A stretch of DNA of 63,870 nucleotides, the filler included, from Reticulomyxa filosa (taxonomy: Eukaryota > Protista > Foraminifera): NCBI GenBank assembly GCA_000512085.1. It is 21 parts of 21 records of this genome, joined end to end, with 100 filler letters (N's around TTAATTAATTAA, not from the genome) between each part and the next. Parts side by side here need not be neighbours in the genome. Positions count along the whole stretch, not along the records: positions 13,683 to 20,077 come from ASPP01021487.1; 20 more parts are not named here. The stretch is one strand, 5' to 3'. Both the position numbers and the translations under genes were made by a program. Every line of letters starts with the position of its first letter. Positions within the stretch are counted from its first letter, which is position 1. Below the pieces are notes generated by a model. The model ran no database searches, was not told the origin of the DNA, and saw nothing but the letters and a program-made list of their open reading frames with translations. Below, piece after piece: positions 1-63,870 of this stretch.

Positions 1-243
1 ATGTGTAGTACCAAAAAAAAAAAAAGAGCCACTACTCGACATTGAATCATTAAAAGAAGTCCAAAAAAAAAGAGTGGAATCAAAAGTTTTGTCAATAACA
101 AAAAGTGGTACGAGCGAAAGAGGGGATGCTTGAAACTGAAGGAAAAAAGATGTTTTTTTCCTTTCCCTTATTTATAATTTCAAATTTGACCCACCAACAA
201 CATCAGAAATAAGGAGTGTTGTGGTAACATATCATTTCTCTTT

Positions 244-1054
244 TCAAGGATGTAAACCAAAGCATAGACTCTGGACAACATCGACAATCATATGAGGTGT
301 CCATGTCTGACCATTGGTTCCAGAACCCCAAATATTTTTCCTATCGCAAATAAGCTGTGAGATCACCTCTTCCCATTTGAGATCATTAGCGGGATGCATC
401 TGACGGTATATGGGTAACAGTTTCCAGCGATCGATTACTTTTCTATTTGCTGCAAACAAAAGAGTCAAAAAAAAGGATTTTTTTAATGGGCACATTTTTT
501 TGTTTTTTTTTTTTTGCAGGAGGGGATGGGAGAGGGAAAAAAGGGAGAGACAAAAAAAAAAAGTATACACCATAAAATCATTAACAAGTAAATACAAAAA
601 ACTTGTCAAAGTGGTGTCGTATTGAACGAAAGCTTTTTTGGATGAGACATGTGAGGAGTTTGATGGACCAGATGCACCGTGATTAGTATTAGTAGTGGCA
701 TTGCCTGCACCACTGCTCGAATCACTACCACCATTGCTTTTGTTATGGCGACGATAGAGTGAAATAATTGCAATGGTGGAGATCATATTGACTGGGAAAA
801 AAACTGGAATTAACAACAAGTTATAAAATATTACTGTTTCTAGTGTCACAAAAGGAACATTCACTGGATTCACTTGCAAATATTTTGTTGATACTGTTTC
901 CACTATTTTCCATTTCGCTAGTTTTTCACTTGTTTTGAATGCCCATCTTTCCAATTGTTGGTAACGCAAACTTCTTTCGTGTAAGTTCTTATGCATTCTT
1001 TGACAAAATTGGGTACGCATCAGAGCACGCCCTGGCCGATATCTTTTTTTTTTT
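244..1054 (-). CDS. Hypothetical protein fragment, probably intron-containing
   Basis: 258-aa ORF with protein-like blocks (ERSLRYQQLERWAFK..., KVIDRWKLLPIYRQMHP...) separated by poly-T/poly-A stretches that look like read-through introns. No family recognised. Confidence 0.35.
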
Positions 1055-1154
1055 NNNNNNNNNNNNNNNNNNNNNNNNNNNNNNNNNNNNNNNNNNNNTT
1101 AATTAATTAANNNNNNNNNNNNNNNNNNNNNNNNNNNNNNNNNNNNNNNNNNNN
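1055..1154. other. Artificial contig-joining linker (first of 20)
   Basis: N44-TTAATTAATTAA-N44, with stops in all six frames. Identical copies start at 1055, 4822, 6219, 7703, 8882, 13583, 20078, 21426, 23399, 24788, 25981, 30448, 32857, 35106, 37628, 39446, 51152, 54089, 55662 and 62366. Confidence 0.98.
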
Positions 1155-1369
1155 GATCAAAAATATGACTTTTTTAAATGATTTTTAAAAATTTCGAATG
1201 AGTCTATATAAATTGAACATGTATTGAAAATAAGAAATTTTTAAATCTTTTTGTTTTCATTTTAGGAATCTTCAAGTCATGTATATACTTTTTAAAAAAG
1301 AATTAGCCTTATATCTTTCGTAATTTTTAACAAAATTTTGAAATTTTTTAAAAAAACATATTTTTGTTA

Positions 1370-2255
1370 TGTTTTTAGTATTTTGCTGATTTCCTTTGCA
1401 TTGATTACATATTCAATTCTTTTTGACATTAGCTCAACTGGAGATTAACATAGTTTAGTGTCAGTTTTTTCAAATATTTTTTCAAATTTTTCACAAGATT
1501 ATTGTTTGTTGTTAATTTTTTCGACTTTGTATAATTTTACTTTAATTATCCACCGAAGGCTATCAATTGGATTTAATCCTGTAGAATTATGATGAAAATT
1601 TATCAGTTCTATTATTTTCTTTAAACCAACACATTATTTTTTTAGTTTTGTGACATAATGAATTTTCTCTGACCTGCCAGATCAGCTTTTCTTTTTACGG
1701 TTCCATTACTTATATGACGACAGCCAAAGTCGAATCTATACTATATTAAATTTCTTTGCTGCAGATCGAATGCTAGCTCCACCAACCAGCATACCAACAT
1801 CAACTCTTTTCTTAAAAGCAATCAAATGTTTCAATATTTTAAATATCAAAATTTTGAAATGTCAACAATAAAGAAAATTAGCAAAAAAAAAAGGAATTTA
1901 ATATTTAATAACTACAATGTAGTAATAGTGAGACGACTAAGTGTAATACGAAAGGAACTTTAGTTCCAAAAAGCAAATTCAGTAAAAGGAAATTAAATTA
2001 ACAAAAATAATCTCAACGCAAGAAAAGAAAACAATTAAAGAAAACACAAAAGTGAGTTGTGTTGTGAAGAGGGTTTTAACCCACCGGGTGTCCCACCGTT
2101 CCATTAGTATTTGAGATTGTATAATATGGACTTGCCCTACAACAATATTAGTATATATTTTTAAAAAAAATTAAATCTTTATTTTTCGTGGAGAAAATTG
2201 ATTCTCTTCATATAATGCCATTTAGGTATAGCAGTTTTTTTTGCAATCTATTGTA
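1370..2255 (-). mobile_element. Degenerate, internally deleted Tc1/mariner element with 5' terminus
   Basis: The minus strand encodes a broken HTH region (GASIRSAAKKFNI...GTVKRKA*SGRSEK, about 1830-1665). This is followed by a DDE C-terminal remnant (NSTGLNPIDSLRWIIK...MSKRIEYVINAK, about 1600-1390), cf. Tc1 SPDLNPIENLW...MPKRI. The terminus TA-CAATAGATTGCAAAAAAAACTGCTATACCTAAATGGCA is at 2255-2216. Confidence 0.7.
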
Positions 2256-2974
2256 TAATCTTCTCACTAACACTTGAATACAGTACTAATTAATACAATA
2301 TGTTATAAACAACAATCGATGCTTCAACTTTGCGACTATAATTGAGCCAAAATTATTTTGGACAATTAAGAAAAAGTGTTATTTAATTAGTCTGGCTCAA
2401 AACAATATCAGTTTGACAATAAAATAAATGGTTTAAACATTCAATCATAACACTCAACTTCTATTACCTCATAAAATGTATATTAACTTGAACCTTTTTG
2501 TCCATAAAACTTTTCTTGTGCTGTGTTTTGAGAATTCTTTCTTTATTAATGTATTTTTGTTTTATTGAAACCTGTTTCAGTAACGAAGTTACTTTCGTAT
2601 TAAACTTAAGTTGCATTCCTACAAAAGTTAAAGTGTCTAAAGTGAAGTTTAATAATTTTTTAAAGATCACGAAGATTGTCATTTTATAAAAGAGTTGAAA
2701 ATCAAACACTTGCAAGTTTTATTTTACTTCTGCTGTCAAGACAACTCTGGTTAGCAAAAAATAACTTTTGTTGTTTAATGCTTACACTATACGAGAGAAA
2801 AGAGTTTTGTAAAATTTCTTCAAATCTAAACTTACTCCGTAAAAAAATGTAAACCAACTTATGCATTGCTTATTTGCTAATTAAAAAAGATATTTTAAAC
2901 CTGGCAATTTTATGGGGGAAAAAAAAAAAATAATGTATTATGTTTTTTAATAATTATATATTGTAACAAAAAAA

Positions 2975-4821
2975 CTAGGCTTGTTTAAGTGGAGTGAGAT
3001 GAACACGGTATCCATCTGTCATATTTAAGATGGGTCCACCTTCAACACGAGGCTCTTCAGTGTCCACAGGGGTGTAGTCAAAGGTTTTCAAAAAATGGCA
3101 AGCAAAGATTTTGGCTTCCAAAAGAGCAAACGTTCTGCCCAAGCACAGACGAGGAGCAATGTTGAATTGTGGGAACATATGTGGAGGAAATGCCGCCACT
3201 CCTTGTTCGTACCATCGCATCGGATCAAATTTTGATGGGTCCTCAAAATATTTTGGATTTCGCGCCTGGCTCCATACATGTATCATCACCATATTACCCT
3301 CACGAATCGTATATTTTTTCTCGTCTTTTCCTCCTGTAAAAATGCACGCCACATAAGCAACAGCTCACTTACAAAAAAAAAAAAAAAAAAAAAGAGGATA
3401 TATATATCAACAACAAAGTGTATAAAAATTCACAAACCAGGAAGTTCAACATCTTTCTTTGCCATCCTAGCAAGAATCGGTACTGGAGGGAACAGCCTCA
3501 AGGTTTCCAGCAGCACCGCCTCCAAATATTTAAGTCTTTTTTTTTTTTTTTTTGCATACAACAATGCAGTATATTCCATTACTCCACATAATGGCGACAA
3601 CAAATTAAAAAAAAAAAAAAAAACTAAAACTTGTTCACATTATCGTAGGTGACGTCACCCATGTTATTAATTTCTTGCATGATTTTGGCTTTAATGTCGG
3701 GCTTGTCATAAATGGCATACAGGAACCACGACAGCAAGGTACGAGTCGTGTCACGCCCTGCAATGATCATGTTTAGCGCGATATCGCGCAGTTCTTGATG
3801 GGAAATATTCGGGTTGTATTTCACGTACAAAGACAACAAGTCGTGTGTTTGAGCACCACTTTCATCGACCAGTTTGCGTCGCTATACGTTATAGCAAATA
3901 TATACATATACATATATATATGATCCACATACTTATTATTATTTTTTTTTAAAAAAAAAAAAAAAGAGGGATATGCATTTATTTATATACCCACAATTAT
4001 TGTTTAATATATACACATATGTATATATTTAAATATGCATATATCTAACGTAAACGTATAATAAAATAACAACTAGTTAACAGAATCAATGTTGATCAGC
4101 TGATTGACGAATTGGGTGATGACACGTGCGTGTTTGGCATGGATTGCTTCTTGTCCGATTTCAAACTTTTTTTTCCATTGCCAAAAATAGTCCCATCGTC
4201 GAAATTGCAAGTGGTTGATTAGATAGTCGAACGAGTGCGAAAACTCGTGTATCTGTGGGTACGTTTCGAGAACATTCAACGATTTTCCAAACGATATTTC
4301 GATGAAGCTGTCCAAAGTGAACCGCCCCAAAATGTCGTTCATGTCAACCACCTGCTCCTTGCTTTCCTCTTTTTGTCTTTCCAAACATATCTCCTGTAGC
4401 TTCTTCATGCAACGTCTCGTCGCGGAAACCGCACAGTCGTACATGTAATCTCTCAAATTATGCATTGAAAACATTCTTTTTTATTATTATTGTTATTATT
4501 GTTATTATTGTTATTATTGTTATTATTGTTATTATTGTTATGCACAATAAAAAATTGACAAATTTAACCAAAATACAATCAAAGTCAACAAAAACAAAAA
4601 ACGTATTTTTTTTTTTTTTTTTTATGACCCTATTGCATCCCCTTCCCCCCCCCCCCCCCTTTTCAAAAAAAAAAAAATTTACCTTGACGCTGCTTTTCGA
4701 TGGAATTTCCATCGTTCTCCATTGGAGACAAATATCCCGTCACCGAAAAGTTCGTGAAATCTTTGGTGAAAGAGCTCCGGCTTTTCGAACAGGTCGAACT
4801 CCCTTTCGAACACAAATTTCG
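2975..4821 (-). CDS. Cytochrome P450, CYP86/CYP704-like (multi-exon, 5' truncated)
   Basis: Spliced exons give FGDGIFVSNGERWKFHRKAAS, the I-helix NMIIAGRDTT, the K-helix ETLRLFPPVP, FDPMRW and the heme loop FNIAPRLCLG. GT-AG introns are present (e.g. 3630-3536). Stop at 2975. Confidence 0.92.
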
Positions 4822-4921
4822 NNNNNNNNNNNNNNNNNNNNNNNNNNNNNNNNNNNNNNNNNNNNTTAATTAATTAANNNNNNNNNNNNNNNNNNNNNNN
4901 NNNNNNNNNNNNNNNNNNNNN

Positions 4922-6218
4922 CTGGCCGAGGCCGTCGACGTCTCACCCGACGGCAAGACCTACAGCTTCACGCTGCGCGAGGGGGTGCGCTTCCACAACG
5001 GCGCGCTGCTCACCAGCGAGGACGTGCTGTGGGCCTGGAAGCGCTATCTCAATCCCGCCGGCAAGTGGCGCTGTCTGCCCGAGCTGACCGGCGGCATCGC
5101 CAAGATCCTCGATATCGCGGCCAAGGACGCGCGCACGGTGGTCTTCACCCTCGACCGGCCGACGGCCTTGTTTCTCGTCACCCTGGCCCGCCCCGATTGC
5201 GGTGGCTCGGGCATCGTCCATCGCGACTCGCTCGACGCCGACGGCAAGTGGAAGGCGCCGGTCGGCACCGGTCCGTTCCGTTTCGGTGAATGGCGACGCG
5301 ACCAGTATATCGAGCTGGTGCGCCATGACGGTTATACGCGCCGCGAAGGTCCGCGCGACGGCTTCACCGGCGGCAAGGTCGCGATGGTCGAGCGCGTGCG
5401 CTTCAACGTCATCCCCGATTCCTCGGCGGCGCGGGCTGCCCTGCTGAGCGGCGGGATCGAAGCTACCAGCATCTCGACCAACGAGTATGGCGACGTGAAG
5501 GATCGCCGTGACGTCAAGGTCAGCGTCTCGCCGACCATGGCCTTCGCCGCGATTCTGATGCAGGTCAAGGACCCCATCCTGAAGGATGTCCGCGTGCGCC
5601 GCGCGCTGGCGCTGTCGATCGACACGGCCGAGCTGGTCGATGCGGTGACGATGGGCCTGGCCAAGCCCAACAATTCGCCGATCCCGCCCGGCAGCCCGTG
5701 GTACAGCGCGACCCTGGCGACCGGCTTCAAGCGCGACCTGCCGCAGGCGAGGAAGCTGCTGGCCGAGGCGGGCTACAAGGGCGAGGCGATCAAGCTGATC
5801 GCCAACAAGCGCTACGGCTATATGTTCGACGCCGCCGTCCTTGTGCAGGCGATGGCCGCCGAGGCCGGCCTCAAAATCGATGTCGAAGTCCAGGACTGGG
5901 CGAGTCAGCTCGACCGCTACTCGCGCGGCGACTACCAGGCCATGTCCTTCGCCTATTCGGCGCGGCTCGATCCGGCCCTGAGCTACGAGGTCTTCTCTGG
6001 CCCCAAGGCGACCCAGCCGCGCAAGGTCTGGGACGATCCCCAGGTCGAGGAACTGCTGCGCGAATCGATGCGGACCGGCGATACCGCGCGCCGCCAGGCG
6101 ATCTTCGACGATTTGCACCGCCGGTTGCTCGCCGACGTACCGCTGATCGCGCTCTTCAATCCCGTCGAGATCGTCGCGGTGCGGGCCAATGTCGAGGGCT
6201 TTGCCGGCTGGCCGGCGG
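4922..6218 (+). CDS. Bacterial ABC transporter substrate-binding protein, family 5 (DppA/OppA-like), partial at both ends
   Basis: The frame is open across the whole contig: VSPDGKTYSFTLREGVRFHNG, PVGTGPFRF, DVRVRRALALSID. The contig is very GC-rich and intronless, unlike all others. Confidence 0.93.
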
Positions 6219-8018
6219 NNNNNNNNNNNNNNNNNNNNNNNNNNNNNNNNNNNNNNNNNNNNTTAATTAATTAANNNNNNNNNNNNNNNNNNNNNNNNNN
6301 NNNNNNNNNNNNNNNNNNATCATTCACTTAGAGAAAAAAAAATGAATAGGGGTAAGGCCCCCCGTCTCCGCAAGGAGTACAAATGGTTTGGTATATATTT
6401 ATACGTTTGGTTTTTTTGACATAATTGACGTTGTTTTTTCATTGACAGCCGCAGCCCGTCTGTTCAAAAAAAAATAAATGTATACGTCCAACTCCTAACT
6501 ATCAACAAAGAAAAATATCGGGGTTTGAAGCCACATCGTGTTGCAAAAAAAGCTAAAGAGTTTGTATCTTTTTTTTATTTTATTTTTTATTTTTTTTGTC
6601 AAATGTTTGTGTTTGTCAATAGGCATGCCCCCATCAACAAAAAATTTTATTTACCCTCCACGCACAAAAGAAAAAATATATATATATATTTGAATTAGAG
6701 CCGTTAGCTCCACGTCAAAATATGTTTTTTTTTTTTTTTTAAGATTAAACAATATTTCAAATTGTGAATTTGTTTACATAAGGGGATTGTGAAGATTTGG
6801 GGGAAAGAAAATAAATGGAAAAAGGGGAAAATAAATTGGAAGAAAGGGAAAATAAATGGGGAATATGGGAAAACAAATGGGGAAAAATTAGTTGTGAAAA
6901 AATTTTATTTAAGAAAGTTGAAAAAAATAATGAAAAATATGTTGAAATAAAAAATGTTGAAAAATTTAAAAGAAAAAAAAAAATGACAATGAGAAAAAAA
7001 AGGAAAAAAAGTAAAAAAAAGAAAAAAAAAGGCAAAAACGAAAAAAATAGAGAAAAAAAAAAGAAAAAAAAGAAGAAAAGGCAGAGATCGTGCCGAAACT
7101 TATGTGTGCGCAAAATCGCAACTTGATTTTGAATCGTGAGCTCCGTTGAGCATTATCGGTTGGTGAAGAAAGAAAATAGATAATTGCATTTTCCGACTTC
7201 ATTGCCGCAAGAGTTTTTTGCCTTGCGTTTGCCGAGCAAGTGCATATAATTTTTAGAAAACTGCATCTGGGATCGGCTATGGAATACGGATAACGTGTTG
7301 GATGGCAATCAAGGAAGCAATGAAAAGATGGACAATGGATAGATTTAATAAAAAAAAATACATGCAAATGGTACACTCTATCGTTGCAAATGCTCAGGTC
7401 CGTTCGATCATGTCAATGTGCGTTATTCATAATAAGGTGAAAGAGCAGATGGACTTATATTGGAAACATCACGATATGAAATTGGGATGGTTTAGCAAGA
7501 TTACTTCAAAATAATCTCAAGCAATATTAGACGTTGGTGACGCCAAATATAGAAGCAAGCTCGCAAAAAGAAAAGAAGAAAACGTGATAGCACTCAAAGT
7601 GAAATCGATGTTGGTACAGGCGACGGCAGCGACTGGACGACGAAGAAGTGGAAGGCGACTAAGAAAAAAGGAAGAGCATCGTCAAAAAAAAATAACATAG
7701 ACNNNNNNNNNNNNNNNNNNNNNNNNNNNNNNNNNNNNNNNNNNNNTTAATTAATTAANNNNNNNNNNNNNNNNNNNNNNNNNNNNNNNNNNNNNNNNNN
7801 NNAATAAGTGATTCAAAATGATCCCTTCTGCTTCAATTTGATTTCGTGTTCAACTTGGAATAATAAAAAAAGAGACATCAGCTTTTATAGTGAACTCACT
7901 CTTTTTGTTGTACTGTGTACAAAGGAGTAATTCTCTTTGCGCTCTTGTAACGTCTTTGTAAAAGACGATGGATGAAATGTTTTGTAACTCACATTATTAT
8001 TATTATTACATCATAAAT

Positions 8019-8768
8019 TCAAGGTATTAAATGCAACTTAAAAAAAAAAAGCAAACATATACCCGCATCTTTGTCCCTTTTTAATGAAATGAATGAGACA
8101 TTTGTTTCCGGTTCACAAACATAAATGCGCAGATTCCTTCCACCCCGGCGTTTGTATACAATATTTTGATACTCTTGCATTAGATTGGTAATCTTTGCAT
8201 CTTCGGTTAACTCTTGAAATGTTTCCCAACACTTTTTCATTTCTGGAGTTTTGAAATGAACAATTGTACAAATCCCTAATGAAATACCACACCGGATTTT
8301 TATGTACGCTTCAATCACTTTCTTTGCACAATTGAATGCGCTTTCAGTTGAATTACTCAAGAGCCACTCTAAGAATAAACAATTATACATTTAAAATAGT
8401 GCGCTTCAAAAAAAACACACATACACATATTCAATAGACAAATAAATAAAGTATATGTAACTGAATGCATTCTCCAATGCTTGGTTAGCAGCATTAAAAG
8501 CTTTCAGTGCTTGCATTGCACTTCCCGAAAGTGGGATTGTTTGCATTTTTCGTCTATCCAAATCCAACACAAAACATATTCAATTGCTCATTATGATTTC
8601 ACAGAAATAAAGACCAAACAATGAAGTTTGTGCTACCAGCTTCACGTTTATTGGATGCCATTTATTATTTACAAATCGCAATCGAAATTGTACAATACCA
8701 TCTTTTCTTGGCTCCACTTTCGATATTGGAGAAGGTCTAGCTTTCCAAAAGACCATCTTTATTGCCAT
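8019..8768 (-). CDS. Hypothetical multi-exon protein fragment
   Basis: Consecutive minus-strand blocks (MAIKMVFWKARP..., LDRRKMQTIPLSG..., EWLLSNSTESAFNC...) are separated by short AT-rich intron-like gaps. No family recognised. Confidence 0.35.
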
Positions 8769-9132
8769 AATTCAATATTTTTTAAAAATGTGAGCAAAAC
8801 ATGAACATTGTCTCAAATAACACACTTTTTGTTCCAATCCTCTTGATTGCATTGAAAGTAGTACAATGTAAGCCATTGACTNNNNNNNNNNNNNNNNNNN
8901 NNNNNNNNNNNNNNNNNNNNNNNNNTTAATTAATTAANNNNNNNNNNNNNNNNNNNNNNNNNNNNNNNNNNNNNNNNNNNNGTTCAACATGCAATGTGAA
9001 AATGTATGTCCGTTGTTTTGTTGTTTTTTTTTGGAAAATATACAACTCATGAAAGGGTGTCGTTGCGTACCCACACTGGAAATGCATCATGTTTTTTACT
9101 TGAACGTGTTGTAGACGACACGGCTGTGGTAT

Positions 9133-10361
9133 TTGTTTGACCAAGGGTCACTTTACAAACTAGCAAAAAGCAAACTAGCAAAGATTGAAGGTACATCATT
9201 TTTGTGGGGCTACACCTTTTTTTTACTCGTCATAAAAACTTTGCCTTTCCTGTTATTTACAGCTGAACAGTGCATATCCCTGCAATTCGATATTCTTTCT
9301 TCTTTTACTTCAGCTGGTACACAATATATTACTTAAGTTGCGAACAACTGCCCAAACAAAGCTGAAACAGTCAAGCTTTTAAAAACGCGCAAGATGAGAA
9401 ATGATTCACTAAACATTCGAATACACTACGACGCTATTCTTTATTTCGGTGGTGACCTGTCTTTTCTGTGGTCCCTTCAATAAATTTTTTTTTGCTCGAA
9501 TCATTTATTCTTTGGTACCAGAATATCTTCCTGTGAGCATATGGCAAAGTATAATCGAAAACCCGGTGACGCTGCTTTCTTGGATTTCTCTTTTTTGTTA
9601 CCTATAGATGACCGTCTCCGAGCGGAACACGTTCAAGAGGCCATACAGCAATGTTGTGATTTGCAGGTTTATATCACACCCATATTTTTTTCGTGTATAC
9701 ACACACATAAAAAAAAAAAAAAAAAGGGGACTGAAGGCCGAACCTTTGTGCAAAAAATGGAGGGGGGAAAAAAAAAACTAAAATGAATGTGAGCTCAAGA
9801 AGAATTTTCAATGGGCAATAGGCACACGAAGGCGCTGTGATAATTGACGAATTCACGCCTAGCGACTCGAGCGACGGACTGTGTATAAAGGGGTACGTGG
9901 AGACCACGTATGGCAAACATGAGAGTATAATGAGAGCAATAAAAGAGAGTTTTGCAAGAGAAAAAATGACAGAATATTTGATGAAGATATTGGGAATTAA
10001 TTCTCCAGTGTTGAAAGCTGAAGACTTTGTTTGTCGATACGCGAGTGAAGGTCCAGCAAATTTCATCGATTTGATGCCATTGAATGAAAATGAGGAAAAA
10101 AATACACACGACAATGATGATCGTCAGTTGTTTCAATCACGCTCACAACAAGGAGGAACAAGCAACAGCAAAACTTGGAATAGGTCGGAACAGAATACTT
10201 TGTTCAATGCACAAGGCACTGCTGGCGCTGATATGGAAATCTCCAACACATTTGTGGACGACCCCGAATTGAACGACCCCGATCTGGATGACCCCAATGC
10301 CCCAGTTCTGAAGTGCTTGCCAAAACAGAGTCACAACACATTGTTCCTAACGCTTCTATAA
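9133..10361 (+). CDS. Hypothetical multi-exon protein
   Basis: Successive + strand coding blocks with GT..AG gaps. The last exon is the 174-aa ORF 9837-10361. No family recognised. Confidence 0.5.
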
Positions 10362-11452
10362 TTGCTCTGTGTATGTTGAATCAACAGTTGGAAAAGAAAT
10401 TAACAAACTTCCGGAAATTGCTGGAAAAGTTTATGGATGCTTGTACAAATATGTATGACCAGTTGTTGCAAGAGTGTGACAACCAACTCCAGCAGAATTA
10501 TTGATATAAGCTCAAATTGAATTGAAATACACCAAGGCTCATATCTCATTCTTTTATTACTCTTTTTATTCCTAATTTCTTTTTTTTTTTTTTTTTTTTT
10601 GAGTCATAAAAGAATTTTGCTTGCAAGAGCAACTGTCCATCTTATCGAGTTTGTTGCTGTGAACAAGATTGTTTGTTGGTTGTTGTAATGTTTGAAGCAT
10701 TTCAAATTTCACACACAACCCTTTTTTTTTTGTTGTTGTTGTTTATGTCTATTTGCGTGTATGAAAAAAAAGAATTATCATGTTTTATGGGTTGTGCCTT
10801 GGTCTTCTTTTTCACTCTTTTTTTTTCTTGGCCTTTTCTTTCCTTGCTCAAAGTACATCATATATAGCTTTCTGGAAAAGTAGGCAACACTATTTAGGAT
10901 AAAGCCAGTCTTTCATGAAGCAAAATCCAAACGACAGAGATAAAAAAAAATTGACCTAAAAATTTAGATTTTTTTCTTAAATAGCTATGGCCAATTTCTT
11001 CTTTTCTTACACAAAATTGGTAATCCTAGTCAAAAATTTGCATTTTTTCTCATGCAAATTTCTTTTTGATAATGCTTTCCATATGAGATAGTCCGTTCTT
11101 TATGTTTTGACTATATCAAGAATAAAACAATAATATTTTGTACTTATTAATCTTTGATAGTTTGTCCACGTTAAAAAAACACATTGCCGCATGGAACAAG
11201 CAGAAGTATACAAAGAAAATAGTAAGAACCTCAGCAACAAATGATAAAAGGATACGAGTATAGCAGATGATATGCACCCGCAAAACAAAATTAAATAAAT
11301 ATCAACTCTAAAGTTGTGAAAAAGCTAATTTGGAAATGTTTTAAAAACGTTTGATACTTGTTTTTTTAAATCGACACACTTATTGATAAGCATGCAGTAA
11401 AAATAAAAGTTTGTGTCGCTAATTGAAGAGACGCAAATAGGATCAAAGTATG

Positions 11453-12133
<681 letters not shown>

Positions 12134-12660
12134 TATGTTTCTCAAAGAAATTTATTCAATTAAAATCCAAAAGAAGTAGTCTAAAAAAAATGGCAATTAC
12201 GTGACGTAAATTTTGAATAAAATTATGAATAATGACATGTTTAACGATGGAAAAAACGAGTCCAGAGCGATAAAGGAAGAAATTTAGCCTTCACAGCAAC
12301 CAGGGAACAAATAAATCAGACCTTGAAGTAATCTTCAATTGTGTTACACGGTGATGTAAAAAAATTGAAAAATGTTTCAAATATAATCAAAATAATGTGA
12401 AAGAATTGACAAAAAAGTTGACTTGTTTTGTTTAATTCAAGAAATGCAATCGAAGTTTCATCCATTTGTTTTTAGAGCACGTTTTGCATCATGTTGACAA
12501 ATATGTTGATATTTGTTTTGTGCAAAGTTGCTTTTTTTTATTTTATTATTGTTTTAAAAACAGAAAAAAAAAAAGCACTAACAAAACAATCGAAATAATT
12601 CGACAACATACTAAAAAAAAAGAATAATGAAAAGGAAGTGAGGGATTTTCCTGGAAAAAT

Positions 12661-13505
12661 TTATTTGGTCATTAATGATAAGAATAGCAAGAAAAACAAT
12701 ATGATGGATAACCAAGGGAATGGAAAAAGTGTTCGATACTGAAACAAAGGATCCCACGTAGGTTTCACAGAAGAGAATGCATCAGGACGATTTCGGCTAC
12801 TGGCACCACTATCAACTTTTCGTTGGCGAGAAACAGACGTGTCAGATTTTAGTTTACTCGCCTTTGGTTTTTTCGGGGGTTCGTCCAATGCTTTTTCTCT
12901 GGCCGAAATATGTTTTTCCCTATCCTGTAATTCTTTTTCTTTTTGGCCTTTTTCCCGAAGATTTTTGTGCAAATTCGCATTTATTATCTATTCAACATTT
13001 TTTTTTTTTTTTTTAAAAAAAAAGAAGGGATTTATTTGTTTGTTTGTTTGTTTGTTTGAGGATACAATACATCCAAGCAAACACATGAAATCATATAATA
13101 CAATCCACAAATGCCATACCGTCAATTGATCAATACTTCGTTGAAGTGGCTTCAATTCTGTTTGCATACGTTTGCACTCTGCCGAGTGATCAGTCGAGTT
13201 GCGACGAACTTCTTGAAGGGTTTGTTGCAAGTGTTTGATTTCAGCCTCAGTGGCACTTACTTGGGCTTTTTGTATTTCCAGCTCCAATTTTTGTTTTTTC
13301 TTTTTATCTTTTTCTCTTTCCGAGTCGTGCTGAATCTTTTTCAATTCCTCCTCTTTTTGTGCCAATTGTTTTTGTAAGCTTATTTTTTCTGTTTGTCTCT
13401 TTCGCAAGTCTTTTTCCAATTTTTTCGATTGGTCTTGAATAAATTGGTGTTTTTCACGTTCCAATTCACGCTTTTTGTCCAAGGCTTCTTGTTTTTCGGT
13501 TTTCT
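12661..13505 (-). CDS. Coiled-coil protein with C-terminal hydrophobic (tail-anchor-like) segment, 3' part
   Basis: K/E/Q-rich heptad exons (12988-13482 and 12661-12972 ORFs) end in PFPWLSIILFFLLFLSLMTK*. Confidence 0.55.
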
Positions 13506-13682
13506 ACAAATGACAAAAACAAAGGCAATACACATATGCATATATATAAATATATACACATATATATATATATATATATATANNNNNNNNNNNNNNNNNN
13601 NNNNNNNNNNNNNNNNNNNNNNNNNNTTAATTAATTAANNNNNNNNNNNNNNNNNNNNNNNNNNNNNNNNNNNNNNNNNNNN

Positions 13683-16600
13683 AATGAAACATATTTTTAC
13701 CAATAATTAGAAAAAGAAAAAAAAGTGGAAGTTGGGATAATTAACAGGAATAAATTTGCAAGGTTATTGTAAAAACGAAGAATGTTTAGCAAGTAAGGCA
13801 AAGATTCCTGTATGGATCAATCTTAAATTTGGTGAGATTTCATTTGATTCCAATAAAATATCTTATAGTTGTCCTGATTGTAATCAATCCACAGTGACAT
13901 CATTAATTAAAGTACTTTTCTTTAATTCAGAATATTCCATTTTTGCAAGTGATGGATCGGCAAGTGAAAATGACCACAATTATCAACGTAGTTATCCAAT
14001 TCAATCAGGATTGAAATATACATTGAAAGCAAATAAAATCAGACAACATGCAAAAAGTATTGAAGATTTAAGAGACAGAAGTGAAAAGGCAATGATGAGT
14101 AACGATATTATCAACTTAGTTGCTGAATTACAAAAGTATTTGATTACAGTTGTGAAACCACCAAGTTTGAAAGGAAATGAAAGATTATTAGAAAAAATTA
14201 AGGCAGATTATAAAGATGATTTTAATCAAGCATTTGATGTTGGAAGATTTACAATATTATGTGATAATGAAATCAAATTGCAGACAGCAGTGACTGTAAT
14301 GAAGAAAGCAGAGCAATTTCATTTGATTGTATCTGAAGATAAAGATTTCTTTGATAGACTATCGAAAACGCATCATCGATTTCATAATATCAAATTGTAT
14401 GTTCCAATTTATGATGTTTATATTGAAATGCAAGCCACTTTAAAAAGATTTACAACATTAGAAACACATTCTGTGATTGAAAATCCGAAATTAAGTCATT
14501 TATTTTATGAATTGATTCGAGCATGGAAACCAAAAGATTCATCGAAAGAAGAGGAGTTAAAATACGCAAGTGATGAAACATTAACCAAAATCAATGATGT
14601 TATTTGTGAATGGATGGATGAAAAAGGAATACAAAAATTAGCGAATCGTTATAAATCATCTTTGGATATTGGAATATTGAAACCACCACAATTAAATGAA
14701 AAAAGTGAAATTGAAATTGACAATAATGTGCCATTAAAAATTACACAATTTACATATGAGCAACTTTGTAAATTCACGCCAGAGAAAGTAAAAGGGAAAG
14801 CAATTTATGTGCTCTTATATGATTATTATAAAAAATATATCATTGGAGATAAACATCCGGCAAGTTGTCATGATTTTGCGTTATTACTACAAGAATCTAC
14901 AAAACAAGAATTAGAAGAAGATGTGGCCATATCACAAGCACTTGAAACATATATTCCATTACAAGCCAATAATTATCCATATACTGATGGTGATGACCAT
15001 GAAAAACAAAAGACCTTTGATTGTCATCAACATGTCATTGAGTATTTACATAATCAAGAAGAAAAAAAAAGTGAACAAAAAGAAAAAAAAGTGATGATAA
15101 TTCAAGGTACATCAGGATCAGGGAAAAGTATATTCTGTCGTTATTTAGAAGAAGCATTATGGAATAATTATACATTTTGTTCAAAAAAGGCCATTCCTGT
15201 TTATATTTCTTTTGCAAAATTTTATAACAAACAAAATGAAAAAGATATTATTTTACAAGCATTACAAGGCAAACATATCAATAAACAAAGTATTGATGCA
15301 ATTCGTGAAAAAGTATCATTTGTGTTTATTATGGACGGATTTGATGAAATATTTGATGTTTATAGTCAAAATCATAATGACAATGAACAATATTTTTTTA
15401 ACCGTTTTCATTTGAATCAATGGAATGCAAAAGTAATTGTGACTTGTCGAAGCAAAGTATTAAAAGAAGGAGATATCAAAACCACTTTGATTGGTGAGAA
15501 TCAACATCATACATCAACCATGTATTTATGGCCATTTACAGCACGACAAATGCATATTTATATTGAAAAGTTTGCAGCAATGAAATCAAAAATTAATAAT
15601 AACAAAAAAGATAACAAAAAAGATGAAAATGGTAATTGGAATTCACAAAAATATGAAGAGACACTGAACAAGTATCCAAATTTACAAAAAATGGTGGAAG
15701 AGCCTTTTCTTCTTCAACTCATTTTGGATGTTTTGCCATTGTTGCAAAAAAATTACGGCACAAACACAAAGATTTCCAGAGCACAAGTATATGAAGTATT
15801 CAATGATCAATGGGTTGATGATCACGCACAAAAAATTATTTTTAAGCTAAAAGAGCTAAAAGTGCAAATGAACGTCAGTAAACTCAAATCAGTGTTCAAA
15901 CAATATTGCCTCGATTTAGGCCTTGACATGCTTCTTGAAGAAAACAAGTCATTACTGAATTGGACATGGATGATTCTCAAGATGAAACAAAAATATGAAT
16001 GTGGATAAATGGCAAAAGTATTTCAATGGAGATAGTGTTACCAGATATATATTAAGAAAAGTTGGTGATAACAAATATCAATTTCTGCACAAATCATGTC
16101 AAGAATATTTTGCTGCACAAAAAATTTTATTAAATATCATGTCATGGAATACTTGTGAGAATAATACAATTCATCAATTGTGCATTAATCAGAAATTGTT
16201 AAATGCAGAATTAAGTGTTATTCAATTTATAGCAGACAGGGTTGATGATCAATCACAACAACTTTCATATTTAAAACCTAAATTATTTCAAATCATACAA
16301 CTATCCAAAAATAATCCAAGCATATCAATTGCAGCAGCAAATGCAGCAACAATACTTAATACAGCAAATATTAGTATGAGTTATCAAAATTGGGACAATA
16401 TCTGTATACCACATGCAATATTGGACAGAGCATTTCTTGAAGGAACAACTTTCAAAGGAGCCATTTTAGATCATGTCAGTTTCTTTCAAGCTTCTCTTGC
16501 TAACACCAATTTCACAAATGCATCGACTAATTCAATCAACTTTGGTGAATATACATATTTTCAAGGACATTTAGGATCTGTTAATTCTGTTGGATTCTCT

Positions 16601-18667
16601 CCTGATGGCTCTAAACTTGTATCAGGCTCAGATGATAAAACCATTCGAATATGGGACATAACATCTGGAAAACAAATTCAATCATTAGAAGGACATTCAC
16701 ATCGTGTTAATTCTGTTGGATTCTCTCCTGATGGCTCTAAAATTGTATCAGGTTCAGAAGATAAAACCATTCGAATATGGGATGTGTCATCTGGAAAACA
16801 ACTTCAATTATTCCAAGGACATTTCAAATCTGTTATTTCTGTTGCATTATCTCCTGATGGCTCTAAGATTGTATCGGGATCATATGATCAAACCATTAGA
16901 ACATGGGATGTGTCATCTGGAAAACAAATGCTGTCATTGTCGGGAACTGCCCCTCGTGTTGCATTCTCCCCTGATGGTTCTAAAATTGTGGCGGGCTCAT
17001 TTTATGGATGGATTCAAATATGGGATGCATTATCTGGAAAAGAACTTCAATCATTCCAAGAACATGCAAGGTGTGTTAATTCTGTTCAATTCTCTCCTGA
17101 TGGCTCTAAAATTGTATCAGGTTCAGATGATAATATCATTCGAATATGGGATGTATTATCTGGAAAACAACTTCAATCATTCGAAGGGGATCCAACTGCT
17201 ATTCAGTCTGGTGTTGAGTCTGTTGCATTCTCTCCTGATGGCTCTAAAATTGTATCAGCATCACTTAATCAACCCGTTCAAATATGGGATGTATCATCTG
17301 GAAAAGAGCTTCAATCATTCGAAGGACATTCAAACATTGTTCATTCTGTTGGATTCTCTCCTGATGGCTCTAAAATTGTATCAGGAGCAGGTGACAGTAC
17401 CATTCGCATGTGGGATGTATCATCTGAAAAACAAATTCAAACATTTGAAGGACGTTTAGGTTCTGTTCATTCTGCTCGATTCTCTCCTGATGGCTCTAAG
17501 ATTGCATCAGTTTCAGATGATAATACCATTCGAATATGGGACGTAATATCTGGAAAACAAATTCAATCATTAGAAGAACATTCAAGCTCTGTTTATTCTG
17601 TTGGATTCTCTCCTGATGGCTCTAAAATTGTATCAGGTTCAGATGATAAAACCATTCGAATATGGGACATAACATCAGGAAAAGAACTTCAATCATTAGA
17701 AGGACATTCAAGGTCTGTTGGTTCTGTTGCATTCTCTCCTGATGGCTCTAAAATTGTATCAGGATCATACGATCAAACCGTTCGAATATGGGATGTATCA
17801 TCTGGAAAAGAACTTCAATCATTGAAAGGACATTCAGGTGATATTAGTTCTGTTGGATTCTCTCCTGATGGTTCTAAAATTGTATCAGGATCATATGATG
17901 CTACCATTCGAATATGGGATGTATCATCCGGAGAACAACTTCAATCATCGGAAACACATTCGGGTGCTGTTTATTCGATTGGAATTTCTCTTGATGGCTC
18001 CAAAATTGTATCAGGCTCATTTGATCGAACCGTTCGAATATGGGACGTATCATCTGGAAAACAACTTCAATTATTACAAGGTCATTCAGATCGTGTTCGT
18101 TCTGTTGCATTCTCTCCTGATGGCTCTACAATTGTATCAGGAGGATGGGATAGCATTCGAGTATGGGATGTGTCATCTGGAAAACAAGTTCAATTATTAG
18201 AAGGACATTCTTTTCATGTTTATTCTGTTGAATTCTCTCTTGATGGCTCCAAAATTGTATCAGGGTCGTATGATGGAACCATTCGAATATGGGATATATC
18301 ATTAAGAACACATCCCGATGCAACTCAGTATGTTCGACTTTCTCCAGATGGTTCTGAAATGGTTTCAAGTTTAGATGATAAAAGAAATGTATCGTTGAAT
18401 CAATCTCACAATGATGATATAAAATTATCTGAAAATTCTTGTGATGTCTACAACACGAAACTATCAGTTGATAAAAAACAATCAGAATTGAGTTTGGAAA
18501 ATGGAACCGTGTGTTTGCCGAATGATGATATACCGCATTGGAAATGTATTTTGCGTATCGGTAATGATGGTGTGGGTTTATCATTGAAAAACAGTATTTG
18601 GAAAGATGTAAAAGGTTTAACTCCAGCGCAGAAGTTGCTTGTGGAACAACGTGGTGGAACTTTTTAA
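13683..18667 (+). CDS. NLR-like STAND protein: Zn-ribbon / RelA-SpoT-like domain / NACHT / pentapeptide / 14x WD40 (5' truncated; split by two 1-nt shifts near 15940-15995)
   Basis: ORFs 13756-16008 and 15995-18667. Motifs: CKNEEC..CPDC; LKGNERLLEK..FDVGRFTI..KDFF..HHRFHN..IEMQ; Walker A GTSGSGKS (15106-15129); Walker B FIMDGFDE; PFLL; FLHKSCQEYFAA; pentapeptide AILDRAFLEGTTFKGAILDHVSF; and WD40 repeats. Confidence 0.9.
16555..18305 (+). repeat. Tandem array of 14 ~126-bp WD40-coding repeats with high DNA identity
   Basis: TTCTCTCCTGATGGCTCTAAAATTGTATCAGG and CGAATATGGGA recur every ~126 nt. There are 14 (F/L/I)S(P/L)DGS units plus a degenerate 15th. Confidence 0.93.
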
Positions 18668-19819
18668 ACATTATTTTGATTTTTTTTTTGTATTGGGGCT
18701 GTAAGCAAGTTTTTTTTGGAAATTATACTGCATCGGTATTGTAAATCTTTGATTTGATTTATAAGTACTTGCAATGGTTTTTTTTGACATCATAGAAATA
18801 TTCTTTTTGAATTGAAAACAAGCAATTTGAGAATTTTTAACCAAGAACGTATTCAATTCTTTTAAAAAAAAATATTTTTTTTTGTTGATTTAATTTTTCA
18901 TCAGCTTTTTTTGAATGGAAATAATCAAACCAAGTTTTTGATATATATTCTTCTATTGCCAAATGTTCAATATTTTTTGCAAACTCACCAACAAAATAAG
19001 TCTCTTGATAGAATGAAAAAAACAATTAAAATTTTCTATTTGCATTTTATCATGTAACGAATTGAAATTCTGTTGCTTGTGCCAAGTGTTAATAATCAAA
19101 CTATTTATTTGTAAACACAAACATTTTCAATTGTTAATATGATATATTCATATGTATTTCAGTCATTAACTGACAAACTATTTGACAAATAATCCTCTCA
19201 AGCAAGTTAATCATTCGAAAATGCCAAGAACCATAGAGAATGAGATTACAATATTTGGTATGAACATCAAAAAACCATTATACCATTGGATATGGACATT
19301 GATTTCAATGATGATTCATTTGGATTTCCAACTTGTAATGTTTCAATTTGTAATTGCTTATTGTCAAATAGCACAATCCTTCGATGCTCATAATCTAATG
19401 CCATTACATAATTTTTCCATTTTCCATTCTTCAACATATATACCGTCCTTGAAATTTATCTTGTTTGAACATTATAAAATATTTATGATATTTGTTATTT
19501 TTGTATTGATTGTTTGTGTTATCATAAAATAACAATACAAAATCACAATAATCATAGATAAGTTTCTGATAAATCCATTCTAATAACATTTCCACAACCA
19601 CATTAATTAAATATGACAATTTTGATAATCAATTATTATCAATTCTTTTTTGAAACCCAAATTGTTGTATAAACATTGATGCATTCGTGAGTTACTTATT
19701 TATATTATAAACAACAATAACAAAAAAATTTCAAAATATTTCGAAGACCACACAATATGCATCAATATATTACTTTGTTTGGACTGTTCAAATTTGCTTT
19801 TTAAGCTTAATAATTTATT

Positions 19820-20030
19820 TTATAATGACACCCATAATTGAATTGTTTTATCATAAGAAGATGATACGATAATATCACATCTGACGAAATATCATATTAT
19901 TTGAATGTCTTATCCGTTTTTTTATATTTCAATTCTTAATTTCACATCGAATAATCGAATTACACCATTTATGAAACACACTACAATAACTTGATTATCT
20001 GGAAATTGTTGCAAACTCTTTGGTATCACA
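19820..20030 (-). pseudogene. Degenerate WD40 gene remnant
   Basis: The minus strand reads FPDNQVIVVCFINGVIRLFDVK...IIVSSSYDKTIQLW, with stops and frameshifts. Confidence 0.5.
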
Positions 20031-20036
20031 TACTGA

Positions 20037-20077
20037 TACAGTAGATTGCAAAAAAAACTGCCATACCTAAATGGCAC
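20037..20077 (+). mobile_element. Tc1/mariner terminal inverted repeat (family A) at contig end
   Basis: TA+CAGTAGATTGCAAAAAAAACTGCCATACCTAAATGGCAC. It is near-identical to 54045-54088 and to the reverse complement of 2216-2255. Confidence 0.8.
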
Positions 20078-20204
20078 NNNNNNNNNNNNNNNNNNNNNNN
20101 NNNNNNNNNNNNNNNNNNNNNTTAATTAATTAANNNNNNNNNNNNNNNNNNNNNNNNNNNNNNNNNNNNNNNNNNNNTTTTTTAAAAAAAAAAAAAAATT
20201 AAAG

Positions 20205-21347
20205 ATTGGATGTTTCAAAGAAGGCGTTGCGTTGTTGCTTCGACATAAATCACTCGAATTGTTTCAACAAATGTTACTGTCGTCAGAAATGACCTTTTTG
20301 TCCAATCAAGTGCTCAAGATCGTTTATACCATTGCTAAAACGTGTGCTCGTCACAACGGCGACATTTTCGACTCTTTCTTCCGTCAATGGGCTCTGTTGT
20401 CGGAGGTCATTCTCGCTGGAGTAAATGCGATTGACATCTCCACTCGGGTTTGTTTGTTGGGTTATTTTGTCTTGAGTAGAGGGGACCTCCGATGTTTGGA
20501 TTACAATGAACATTTTTTTTGTTTAAAAAAAAAAAGGAGTCTTGCATACTGCTAATTGGTGTGCTGTGTTCCAACGACAAGTTTTTGTGCCAATTGTTTG
20601 AAGAAAAACAAGTCACTATATTAACCGATATTGTAAACCAGTCTTCTTCCAAGGTGTCTGAAGATGAACAGTTGTTGGTCGTCGCTTCTTTGCACGCTTT
20701 GACTGACGTGTTTTTGTGCCAGTTTTGTTTGCTTTGATTTACTTGCTTTGGGGAAGGGAGGAAAAAAAAAGATATGGAAACATGCCAATAGTTACATAAT
20801 GTGAATATCAATACACTCCAAAATAAAATAAAGAGGCGCAGAAGACAGCAAGGTCCAAAAAATTCAAAAAACACTAATTAAACAGTTTGGTGGCATTGAA
20901 AAACTTTTTACATTCATTCAATTGCCATTTGATGATTTGCGATTTGGAGCGTTTCGTTTGATTGACCAAATTTCCAAACATCCATGGGCTTTGCAAGTTT
21001 GTGTGTTTTTTTTAAAAAAATGATTGAATTTGAAACCAGCTCAAATAAACAAACACTGAAATAAACAGATCGTTTATTCGACAGCTGGTTTATATGAGTA
21101 TTTGACTAATCGAAGAGATGCAGATATCAAATTGGCAATGGAATGGAAATATGCTGTTCTTCAGTCGATTTACAAAAATCCTCTGTGCTCTAAGACCTTG
21201 ACTAGCATTCACCAAGAACAACTGAAAGAACATCTTCAACAAGGTGTTGTTTTTAACACATCACAACCTTCTGATACTCACAAACGCAAAGACAATAAGG
21301 TTAATCAGTCTGGCGCTGTCAAAATTATTTGGGATGAACGCTATTGA
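20205..21347 (+). CDS. PSMD5: 26S proteasome base assembly chaperone S5b/Hsm3 (PSMD5-like), 3' part
   Basis: The spliced C-terminus LPFDDLRFGAFRLIDQISKHPWALQ-IVYSTAGLYEYLTNR...EWKYAVLQSI...LKEHLQQG matches the PSMD5 pattern PF.EL..AA...F..IA..PW.....PGF.EY..DR.....K....KY. Upstream exons are helical/ARM-like. Confidence 0.72.
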
Positions 21348-21525
21348 TTGAACAAATTGCTTTCTACTCTGGTCTTTGTAGGCCTAGTACAAAGTGTTCA
21401 TCGATTTATTGTTCTTTTTAGAAAANNNNNNNNNNNNNNNNNNNNNNNNNNNNNNNNNNNNNNNNNNNNTTAATTAATTAANNNNNNNNNNNNNNNNNNN
21501 NNNNNNNNNNNNNNNNNNNNNNNNN

Positions 21526-23074
21526 TGCATTTCATCAGGCTTGCTTAACCAAGGTTATCTGGAAAACAACTGCAAGTTCTAGAATATTCTTCAAGTTCTG
21601 TATCTACAGCAAGTTTTTCATTTGATGGTTCCAGAATTGTATCTGGTTCAGGTGATGGCACAATTCAATTATGGGATGTATCATCTGGAAAACAAATTCA
21701 AGTATTAGAAGGACATTTAGATTCTATAATCAATGTGGAATTTTTTCCAAATGAATCCAAAATTTTGTCATGTTCAGATGATGGTAATACTCGAATATGG
21801 GACATTTCTTTAGAAAGAAAAATTCAGTTAACAGAAAAGTACCTAGATAAAATAACAAAAGTAAAATTTTCTCCTGATGGTTCTAAAATTGTATCAAGTT
21901 CAAGAGATAAAACAATTAGATTGTGGGATGCACAATCAGGGAGACAAATTCATGTATTTGAAGGTCATTCCGGTTATATAAATGAAGTATTATTTTCACC
22001 AGATTGTTCTAAAATTGTATCATATTCAGAGGATAAAACAATCCGAATATGGGATTTATTGTCAGGAAAACAACTTCAATTATTGAAACATTCAGATCGT
22101 ATAAAAGATATATTACTATCATCAGATGGTTCTAAAATTGTATCAAATTTATATGATAAAACAATCCGAATATGTGATCAGGAAAACAACTTCAATTATT
22201 GAAAGGACATTCAAAAATTGTGAATCAAGTGCAATTTTCATCAGATGGTTCTAAAATTGTATCATTTGCACATGATGAAATCCGAATATGGGATATATCA
22301 TCAGGAATACAAATTCAATTATTTAATGGTGTATCTAATGCACAATTGTTGTCAGATGGATATAGAATTCTATTTTGTTTACATAATGCAATCGCGTTGT
22401 GGGATACTTTATCTAATAAACAAATCCAGATATTTGAAGAAAATGCAACTTCCGTGTATAGGATACAAATTTCACCAGATGATTCTAAATTTGTATCGTG
22501 TTCATTTGATAATACAATTCGAGTATGGGATATATCATCTGGAAAACAGATTTTTTCATACACAGTAAGTGCAAGTGTAACTAAAGTAATATTTTCTCCA
22601 GATGGTACTACAATTGTGTTTTTTTTAACTAGTAAAGCAATTGAATTGTGGAATGAATTGACTGGAAAACAAATCCAAATATTAAATAGACATTCCGATT
22701 GTATAAATGGAATAAAATATTCATTGGATAGTTCTAAAATTATTTCATATTCAGATGATAAAACTATTCGAATATGGGATGTGTCTTTAGGAAAACAAAT
22801 TCAAGTGTTAGAAGGACATAATAATCACATCAATTACATTGACTTATCTCCTGATGGTTCAAAACTAGTGTCATGTTCTGATGATAAAACAATTCGATTA
22901 TGGGGTAGTGATGATGGTAAAATTGCTGATGTAACTGAAACTAGTGTGGTGGATTATATTTGGAAAGTAGGCACTCAAATTGGTTTGTCAATGAAAGGCA
23001 GTATTTGGAAAAACTCAAAGGGTTTGGAAGATGAATAAAAAATGCTTGTGAAACAACGTGGTGGAATAATTTGA
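21526..23074 (+). pseudogene. Disrupted paralogue of the NACHT-pentapeptide-WD40 family (WD40 region)
   Basis: FSPDGSKIVS-type repeats and the same C-terminal cap (GLSMKGSIWKNSKGL..*KMLVKQRGG). Lesions: a 7-nt deletion frameshift near 22175, an in-frame TAA at 23036, and a pentapeptide remnant FHQACLTK joined directly to a WD repeat. Confidence 0.75.
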
Positions 23075-24887
23075 TGTTGTGTTTTTTACTTGTGTGAATA
23101 GAATTCATTTTTTTAAGTATTCTTGTTAAATACAATTACTCTAAGCAAACAAAGTTGTGTCAGGATTTAACTAATTCTTGTTTTTCTCTTGATACTACCT
23201 TAACATAATCAAACTCAATTCGGAATAATATAAAAATTCTTATGAAGAATAATGCTCATTTAAAAGAACGGCCAGATGGAACAAAAATAGTATCTTACTC
23301 AAAAGAAACATTATTTACATCCTAAAAAAAAATAACTTCATATTCAGTTCCAGAAGATGTATATTTAAATTATACAAATTATTAAATAATTTACTCTGNN
23401 NNNNNNNNNNNNNNNNNNNNNNNNNNNNNNNNNNNNNNNNNNTTAATTAATTAANNNNNNNNNNNNNNNNNNNNNNNNNNNNNNNNNNNNNNNNNNNNTT
23501 ATATATATGATTTAACTATACTAATAATATGTGAATGTTAGATTATGCACAAGTATATACGATGCATGTTTATATAAAATAAACTTTTTATTATATTGAT
23601 CATTGTTCTTGTTATTGTTCTGGTTCTTATATGTTCTGGTTCTTGTGTGTTATGTTTCTGATTTTTGAATTATTTTCAATAACTATTTCGATCTTTGAAA
23701 CTCTTTTATATGTTACAACAACGTTATTCATTATTCAAACTTTTTTTAAATTTTTTAAACAAACAAATAAAAATGTACATTGGGATTATTTAACGTATAT
23801 AAAAAATAAGTTAAAGAACTTTCTTTTTGACAAAAAAAACGTTAACTTTGAAGTTTTAACACTTATTGTCATCAACAATCACTATACCCTTCATCATCAT
23901 AATCTTCTTCAACATATTCATCAATTTACGCATCAAATATACTACATTCAACTTGATAATGAAATCAAATAAATTGCCAAATTGATTTTCAATTGGCATG
24001 CACCTCCACAATCGCAATTTGCTTACTTACACAAATCACAAAAAAATATGTTTGTATCAATTAATTCAAACAAGATTATACAAAAAGTATATATACGTAT
24101 AAAGTTAACAGGATATACACAAATGTAGATATAGTAATGCAAACAACAAATACTTACATCGATTGCAGAAAAGGCTTTCGCTTTGTTAATTTTCCAAACA
24201 AGTGACATTGCTCGATACGAATGAATGGAGCACATTGCATTGAACTATCCAAAAAAAAAGTATTAGTTGAATTTATTTATTTTAGATTCGTATTTGCGTA
24301 TGTGTGGTGTAAATGTATAATATTTACGTATTATGATTATGTTTTGCAAAGTTTGCATCACAAAAATAAAATTAGAAACTTGTGGGATTCGAAAATTGCA
24401 ATCAATTGTAATTTCAATTCTTGTTGAAGGTCCATTCGAAAGTGTCAACAATTCAAAACAGACAAGTGAAGAAAGAGAGAGAAAATGTGTTTTTTTTTGT
24501 TCTACCAATACAAATGTACTATGTAAAATTACGATATACATTTCATATTATTTTTGCAATTTATATACATATATATCAAAAGTGTCAAATTTTCTATCAA
24601 ACATTTGCACACCATGTTCTAACAATTCAATGTGTGCACCGAGTTACATTTGTACAAATCAGATATATATTTTAAATGGTAGGAATCACATTTCTATCAA
24701 TATGTATACAAAAGAAAAAACGAAGGGAAAAGATTTTTTTGTGTGATATCGAACAGAGTGCAACACAAACGACAAAACCACACTAGTNNNNNNNNNNNNN
24801 NNNNNNNNNNNNNNNNNNNNNNNNNNNNNNNTTAATTAATTAANNNNNNNNNNNNNNNNNNNNNNNNNNNNNNNNNNNNNNNNNNNN

Positions 24888-25281
24888 AATCTTTTAGTGC
24901 TTCTTCCCATGCTGGCAAATATTCCAATGGTTTCTAATACGCTATAATATTTTTTTAAAATTAGATATTATGTTCGATTTGATTTGATGTGTGTCGAGTT
25001 ATAAATTGATAGATTTCTATGTGATCTAGTTTTAATAATAAACTTTGCTATGAGATTTGAATCGTGCTGATGGAGAGTGTTTAAGTTAATGATCAGTCGA
25101 GTTTTTGATTGCTCGACCATTCTTCGTAGTTGATCAACATACGCGCTATCACCTTGCTGTTATATTATTGTAGTTGTTGTTGTGTTAGGAAGTTGGAACA
25201 AAAATACAGACTAACGTCAGGCTCAAGCAAGAATGCAAATTCTTGCTTGCTCGTAATGAAGCTGCTCCCTTCTTCTACCAT
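24888..25281 (-). CDS. MCM3: DNA replication licensing factor MCM3, N-terminal exons
   Basis: Spliced reading: MVEEGSSFITSKQEFAFLLEPD / GDSAYVDQLRRMVEQSKTRLIINLNTLHQHDSNLIA / ..PLEYLPAWEEALKD. This resembles the MCM3 N-terminus (RLIVNLNDLR...P.EY...FE.ALK). There is one apparent frameshift in exon 3. Confidence 0.6.
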
Positions 25282-26080
25282 CTTGGAGAGTGCTCTTTGT
25301 GGTTATATAAATAAAAAATATCAAAGAAAGGTGATTTTTTTTTTTAAAAGAAAAACTTTTCTATAACCCCCTACTCTATCCCCTTTTTTCATATGTTCAT
25401 TCTATCACTATCTTCACTGTTTCTTTCAAATTTCTTTCGCATTTCTTTCTACACTCTTTTCCCACATCTTTACTACCTATTTCCTGCATCTTTTTCTTTC
25501 ATTTTCTTAAGAGAAACGCAATGAACTCCAGCAACACTACATACACACATACACACAACCCAACAAAAAAAAACCAACGATTTTCGCAATAACTTTCTGC
25601 TATGTTCCAGAGGGACATCGAGAGGAGGGGTTCCTATGTACTAATATCAAATATTTTGCATTCAATTTCCAAATAAAATGAAAAGTATAAAGAGTGGGTC
25701 ATTAAATACGTTTTTGAGGAGCGTGTTATTTCGATACTTTTTTTTTTGAGAAAGACGATGCACGTAAAAAGAATAAGTGAAGATGTCGCTTAACAAAAAA
25801 ATTTGTAATGTAAAATAATTTTTACATTTGATAAGTCTGTCGATTTATGAAATATTTAAATCACAATAAAAATATATTCTTTTGTCAAGAAAATTTTAAG
25901 CTGCTTTTTATATATTCCAACTAAAAAAAATTATGGTGTCACAAGAAATAAGTTATGCATCCCATTGATATATTTATTTTNNNNNNNNNNNNNNNNNNNN
26001 NNNNNNNNNNNNNNNNNNNNNNNNTTAATTAATTAANNNNNNNNNNNNNNNNNNNNNNNNNNNNNNNNNNNNNNNNNNNN

Positions 26081-26799
26081 AACAAAAATAACAAAATTTG
26101 GTGGTGGAAGCATTTTAGTCTGGTTATTTTTTGGAGCATTATAAATATGTTACGCTTGTAAGATGTAGTAAATACTGAGATATATATAAATTTTATCTGG
26201 CGATATGTTAAAGATTGTCAATTTCTGCTTAGAAAATAAAGAATATTGGATTTTCCATCAAGATAATGCAACATGCCATAAGTCGGAAAAAATTATAAAA
26301 TGGTTAAAACAAAAAAAAAACAATAAATTTCATCTAAATTCACATGCTTTAAATCCAATTAAAAATCTTTGGTGGATAGTAAAGACAAGTATTCACAAAA
26401 AGAACCATTTAATACTACCGAAGAACTTTGGAACTAATTCGAAACAGAATGTAAAAAAATAAAAACAAACATTGTAAAACCTTAATAAAGTCGATGCCAA
26501 GGAAAATACAGTCAGTTAAAAAAGTCAAAAAAGATTTAACACGTTGGAAAACTTGAATTAAATTTTAAAAACAAATCTTATCATAATCAGTCAACACAAA
26601 AAATTTTTTTTTAAAGTAAATGAAAGATTAAAATTTTTGGAAAGACTTAATAAAAAACCAAAATGATATTTAAAAACTACACGATTTGAAGAATTTTTTT
26701 AAAAAATATTTTGATTAAATGTTGTTTTTTCATTGAGAAACACAATCATCTCTATAAGGTGGCATTTTATGTGTCAACTTTCTTTTTTATCTTACTGCA
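26081..26799 (+). mobile_element. Tc1-like transposon 3' half (degenerate DDE transposase + right TIR, family B)
   Basis: KFGGGSILVW, IFHQDNATCHKS, ALNPIKNLWWIVK and LIKSMPRKIQSV occur with stops and frameshifts. The element ends ...GGTGGCATTTTATGTGTCAACTTTCTTTTTTATCTTACTG (26797). The last ~190 bp match the reverse complement of 50969-51151. Confidence 0.88.
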
Positions 26800-27694
26800 T
26801 TAATTAATTTATTGCGTTTGTTCATTAAAGGAATTCACTCATTTATATCATTATACAGTGTTAAATCAACAATCTTTATTTCTACTTGACGCGAGGACTA
26901 GTTGCATCATCCACATCAGTTCCAATTTCCACATAATTTATTATGGACATATTAACAATAACATTCAATTTTAACTACTTAAATTTAGCGATAGTAAGTC
27001 AAGCTCACTAACATTTTCTTCACTACCAAATGTGCTGTCAAAGTAGTTTAACTATGCATTTTTGGTAGGCTCTAAAATAAATGATACAAAATCCACACTA
27101 TCTAAGAAATTTGGCTAATCTAAGTCATTTAGAACGATCTATCTTGTTTCGATCAGAAGTGGATCATTAACGTCCATTATTCTCATATCTCAATATGTCC
27201 ACAATATTGACATCACAGTCAACTGGTGAACTTAGTTTGAGCATCTCGAAGTTCATGTCCATTTTTCTATTCTTTAATTTATTTATGTTTTCATTTGTAT
27301 TTTATGCTTATGCATTATTTTTTGTTGTGTATCCAACTGTGCTTGAGTGTTCAACAACGTATGACTATGTAAAAAAAAAGGCTGTGTTATGCGTGAAAAA
27401 AAGTAAGATCTTTAACTCAATTCTTTCAAAATCAAAATCCATTTTTTTTCTTGCACTCCAGAAAACAGCAAGAATGAACCAATTTCATTTTTTAAGGAAC
27501 ACTGCACCTTTTGCACATAAATAAGTGAATTACGCAAAGTGACAATCTCGTATAAGAGAGTTGATACGAAAATAAATTGGATATAGTATAATATGATATT
27601 AGTTACGTGATAAATATGAGGTGCAGTTTGGCTGCTTTCTTTTTAGGATAAATCAGATTTTTGGCGATAGTGAAATTTTAAAAAAAAAATCTAT

Positions 27695-29473
27695 TTAAGC
27701 AGTAGTCTTAATTAAAGCCAAAGCGTCTTGGCGAACAAAAGAGATGGTAACTTTGACACATTTGGATGAATTAGGGAGCATCTTCCCACCAATATTGATA
27801 ACAATAGGTAAAAATTCTTTGCAACCTTTAGGCAAGCCTCGTAACGCTTTTAAGTCTTTTAATTTTTTGGACTTGTCAACGACATAATTTCCAGTGTCAT
27901 CAATTAATGGCAAATAGTAATGGAACTCTCCTTTGGCAATGTCCATTATATCGATCTATTGTGTGTGTGTGTGTTTTTTTTTAAATACAATTGTTTATAT
28001 TTTTGGATAAAAAAGTGCAAAACAAATCGCAAAAAAAAAACTCGATAGGAAAAGTCATTCAGGTTCGAGAGGTTATCTTGGCTAAAGCGAATATGCCAAG
28101 GACCAAAAGCAAAAGTTCGATCGAAATCGAGTTTTATGTTGGTGCCATTGTCAACATAAGGTATCATCACAATACTTCGCCCGGGCTTTAGTTTCATCAT
28201 TTCCGGAACAAACAAAATCAAAATCGAGCCATTCAAATAGCATTTATATTCGCGACGCAGTTGTAGCCAGCCAAACGTAGTGAACTTTTGATTTCGAAAT
28301 TTCCCCAGCAACTCTTTCGCGATTGATTTTTCATGAACTCGAGCTGTACAATTACCACCCCCCCCCCCAAAAAAAAAAGTTTGGAGTGGCTCTAACGTAT
28401 CCCCACACATATACCTACTCACACACTACAGACTCAAAAAAAAAAAAAGAAAAACATGATTACGAATTCCAAGGACGTCTTCACAAATATACTTCAAAGA
28501 TTCTTTCCAAAACAAAACAGAATGATTTTCGTATCCAGTGCAATCAATCCACGCGGCAATGGAGGAGTGATTGACACGTGACCAAAACGGGAAAAACAAA
28601 TTTTGGCAAGCCATTTCATTAAATTGAACAGACTCGTGTCCCAATGTCGACAAATTGGTCAACACGCCATCGCCAAATATGTCTTTCAGCAATGGTAATA
28701 ACTCCTGTCTCATTCGACCACGATTACTCCAACGAGGAGTTGTATCCTTTTTTTTTTTTTATGTTTTTTAAAAAAAAAGGGGGGACACAAAGTTCAAACA
28801 TATACAAAACAAAAAAAAAAAAGAATGTACCTTAAAGTAGGGGATGCCATAAGTGTGAGCAAATTGGAAAATATCGTGTTTGATGTGCGATAACAAGGGC
28901 CTCCAAATGACAACGCCGTTGACAATGGACTCTGTGGTCATTCCGGAGATATTCAAAAGCGAGCATCCCTTCATCATATTCGAAATGACATTTTCTTGCA
29001 CATCGCCTTGATGATGTCCAAAGATGATTCCAACATTGTTTTGTGCAACAGTAGCTTTGGCAAAGATAGATATGTCATCTGTCGTCGTTGTCGTCGTCGT
29101 CGTCGTCGTCTCTTGCGCTTCAGAAGAAGAAGAAGAAGAAGAAGAAGAAGAAGAAGAAGAAGAAGAAGAAGAAGAAAAAGATTGTGGCAAAGTGTAATGA
29201 AATTCATGAAGTACTTTTTTATACGTATCGAAGCGGATATCCCGTGAGATGCGTTCATAGTCATCGCGTTTGGTGACGCCTCTGCGCACTTCCGAGATGA
29301 CACGCTTGCGGAAGAGCACGCCTTTTCGAGTGCACCAATCTTCTAAAAACGCAGCTTCGTCTTTGGACTCGACGCGATTGCCATAGTCGATATGAATACC
29401 CACAATTTGCATATCAATGTCAATGTTAATATCAGTATTCATATTTTTTTCCTTGCATTCATTATTATCGTTA

Positions 29474-29510
<37 letters not shown>

Positions 29511-30330
29511 CATTGTCATCATTGTCGTCATTGCTATTGTAAAGATGTTGACAAATACGAGTCCATTCAAACGTTTTCAAATAGTGAAGCAAGGCGATGG
29601 ACACCATGCTATCGACCCCTCCGGACAGCGACACAAACCAATGGATAGTACGACGCTGTTGCGACTTGGGATTGGTGCCAAGAACGGCGCCAAGTTTTTG
29701 GCGGACAAAGCGTTTCACCGTTTGGTACAAGGGTTCCTTCAACAACGTATCCTTGCGTTTCGTGTCGGAAAAGTCGATTTCAAACTCGTCATTTTCCAAA
29801 ATGTCTGTCTTCGAGATTACCACCGCTGTCGATGTGTCGTGCTTACTATCTTCTTCCTTTTCTTCTCTTTCTGTACCACTCTCAGTCATCAATTGTGTTG
29901 CTCGCGTGATGCTTTGGATCGTATGCAAGTCGCGGATAGTCGCTCTTCGAAAGCGGTTCAACAAGTGGTCCAAAGTTTCCGGAAGATACTGGCCCTGCGC
30001 GTATTCGATCACTTTTAGCACTTTTCCGATCAAATGCTCTCTCTTCGAGTGTCGACATGGCATCAACAAAAACACAATTTGAGGGATCGTGTAGTAACAG
30101 AACAGCTCGTAGCCTGCCTCTTCCGTGCCCAGATGCTCCAATAACGATTGCGACATGCCGCATGCTAACTCGTCGCATGCGTCCACGTGCGGTCGCTTCC
30201 CCTTCTCTTTCTCGTTCTTTCGCTGCGATAGATGTGCCGTGAAAACTGATCCAATACTATTATCCCTGCCAATTGCGATTGATACGAGTGCTTCTTCCAC
30301 ACGTCCAATATCCCCTTTTTATTCTCTCGC
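27695..30330 (-). CDS. tilS: tRNA(Ile)-lysidine synthetase-like PP-loop ATPase with N-terminal DUF924-like region (multi-exon, 5' truncated)
   Basis: VSLSGGVDSMV (PP-loop), IHIDYGNRVES, SRDIRFDTY, GHHQGDVQENV, IWRPLL and GIPYFK/DTTPRWSNRGRMRQELLPLL. The N-terminal region contains QIVFLLMPCRHS. Poly-N, poly-S and poly-T insertions are present. Confidence 0.8.
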
Positions 30331-30547
30331 AATTTGTTTAATAAACCCCCCTTTTTTTTTTTTTTTTTTTTTTTTTGATGTTTGTGTTATACTTTGTTAA
30401 ACCTGGTTAAAAACGTTTTAAGCTGTAAACAACTTTTTTTTTTTTTTNNNNNNNNNNNNNNNNNNNNNNNNNNNNNNNNNNNNNNNNNNNNTTAATTAAT
30501 TAANNNNNNNNNNNNNNNNNNNNNNNNNNNNNNNNNNNNNNNNNNNN

Positions 30548-30589
30548 GGTGGCATTTTAGGTGTCAACTTTCTTTTTTATCTTAATGTA
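30548..30589 (-). mobile_element. Tc1/mariner TIR (family B) at contig start
   Basis: GGTGGCATTTTAGGTGTCAACTTTCTTTTTTATCTTAATG+TA. It matches 26758-26797 and the reverse complement of 50969-51006. Confidence 0.8.
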
Positions 30590-30611
30590 TAAACACTTAT
30601 TAAGTCTTTTC

Positions 30612-31434
30612 AATCACAGACTATCTTCACTCTATGTTGTACTACTTATCTCTTGCATTTATTTGAAAGGTTATACATTCAATTTTTTTAGATGGCTTTT
30701 ACAATATGTCTTTTTTTTGTAGCAAAAATTTTTTTATTAAATCTCTATCAAACTGTAAAGAAAAAATAATCCATTAACAAACGTTTACACTTGTGTTTAA
30801 AAGAATCTTTTATGTGATGCAAGGATATGCTGTCAGTTTTTTCCAGTTCTCTTTGTATGTCCTTTGCAGTTTAACAATTATCAGTACCAACCATCTGACC
30901 ACTCGACTGCGCATTTTATCACTTAGAATAGATTTTCTTTATGATTCATTCTTTATGTTGACATTCCCGTTTGTTTGAAACGCTTTTTTCCAATTTTGGA
31001 CAGCCATCACGCCAACATTGAAGTGTTTTGCCACTTTTCGCATAGACTTTCCATCCAAAAGCATTTTCAAAGCTATTCCCTTTGTAAACTCATCAAAGTG
31101 ATTTCCCATAATGATTTTTACTTTCTTCTTTGTTTATTGTGCGTTAAATACTTTAATATTAGCCAGTATAATTCATTTTAAACTTTTTTTGTTTGGTAAG
31201 ATAGTTTTTTTTTGAACATTGAATTTTTCGAACACATGAGGAAAAAGAAAGATGCAAAACTTTTCAAATAAATGCAAGAGATAATATAGTACAACATAGG
31301 GGAAAGATAGTCTATGATTTGTTCTATGTATCTACAAAATTATTTTTACTTTAGCTCTTTTCATAAAGATATACAAGTCAAATACTAAACAAGCCTTTTT
31401 TTTTTGGTGTAATGTTTTTTTGTAAACTACTGTA
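30612..31434 (-). mobile_element. Internally deleted Tc1-like element (transposase HTH remnant between inverted repeats)
   Basis: ATG at 31109 gives MGNHFDEFTKGIALKMLLDGKSMRKVAKHFNVGVMAVQNW/KKRFKQTG...TAKDIQREL. There are ~57-bp inverted repeats at 30612-30668 and 31262-31319. A TA-CAGTAGTTTACAAAAAAACATTACACC terminus starts at 31434. Confidence 0.7.
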
Positions 31435-34257
31435 CTTAAGTGATGAACTTTTGAAAAGTAAAAACACTGATCCAAAAAAATTTAGTTACTCAAACAACCC
31501 CTGAGATGATCTTTGATGCAAAGATGATGAAAAAGATTCTTTTCAACCTTTTTTTTTAAGAATATGAAGAGCCAATAAAAATTGAAATGAATTTGTTTTA
31601 TTTAGTAAATATAAACGTTGCAATGAGAGATAAGCGTTTCATTTTGTAAAATATTAAGACATGACAACAATAGGACATAATTTTTTCAATTTATTGATTT
31701 GAAAGAACAATTGCTTTGGGTTACAAATATAAATATTTCAACAGGTGGTAATACAATTGTATCAATTTTTTATGAGAGAATAACTCTAATTTCTTAGTAT
31801 TTTTGCTTCTTTACTAGCAAACAAGGTTTTATTTTCCATTAAAAAAACTTTTTGGAGTCAACAAGAGGAAAATTGTTCAAGAGAACAAATTTGGCCTGTC
31901 AGTTAATAAAATCATTATAAATTTCTAGATTGTTTGACCAATTAAAATCTTTCTTTGTATGTTTAGGAAATATGAAAGAAATTGTTCAAAGTAACAATAA
32001 TAATAAACCTATCACAGAAACGTTTAAAATATAATCAATACAAATCTTATTTAAAGGGAAATAGGAATAGAATGCAAAGTAGATTGATTAGTGCAAATAA
32101 ACAAACCTGAATTGAATCGTATCAAGTGTATAAAAAAGACAATATTTGAGTTACAACTGATAATAAAACGATTGTCTCTACATCAAAGAGTTGTTTCTTT
32201 GTGATTCTGTTTTAAATTAATTCTAATGTGCAAACAAGTTTGCGGAAATTGGCCAAATTACATAAAGTTATTGATGCAAGAGTTTTTTATAAAATCAAAT
32301 TGTTCTAGAAAAATGATATCACATTTCATTTTTTTTAAAACATATTTAAGAGTTTTTTTTCAGTTAGAGGCTAAGATCATCAAACTTTTTTGTTTCTACT
32401 CCCCTCTAATACACTAAGCGCAAAATATTCTGTTTGTTACACGGAGGACAACATAAAGGAAAATAGAAACTTTCTAAAAATAACATCTGTCATCTTTGTC
32501 TTTCATGACTTCTTGCATAGTGAAAGGTATCAACTTGACTACTTAGCGTTGATCTGTCTGTATTTGTCTAGGTTCTCTTGTATGTTGGAATGTGTTTGTG
32601 TCGATACGATGCTCGTTGATGTGGGAAATCGATTTTTGCAATGCCTAGGTCGTAACAATGAAACTTGCCAATTTTTTTAAAGCATTTTCAGAAAGTTCCC
32701 AATGCGTAGATATTTGTAAAAAAAGATTAGTCTTCTACATTGCGTAGTTTTTGAGAAAACTCAATTTTTTGTTAACTAAAAATTTTTTTTTTGCAAAATT
32801 TAAGTTTTTTTCAAATTTGTACATTGTGAAAGTATGATTATTTTTGACTACTGTTTNNNNNNNNNNNNNNNNNNNNNNNNNNNNNNNNNNNNNNNNNNNN
32901 TTAATTAATTAANNNNNNNNNNNNNNNNNNNNNNNNNNNNNNNNNNNNNNNNNNNNACGCTTGCTGTTTGTTTTCACATTATTTTTTCCAAAATTATCTC
33001 TTTTTTTTTTGTTTGCTTTGTTTTGAGAGGGATAACTTGAAACCAACTTTTCAAAGAGTTGCTATCTGACACGTTTGTCTTCAACCCAACATCCAATAGC
33101 TTTGTTGTATCATACATCCCGTAGCTTCGGGTCCGATAGTGTGGCAAGAAATCTTGTGCATGTGTGTCAGCATGACGACAACTGGAAAGGATATAGTCTT
33201 AATAATATTAAGAAGGTCATTATTTAATATTGAAGAGGGATTGGACGCCATTATTATTTCAATTTTTTTTTTTACATTCCAGGCCAGTACCCTTTTACGC
33301 GTCAAGTGTTGAAGCAGCAAGAGTAAAAGTGGATTTTTTTTAAATAAAAAACAACGCAAAAGGTACGTCCAAGGTTGAAGAGATAAAAAGTTCGATAAAA
33401 ACAGTGCAAGGCTGCAAAACTTCAAAGTTTGTGGCATACGTTTCTATGATATTTATATTCATAATATCTTTTGTTTATCCAAAACGTTCCTTGATTCTGT
33501 CTTTTTTTCACTTGAACAAAAAAAAAAAGAAACGGTTACAAAGAATGTGTATTTGTTATGCACCGAATGCTGCGTTTATTGAACAATAAAGAGAAAGAGT
33601 TGACATTATTCGATATCTTTTTGTTTGCTTGTATAACTACCATTCGATTTGTCCATAAGCGGAGCATTTTCTTTTGTGTCAAGACCATAGTGTCCACGAT
33701 AATGATGGCAATTGGCCTATTTTATTACCCAAGTATACTTGCTGACTTTTTTTTTGCAAAAAAAAACTGTTGTTTTCATTGTACGTGCAAACAAGTATCG
33801 TCATTCTCTGTCCATTTGAACATTTTTTCACAGCGTAGAGATAGCTATGCTGTAAATATCCTATAGTCGATCTGTGCAACAAAAAGGTCATTTTTGCATA
33901 ATATTGTTTGGAAATATGTTATACCAAGATTCTGTGTTTTATTGATTTTTTTTTATTATATAAAAAAAATGTGTAGTTGATTGATTTATTGGGTCTTGTT
34001 TTTTTCATGGATTCCCCCTGCACCACAATTTACAAAAATGGAAATGCGAGGACACATTTAGAAAAACGTTTTTTGTAAAGTGTTGTTCAAAAGGTGACAC
34101 GTTTTCAAGGTTGATACATTTTTTTTAGAGTTGAAAGATGGAGGCACAATTTCATATTTATTTGCTTCCACTAAATGGTAACCGCCTTAAATTCTAAAAA
34201 AAAAGAAAAGAAAGAAAAAAATATATAATATATTCGAAGCAGGCCTTCTTGTAGTAA

Positions 34258-35060
34258 TTATCCCAAGATTTTTTTCTTGTAGAGGAGATGGGCATAAGTT
34301 CCAGCTTCAGTGATGATGTCACAAGCCTTGCGAATATCCTCTTCGCCATGTGCAGCAGTGCAGCAAAATCGAACACGACTCAACTGCAATGGTGTCGCTG
34401 GAAAGGAGACGACCACGACAGCGAGCTGTTTCATCCAAAAAAAAAAAAAAAAAAGAATTTTTTTTGAGATTGTTTGTATTGTTGTGATCTTAAATTTTGT
34501 TTAACTCCTTTCTCCAAGCATTTTCTCGAAAAAGCGGGCATTTTGGCAGGATGGCCAATGATGACAGGCACAACTGCGGAGTCCTCGTCGCCCATGACAT
34601 GGAATCCTCTTTCTCGCAGCACTTGTCTCAACAGGTTGGAGTTTTTGATCAATCGTTGCATTCGTTGTTTGCCAGTGTCTGTTTTGATAACTTGGAAGGC
34701 AGCCAACACTTGGGCCACACACGGAGGCGACAATCCACTGGAAAACATTTGACTAGCGCAAACGGAGCGTACGGCAGAGATTAATTTCTATTTTTATTCA
34801 TTAATTTATTTTGAGCTGACATATTTTTTTTTTTATGGTAAAAAAAAAAAGTGGTGAAAAAAGTTTTTTTATATGTCGACAAAACAAATCAACTTTCGTT
34901 CCTGCCACGTATCCTCCAATGGCACCAAAAGATTTGGTAAAGGTTCCCATGAGAACGTCCACATCTTTTGGGTTCACTTTGGAATATTCACAAACGCCAC
35001 GTCCTGTTATGCCAACTGCGCCAATCGAATGTGCCTCATCCAAATACAAGTAGCACTACC
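34258..35060 (-). CDS. SPTLC2: Serine palmitoyltransferase catalytic subunit LCB2 (3' part)
   Basis: [10 protein letters not shown], the PLP-lysine motif [22 protein letters not shown] and [17 protein letters not shown] introns are present. Stop at 34258. Confidence 0.9.
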
Positions 35061-35205
35061 GAGAGCAAAAGAGAAAGAGACGAAGCAAACATAAAAAAAA
35101 AAAAANNNNNNNNNNNNNNNNNNNNNNNNNNNNNNNNNNNNNNNNNNNNTTAATTAATTAANNNNNNNNNNNNNNNNNNNNNNNNNNNNNNNNNNNNNNN
35201 NNNNN

Positions 35206-35734
35206 TGATAATGATATGATGAAAATTTCACACAATTCACATAATTTGAATGTCCATTGAATGATTGAATTTGTTTGTTGTTATCAATATTCCATACACG
35301 GACTGTTTTATCACTTGATCCAGAACAAATGAGTTGACAATTATAAAGTTTTGAGTAATCAATACTCCACACATTGTTTGTATGTCCAGTAAATGTATTG
35401 ATTAATTCGGATGATGAACGAAATGTGTCAAATATGAAGACATAAGATACCTATATTAAATAAACATTTGATATTTTAATTGATATTTAAAAAAAAGAAA
35501 AAACAAATGAACTAACATAATTGACAACAAGTTTGTCAAAATCATTAATCCATCCTAATTTAATTTTCAATATTCGAATCCAATGTTGTATGATTACTTG
35601 AACCTTTTCTTCTTCAGACTGTTTGGGTCACAATTTACATAAACAAAAAGACAATAGATTTTCTGAAAGCTTATAATAAAACTTACCAACGCTAGTTGTA
35701 TTGAAGTTTGCTTCTTATTGCTAAGTGTGGTCAT
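35206..35734 (-). CDS. WD40 protein of an expanded lineage-specific family, 5' part
   Basis: MTTLSNKKQTSIQL / IIQHWIRILKIKLGWINDFDKLVVNY / FDTFRSSSELINTFTGHTNNVWSIDYS...ICSGSSDKTVRVW. Confidence 0.75.
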
Positions 35735-35945
35735 TTTGTTTTTTTGCTTAAGATCGTTTTTGATAATGTAAAATGTAAGATGTTGAACTTTTTTCCTTCG
35801 AAGACAACGAAAAGGGTTTTCAAAAATATTTTTGCCAACATGAAAAACGGATTTTAACAATACATGTGATTTCTTTTTCAGTGAAGATAAATTTTTAAAA
35901 GGAACTTGTAATATATAAAATATAATAAACAATTACAAATATTCA

Positions 35946-36223
35946 ATGAACACATTAGGTGTTTGTGGTATTGAATTTTCACAATTTAGTGGGGCAGATA
36001 TTTGTGTTCTGTATCTGAAGACAAAACAATTCGTTTATGGGATGTTGAAACATCAAAATCATTACATGTTTCCAATGGACATACATCTTATGTTTTGTGT
36101 GTTGATATTTCACCATTACAAATCAATAATAAAAATGATAATAATAATGAAATGAATGATATTGGTGTGATTGGCACAATTTGTTCTGGATCATTCGATA
36201 AACCATTCAAATATGGGGGATAA
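35946..36223 (+). pseudogene. WD40 family fragment
   Basis: VCGIEFSQFSG / CSVSEDKTIRLWDVETSKSLHV..GHTSYVLCVDISPLQ. It is frameshifted and truncated relative to the paralogue at 46661-47680. Confidence 0.7.
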
Positions 36224-37415
36224 AATTTAGTTCGTGATTTTGTATGAACTTCTACATCTTTGAATTTTTCATTCGGTAATATGAATGAAATTATTATTTT
36301 TTTGAAAAGCTTTGTTTTTAATGAATAAATAATTAAATGGAAAAGTATTTTACTTTTTTTTAATGCAAAAGTAGGAGATTTTCCGTTCAAAAACAAATCC
36401 AAATTTACAAAAGTCAATCATTATTACTGTTGTTTGCATTTGCAAGAGGAAATTAGAAAACTCTCACACTGAACTTAAAACTCATTAACTACTTTTTATA
36501 AATCAAATTTATTCAAGTGATGTAAAAGCATATTGTAAAATATGATATCTGGAAGAACATATTTGCTTTGCATAATTTCGATAATTCAATTGATTGAATT
36601 AGGATACTTTAATTTTTTATGTTTTGATGCTATTCATCAAATTTAATTTGATATGAAGAAGTTGTCTAATGAGAACACAAAAGAACAAAGTTTCAGATTG
36701 TGCCCTTATTCAATACTCTCTGTCTAAGATCAGTTGTAATAATCAAAAAACTGGAATTATTCTAAACAGTCAATGTCTTTGCACAAAAACATAATACACT
36801 CGACAGAGTACACACTTTCTTTAGACAAATTACACAAGATTTTTGATAGTTAACATGTTTTGCGCAATTCATATTTTGCTTATTTTATGGTTGTGGAATA
36901 AAAAAAACGCTTTGTTTTGTCATCATAGTGTTTTCCAATATACTTGATGCAGGCAAACACTTCTATTTCGTATTGTCTAATTTGTGATTATTTTCATAAT
37001 AGTCCATCTATAATGCTTTTCTTAATAGCAACAGTTTATACACTCTTCAAACAGATTCAATGACAACAACAATATTTCAATTTTTACATAAGATTCCGTG
37101 TTCTTCGAAACAGAAAAGAATTTTATCATGAATTACTACAAAGACAACCTGGTCGATTATGTAAAAAACACAACACTTGAAATATCTTGCAATTTATTTT
37201 GATATTTGAATATAATTTTCATTAATTATGATTTTCAATTCTTTAAAAAAAATTGAATGTAGCTTTTTCAATTTTTTAAACAACAAAGTAAGACAAACAT
37301 ATCTTTTAATGTTTGCATTCAATCAAATCAAATAAGTTTAATACTACCTTACTTTTCTTTAAATCAAACTTTTCAAACAAAAATACTTCTATTTCTTGTT
37401 CAACAAAAAAGTAAA

Positions 37416-37627
37416 TTATCCCCAAATACGAATGGGACCATTGCCTGAACCATAACACAAATTCAAATCATATTTGACATTTTTTGTCTCATCTTTCTTT
37501 TTTAATTCAATAAATTTCAGACAAATTATTCCAAAATCTTCTTCTTCATTTCCATTGATCATATACAATTCATTCTTATTTGATCGAATATCCCAAAAAC
37601 GGATTGTATTATCATATGATCCAGAAC
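37416..37627 (-). CDS. WD40 family protein, 3' end
   Basis: SGSYDNTIRFWDIRSNKNELY...GIICLKF...LNLCYGSGNGPIRIWG*. This is the same C-terminus as 46661-46870. Confidence 0.75.
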
Positions 37628-37727
37628 NNNNNNNNNNNNNNNNNNNNNNNNNNNNNNNNNNNNNNNNNNNNTTAATTAATTAANNNNNNNNNNNNNNNNN
37701 NNNNNNNNNNNNNNNNNNNNNNNNNNN

Positions 37728-39445
37728 GGATGTTCCGTTGGTGAAGCCGTCCATACTACCTGGGCTTGCGTTGGGTGTTCAGTTGGTGGGGCCTCCCATA
37801 CGGTTGGATATTCAGTTGGAGAAGCTGTCCATACAACTTGGGCTTGTGTTGGGTGTTCAGTTGGAGACGCAGTCCATACGACTTGGGTTGGATGTTCAGT
37901 TGGAGAAGCCGTCCAAACAACTTGCGCTTGGGTCGGGTGCTCTGTTGGAGAAGCTGTCCATACGACTTGTGCTTGTGTTGGGTGTTCAGTTGGTGGGGCC
38001 TCCCATACGGTTGGATATTCAGTTGGAGAAGCGGTCCACACGACTTGAGCTTGTGTTGGGTGTTCAGTTGGAGACGCAGTCCAGACAACTTGTGCTTGAG
38101 TTGGGTGCTCAGTTGGAGACGCAGTCCATACAACCTGAGCTTGCGTCGGGTGTTCTGTAGGAGATGCAGTCCAAACTACTTGAGCCATTGTGGGATGTTC
38201 AGTTGGCGAAGCAGTCCAAACGACTTGAGCCATTGTGGGATGTTCTGTTGGAGAAGCTGTCCATACGACTTGAGCTTGTGTTGGGTGTTCCGTTGGTGGG
38301 GCCTCCCATACGGTCGGATGTTCAGTTGGAGAAGCTGTCCATACGACTTGTGCTTGAGTAGGATGTTCCGTTGGTGATGCAGTCCATACAACTTGTGCTT
38401 GAGTTGGGTGCTCAGTTGGAGACGCTGTCCAAACAACTTGGGCTTGCGTGGGATGTTCAGTTGGTGATGCCGTCCAAACGACTTGCGCTTGGGTAGGATG
38501 TTCTGTTGGCGAAGCAGTCCAAACAACTTGCGCTTGAGTTGGATGTTCCGTTGGTGGGGCCTCCCATACGGTCGGATGTTCTGTTGGCGAAGCGGTCCAG
38601 ACCACTTGCGCTTGGGTAGGATGTTCTGTTGGGGATGCTGTCCATACAACTTGTGCTTGCGTAGGATGTTCCGTTGGCGATGCTGTCCACACCACCTGAG
38701 CTTGGGTGGGATGTTCTGTTGGAGAAGCAGTCCAAACGACTTGTGCTTGTGTTGGGTGTTCCGTTGGTGGGGCCTCCCATACGGTTGGGTGTTCAGTTGG
38801 AGAAGCAGTCCAAACTACTTGAGCCATTGTGGGATGTTCAGTTGGCGAAGCAGTCCATACGACTTGCGCTTGTGTCGGGTGTTCAGTTGGCGATGCTGTC
38901 CAAACGACCTGAGCTTGCGTCGGGTGTTCAGTTGGAGATGCAGTCCAGACAACTTGCGCTTGTGTAGGATGCTCCGTTGGAGACGCCGTCCAAACGACTT
39001 GTGCTTGAGTTGGATGTTCAGTAGGAGAAGCGGTCCACACGACTTGGGCCTGTGTCGGGTGTTCAGTTGGAGATGCAGTCCAAACAACTTGAGCTTGGGT
39101 TGGATGTTCCGTCGGTGATGCAGTCCAAACGACTTGCGCTTGAGTAGGATGCTCCGTTGGAGACGCTGTCCAAACTACTTGTGCTTGCGTCGGGTGTTCA
39201 GTTGGTGAAGCTGTCCAAACTACTTGAGCTTGTGTAGGATGCTCAGTTGGAGAAGCTGTCCAAACTACTTGTGCCTGAGTTGGATGTTCCGTCGGTGATG
39301 CCGTCCATACGACTTGCGCTTGAGTAGGATGCTCAGTTGGAGACGCGGTCCAAACGACTTGAGCTTGTGTAGGATGTTCTGTAGGCGATGCGGTCCAGAC
39401 CACTTGTGCTTGTGTTGGGTGTTCCGTTGGTGGGGCCTCCCATAC
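37728..39445 (-). CDS. Pro/Thr-rich tandem-repeat protein (VVWTASPTEHPTQAQ)n, internal fragment
   Basis: The frame is open across the whole 1.7-kb contig. It has about 40 units of 45 nt, plus 33-nt VWEAPPTEHPT variants. DNA differences between units fall almost only at third codon positions in this frame. Confidence 0.85.
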
Positions 39446-39545
39446 NNNNNNNNNNNNNNNNNNNNNNNNNNNNNNNNNNNNNNNNNNNNTTAATTAATTA
39501 ANNNNNNNNNNNNNNNNNNNNNNNNNNNNNNNNNNNNNNNNNNNN

Positions 39546-42500
39546 ATCTGCCGCTGCCATTTGTTCCCACTCTCTTGCACTGCGGCCATGATAAGTGTTG
39601 CGACGACTTCTTCCTCCTCCTTCCTCCTCCTCCTCCTCCTCCCGAAGCCAAGTTGTTTCGAGTGACAATGGCACCATTACTAGCGCGCTTTCTACTCCAT
39701 TTGAGCAAACGCTGATCAATGGATTGATGTTGTGGAACACCCTCATTGGAGTTGAGAACATTGTCTTGCAAATGGTTCCATAACGAGTCTGTCGTCGATA
39801 CCGCACTTTCATTGGCTCCTTCTTTATTAAGTCGCTGTGTCATTTTCTCTTTCTCTTTCTCTGTTTCGCTCGTCACTTTTCTGTCGATGTTCATTGCATT
39901 ACCTGTTTCTGCAGGAGATATCGTTGTCGCCATGGCTGTGGCTGTGGTTGTGGTTGTGGCTATAGCTGTGGCTGTGGCTGTGGTTGTAGGTGTGGCAATA
40001 GTTGTGGTTGTGACTGCAGCTGCGTTTGTCGTTGTCATCATAGTTGTAGCTGTGGCTGTGGCTGTGATGGTCGTTGTGGCTGTCGTCGTTGTCGTGTTCG
40101 CTTTGGACTTTGTCTTTTTATTGTTTGAATGGGATGCTGATTTATTTGAAGTGGTGATGCGTGAGACATCGGCGGCCATCTCTTTTCGCTGCTGCTTTGA
40201 AGTGTGATGACCTCCTTTAGTACTCGTCCCTTGTGTTATCGTGGTCGCTCTCTGCATTGGCGTGCTCGATCGAAGCACTTTCTGCGACGCAAACTTTTGC
40301 ATTGGAGGGAACGCATGTTCACGAGTCACAAGACTGGTCGTTTCATCGCTCTCCGCTGCTGGCTCTTCTGTTGCTCGTGGAGAGGTACTCTTTTTAAAAA
40401 GAGGGGCATTGCAAATGTGACATTGTTCATTCCAAAAAAAAAAAAAATAAAGACAGAGAGATAAATACGAAACAGCAGACACTTGGACATCCGAAATTAA
40501 GTTGGTCGTGGACACCACAGGAGACGTATTGCTGGCATTGGAAAACAAAGTGGTGGTGGAAAGCCTTTTCAAATTGGAATTTTTTTTGCTATTGACAATG
40601 CCTTTTCCTCGATTGAAAAACATACTATCTACGACCGCTTTCGGGGTATTGCCACTTACCAGACCGGTGCCTCCATTCACTTGTTTTTGAGTTCGATGCG
40701 ATTTGTTCTTTTGATCAAGCATTTGATTGGGATGAGTCCGTTCATGTTTTTTTTTATTTTTGCTTTTGCCTTTGCTTTTACTCGAGTTTGGCTCCACGTT
40801 GGTGTTGGTGTTGTTGTTGCTGGACATTACAGGAACCGCGGACGTTGATGTGTTTGTAGACGTGGTTATGACAGTTGCCGTGGCTGTGGTCACTGTTGGC
40901 ATTGGAGTCTGGCTCAAATTGTTCACTGTCATTCCATTGTCGTTTTTGTTGTTTGTAGGCAGAATTGCTGATGCTTCATTTTTTGACTGTGTGATACTTG
41001 CTTTTTCGCTTGATTCCATTTCTTTTGTGAAATTTATCAATATTATATACATATATTAGAAATATACATATACGTGTATGTTGTATTAAATACCATTGGA
41101 GGTAATCATTCCAAGTCTTTGGTTTTCTGCAGAAAAAGTTTTGGCTTGGTATTCCAATATTTGCGGCAATGCGTTGGACGAAGCAGTATGAGCATTGTTG
41201 GTGCCATGGTGGAATGACGCAAATGACTGCGATGTGGGTGTCCCTGCTGGTTCCCCCAACGACTGCGGACGTGTCAGCGTCGAATTTGCCATGTTGTTAT
41301 TTACACTTATCACCGACACGCTTGCTGACGTGGTTATACTTGACATCCATGATTCACTTGACTTGTGATGTATCGATATACTTTTTTTTTTTTTTTCCAA
41401 CAGCCTCAAGCATTAAAAAGTATAGGGTCAATGTGTATGTAAGGAAAGGAAATAGACCTTTCATCTTGGACATGGCCGTGTTCATGAACATGTGATGTAG
41501 AAGGGTGACGTGGGGTGGGCTCGTCCATTTCGCCATGGTTGGTCTCCCTTTTTTCTTCTTCGTCGTGTTCGGGAGGAATGGGTCCGTTAATCGACTCGGG
41601 TTCGTGGTTATCTATTGAGTGAGGATCGAGAGGAGGGCGTTTGTTGGACATGGCATTCAAGGCGCCATGAGGGGAGTTTAAAGAGGAAAACACATCTGAA
41701 TTCAACGAGGGAGCACGTAGCACGTCCCCCAAATTTGATGACGCCATACGTGCTCTTATTTTTTCAGGATTGTCCAGCAAATGGCTTGGCATATCTTCAA
41801 ATGTGCTTTGTAGCAATTGCAATGCCTTATAAAACGAGGGTAGCCACTGCTCCATTTCATTCTTTTTTTTTTTTTTTTTTACGTTCATTTTTTTGTACTT
41901 TGCAGTGTTGTTGCTATTAAAAAAAAAAACAAAAAAAATATCAACTCTTTTCAAAGCATCACTGGTAAGTTTTCTTTTCATGCTGGGATGCTGTTGTTGA
42001 TTCTCATGACTTGTCTTGTGGCTCATGTCATTATTAACATTTGCATCACGATCATTTGCAACGTTTTGATGCGAAATCGTGGCAATGTCATTATTGTGAT
42101 TGTTATTATTATTCATGTGACTCGATGTTTGTCCCGCAAATGGCTGGGGAACGTTTCTAATATTTGCTTTGTCATCAATATTGTTCCCAGGCTCTTTCGC
42201 TTCATTTTCATTCGCTTTTTTATTTGGGTTACTATCCTCTTGAAATGTAAATACACCTCGATTTGACAGGACTGCCTGCTGACCAGGGTCATACTTTTTA
42301 GCGTCGATTGGTTTTGTCTTAGTTTTTATCTTTGCTTGTGTTTGCGTGTTTGCTTTTTCTTTCGGCTTTGGCTTTGTCCTCATGTTCAGCTGTGCGTGCT
42401 GTCCTTGCGTTTTCACCGAGACGTTGGTCACATTACTCATTATACTGATTGCTCCAATACTTGGTGAGGTGGGATAGCCTCCTGACACATACCCGCTTTC

Positions 42501-42701
42501 TTTGTTATTTATTGCTCCCACTTTGCTATCGTGGCTTAACTCGATCCCATTTGCCGTGTCGCTCGACAACACCAACGGAATACTATTTGGATCGTCGCTC
42601 ATGTCTGTGTGTTTTGAAACTTGCTGAGAGAAGAAACCACGCTCTGAATCATCTAATTCTATACCCTTCTCCACATCCATTCTGCCTGGATTTTGGGTCA
42701 T
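39546..42701 (-). CDS. Large low-complexity (S/T/N-rich, probably disordered) protein, multi-exon
   Basis: The co-oriented ORFs 41406-42701, 41086-41409 and 39546-41052 are separated by GT-AG introns (e.g. 41945-41862). No domain recognised. Confidence 0.6.
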
Positions 42702-43108
42702 TTCATCTGCGGTGGTTTTACCTCAGCAAAGTCGACTATTCCTACAAATAAAGATTTTTTTCTTTTACTCTCGTTGGGAACAACAGCAAAAATCTCTATT
42801 TCGTCAAGAAAATGTGTTGCATATTAAATAATGCAGCGCTTTGAGACTGGATTGAAAATATTGCAAAATACAAATATTCAATATTGATTTTTAGTATTAA
42901 CAACACAAAGAAGCAGACTACTAGTGAAACAAGCCCAGTCGAAAAAATACTAAAGAATTTTTTTCTAAGCATCGTTGGACGCATTGAAAAAAAACGAAAA
43001 ATATATAAGCTATAAGCATATCGAAAAAAATACCTTTAACAAGTGATACTGTACAGAAAGAATTTGTGGTGAGTGATATTCGACACTTTGTAGTACAAAA
43101 AAAACAAC

Positions 43109-46105
43109 ATGAATGAACGGCAAATGAAAGAGGAAAATACCACGCTGAGACTAGTGCTTTCTCAAGTGCAGAGTACGTTTGTGGAAGGGTTGGGAGAAGT
43201 GACACAATTGTTAAGCGAATGGAGACAAGAATTGAAGGAAGAGTTTTTGATAGCATTAAACACGAAAATGACAAACACTCAAGAAAAAATTAAGCTTATC
43301 ATCACAGCAGATCCTACTGTCTCACAAGCTAAGTTTGGTCAGTGCTTTGATTTTTTTGTTATTGCCAAGGAAAGCAAAATAAAACGAAATGGAATAAATC
43401 TCATCGAATCAAACGGACAAATAATATAACAGCAACAAGATCATATCAGAAGAAGTGAAGCAAATAGAGCAAGAAAGAAAGACCTGGGAGAAACAAAAAG
43501 CTAAAGGTATGGAAATGATTAATGCACTGCAGCGTAAAAATAATGAATTGGAACAACAACTAATGGCATTGAGTACGGAAGTCCAAAAGCATAAAGAAGA
43601 AGAACAGCGATGGCAGCAAGAGAGAGCAGTAGGTTACGAATTAATGGCCAAGTATCAAAAGCAGATACAAGCGCTTCAAAAGGATTCTTCTCAGCGCCAA
43701 TCTCTTCTCGCTTCTTCAAATGATTTTATTCAAAATCCTCATGTACTTTTTTCTTTTTTGGAAGGGGATTAAGACAAACCACTTTGGATACTGCACAGTA
43801 TAAATGCATGTTCAACATCCAAAATGAAAACATACAAAAACAGGACATAATTTTAGAATTAACGAATGAAGTGGAACAATCTCACTTTACAGTGAGCACT
43901 TTGCAAGCGACAGCAGACAGACTGGCCTCTGAAAACAAACGTCTATGGAAGGAAATCATGGCATTGCGGGATCGCAAAGATGAGCGCATCCTTCAACAAA
44001 TTCAGTCTTTAGATCCCTCTTTATCTTATTCCAATGGAGTATTATTTTCCGCTGTTCCTTTAAATGAAAATGTACAATGGGAGTTCTCGTTTTGTTTTGT
44101 TTTTTCCATTTATGTGTGTACGTATTCTTCTTGTTTTCTCTTTCATAGGCGGAACTTGTTCGATTGAAAAATTTAATTGAGCTGGGGAAAAAGACACTCA
44201 CTGCGCAGACTGAGGTTTGCAAAGGCTTTTTTTTTTCCTTTCTTTACAAAGATACAACGTATTCATACGCACCAAATAAATGTACTTTTTTTTTTTGACC
44301 CATCACACCAAAATAAAAAAAGGAAATAGAAAAATTATCAATCGAAAACAAATCTCTGAACGAACAAATTCATAATTTGACAGGAATATTGAAAGAAAAG
44401 GGGTTATTCAAAACGTATCGTCCGGGAACAATGACGGATTGGAAAGAGAAAGATTTGCAAGAACTTCAGGCAGAAATGGTTAAAGAAAGAACTCAAATGC
44501 AAAGAGAAGATTTGAAACGCATATTTGAACGCCAAGAACAAATTTATTGGCAACAACCACAAGACAATGACAATGATAATAACAATAATAATAATAACGA
44601 GAATGATAATGCAGGCGATTCAAAATCAATACCATCGACTACAAACACACAACCCAGTGGCAGTGCAATTCCATCTGGTCATAATCAAACTAGAACAATG
44701 TCATGGAATGAAAGTGACTTTCAAACTGCCAAAAATGAGATGATGGCACAATTGAAACAATTGAAAGATCAACAAATTGCTGAAATGCTCGAAAAACAAG
44801 ATGCTCTGCGAATGCAAAAAACTGATGATACTGCTAAACATTTGCATGTTAAACTCCCCAACTGTGTTTTTTAAAATATTTGTATGTTATATTCACTGTC
44901 ACAAAAAATACATATACATTGCATATGTTAAATATGTGCATGCACGTGAAGGAATTGGAAGAATTTGAACCCATAAACGAATCACCAAAAGAGTCACGAC
45001 CATCGAATTTAATTAGTGGAAGAAATGAGATTACACTCCGAGGAGACCAAATAAACCAATTACGGAATGAAATGATGGCAGAAATGAACCGATTACATTT
45101 GCAATCCATGAGGGAAATGGTCGAAAGAGAAGAAAAATTACGTTGGAATGTTAAGTTATTTTTATTGAAATTGATAACAGATTATTTTTGTGTTTGCAAT
45201 TCTGACGAAACAATCAAACAACAGACCCAAGACGAAAAAAAACAAACAAACTTGATGACTGAAGAAATGGCAACGAATATTAAGTCGAATGACTTAGAAA
45301 AAATGCAACAAGAGATGATGATGGAACTTCATGAAATTACGAAAAGAGAAATTAATAATCGATTTGAAAAGCAATTCCAACTTCGTGCATTGTCCAATAC
45401 TAATGAAGACAATGCAAATAACGAAAACATACCAAATTCAGATATTCATCATTCAGAGGAAAATTTGGAAAAATTGCGAGAAGACATGTTGAATGAATTT
45501 AATAATGCACAAAGGACAGCCTTGAATGCCTTATTTGAAAGACAAACAAAAATTCGTTGGACTGGCTATGATAATAATAACCTTTCAAATGACTCTTCTT
45601 TGCCTTTTACAAAAGATACAAAGAAAGACAAAAATATCAGTCCCAATGATAATAGCAACAACAATGAAAAAAAGAAACAAGAAGAAACAGACATTTGCTC
45701 GACTCCAGAATTTAAAAATATGAAGTCACAATTAGAAGAAAAAATCACAGAATTGAATCGACAGTTTGAAGATGAACAAAAACAAAAAGATGAATTGCAA
45801 CAACAATTTAAAGAAACAATGAATAATTATGAAAGCAAATTAATTGATGTCACCAATTCAAAAAATGCGTTGCAACATGAAATAGCGAGATTAACTGATT
45901 CAAAAGTCATTTTAATCAAAACGATATCATGGGAATTAAATAATTTAAGGTATATATACCATATTTCTTGCACACCATTATTTTATTGTTTTTGTACTAT
46001 GTTGCTAACAGGAGAGTAATCAATGCGTTGTTGCAAATTGATTCTTGTAAAGAAATAACTAAAATGCTTCTTGATGATCCTTTGTTTACATCATTTCGAA
46101 AATGA
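43109..46105 (+). CDS. Multi-exon coiled-coil protein with five copies of a ~33-aa motif
   Basis: Co-oriented heptad-rich exons run from 43109 to 45949. The last exon RVINALLQ...FRK* ends at 46105. The repeated motif is EM..E........E[RK]Q..[IL]RW. Confidence 0.65.
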
Positions 46106-46660
46106 AATATTTGCATTACTGTATATTGCACATTGTGAAGAAATTAATAACAGCTTATTTCGTTGTTTGAACATTTGTTGTGATTTAGAAGGTGTGTTTT
46201 TGTTTTGAACGCTCACATACATATGATGATATATGACCACTGGAAATATATCATTTCGTCGTGAAAAATACTATTTTTCGTCATAATCACGAAACTTTTA
46301 AAGTATCAGCCGCAAGGAAGATGCGGCAAGCCCTACGTATTGATTTTTGCGTTTTCTATTAACATACAATTAAAACTTCAAATACAATATTTGCATTTCT
46401 ACCTTTTTTTATCAGCACTGTTAGCTTGTTCAGAGACACAATAAATTATTCCACAAATATTCCAACTGAACCAAGTCCTATCACAAAATGATTGATAGAA
46501 AGCTAATATTCATCAATATACATGTTTCAAGTGTCCCTGATTTACAAAGTAACAAATGCAAAAATGCTTGCATTTTTAATGAAAAATTGCCATTAATTTA
46601 TTAAATGGACACAAATTATTTCGTCAAATTACATCAATTGAAACATATAAATCAAAAAGG

Positions 46661-48669
46661 TCAATTCATCCTCCAAATCCGAATGGGACCTTTATGTGAG
46701 CCATAACATAAATTAACACCATAATCACTAGTGTTCCTTTCTTTCTTTTTCAATGGTACAAATTTAAGACAAAATATGCCATCATCTGCTTTGTTTTCTC
46801 CTTTGATCAAATATAATTCTTTTTTATTTGACCGAATGTCCCAAAAACGAATTGTGTTATCTCTTGATCCAGAACATATTACATTTGAACTGCTACCAAC
46901 TTCGTGACTACTCTTTATCGCAAATGGTGGATAGTCAACAGCCCATACGGTATCTGTATGCCCATTGAACTTTTGAATTTGTTTACTAAATCGAATATCC
47001 CACAAACGAACGCTTTTATCCATTGATCCTGATAATATTGTATTCGAACCACTAATAGCTCCTAATTCATTTGATCCATATTTTACACTTCTCACATAGT
47101 TTTCATGTCCTCCAAAAATGATCAATTGCTTGGATGTTTCGATATCCCACATACAAATGGTATTATCCAATGACCCAGAACAAATTGTATATCCATTACC
47201 GCCAATCACACCAATGCTATTATTTTTATTATTATTGTTGCTTTGCAATGGTGAAAAATCAACACACCAAACGCCACTTGTGTGCCCACTGAAAACATGT
47301 AATGATTTGTATGTTTCAATATCCCATAAACGAATAGTATAATCCCCAGAGCCAGAACACAAATATCGACTACCATTAAACGGTGAGAACTCAATACCAC
47401 AAACACTACCGTCGTGTCCACTGGGCAATTGCAATTGTTGATTATGTTTAATATCCCAAAAACGAATTGTTTTGTCATCAGACGAAAAATATATGACATC
47501 ACGACAATAATTATAATAATGATATGGTGAAAATTTCACACAATTTACACAACTTGAATGTCCATCGAATATTCGAATTTGTTTGCTAGTTTCTACATCC
47601 CATACACGAACTGTTTTATCATCTGATCCAGAACAAATTAATTGACAATCATTGAATGTTGAATAATCAATACTATTCACCCAATCTGTATGTCCAGTGA
47701 AAGTTTTAAGTAATTTAGATGTTGTACCGGATAGATCAAAGGCTAGAGTTGATGATGATAAAGTAGAAGACGGATAGCCTTCTTTTTTGTTTAATTTTTT
47801 TCTTCTTCTTTGTGTTGATTTGATTTTTGAAGTAATTGTTCATAATTTTGAGTTAATTTAGCATTTTTCTCTTCCAATAATTTAACTAATTTATCATGAT
47901 TAGATAGAATATGTTTTTCTTTTTCATTAAAATCTTTTTTGATTGTTTCAATATCCACGCGATATTTTAGCAATTCTTGCTGAAAATTTCTTTCCATTTG
48001 TTTGATTTGATTATCTTTTTCAATAATATATTTATCTTTCAATTGAATTTCTTGTTTCATGGATTGTAATAGCCGAGTAACTAAATCAAAATGTAATTTC
48101 ATATTCTCTATCAAGTGATTATTTAAATTGTGTTTGAAGCAGGTATGATTACAACCAAATGATTCAAACCAACAATTAACTAGATTCAAACGGCATTCAT
48201 TGGTTAAATGAGTATTTAAATCTTTTAATTTTCCTTTAAAATCACATTTAATCAATCCAGGAGTTTCTCCTTCTCCTTCAGTTTCATGTGCTGTTTTCAA
48301 CTCCTGTTCAAATTGTCTTATACAAATCACTGTTAAGTCACCAATTTGTCTTCTCACAACATTGTTCCTTGAGTACTGACAATTGTCATGTGGTTGAATT
48401 GGACAAGAATTATTGTTATCTTTAAGAAATAATTTTAAACAATGCTCTCCAGAAATTAATGATTCATCCATGCTTGCATGTTGTGGGCATTCTATTTCCA
48501 TTGGATTGTTTGCAATTTGTTTGCAAATCAAACAAATGAAATGTTTAATGTATTCTTCTTGGTATAATCGTAAAATCCAGTCTTTGTTAAAGCAGGACTG
48601 CTCAAGAGAAAGCGAAGTTACTTCATTCTTTACTTCATCTTTTGCGACTTCTTCGTTCGCTTGCTTCAT
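46661..48669 (-). CDS. RING-like / TRAF-type Zn finger / coiled coil / WD40 protein (TRAF7-like architecture)
   Basis: CLICKQIANNPMEIECPQH..GEHCL..CPIQPH and CDFKGKLKDLNTHLTNECRLNLVNCWFESFGC are followed by a coiled coil and about 7 WD40 repeats. Adding one A to the A7 run near 47795 joins ORFs 47791-48669 and 46661-47680. Confidence 0.82.
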
Positions 48670-49091
48670 TGTCTTTCTTTTTTTGCTGTTTTCTTATTTA
48701 TAAATAACAAAAAAAGAGATTTTTAGAGTTGAATTCCTGTCAAAAAAACTCTGTATTTTTACAGAAAAAGAAGTTGAAAGTCAAAAACTAATGTAAAAGT
48801 CTACAATGTGCAAAAAATCGTTATTTTTGGAAAAAGCTTGTTTTGATGAACAAATACTAAATATACTAAATTAACGTCAGCATTTTGTTTGCATATCCGC
48901 CACAAAATTCCTCGTATTAGAATAGTGCTAAATGATTAGAATTAGGGCGAAAAATGTTAGAATTGTAAAAAGTTGTTTTCTATTATTCATGGACACTAGC
49001 TAAAGGGAGAGGTAAAATGTATTAAACAAGGTAACAAAGATATTTTGAACGGAGAAGAAAAAAGAGATGATATCTCATTGAAATTTCAAAG

Positions 49092-50860
49092 TTAGTCATC
49101 ATAACTAAATTGGTTGGTTCCTTGTAAGAGAGTTAAAGAATAGTTGCCAGTGAAATCTTTACAAGTTGTATGAACAAGGCCGTACGCTTTGTTGTAGAGT
49201 AAAGGCATGCGCATATGTGCACTATCTTTGATGAGTACCTCCTCAACGAAAAAAGCGTCATTAATTCTGTCAAGAACGCCACAAATAAGTACTGCGTCAG
49301 GTTTTTTATTTTTTTCTTTTTCTTTTGATGCTCGTTTTCGTTTGGGTATTTCGTCGAGTTTGGCCACCAAAATCCCATTTTTGTAAAAACAAAGAGATGT
49401 ATTTTGATTAGTTTGGTCCACCCAAATTGATATCCAATCACCTCGTGTATAAAATGGAAGGTCGTCACAGATTGCATTTCCTTTCATTTGAATGCTTCCC
49501 TTTCTGTCATCTAATCTTGGATATGAATCATCTTCATCTTCAGTTTGATCGTCTTCAAATTCATTTTCATTTTCTTCTTCTTCTTCTTCATTTTCTTCTT
49601 CTTCTTCTTCATTTTCTTCTTCATTTTCTTCATTTTCTTCTTCCTCTTCTTCTTCTTCCTCTTCTTCTTCCTCTTCTTCTTCCTCTTCTTCTTCCTCTTC
49701 ATCTTCATTTATTGGATATGAGCTAGACCTTTCAGTGACTGACAACGAACTGTAAACACAGATCGAAATACATTTTGTGATACATTTGTATATACAATAT
49801 ATGTATAACGGAATGCCTGTTATTGGTGGATCGAAATGAAATAGACGATGCAAATATGCTATTGATGAAAGAATGTCGGGCCCCATAATAAAAGACAGCA
49901 TCGGCAGAGTATTCCAGACTCTGTACGCCATTGTACGTATTTTTTTCAATTAGTCCCAGCCACATTTCATCGCCTTTTATTTTATTTTATCTTTTTTTAA
50001 ATAAAATGAAAAATGGATTGATCAGCGACGCAACTTTTTCCTAAAACAAAGATATTAATAAGGAGACGGGGAGCAATGATAGGCATGTCGCTGCAAACAT
50101 TTACAAAATCGACTTTCGAGCTTTTAAAATGGACAATGCTATTCGAATGATTCCATTTCACCACTTTTCTTAATTCGTCTTCACGTGTTAATGAGTTCCA
50201 TCGCATGCCTACGTTCCCTCCCAAAAAAAAGCACAATAAAATGCATTCAGTTTACAAAATAAATAAAATACCGCCGACATATCCGGTGATAATATCAAAA
50301 ATATAATGATCCATAGATAGTTGGAATTGATTGATTGTGACATCACTCAATATTTGTTTGAGATTGAGTCGCATGGGCTCGTTTGAGTCATAACAAAACA
50401 ATGCAATATTGAATGCAATAAAATCGAGCTCTCCTCTTCCTGTATGGTCATACTTGCTGATGCTCTTCAACGATATAATTCCAGAATTAAAATAATATTT
50501 TTTGATTATCAGGCACAACTCATAGCAACTTGGAACTAATTTTCCCCACAATTTGTTTTTCATTTCAATATTTTCGATTGAATTAATTTGGTTATTTGCT
50601 TTGTTTGCATCGCTTGTCACTTCTTCGTTACCTAGACCAATGTTTACCTTGTCGTTTTCTCCTGTCATGTCTTCCACTACGGAAGTATTTTTAAAGGAGC
50701 ACCAAGAAAATGTCTTGCACTTTTCACATTTCACGTTATACGATAGAGGAAAATTACAGACACGACAATTGATATCGCCCGATATTTCCATTCTTTCGAG
50801 GCTAGCCTCAAATTTTTTATGTAATCTGAAGGGACATTCAACGTTTCTCTTTGAAAACAA
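49092..50860 (-). CDS. Hypothetical multi-exon protein with poly-Glu tract and possible SPRY-like C-terminus
   Basis: Co-oriented ORFs with CxxC pairs (CRVC, CEKC) and a long (GAA)n tract. YTRGDWISIWVD...LCFYKNG resembles the SPRY GDxIGxxxD...FYKNG strand pattern. Confidence 0.45.
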
Positions 50861-50968
50861 TACATTTTCTTCATGTAAAATTATTATTATATTTCATATA
50901 GAAACATTTTTATTCACACTGACTATCTTTTTTGCACATATTTTAGAGCTTCGTTGTTAAAAAATTAA

Positions 50969-51151
50969 TACAGATAAAAAAGAAAGTTGACACCTAAAAT
51001 GCCACCTTATAGAGATGATTGTGTTTCTCCATGAAAAAACAACATTTAATCAAAATTTTTTTTTAAAAAATATCTACGAATCGTGTAGTTTTTAAATATC
51101 ATTTTGGTTTTTCAAAAATTTTATTCTTTCATTTGATTTGGTAAAATTTCT
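50969..51151 (+). mobile_element. Tc1/mariner long terminal inverted repeat (family B) at contig end
   Basis: TA+CAGATAAAAAAGAAAGTTGACACCTAAAATGCCACCTTATAGAGATGATTGTGTTTCTC... It is the reverse complement of about 26615-26797. Confidence 0.85.
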
Positions 51152-51251
51152 NNNNNNNNNNNNNNNNNNNNNNNNNNNNNNNNNNNNNNNNNNNNTTAAT
51201 TAATTAANNNNNNNNNNNNNNNNNNNNNNNNNNNNNNNNNNNNNNNNNNNN

Positions 51252-51618
51252 GCTCAAATTTCTCAAAGACAAGTTTTAATCAGAGGCGTTTGGGAACTGG
51301 AGAAAAAAAACTCTTTTTTTTTTAAATCGATAGTGTGATGCACAAACTTGGTTCCAGGCGACGTCAATTGTATTCACAGTGTCATATGCTTGGAATACTT
51401 CCTTGTAAGCTCCTTTTCCCAATAGACGATTAAACTATCATCAAATTTGATTTTGTTTGTTTTGTTGTTTAAAGAGTGATATTTTAATCTTGTTTCAATA
51501 AATCAAAATGATAAATAAAACAATCGTTTGACATCACTCGTTGGTAGCGTCCATTTATATCGTCTGGTCCAACACCTTCACTTTCTTCTACAATATCGGT
51601 GTTATCATAGTTTGTCAT
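51252..51618 (-). CDS. WNK: WNK (with-no-lysine) family kinase, 5' exons
   Basis: Exon 1 (51618-51538) reads MTNYDNTDIVEESEGVGPDDINGRYQR. Exon 2 (51434-51348) reads FNRLLGKGAYKEVFQAYDTVNTIDVAWNQ. The Lys in the Gly loop and VAWN in place of VAIK are the WNK signature. Confidence 0.82.
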
Positions 51619-52429
51619 TCCAAACAGAATTTTTTTCCTCCTGTCTGGTTTCCGAAAAGATTAATGTTAGTACTTTATCTAATATGGATTTTTATTTTTA
51701 TGTGTTTCACCCATTCTTTAACATTTTTTTGTTAGTTTCTTGTCATAAATTATATAATTACCAAATATTGTGTCTGACAATATTATGTATGTACTGTTCA
51801 AATTTTTCAAAAGTTTCAAGAAAAAGGCTAACTCTAATATTGTCCTTTTAGTTATGGTCAGCGATTTCTGCTGAAAAATTATGAACATTAAATCCACTTA
51901 TGTTTCACAAAGAATGCAAAAAAAAAATAATTTCACTTTTTTTCATCTAGTTCATATCTTGAAATCTTGTCTTTTAAAAGTGATTCTCAGTGTCATTTGA
52001 ATAGTGAGAATACTCGGAAAGGTTGGAAACGTTGGAAGATCGGGAGTTTGAGTTGATATCACGATTTTCACGTACTAAAATAATCCTTCCTATAAAAAAA
52101 CAAACAATTAAATATTGAAATAAGAAAAAAATATATATATAGTTAACTCGTTAGTGGAGCAACTAACACATGAATCCAAAGAAGATTGATAATATAGTGA
52201 TACAAATCATAGCAGGCAATTGATCTTTAATAAAACTAGCAACGTACAACAGAGCGGCAATGCTAACACTTTGAACTAGTAGAATGCCGACATAATAACA
52301 ACAAGTTGAATTCTGGCATTTGAAGATCATTGAGTTTAAGTATATCTTAGCTTGTCTTTTTTTTTCTTGCATGTTCATCTGATGTAAAAAGGGATATTGA
52401 GTTTTTTTTTTTCTAAATGGTAATGAAAG

Positions 52430-52545
52430 ATGTTTTAAAAAATATTTTAACAATGTATTTAATTTTTTTTAATTAAGTCTGAATGTTGTTTTTTCATGAA
52501 AAAAATCAATTATCTATAAGGTGCCGTTTTATGTATCAACTTTAC
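52430..52545 (-). mobile_element. Eroded copy of family B Tc1 TIR
   Basis: AATGTTGTTTTTTCATGAAAAAAATCAATTATCTATAAGGTGCCGTTTTATGTATCAACTTT aligns to 26718-26781. Confidence 0.6.
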
Positions 52546-54044
52546 TTAAAATAATAATAATTTTTCACATATAATATAAATAGCATTTATAAATATTTTC
52601 ACGTGTCAGCATTTTTATCACAAATTCCTAGTTGTAAACTAGCTAGAGTATATATCAAGATATTTCACATAAATATTAGTAAGCTTTACTTTTTCAGTTT
52701 TCTTACTATCAACTTTCGAATAATGTTATATTATTAATATTCAACTGTTATATGATCAATTAATATCGCATTTACTGTTTTTTTGTTCAAAGACAAATGT
52801 ATTACGTACACTTGGGAAGCTACCTTTGAAATCCAGAGTTGTTCATGAAATTCTTTCCACAACGAATGAAAAAAACGTTCAAGTGCTGATGAACATTCCG
52901 TTCAAGTGTTTTCGAATTTCTGAATTCACAAATGAACAGTTGCTTTTTTTTACACAATTTGAGACAGTTCAACACTCAGTTATTGTAAAATTTTACGTAT
53001 CGAATCTATGTTTCGTTTGTAAAAGGTTTTGGCTATACATAAGTTTCAGATACTTAAACTAAAAAAAACTTTCTCCATATGTGCAAAGAAGCGTTTGCAG
53101 ATTCCTTGTTGGTGGTTCCATTGTTTGATAATTTGTCATGACTGTTGCCACATTTTGAGAATGATAGATCTATACATTTTGTGTAGATCCATTATCTTAG
53201 GTCTTCTCGAATCTTGAATATATATTAAGATATGTATGTTCTGAACGATAACTTATCGATGAAAATGTTGACTTTGCAACATTCGTTGACGCTTTTTATG
53301 ATCAATATCGATTTTGTCTTAAATCCCAAAAAGAAATAAAAAGATTTAAGTTTTCGTATGTATATTGTAAATAACACTTATACAAACTGTTTGACAATTG
53401 ATTGCGAAGTAATTGACTTAGATAATATTAATTATTCTCTAAAAACAAAAAAAAAGTTGAATTAAAAGCACTAACATCTACATGCCTTAAATTTTTATTT
53501 ACAATGTATATATGTTCATTAACATTTCATTAAGCCTACTTTTTTATATTGATATAACTAAATTTTCGAACTAGATCAAGAAATGAAATGAATTTTAATT
53601 TGTGTCAGTTTAGAAAAAGAAGACAAAAAAAAGCTATTTTTTCTTTTTTATTTGTTATTTTTTTTATTAAGCGTTAATTTTTTTAGATTTTTAATTAATG
53701 TTGTTTAAAGTTTGCATTAACAACATGAATTTTTTGTTTTAATTTTGTGATAATTGAAGTAATTATGATAATGAGTAAATGAATAATCAATATTTTGTTA
53801 ACAATAAGATTTACTCGTTTTTATACAAAATTTTAAATTATATGTACTTTTGTCATGATTTTAATTATTTTTGAATTTTTATGTCTTTTATTGTATTATC
53901 ATATTTATCTTTTTTAAAATTAACGTTGTACAAATAAATATGTTATTTTCTCAGTATTGTTGCAATGCTGTTGATATATCTGTTTCTTTGTCATATACAT
54001 AGATATCAAATCATCATTTCTCTTTGTTAGACTACTATGTTATT

Positions 54045-54088
54045 TACAGTAGATTGCAAAAAAAACTGCTATACCTAAATGGCACTAT
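54045..54088 (+). mobile_element. Tc1/mariner TIR (family A) at contig end
   Basis: TA+CAGTAGATTGCAAAAAAAACTGCTATACCTAAATGGCACTAT, with 1 mismatch to 20037-20077. Confidence 0.8.
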
Positions 54089-54267
54089 NNNNNNNNNNNN
54101 NNNNNNNNNNNNNNNNNNNNNNNNNNNNNNNNTTAATTAATTAANNNNNNNNNNNNNNNNNNNNNNNNNNNNNNNNNNNNNNNNNNNNATGCCAAAATAC
54201 ATCCTTCAATCACAGATCGGCATCCCATTAACAAAAGTTTCGGACTAGGTGCCAAAAACACTCGAGG

Positions 54268-54361
54268 CCCACCAAATGCCTGGAAATTAATGAAAAAGCC
54301 CACAAAGGTCCGGAAACCAACGAAAAGGCCCACAAAGGCCAGGAAACCAACGAAAAGGCCC
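54268..54361 (+). repeat. 30-bp minisatellite, 3 copies
   Basis: CCCACAAAGGTCCGGAAACCAACGAAAAGG and CCCACAAAGGCCAGGAAACCAACGAAAAGG, plus a diverged first copy. Confidence 0.75.
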
Positions 54362-54799
54362 TGAAACAAAAAAAAATGCTTCAATAATTTTTGTTTTGAG
54401 TGCTATAGTTTTATTTAATTTTGTAAGGTGATAACTGAATTTTTAATTTGATTGATATTTAACCTTCAAAGCATGACGTCACCATTTGCTGAATTCTCGT
54501 AGAGTCTGAGCGGACCCTTGGATTCCCTCTGAGCTGCACAGAGGTGAGCAATGCTACTGTGTGATGATCAAAAAGTTTTGTGGGTTAAATTGATATCATT
54601 TTGAAATGATATAAAATGATGCATTCTCTATTTTTCACCTAAACAAATTCTAAAATAAAATTATTGCTTCAATGTTGAAGCTTGGATGTTATTTGTTGGT
54701 TACTTTTTGTAACGTATTGTATTATTTAGTACTGAGTGAGATACTTATTTTACAATATTTTGCCTTGTTGTCAATTCAACAATTACATTCTCCCACGCT

Positions 54800-55661
54800 A
54801 AAAAAAAAATATCTGTTTATTGCAAGAAGGATTTAGATCAAAGAAGAGGGATATCGATTATAATTTCCAGTATCTATACGTTCATCACTGGAGTGAGACA
54901 CTCAATACCACGATCATTCAATAATGTGACTGATACATTTAATGCATTTGGTTATGAATCGTGTTGGGTGGAAATTTCATGTTCTGATCAAAAGAGATCG
55001 TTATTGTTCTGCAGTTTCTATCGAAATATGCAGTGTAGCCACTTTAATATTCAAGCATTCGAGCAAGGATTACAATATGCTCAGAAAATTACTCATTGGA
55101 GGAGATTAGAATGCACATCCTGTCATAATACAGACGATGTGGGTGAGTGTATTATCGATTTTATTGTATCCAATGGACAACATATTTTAAATACAATGCC
55201 ATTTGACAGCACATTCATGAAAGATAATCCGACATCAAGTATTGATATCACAATCTATTCCAAAGCTGCCAAGCAATTGCGAAGGATATCGCAATTAGAA
55301 AAACATCAACATATGGTAAACAGTATCAATTCGCTGCAAAAAAAATAAAAATTTTTATGGTTAGTATTTCCAGTTGCTACTTATAAGTGTCAATATAATC
55401 AAAAAGCTCGCAGGAAAGCGTCGCAATTGCAGCCAGATTTGAATCAACAACACCGATCAGCTGCATTCCTGAATAATCAGGGATTGAATCCCTATTTCAA
55501 GACATGTGATGCTCCAATATTTCTTATCTAACCTGATGGAAGCACAATCATTTGAGAAGATTGTTATGCATTCATTGACATTTAGTGAAACATCCAAAAA
55601 TCAAAAATCAGAGTCTCTTGATTGTATTTGGTGTGAAGAAGAGACTGTCGAACATTTCTTG
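54800..55661 (+). mobile_element. Degenerate non-LTR retrotransposon (AP-endonuclease and C-terminal Zn-knuckle remnants)
   Basis: ICLLQEG, YESCWVEI, LFCSFYRN, IGGD*NAH, GQHILN and SSIDIT are APE motifs. CIWCEEETVEHFL sits at the contig end. Stops and frameshifts are present and no RT domain lies between the two parts. Confidence 0.78.
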
Positions 55662-56659
55662 NNNNNNNNNNNNNNNNNNNNNNNNNNNNNNNNNNNNNNN
55701 NNNNNTTAATTAATTAANNNNNNNNNNNNNNNNNNNNNNNNNNNNNNNNNNNNNNNNNNNNAGTTCGGTTTCATAAGTGATCTGTACGTCTCCGCTTTGT
55801 TTGAAATTGCAGATGGTTTGTTGATATTGACATTGACATTGGAAGAGACAAGCAAAGAATGAGAAACATCTTTCTTTGTTAAACTTTGCTCTTCCACACT
55901 TTTAGAAGATACTCACATCTAGTATCTTGATTTCTTCATTTGCTGTTTTTTCTGTTGTCGTTGTCATTGTTGGTAGTATCGATTTCAGTGCCAGTGCAGC
56001 TGCAGTCGTCGTTGATGGGTCGATTTGTACTTCATTTTTGTTACATGCATTAGCATTGATGCTACCATTGTCATTATCATTCCTTGCCTTTTCTTGCTCA
56101 TTTGAAGGAACAACATTATTGTCAATAATGATATTGTTATTATTATTTTTGTTAGTATTAACATTGGTATTGGTATTGGAAGCAGTATGATCGATAATTG
56201 GAGAAGCCTTTGATGGTATTCAGATCTCATTGTTGCGACATATTAACTAATTTCCAACTTGAAAGTGTTTTTCTTTTCCACAACTACCGCTGGTGGTGCG
56301 GCTGACAATAAATGTGGCGATTGTTCGCTTTTGTCCTCATGTTCGATCTGCAAGATCTTGTTGTCGTTTTGATCATCAGGTAGCAATGCAAACAACATAT
56401 TAAACTCTTTTTCCATCGCATTTAGTTCCTTCTTCTTTCTGTCTTTGCGTTTTCACTTCCACTTGTATATGCATTATTGCTATTATTATTATCATTGCTA
56501 TTGCTGTTGCAATGTTTCTTTTTCAAACACTTCCCAATTAAATAGCATCTAATCCAACTCGTTATGTTTGTCTTCTTCTTTATACATTGCTCTATCTCTA
56601 TCTTTGTCATTATCATTGTTATGATCTTTATCGCTATCGATCCCACTTCAGTTGTTCCT

Positions 56660-57076
56660 GTTGTGTCTGTTGTATTTGTTGTATTTGTATAAAAAGGTAA
56701 AATGAGTTGGCTTGTGAAAAACTGTAGTGACTACAGGTTTCGCATATTCTAACTTAAGTTAGAACTAATGTTAGATAATAATATTGCCCACCTTATCAAG
56801 AGAACATATAGCATATTTTGGATTGCCTGCACTTAGTGCGCACATGGTGATCAGAAGAGAAAAACATCGTATATGTCTTCAACCTATGGTCTCCAGCCAC
56901 CATCTGACCATGTGCAATGGGCTCCGAGTTTGTGGAACAACATACATTATCTTAGTTGGCTTGGTTAAAATAGTATTGAACTCCAGAGTTTACTATTTAA
57001 CGCAAGCTAACTCATTTTATTTTTTTCCCTTTTTATATATACAACATTTACAACATTTACAACATTTACAACATTT
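56660..57076. mobile_element. Putative non-autonomous element with inverted ends and a subterminal hairpin
   Basis: The left arm TATAAAAAGGTAAAATGAGTTGGCTTG (56688-56714) is inverted at 57003-57037. An imperfect palindrome spans 56954-57012. The flanking 9-bp subrepeats are also in inverted orientation. Confidence 0.5.
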
Positions 57077-59644
57077 TCGACATTTTATTATTGTCGATTT
57101 CTAAACTAATGTTGTTGTTGTTGCTTTTGTTTTTTATTATTATTATTATTTTTGTTGTTACTGTTGTTGTTGTTGTTATTATTTTTATTGTCATTGTTAT
57201 TGTTGGTGTCATCAGTATTGATGTTGTCATTATTTGACATTAAAACACCTTGTAAGCCTTTGTACAACCCAAACAAAAGATTGTCGTAGTTAGCCTACAT
57301 TTAGTCACTGTTATCAATGCTAAAAAGCAATTTTGACATTGACAAAATCGTAGAATTTATCTAAATGAGATTATGACTTAACTGTTGTAGAATGCATGTC
57401 GTTAAAGATGAATAGAAGACTTCGAATTGAATGTTTATTATTGTTATGATGAATGATTGAAGACACCAATAAATAATATGATTTATATACCAAATGTTTC
57501 ATCATTTGTTTCGTTCACTTTTTTGTAATGATATTTAAGCTTGTTTTTTTGGATTCTGTTGTTCATTCGGCAGTTGGATAATGTAATGTGCTTTTAGTAT
57601 TTGCTTTTTGCATGCTTGTCAATACCATTTGTGCGCTATCATTGTTGTCACTGTTATAATTTATGGTACATATCAATATTTCAAAACTTTCTACAATACA
57701 GTAAATCACATTATATGTTGAGTACAATTGTTTATTATAACACATTTTATATATTTTATTAAAATATAGCATACATTATAAATTTATTAACATACACATA
57801 TATATGTAAATATACATTTATAAATTTATAATATTTTGTAAATAGAAAACCACATAGTCAACAACACTCGAATCCAGTCCACTTAGCACTTCATCTAGCG
57901 ATACATCGAAACATGTTTGACAAATCTATATTTTATACACTTGACTGTGTGCATTGTCCTTGATGTATTGTTTTGTTTCTTCGTTTTTTTGTCTTATGCA
58001 ATTAGAGAGCATTTGTAACAAAACAAACTTGCACATACATATTCGAATTTTTGTAAAGCAATACCAAACATCTAATCCACACTGACTTGCCTTGGAACGC
58101 TTCTATATGTCTTTGACTAGCGTGGTGAACACTCGCGAAATCATGATTTAAACGTTTCAAAGACACTGTGATGTTGTCCTTGAACTCCTTCAGATTCAAC
58201 ATGTTCGACTTGGACGTGTTCACTTAGTCGAACACAAAGTTGATCTAATCAACAGTCAGTTTCACTACTATACATTACATTCCTTCTTTAAACTGACTTT
58301 TGTTTAACGCCCACACTTTCGATACAAACAAGTTCAATGACGTTTCCAGCGTTTTGTTCAGTTTGCGACGATGATATTCTGCAACTTTCTAACTTTTTTT
58401 TTTAGATAAAATAAAATTATAAAAAAACTTCGTAGTAGTCTTTGACATACTTTCGTAAAATAATCGAAGCATTGACATTGATCGTAAAAGCTTGTTTGAA
58501 ATAATAAAAACACAAATAATTTTTGTTATTACAGTCCAAAATTTCCTCAAATAAGAGCATTTCTACTGACGCTGATACCCAAGTTATTAATGTCCAAGTC
58601 ATTGCCATTATTGACGTCGTCTTGTTTGAGTGCTTTCTCCAAAAGATATTAATTTTTTTGCGAATGACAATAAGATACTACATTGTCACAAACTCACTCT
58701 TTGTCATTGTTGTTCAGTTTCTCATCCGACATTTTTTTCGCGTCATATCAATTTCTTGTCTGCTTTCATGTATTTGTTTCGACATCAGTCGACATCCCAT
58801 TGGATTTGTACATTTGCTTCCTCATCATTTTATTTTGTTTGTCCTTGTCTCTGTTCACTGTGTCCTTTCTTTCCCTTTGTTTAGCAAATATTTATGATTT
58901 ATCTTTTTTTGTAATATGACAAATAAAAAAAAAAGGGATTACAATCTTTTTTTTTTGCTTAGTATGTATATGTATATGCATATAACCGAACTTCTAACAA
59001 ACGATTCCGCAACTCCACTCATTCACGACTACTTTGTACCAACCACACCTCCACAATCAATGATATACATTCAGTTCCCACAAATAAATTGTCATATGAT
59101 TTGGCAAATAATTTGAACAAATTCTTTTTGATACTTCCATCCAACAACTTATAATAATTGTTTTGTTTGAGTATATCCAATGATGAATAAATAGTTTCTC
59201 GTAACCATTCACCCAAATTTGCCAAAAATAAATTGATTCCACCTAACAACTTATCTATTTTTTTAGAATTTTTGTTATTTTATTGAATATTATTAACAAA
59301 AATTAAATGTATTGATCATATGAATTTGTAATATTTTTACTCTTCATCATCTTTGTTTTCCTTGTTCTCGTCATGTTTGTCTTGGTTGACATTTTTCAGA
59401 CCCAACAATATTTCAGAGTGTTAACAATCGAACCAACTTGATGTAGTTTGTGGTATCTTGTCAATCTTTCTATTATTCGATGTTCCACATGCAATCCAAA
59501 TCACTAATTAATTGAGTTATATTATCGGTCGACACAATACAAACCCCAACAATGGTACATATCAACAGTAAACATATTATCTTACATTTCTTCAAAAAAA
59601 AACAAACAACAAAGCAAAGACGAAACATTGTAGCTATAATGTAT

Positions 59645-62365
59645 TCATTCACTCAAACTAGTCAATTCTCTCATTTGAGTTAACACATTTTTGGGCTTGG
59701 TCATGTCTAAGTAAAACTTTGATATGCTATGTTTCTTAAGTTCGAATATCGTGAAGTCAATGGCATTTTTGATGAATCTGCAAATTGCCAAAACCAGTAA
59801 ATACATTGCTTTGCGATTTTCTCGAATAAATGCTTTCAATCATTGACAGCAGCTTCTCACATGCACTTCCGTACCCGATTGTTGTTGATGCATCAAGGTC
59901 ATATAAAATAATACCATGACGATACATATTTGAATATCAGTATCTTCGGAATTCAAAAATGGACATACACTAGCAATAACATGATGATTCATCAATTGTT
60001 GTATTCCTTCTGCATTTCTGGACAACTCTACAATGCTTTCAATATTTTATTAAAATGTGTTTGCGTGCTCCATGAGTCATTAAATTCTTTTCAAGCTGAG
60101 GCAGCGTCGACAACAATGCTATATTATTTATTTATAAAAAAAAACATGTTACAACAAACAAACAAATTACATGATATAAAACTCACTTGCTATCAACAAG
60201 TAACTGGGCAATACTCCATGCTTCATTTCCTTACTAATGGTGCGCTTCACCACTCGATCGATAATTTCAGCCACTTTAAAAAAGATTTGTGCCATTTTCT
60301 CTTCTTATTCAATAGCTTTGTTGGAATCGGAAATGTTATTGACAGTGCCACATAATCGAGTCATCAACATGCAAGATTCTGTCCTTTGTAAAAAGACGTA
60401 CCAAGTCTATCTTGTTGTGTAACAGACTGAAGAAGATCATAGAAATGCAGTCCAAGGCGCAGAAGATCAAAGGTTTGTTTCCTCTTGAGTACTTTTTTTT
60501 CAAGGCGCTGGCCAAAATATTCAAGCCACCACTGGCAATAAACATTTTTCGTGAAAAAGCAGACATGTTTCTCTTGTCACACAAGCGCGTTAAAAATGGA
60601 GATGCTGCATTGGCAATGTCTGAGTTATCGCTATTCAATATCTCTCCCAAGGATGGCACAAATTGTACCAAGCACGATGAATCTAAAAACTTTTTACCAT
60701 TTTTGGCGTCATTGATCAACAATGTGATTGTCCTTGTCACACATTTGACCACTTCGACATTACGAGATTGCAACAATTCCATGATTGGGATAACTGCAAT
60801 TTTTATTATATCATTCAACTATTGACAACATACGTATACATAAACATTATATACATCATGAAAATATTTAAATTAGGAATATGATTTTATAAACAAAACA
60901 AAACAAATAAAAAAAACAAACTAAGTCAGGTCGGGCTTTGAAAGATTCTTCAATATCTTTAAATGCTTCCTGGACCTCTGCAACATTGATATTTTCCATA
61001 TGTGCTCCACTGCTTTCAGTGATCAATTCGTCCAGTTTTTTCAAAGAATCATGGATGTTCTTTCCGTCTTGATACTCATCATTGCCATCATCTTCTTCTC
61101 CCCAGTCATCGTCCTCCGATTCATCCTGTTGTGGGAAGTTGTCTTCAAGCCCATCAAAGTCCACAACTTCATCGCTAAACATCTTATCAACTCTCCTTCA
61201 TCTTCCACAAACTTGTCATTCACTTATGTCCCTTCTTCTTTTCATTATCATCGGGTGATAATTCGTCGCCTTCTTTCAAAGTCTTGGTTTTGGCCTTCGC
61301 GGCGTTTGGTTTGGCTTGAGGTTTGTGCTTCACCACATCGTTTACACTGCCGTCTTTTTTATCAATGTACGATGTGGGCACTCCTGGATTTACCACGTCA
61401 TTTGTATTATCATCATCTGACTCTTCACTTTTTTTTTGACTGGTTTTTCCGATCCTGTCTTTCCAGTTTTTTCTTTTTTTTTATTTTTAATTTCTGGATT
61501 TCTTCAAGCTGTTCCATGGTATACTTGAAAGTACTTTTCAATGTATTGAGGTCTTCCTTGTCATCGTCTGATGCCTCACTATCTTCCTCATCATCTTCAT
61601 GTGAATCTACTTTTGATGTATTTTGATCCGATGGTACTTGTGATGTGTTTTCTGCTATTTTTTGTTCGCTCTGTGTTTTTGTGGTCACATCTCCAGGCTT
61701 CGACAATATGTACATTTGCTCCTGTATTGCTTTGTTCTGCTGTTTGTTCTCCTACTCCTCCTACTATCTCTTCTTTGTTCTTGTCAGTTTGTTTTTTTGG
61801 TTGGGCCTCACTAGCTTCATCTGACGAACTCAATGTTTCTTTTCCACTTCCCACGTCGCTTATCTCACCGTCGCTTTGTACTGGAGGATTTTTGCTGTCT
61901 TGTGCGCTTTCAATTTTTTTGTTGGCTTTTTTGACTTGTTCTTCTTGTCCATGCCTGCCCACTGCAAAAACGCTTCATGCTCTTCAAACGTCAATGTCTT
62001 TGAAAACCACTCCATTTTTATCAATTCTTCTGCATTAGCACGATGTTGGGCTTCTTTCACGAAACAACGATTTAAAAATCCTTCAAACAACTATTTTATT
62101 ATTGTTATTATTATATATATTTTTTTAAAAATCAACAAATTATGTTTTAATGTTTAATTAATTTATATATCATAAATATCAATTTGCAATACAAATATAC
62201 AGATTATACAAATATGCAAATACATACACATAAACATAACTTGAGAGATTTGAAGGGGATAAGGTGGATGTCTATCTTGGACAATTCGGAACAAAGCATT
62301 AAGTAACTGCACGCTGAAATAAGGAGGATGTCCTTTGAACACTTCGATTGCCGTTGCGCCAACTT
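59645..62365 (-). CDS. Cdc15/Cdc7/SepA/MAP3K-epsilon-like Ser/Thr kinase with ARM repeats (5' truncated)
   Basis: The kinase C-lobe reads VGATAIEVFKGHPPYFSVQLLNALFRIVQDRHPPYP...FLNRCFVKEAQHRANAEELIKMEWF. ALFRIVQD.HPP is typical of this family. An acidic linker and ARM-like exons (FIASGGLNILASAL) follow. Confidence 0.75.
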
Positions 62366-62509
62366 NNNNNNNNNNNNNNNNNNNNNNNNNNNNNNNNNNN
62401 NNNNNNNNNTTAATTAATTAANNNNNNNNNNNNNNNNNNNNNNNNNNNNNNNNNNNNNNNNNNNNAAAAAAAAAAAAAAAAAATTGTTAGTGTGTTCATT
62501 TATTGCAAA

Positions 62510-63830
62510 TTGAACGAAAGTAATAAAACTCACCGCAGTTGTATGATAGAGTAGCCAACAAACATTGTACGCAATCCTCTGGCCGGTGTACCGATAGCGA
62601 GCCAAGGCAAAATCAACAGTGCGTTTGCGTGTGGACCTTTTTTTTGGGTGGCGATCAAAAAACTCAAAGGTATTTCGATTGGTCGGTGTCTGTTTCATAA
62701 ACGAACTTATACTGCCACACAGCCAATGCATGAAATTGTCCAGCGCAATCCCAAGCAAGTTATGTGTCCGACACACGTCACGTGACACCATTGCGTCCGA
62801 TGCCATCCATCCGGAATAATTAAACACGTTTTGGGTTTGTGTTATCAGATGCAAATGAGAAGATAATTTGTCATACGCAAACGTAAGCACCTGACACGCT
62901 CGCTTTTTCATTTCTGGAACGCACATCCAGCTAAACCATATCTGAGTTAGAGCTTCTCGATAGCGTCTTTAAAAAAAAAAAAAAAAATCTGAGTCATTTA
63001 CATATATCATATATGTACACATAAATATATATACATATATACGTATATATGTATATATGTATATATGTATATATGTATATATAAATATAATAAACGACGA
63101 TACGCAACAATCCCAAGGCAAAGTCATTGAGAATGAAATGCCAAATTGGAGTCTTGGTTTCGTGAATAAAATCGTGTGTTTTGAATCGATTGTGAAAATC
63201 GTGAGCGACCCATTGACCGGAGCATTCTTGACTGGCCTTTTCGTCCCAATTGTGTCCTCGTCAACCCATCCCGGAATTGTCACCTCCCATGACTTACGGC
63301 GGTCAAAGAAGGGATGATCCCAATGTCCCAACTTGTCCACGTCTTCCATCATGCACTGCGAAAAGATGCGGCGCATCACCTCGCTCGATAGCCATGACGC
63401 CATGCACTTGAGCATTTCCAGCACAAACTCGTTGGACAGCACACGCACGTAGCCGTCCGTTGGTGCCTTCAACACGCTTGTTTTCATCCCTTTTCCTTCC
63501 CATTGCTTTGCTTGCGCAAGCAAGAAAATATGGAGTGGTTTCATTATAATTTTTCAGATACGCGTACGCGCATGCATATGTGTACGTGTGCATATACACA
63601 TATGTATAAATGTAAATGAGGATTGAGACTCTTTGGAATGATTTTGAGAAAAAGAGGAATGAGTGACAAAAAAAAAAAAAAAAAATGAAAACTGTTTTCA
63701 TTTCCTGGAGCGCTGCTGCATCGCAAGACACTAGCGAACAAGTTTTTCCAAGCATTTGTATTCTCCATGCGACGTCTGAATTGTCATCATTCGTGCAATT
63801 CATTGCCTTTGCAGCAATATTGGTCTCTTA
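62510..63830 (-). CDS. Helical protein fragment, possibly UBR1/PRT6-type N-recognin E3 ligase
   Basis: Multi-exon coding blocks. RTHNLLGIAL...RYTGQRIAYNVCWLLYH only loosely recalls the UBR central region, so this is a weak call. Confidence 0.3.
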
Positions 63831-63870
63831 CAAAAAAAAAAAAAAAAAAAAAGTTTAATCAAAGAAAAAG

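Follow-up and report, generated by a model that had tools for sequence, protein, structure and literature searches.

What would a foraminiferan receptor do with an N-terminal domain that resembles an alarmone synthetase? This question is raised by a gene of Reticulomyxa filosa (Foraminifera; assembly GCA_000512085.1) on contig ASPP01021487.1, which occupies positions 13,683-20,077 of the window, i.e., the whole 63,870-nt stretch of DNA that was analyzed (21 parts joined by 100-N spacers); all coordinates are positions along this stretch. The original prediction described an NLR-like receptor with a RelA/SpoT-like effector. We find that the gene indeed encodes an NLR-like protein, a member of a large Reticulomyxa family. 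The host is a giant network-forming amoeba with dozens of such immune-receptor-like genes.

From the N- to the C-terminus, the protein combines a four-cysteine (Cys4) beta-sandwich, a RelA/SpoT-fold domain, a NACHT module, pentapeptide repeats, and 14 WD40 repeats (Table 1). Three parts were absent from the original prediction: the Cys4 domain, the pentapeptide repeats, and a conserved tail at the C-terminus. The region 13756-18667 had been taken as one open reading frame, and this has to be corrected: the frame switches near 13743, 15943, and 15991, the TTG at 13756 is no start codon, and the coding sequence runs on upstream in another frame. The true start codon may lie at or past the left edge of the piece. 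The second and third breaks adjoin runs of four and five A, lengths reached by 31% and 14% of background positions, and this homopolymer context is a weak sign of sequencing error. For the three breaks in the assembled copy, sequencing error or very recent loss is more likely than old decay. The interrupted gene was searched in separate pieces.

Table 1. Features of the R. filosa gene, with positions along the window
Feature	Position	Strand	Evidence or remark
Upstream coding stretch of the same gene, other frame (start of Cys domain)	13707..13742	+	Three-frame translation against paralogue N-termini
Frame break 1 (approximate)	13740..13746	+	Longest base run nearby is 2
Four-cysteine beta-sandwich domain	13741..14049 (whole domain from ~13707)	+	Paralogue alignment, paralogue model
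Tas1/Apk1-like RelA/SpoT pyrophosphokinase domain (predicted effector)	14041..14640	+	phmmer, profile, Foldseek, VIA-align, Pfam
Syn1 basic motif K139, R143, K147 (ATP donor phosphates), Apk-type spacing	14170..14196	+	Paralogue alignment, Tas1 alignment
Syn2, predicted catalytic Asp161 and R-F-T (RYT-like, Apk-type)	14236..14253	+	Paralogue alignment; PMC12226406
Syn3/G-loop THHRFHN, H-H in place of G-Y, terminal Asn Apk-like	14368..14388	+	Homologue alignment
Syn4 E-x-Q	14425..14433	+	E in 45/47, Q in 46/48 paralogues
Syn5 helix H-x-x-Y-E-x-x-R-x-W, Tas1-like	14497..14526	+	Alignment to Tas1
NACHT NTPase core	15091..15570	+	Pfam NACHT, E 1.6e-9, above gathering
Walker A	15106-15129	+	Motif location within NACHT
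Walker B	15325-15348	+	Motif location within NACHT
Frame breaks 2 (~15943) and 3 (~15991), short third-frame stretch between	15940..15995	+	Frame translation
Winged-helix and helical domains of the NACHT module	15996..16411	+	tblastn to paralogues
FLHKS motif in winged-helix/helical part	16082-16096	+	Motif location
Pentapeptide repeats	16412..16513	+	Pfam PF00805, E 1.7e-6; also in paralogue P0054
14 WD40 repeats, 126 bp each, two seven-blade propellers	16559..18304	+	Repeat and Pfam searches
Conserved C-terminal tail and stop codon	18539..18667	+	Common to all four paralogue loci examined

The features of NLR/STAND proteins of the NACHT clade are present, namely a NACHT domain with Walker A and B, sensor, and winged-helix motifs, a C-terminal repeat sensor, and an N-terminal effector domain. 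The WD40 repeats are homogenized within the gene, where their DNA is 81% identical, versus 61-68% between genes. Diversifying selection acts on the sensor sites of the ligand face: at the seven positions named as hypervariable for HET-E/HET-D (PMC12222747), dN/dS is 3.5 versus 0.59 elsewhere, a ratio reached by none of 20,000 random site sets. This mode of evolution, akin to that of fungal allorecognition NLRs, supports the classification as an NLR-like receptor. The Podospora anserina HNWD proteins HET-E and HET-D likewise join a NACHT domain to homogenized WD40 repeats (>80% identity) in a double propeller, and the spacing of the seven hypervariable sites is the same. Their effector is a HET (TIR-like) domain, whereas the R. 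filosa protein carries an Apk-like pyrophosphokinase domain, as judged from homology, and no HET domain was matched by Pfam in the gene.

The cysteine codons of the N-terminal domain (13768, 13783, 13870, and 13879) are nearly invariant across paralogues, and the four residues probably form a zinc site. The modeled domain of a paralogue is all-beta (pLDDT 89); it gave no clear match among PDB structures (best Z 5.2), and look-alikes were found in rotifers and euglenozoans.

The resemblance of the effector to RelA/SpoT enzymes is not due to chance, and both profile and structure comparisons recover the proposed synthetase fold. Of the 18 family members compared with Pfam RelA_SpoT (PF04607), 16 match it (best E 8.5e-7), and one paralogue scores above the gathering threshold (30.2 against 27 bits). 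The top 50 Foldseek matches of the AlphaFold model are all RelA/SpoT-fold enzymes, and the 31 at E<=0.001 are without exception RSH/SAS proteins. Within this superfamily, the Pseudomonas aeruginosa type VI effector Tas1/Apk1 (PDB 6OX6) is the best match in both sequence and structure. It is the top phmmer match, the only match in a profile search of solved structures (E 0.014), the best Foldseek match (E 2.4e-6), and the best VIA-align match (Z 13.1 over 168 residues, rmsd 3.2; next best Z 11.6). Among 1.84 billion sequences, the nearest ones outside the family are Tas1-like bacterial and phage proteins.

The motifs named in the original prediction are all where it had placed them, from the basic K..R...K (14161-14220) and the aspartate of D-x-x-R (14236) to THHRFHN and E-x-Q (Table 1). 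In common with Tas1/Apk1 and phage Apk2, the domain has K-x-x-x-R-x-x-x-K, Y-x-G-D, D-x-x-R-x-T, the Syn3 asparagine, E-x-Q, and H-x-x-Y-E-x-x-R. Apk-type enzymes are marked by RYT and GxN, and RSH-type enzymes by AVR, SxH, and IR (PMC12226406). The family has RFT and FHN, with no I-R after E-x-Q; R-F-T and the terminal asparagine fit the Apk signature, whereas F-H-N stands in place of G-x-N, and A-T in place of Y-H after E-x-Q. On sequence grounds, the Syn1, Syn2, Syn3, and Syn5 signatures favor the Apk type over the (p)ppGpp type. By homology, the domain would be Apk-like but no member of Apk1 or Apk2: these are bacterial and phage (p)ppApp synthetases, whereas the R. filosa domain is eukaryotic, intracellular, only ~20% identical, and of predicted activity. 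Apk1 has an N-terminal PAAR domain and Apk2 a MuF domain (PMC10083569), where the R. filosa protein has a Cys4 domain and a NACHT chassis. Both also have an adjacent immunity gene, while no adjacent Tis1/IapK or Aph1 gene was seen in the R. filosa piece.

Taken as a mechanism, these features describe a STAND non-self receptor, a reading to which we give about even chances. The double WD40 propeller would use its variable face, as the selection pattern suggests, to bind a molecule that is foreign or allelically mismatched. The NACHT domain would then exchange its nucleotide and oligomerize, steps that are established for STAND proteins, and thereby release or cluster the N-terminal Tas1/Apk1-like domain. 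By homology to Tas1 and the Apk enzymes, the effector would use ATP to pyrophosphorylate adenosine nucleotides at their 3'-OH, yielding (p)ppApp, and the resulting ATP drain would kill the part of the multinucleate network concerned or seal it off. More speculatively, the Cys4 domain, which lies next to the active site, may hold the enzyme in check or sense an input. Three products had been proposed before, i.e., (p)ppGpp or (p)ppApp and a modified tRNA; because Tas1/Apk1 is closest and the motifs are of the Apk type, (p)ppApp is now favored and the other two less so.

The product nevertheless remains uncertain, since the acceptor-stacking tyrosine is a histidine in ~80% of copies. In RSH enzymes, the G-loop tyrosine stacks the acceptor base. 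The preceding glycine is also a histidine in the R. filosa copy, which therefore has no Gly-Tyr stacking pair, whereas Tas1/Apk has G-Y at this place. The tyrosine-to-histidine change had been noticed before, and it proves to be a family trait and no private mutation: among 78 homologues, 64 have histidine (H-H), 12 tyrosine (H-Y), and 2 another residue. Within the effector model, confidence is lowest in this loop (pLDDT <50). Another register, with H210 as the histidine of S-L-H, was rejected as it breaks the hydrophobic alternation of the strand and the Tas1-like alignment. In FaRel2, a Tyr-to-Phe change at this site impairs the enzyme (PMC11782079).

The same receptor might use its THHRFHN loop to pick another acceptor (tRNA 3' ends, as in CapRel/FaRel2, a nucleotide, or a cofactor), with translation arrest or a new signaling nucleotide as the outcome. 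We regard this as unlikely, although the altered loop is strongly conserved, even in environmental homologues at only 35% identity, which suggests that selection has favored a changed function. Histidine also looks ancestral within the family in a quick tree (built without reference RSH enzymes and fungal domains and not used for naming a donor), and CapRel is among the structural matches (Z 9.8). Tas1, however, ranks clearly above CapRel in VIA-align as well as in Foldseek, where CapRel reaches 1.3e-3, and tyrosine occurs in scattered paralogues, which suggests that the two residues are interchangeable for one function.

It is doubtful that the domain resembles housekeeping SAS enzymes or SaEAS in producing (p)ppGpp or both alarmones. 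RelP, RelQ, Rel, and SaEAS are strong structural matches (Z 10.3-11.6), and SaEAS sets a precedent, as it has an Apk1-like fold yet prefers guanylates (PMC12691689). The domain lacks, on the other hand, the signatures of (p)ppGpp-making RSH/SAS enzymes, i.e., S-x-H in Syn3, A-V-R in Syn2, I-R in Syn4, and R-x-K-x-x-x-S in Syn1. Which product is made is not settled by motifs, since swapping them failed to convert the specificity of Apk2 and SaEAS makes both alarmones (PMC12691689, PMC12226406).

An improbable alternative is a pseudo-enzyme that binds ATP or an alarmone, or acts as a scaffold or decoy, while the Cys domain or partners carry the signal. In most copies, the acceptor loop has lost its G-Y pair, and a few paralogues lack the D or R of Syn2. 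Yet, among old duplicates whose synonymous sites are saturated, all residues of the donor site and of metal binding (K, R, K, D, R, E, Q, and H) remain 91-98% conserved. In Syn1, K139 is conserved in 45/47 paralogues, R143 in 41/45, and K147 in 43/45, and in Syn2, D is kept in 45/47 and R in 44/47; the catalytic D and the E and Q of E-x-Q, whose conservation had been put forward as a check, are retained in 95-96% of ~47 aligned paralogues.

The count of paralogues gave ~60 homologues that span the core, nearly all from the R. filosa genome; three environmental eukaryotes share it. Paralogue L008 holds the Cys domain, effector, NACHT, and WD40 repeats in a single open frame of 1252 codons. It is highly improbable that the family is no immune system but a set of selfish or decaying repeats, or bacterial DNA that contaminates the assembly: each full-length locus examined does have frame switches and many annotated copies are fragments, but the enzyme domain is under purifying selection (dN/dS between paralogues 0.03-0.16, dS ~1-3 between pairs), 755 and 893 codons of 70% AT DNA are free of in-frame stops (48 and 97 per 749 codons in the off-frames), the WD40 sites diversify, paralogues adjoin eukaryotic genes (clathrin light chain, G-alpha), and no relative was found in metagenomes and bacterial/archaeal genomes with the family profile or in phage and plasmid records with tblastn. 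A viral scan with this profile matched only the already known phage contig. PADLOC, NCBIfam, and PHROG searches gave no useful match, and no PADLOC model fits.

The architecture itself has precedents. RelA_SpoT N-termini had been said to occur in some fungal NLRs, and RelA_SpoT-NACHT-WD40 proteins, with the same domain order as in R. filosa, are indeed listed there (Dyrka 2014, PMC4986451; Sordariales survey, PMC12258605). Compared by description and by a full phmmer scan, these fungal proteins are labeled as ppGpp-synthesizing and make up <1% of annotated N-termini (~17 in 82 Sordariales genomes), whereas R. filosa has dozens in one genome, with the Cys4 domain and pentapeptide repeats as extra parts. 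The full phmmer scan returned no fungal protein at E<=0.001, which probably means a separate acquisition. Bacterial NACHT antiphage proteins with alarmone-synthetase effectors (bioRxiv 10.1101/2022.07.19.500537) couple the same fold to a sensor, and CapRel uses it in defense, but as a fused toxin-antitoxin without STAND module that targets tRNA; both have bacterial hosts, while the R. filosa gene has a eukaryotic one. In the literature searched, we found no functional test of a eukaryotic NLR with an alarmone-synthetase effector and no (p)ppApp synthesis outside bacteria and phages. The earlier statement that no foraminiferan system had been described agrees with our search, in which Reticulomyxa with NACHT gave no paper and with RelA no relevant one.

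In short, RelA_SpoT-NACHT-WD40 proteins were already known from fungi and bacteria, and what is new is an expanded, Apk-like rhizarian family that was probably acquired independently. This family of ~60 or more copies combines conserved catalytic residues with sensor sites that evolve like those of fungal allorecognition receptors. Its conserved His-His acceptor loop offers a natural probe of what determines the substrates of RSH enzymes, a matter that motif swaps have left unexplained. Two questions become testable, namely whether ATP-draining alarmone synthesis serves as a death mechanism in eukaryotes and by what means a protist that forms a fusing, multinucleate network separates self from non-self or parasites. 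We lean slightly towards the view that, in foraminifera and their relatives, a toxin of the bacterial (p)ppApp type has independently become the chief effector of a large and diversifying set of NLRs, in which regulated death or non-self rejection would be driven by an active alarmone-type pyrophosphokinase, possibly with a new acceptor at the His-His loop. By analogy, this suggests a previously undescribed route by which a protist may kill some of its own parts when it encounters foreign material.

From N- to C-terminus, the gene encodes a four-cysteine beta domain, a RelA/SpoT-like domain, a helical linker, a NACHT, a winged helix, pentapeptide repeats, a WD40 array (14 repeats of 126 bp), and a conserved tail. 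With the NACHT above the Pfam cut-off (E 1.6e-9), this order bears out the original prediction of an NLR-like receptor with an N-terminal RelA/SpoT-like effector in a protist. The pentapeptide, WD40, and tail layout may resemble that of the NACHT-pentapeptide-WD40 proteins present in cyanobacteria, in Mortierella fungi, and in the Mycoavidus endosymbionts of these fungi.

Coordinates of the features in the window and in homologous loci (L)
Feature	Position	Strand	Remark
Piece carrying the gene	13683-20077		6395 bases, ~30% GC
First long frame	13741-16005	plus	755 codons, 0 in-frame stops
Second long frame	15986-18664	plus	893 codons, 0 in-frame stops
Effector domain	14041-14640	plus	
Gly site of Y-x-G-D	14215-14217	plus	Asp in this copy
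Pentapeptide repeats	16412-16513	plus	precede WD40 array
Conserved C-terminal tail	18539-18667	plus	terminates Q-R-G-G-x-F
Fragment-like open stretch	19270-19455	minus	62 codons; looks like part of a different gene; without Pfam match
P0001	L010:814-3897		Cys domain doubled upstream of effector
P0042	L012:4946-7999		contig without NACHT
P0097	L003:5001-5939		phage-like contig
Environmental homologue	L005:786-2505 + L006		SRR7467839 / JGI 3300022690; two in-frame TAG
Environmental homologue	L001:1473-1475		ERZ27276640; one in-frame TAG

The single reading frame first proposed (13756-18667) does not stand, as comparison with paralogues places frame switches near 13743, 15943, and 15991. In the first part, the two other frames contain 48 and 97 stops per 749 codons; the terminal branch of this copy in the tree of domain homologues (0.22) matches the family median (0.2), and dN/dS between this copy and other R. 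filosa paralogues lies at 0.09-0.16. Frame switches, at differing places, also occur in all four long paralogue loci inspected. An error in the assembly, or a loss that happened very recently, is a likelier cause of the breaks than old decay; two of the three lie next to A runs of four and five bases, a weak sign of homopolymer error given that 31% and 14% of background positions reach such runs. The gene pieces were searched separately. The receptor architecture is nonetheless real, because in paralogue L008 a single open frame of 1252 codons runs from the Cys domain to within the WD40 repeats.

Pfam RelA_SpoT matches this copy weakly (E 0.021) and 16 of 18 family members (best E 8.5e-7); P0001 exceeds the gathering score. 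Among PDB sequences, the family profile has a single match, Tas1 (Apk1, a Pseudomonas aeruginosa type VI effector; E 0.014), which is also top in phmmer. The fold is confirmed by the AlphaFold model (pLDDT 80.7), for which Foldseek returns Tas1 first (E 2.4e-6) and then only RelP, RelQ, SaEAS, Rel, and CapRel; VIA-align gives Z 13.1 for Tas1 over 168 residues, 11.6 for Rel, 10.5 for SaEAS, and 9.8 for CapRel, against at most 8.2 for unrelated nucleotidyltransferases. The modelled fold is shared (TM 0.63-0.69) by uncharacterised ESM Atlas clusters of giant-virus (Nucleocytoviricota) and eukaryotic proteins, diatom ones included, which may be more Apk-like enzymes of eukaryotes or viruses. P0097 carries a Tas1-like domain (E 1e-8 to 6OX6) and lies close to a MuF-like gene, marking a candidate Apk2-like toxin locus.

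The catalytic Asp and E-x-Q are kept across paralogues, as anticipated: 91-98% of ~47 aligned paralogues keep K139, R143, K147, D161, R164, E224, Q226, and H248. Motifs common to the effector and the Tas1-like bacterial and phage proteins are K-x-x-x-R-x-x-x-K, Y-x-G-D (Gly in 41 of 45 paralogues and Tas1), D-x-x-R-x-T, K-D-x-F, E-x-Q, and H-x-x-Y-E-x-x-R. At sites where Apk enzymes carry R-Y-T, G-x-N, and Y-H and RSH enzymes A-V-R, S-x-H, and I-R (PMC12226406), the Reticulomyxa family has R-F-T, F-H-N, and A-T; because of these residues, and with none of the three (p)ppGpp signatures present, the effector leans to the Apk type. Synthesis of (p)ppApp, draining ATP, would be the most likely activity, with an even chance of being correct. 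Use of a different acceptor, clearly less probable, draws on the loop whose Tyr stacks the acceptor base and whose Tyr-to-Phe change impairs FaRel2 (PMC11782079): the predicted His is indeed seen here, G-Y being replaced by H-H in 64 homologues and by H-Y in 12, with the His loop in the deepest-branching homologues and the Tyr loop scattered. Production of (p)ppGpp or of both alarmones is improbable on the signatures, which alone do not decide the product, since motif swaps in Apk2 gave no specificity conversion (PMC12226406) and SaEAS produces both (PMC12691689). Least probable is an effector without catalysis, set against the conserved active site.

The piece belongs to Reticulomyxa filosa: among 53 proteins homologous to the N-terminal 400 residues, 51 carry that species name (at most 79% identity), the others being the gene's own annotation and one environmental protein. 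The domain profile matched 130 fetched proteins, 61 spanning Syn1-Syn4 (the synthetase motifs) in one stretch; most are distinct copies, because sequences in this database were grouped at 90% identity. With pairwise dN/dS of 0.03-0.16 and dS of about 1-3, the R. filosa loci are old duplicates under purifying selection, and paralogue loci from GCA_000512085.1 adjoin eukaryotic genes, e.g., clathrin light chain and G-alpha. The effector is also found in three environmental eukaryotes: L002 (55% identity to the homologue P0054), L001 (36%), and L005/L006 (35%), where one frame holds the Cys domain together with the effector and the P-loop of the NACHT. The TAG codons of L005/L006 stand where kin have Leu or Met, homology in L001 continues beyond its TAG toward the NACHT, and in-frame TAA or TGA is found in neither. 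Their hosts may read UAG as an amino acid, three codons being too few to conclude; PMC5304391 describes a rhizarian with altered UAG. In a scan of 1.84 billion representatives, no protein was identified as fungal, and the only distant matches checked, one an eCIS-core polymorphic protein of a bacterium and the other from a phage, are both Tas1-like, which suggests acquisition from bacterial Apk-like toxins, separately from fungi. In P0042, the Cys domain and effector follow ~600 residues annotated as VCBS repeats; the module may have been shuffled onto other sensors.

The sensor is under a different regime. In-register WD40 repeats share 81% DNA identity within the gene versus 61-68% with other paralogues' repeats, a mark of concerted evolution. 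The most variable positions of the repeat are 5, 6, 7, 9, 25, and 27, with the same spacing (offset 5, set by spacing) as positions 10, 11, 12, 14, 30, and 32, on which diversifying selection acts in HET-E/HET-D of Podospora (PMC12222747). At seven HET-E/HET-D sites chosen a priori, dN/dS is 3.5 versus 0.59 elsewhere in the repeats, a ratio that is indicative, as repeats within one gene are not independent; none of 20000 random seven-site sets reached it. The enrichment recurs in three paralogues, where it is partly saturated. The pattern is that of a receptor on which selection favours new binding specificities.

The Cys domain is a confidently predicted beta-sandwich (pLDDT 89) with four near-invariant cysteines and no clear PDB match in the structure search (best Z 5.2). 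Look-alikes occur in rotifers and euglenozoans, weaker ones joined to ubiquitin. Only by analogy might it restrain the effector, as the zinc-finger-like antitoxin domain of CapRel does.

As a kind, such receptors are already known: RelA_SpoT-NACHT-WD40 proteins are recorded in fungi, as first stated (PMC4986451; PMC12258605), and alarmone synthetases among bacterial NACHT effectors (bioRxiv 10.1101/2022.07.19.500537), and the literature on them, as far as accessible, yielded no functional test. A search of literature other than the genome paper found nothing linking Reticulomyxa to NACHT or RelA, in line with the claim that no such foraminiferal system is described. What is new, as far as searched, is that such receptors occur in a rhizarian, that their effectors form an Apk-like clade with a His-His loop, that a Cys domain is present, and how far the family has expanded.

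The analysis shows the domain architecture, the fold of the effector, the conservation of its catalytic residues, the growth of the family, and opposite selection on enzyme and sensor. STAND proteins work by ligand binding, nucleotide exchange, and oligomerisation; this receptor would follow the same steps, and its oligomerisation would switch on the pyrophosphokinase. The proposed immune or self/non-self role is favoured by the HET-E/HET-D-like site pattern. Its outcome, as we infer from the HNWD-like sensor and the organism's lifestyle, would be local death within a multinucleate network, like fungal heterokaryon incompatibility.
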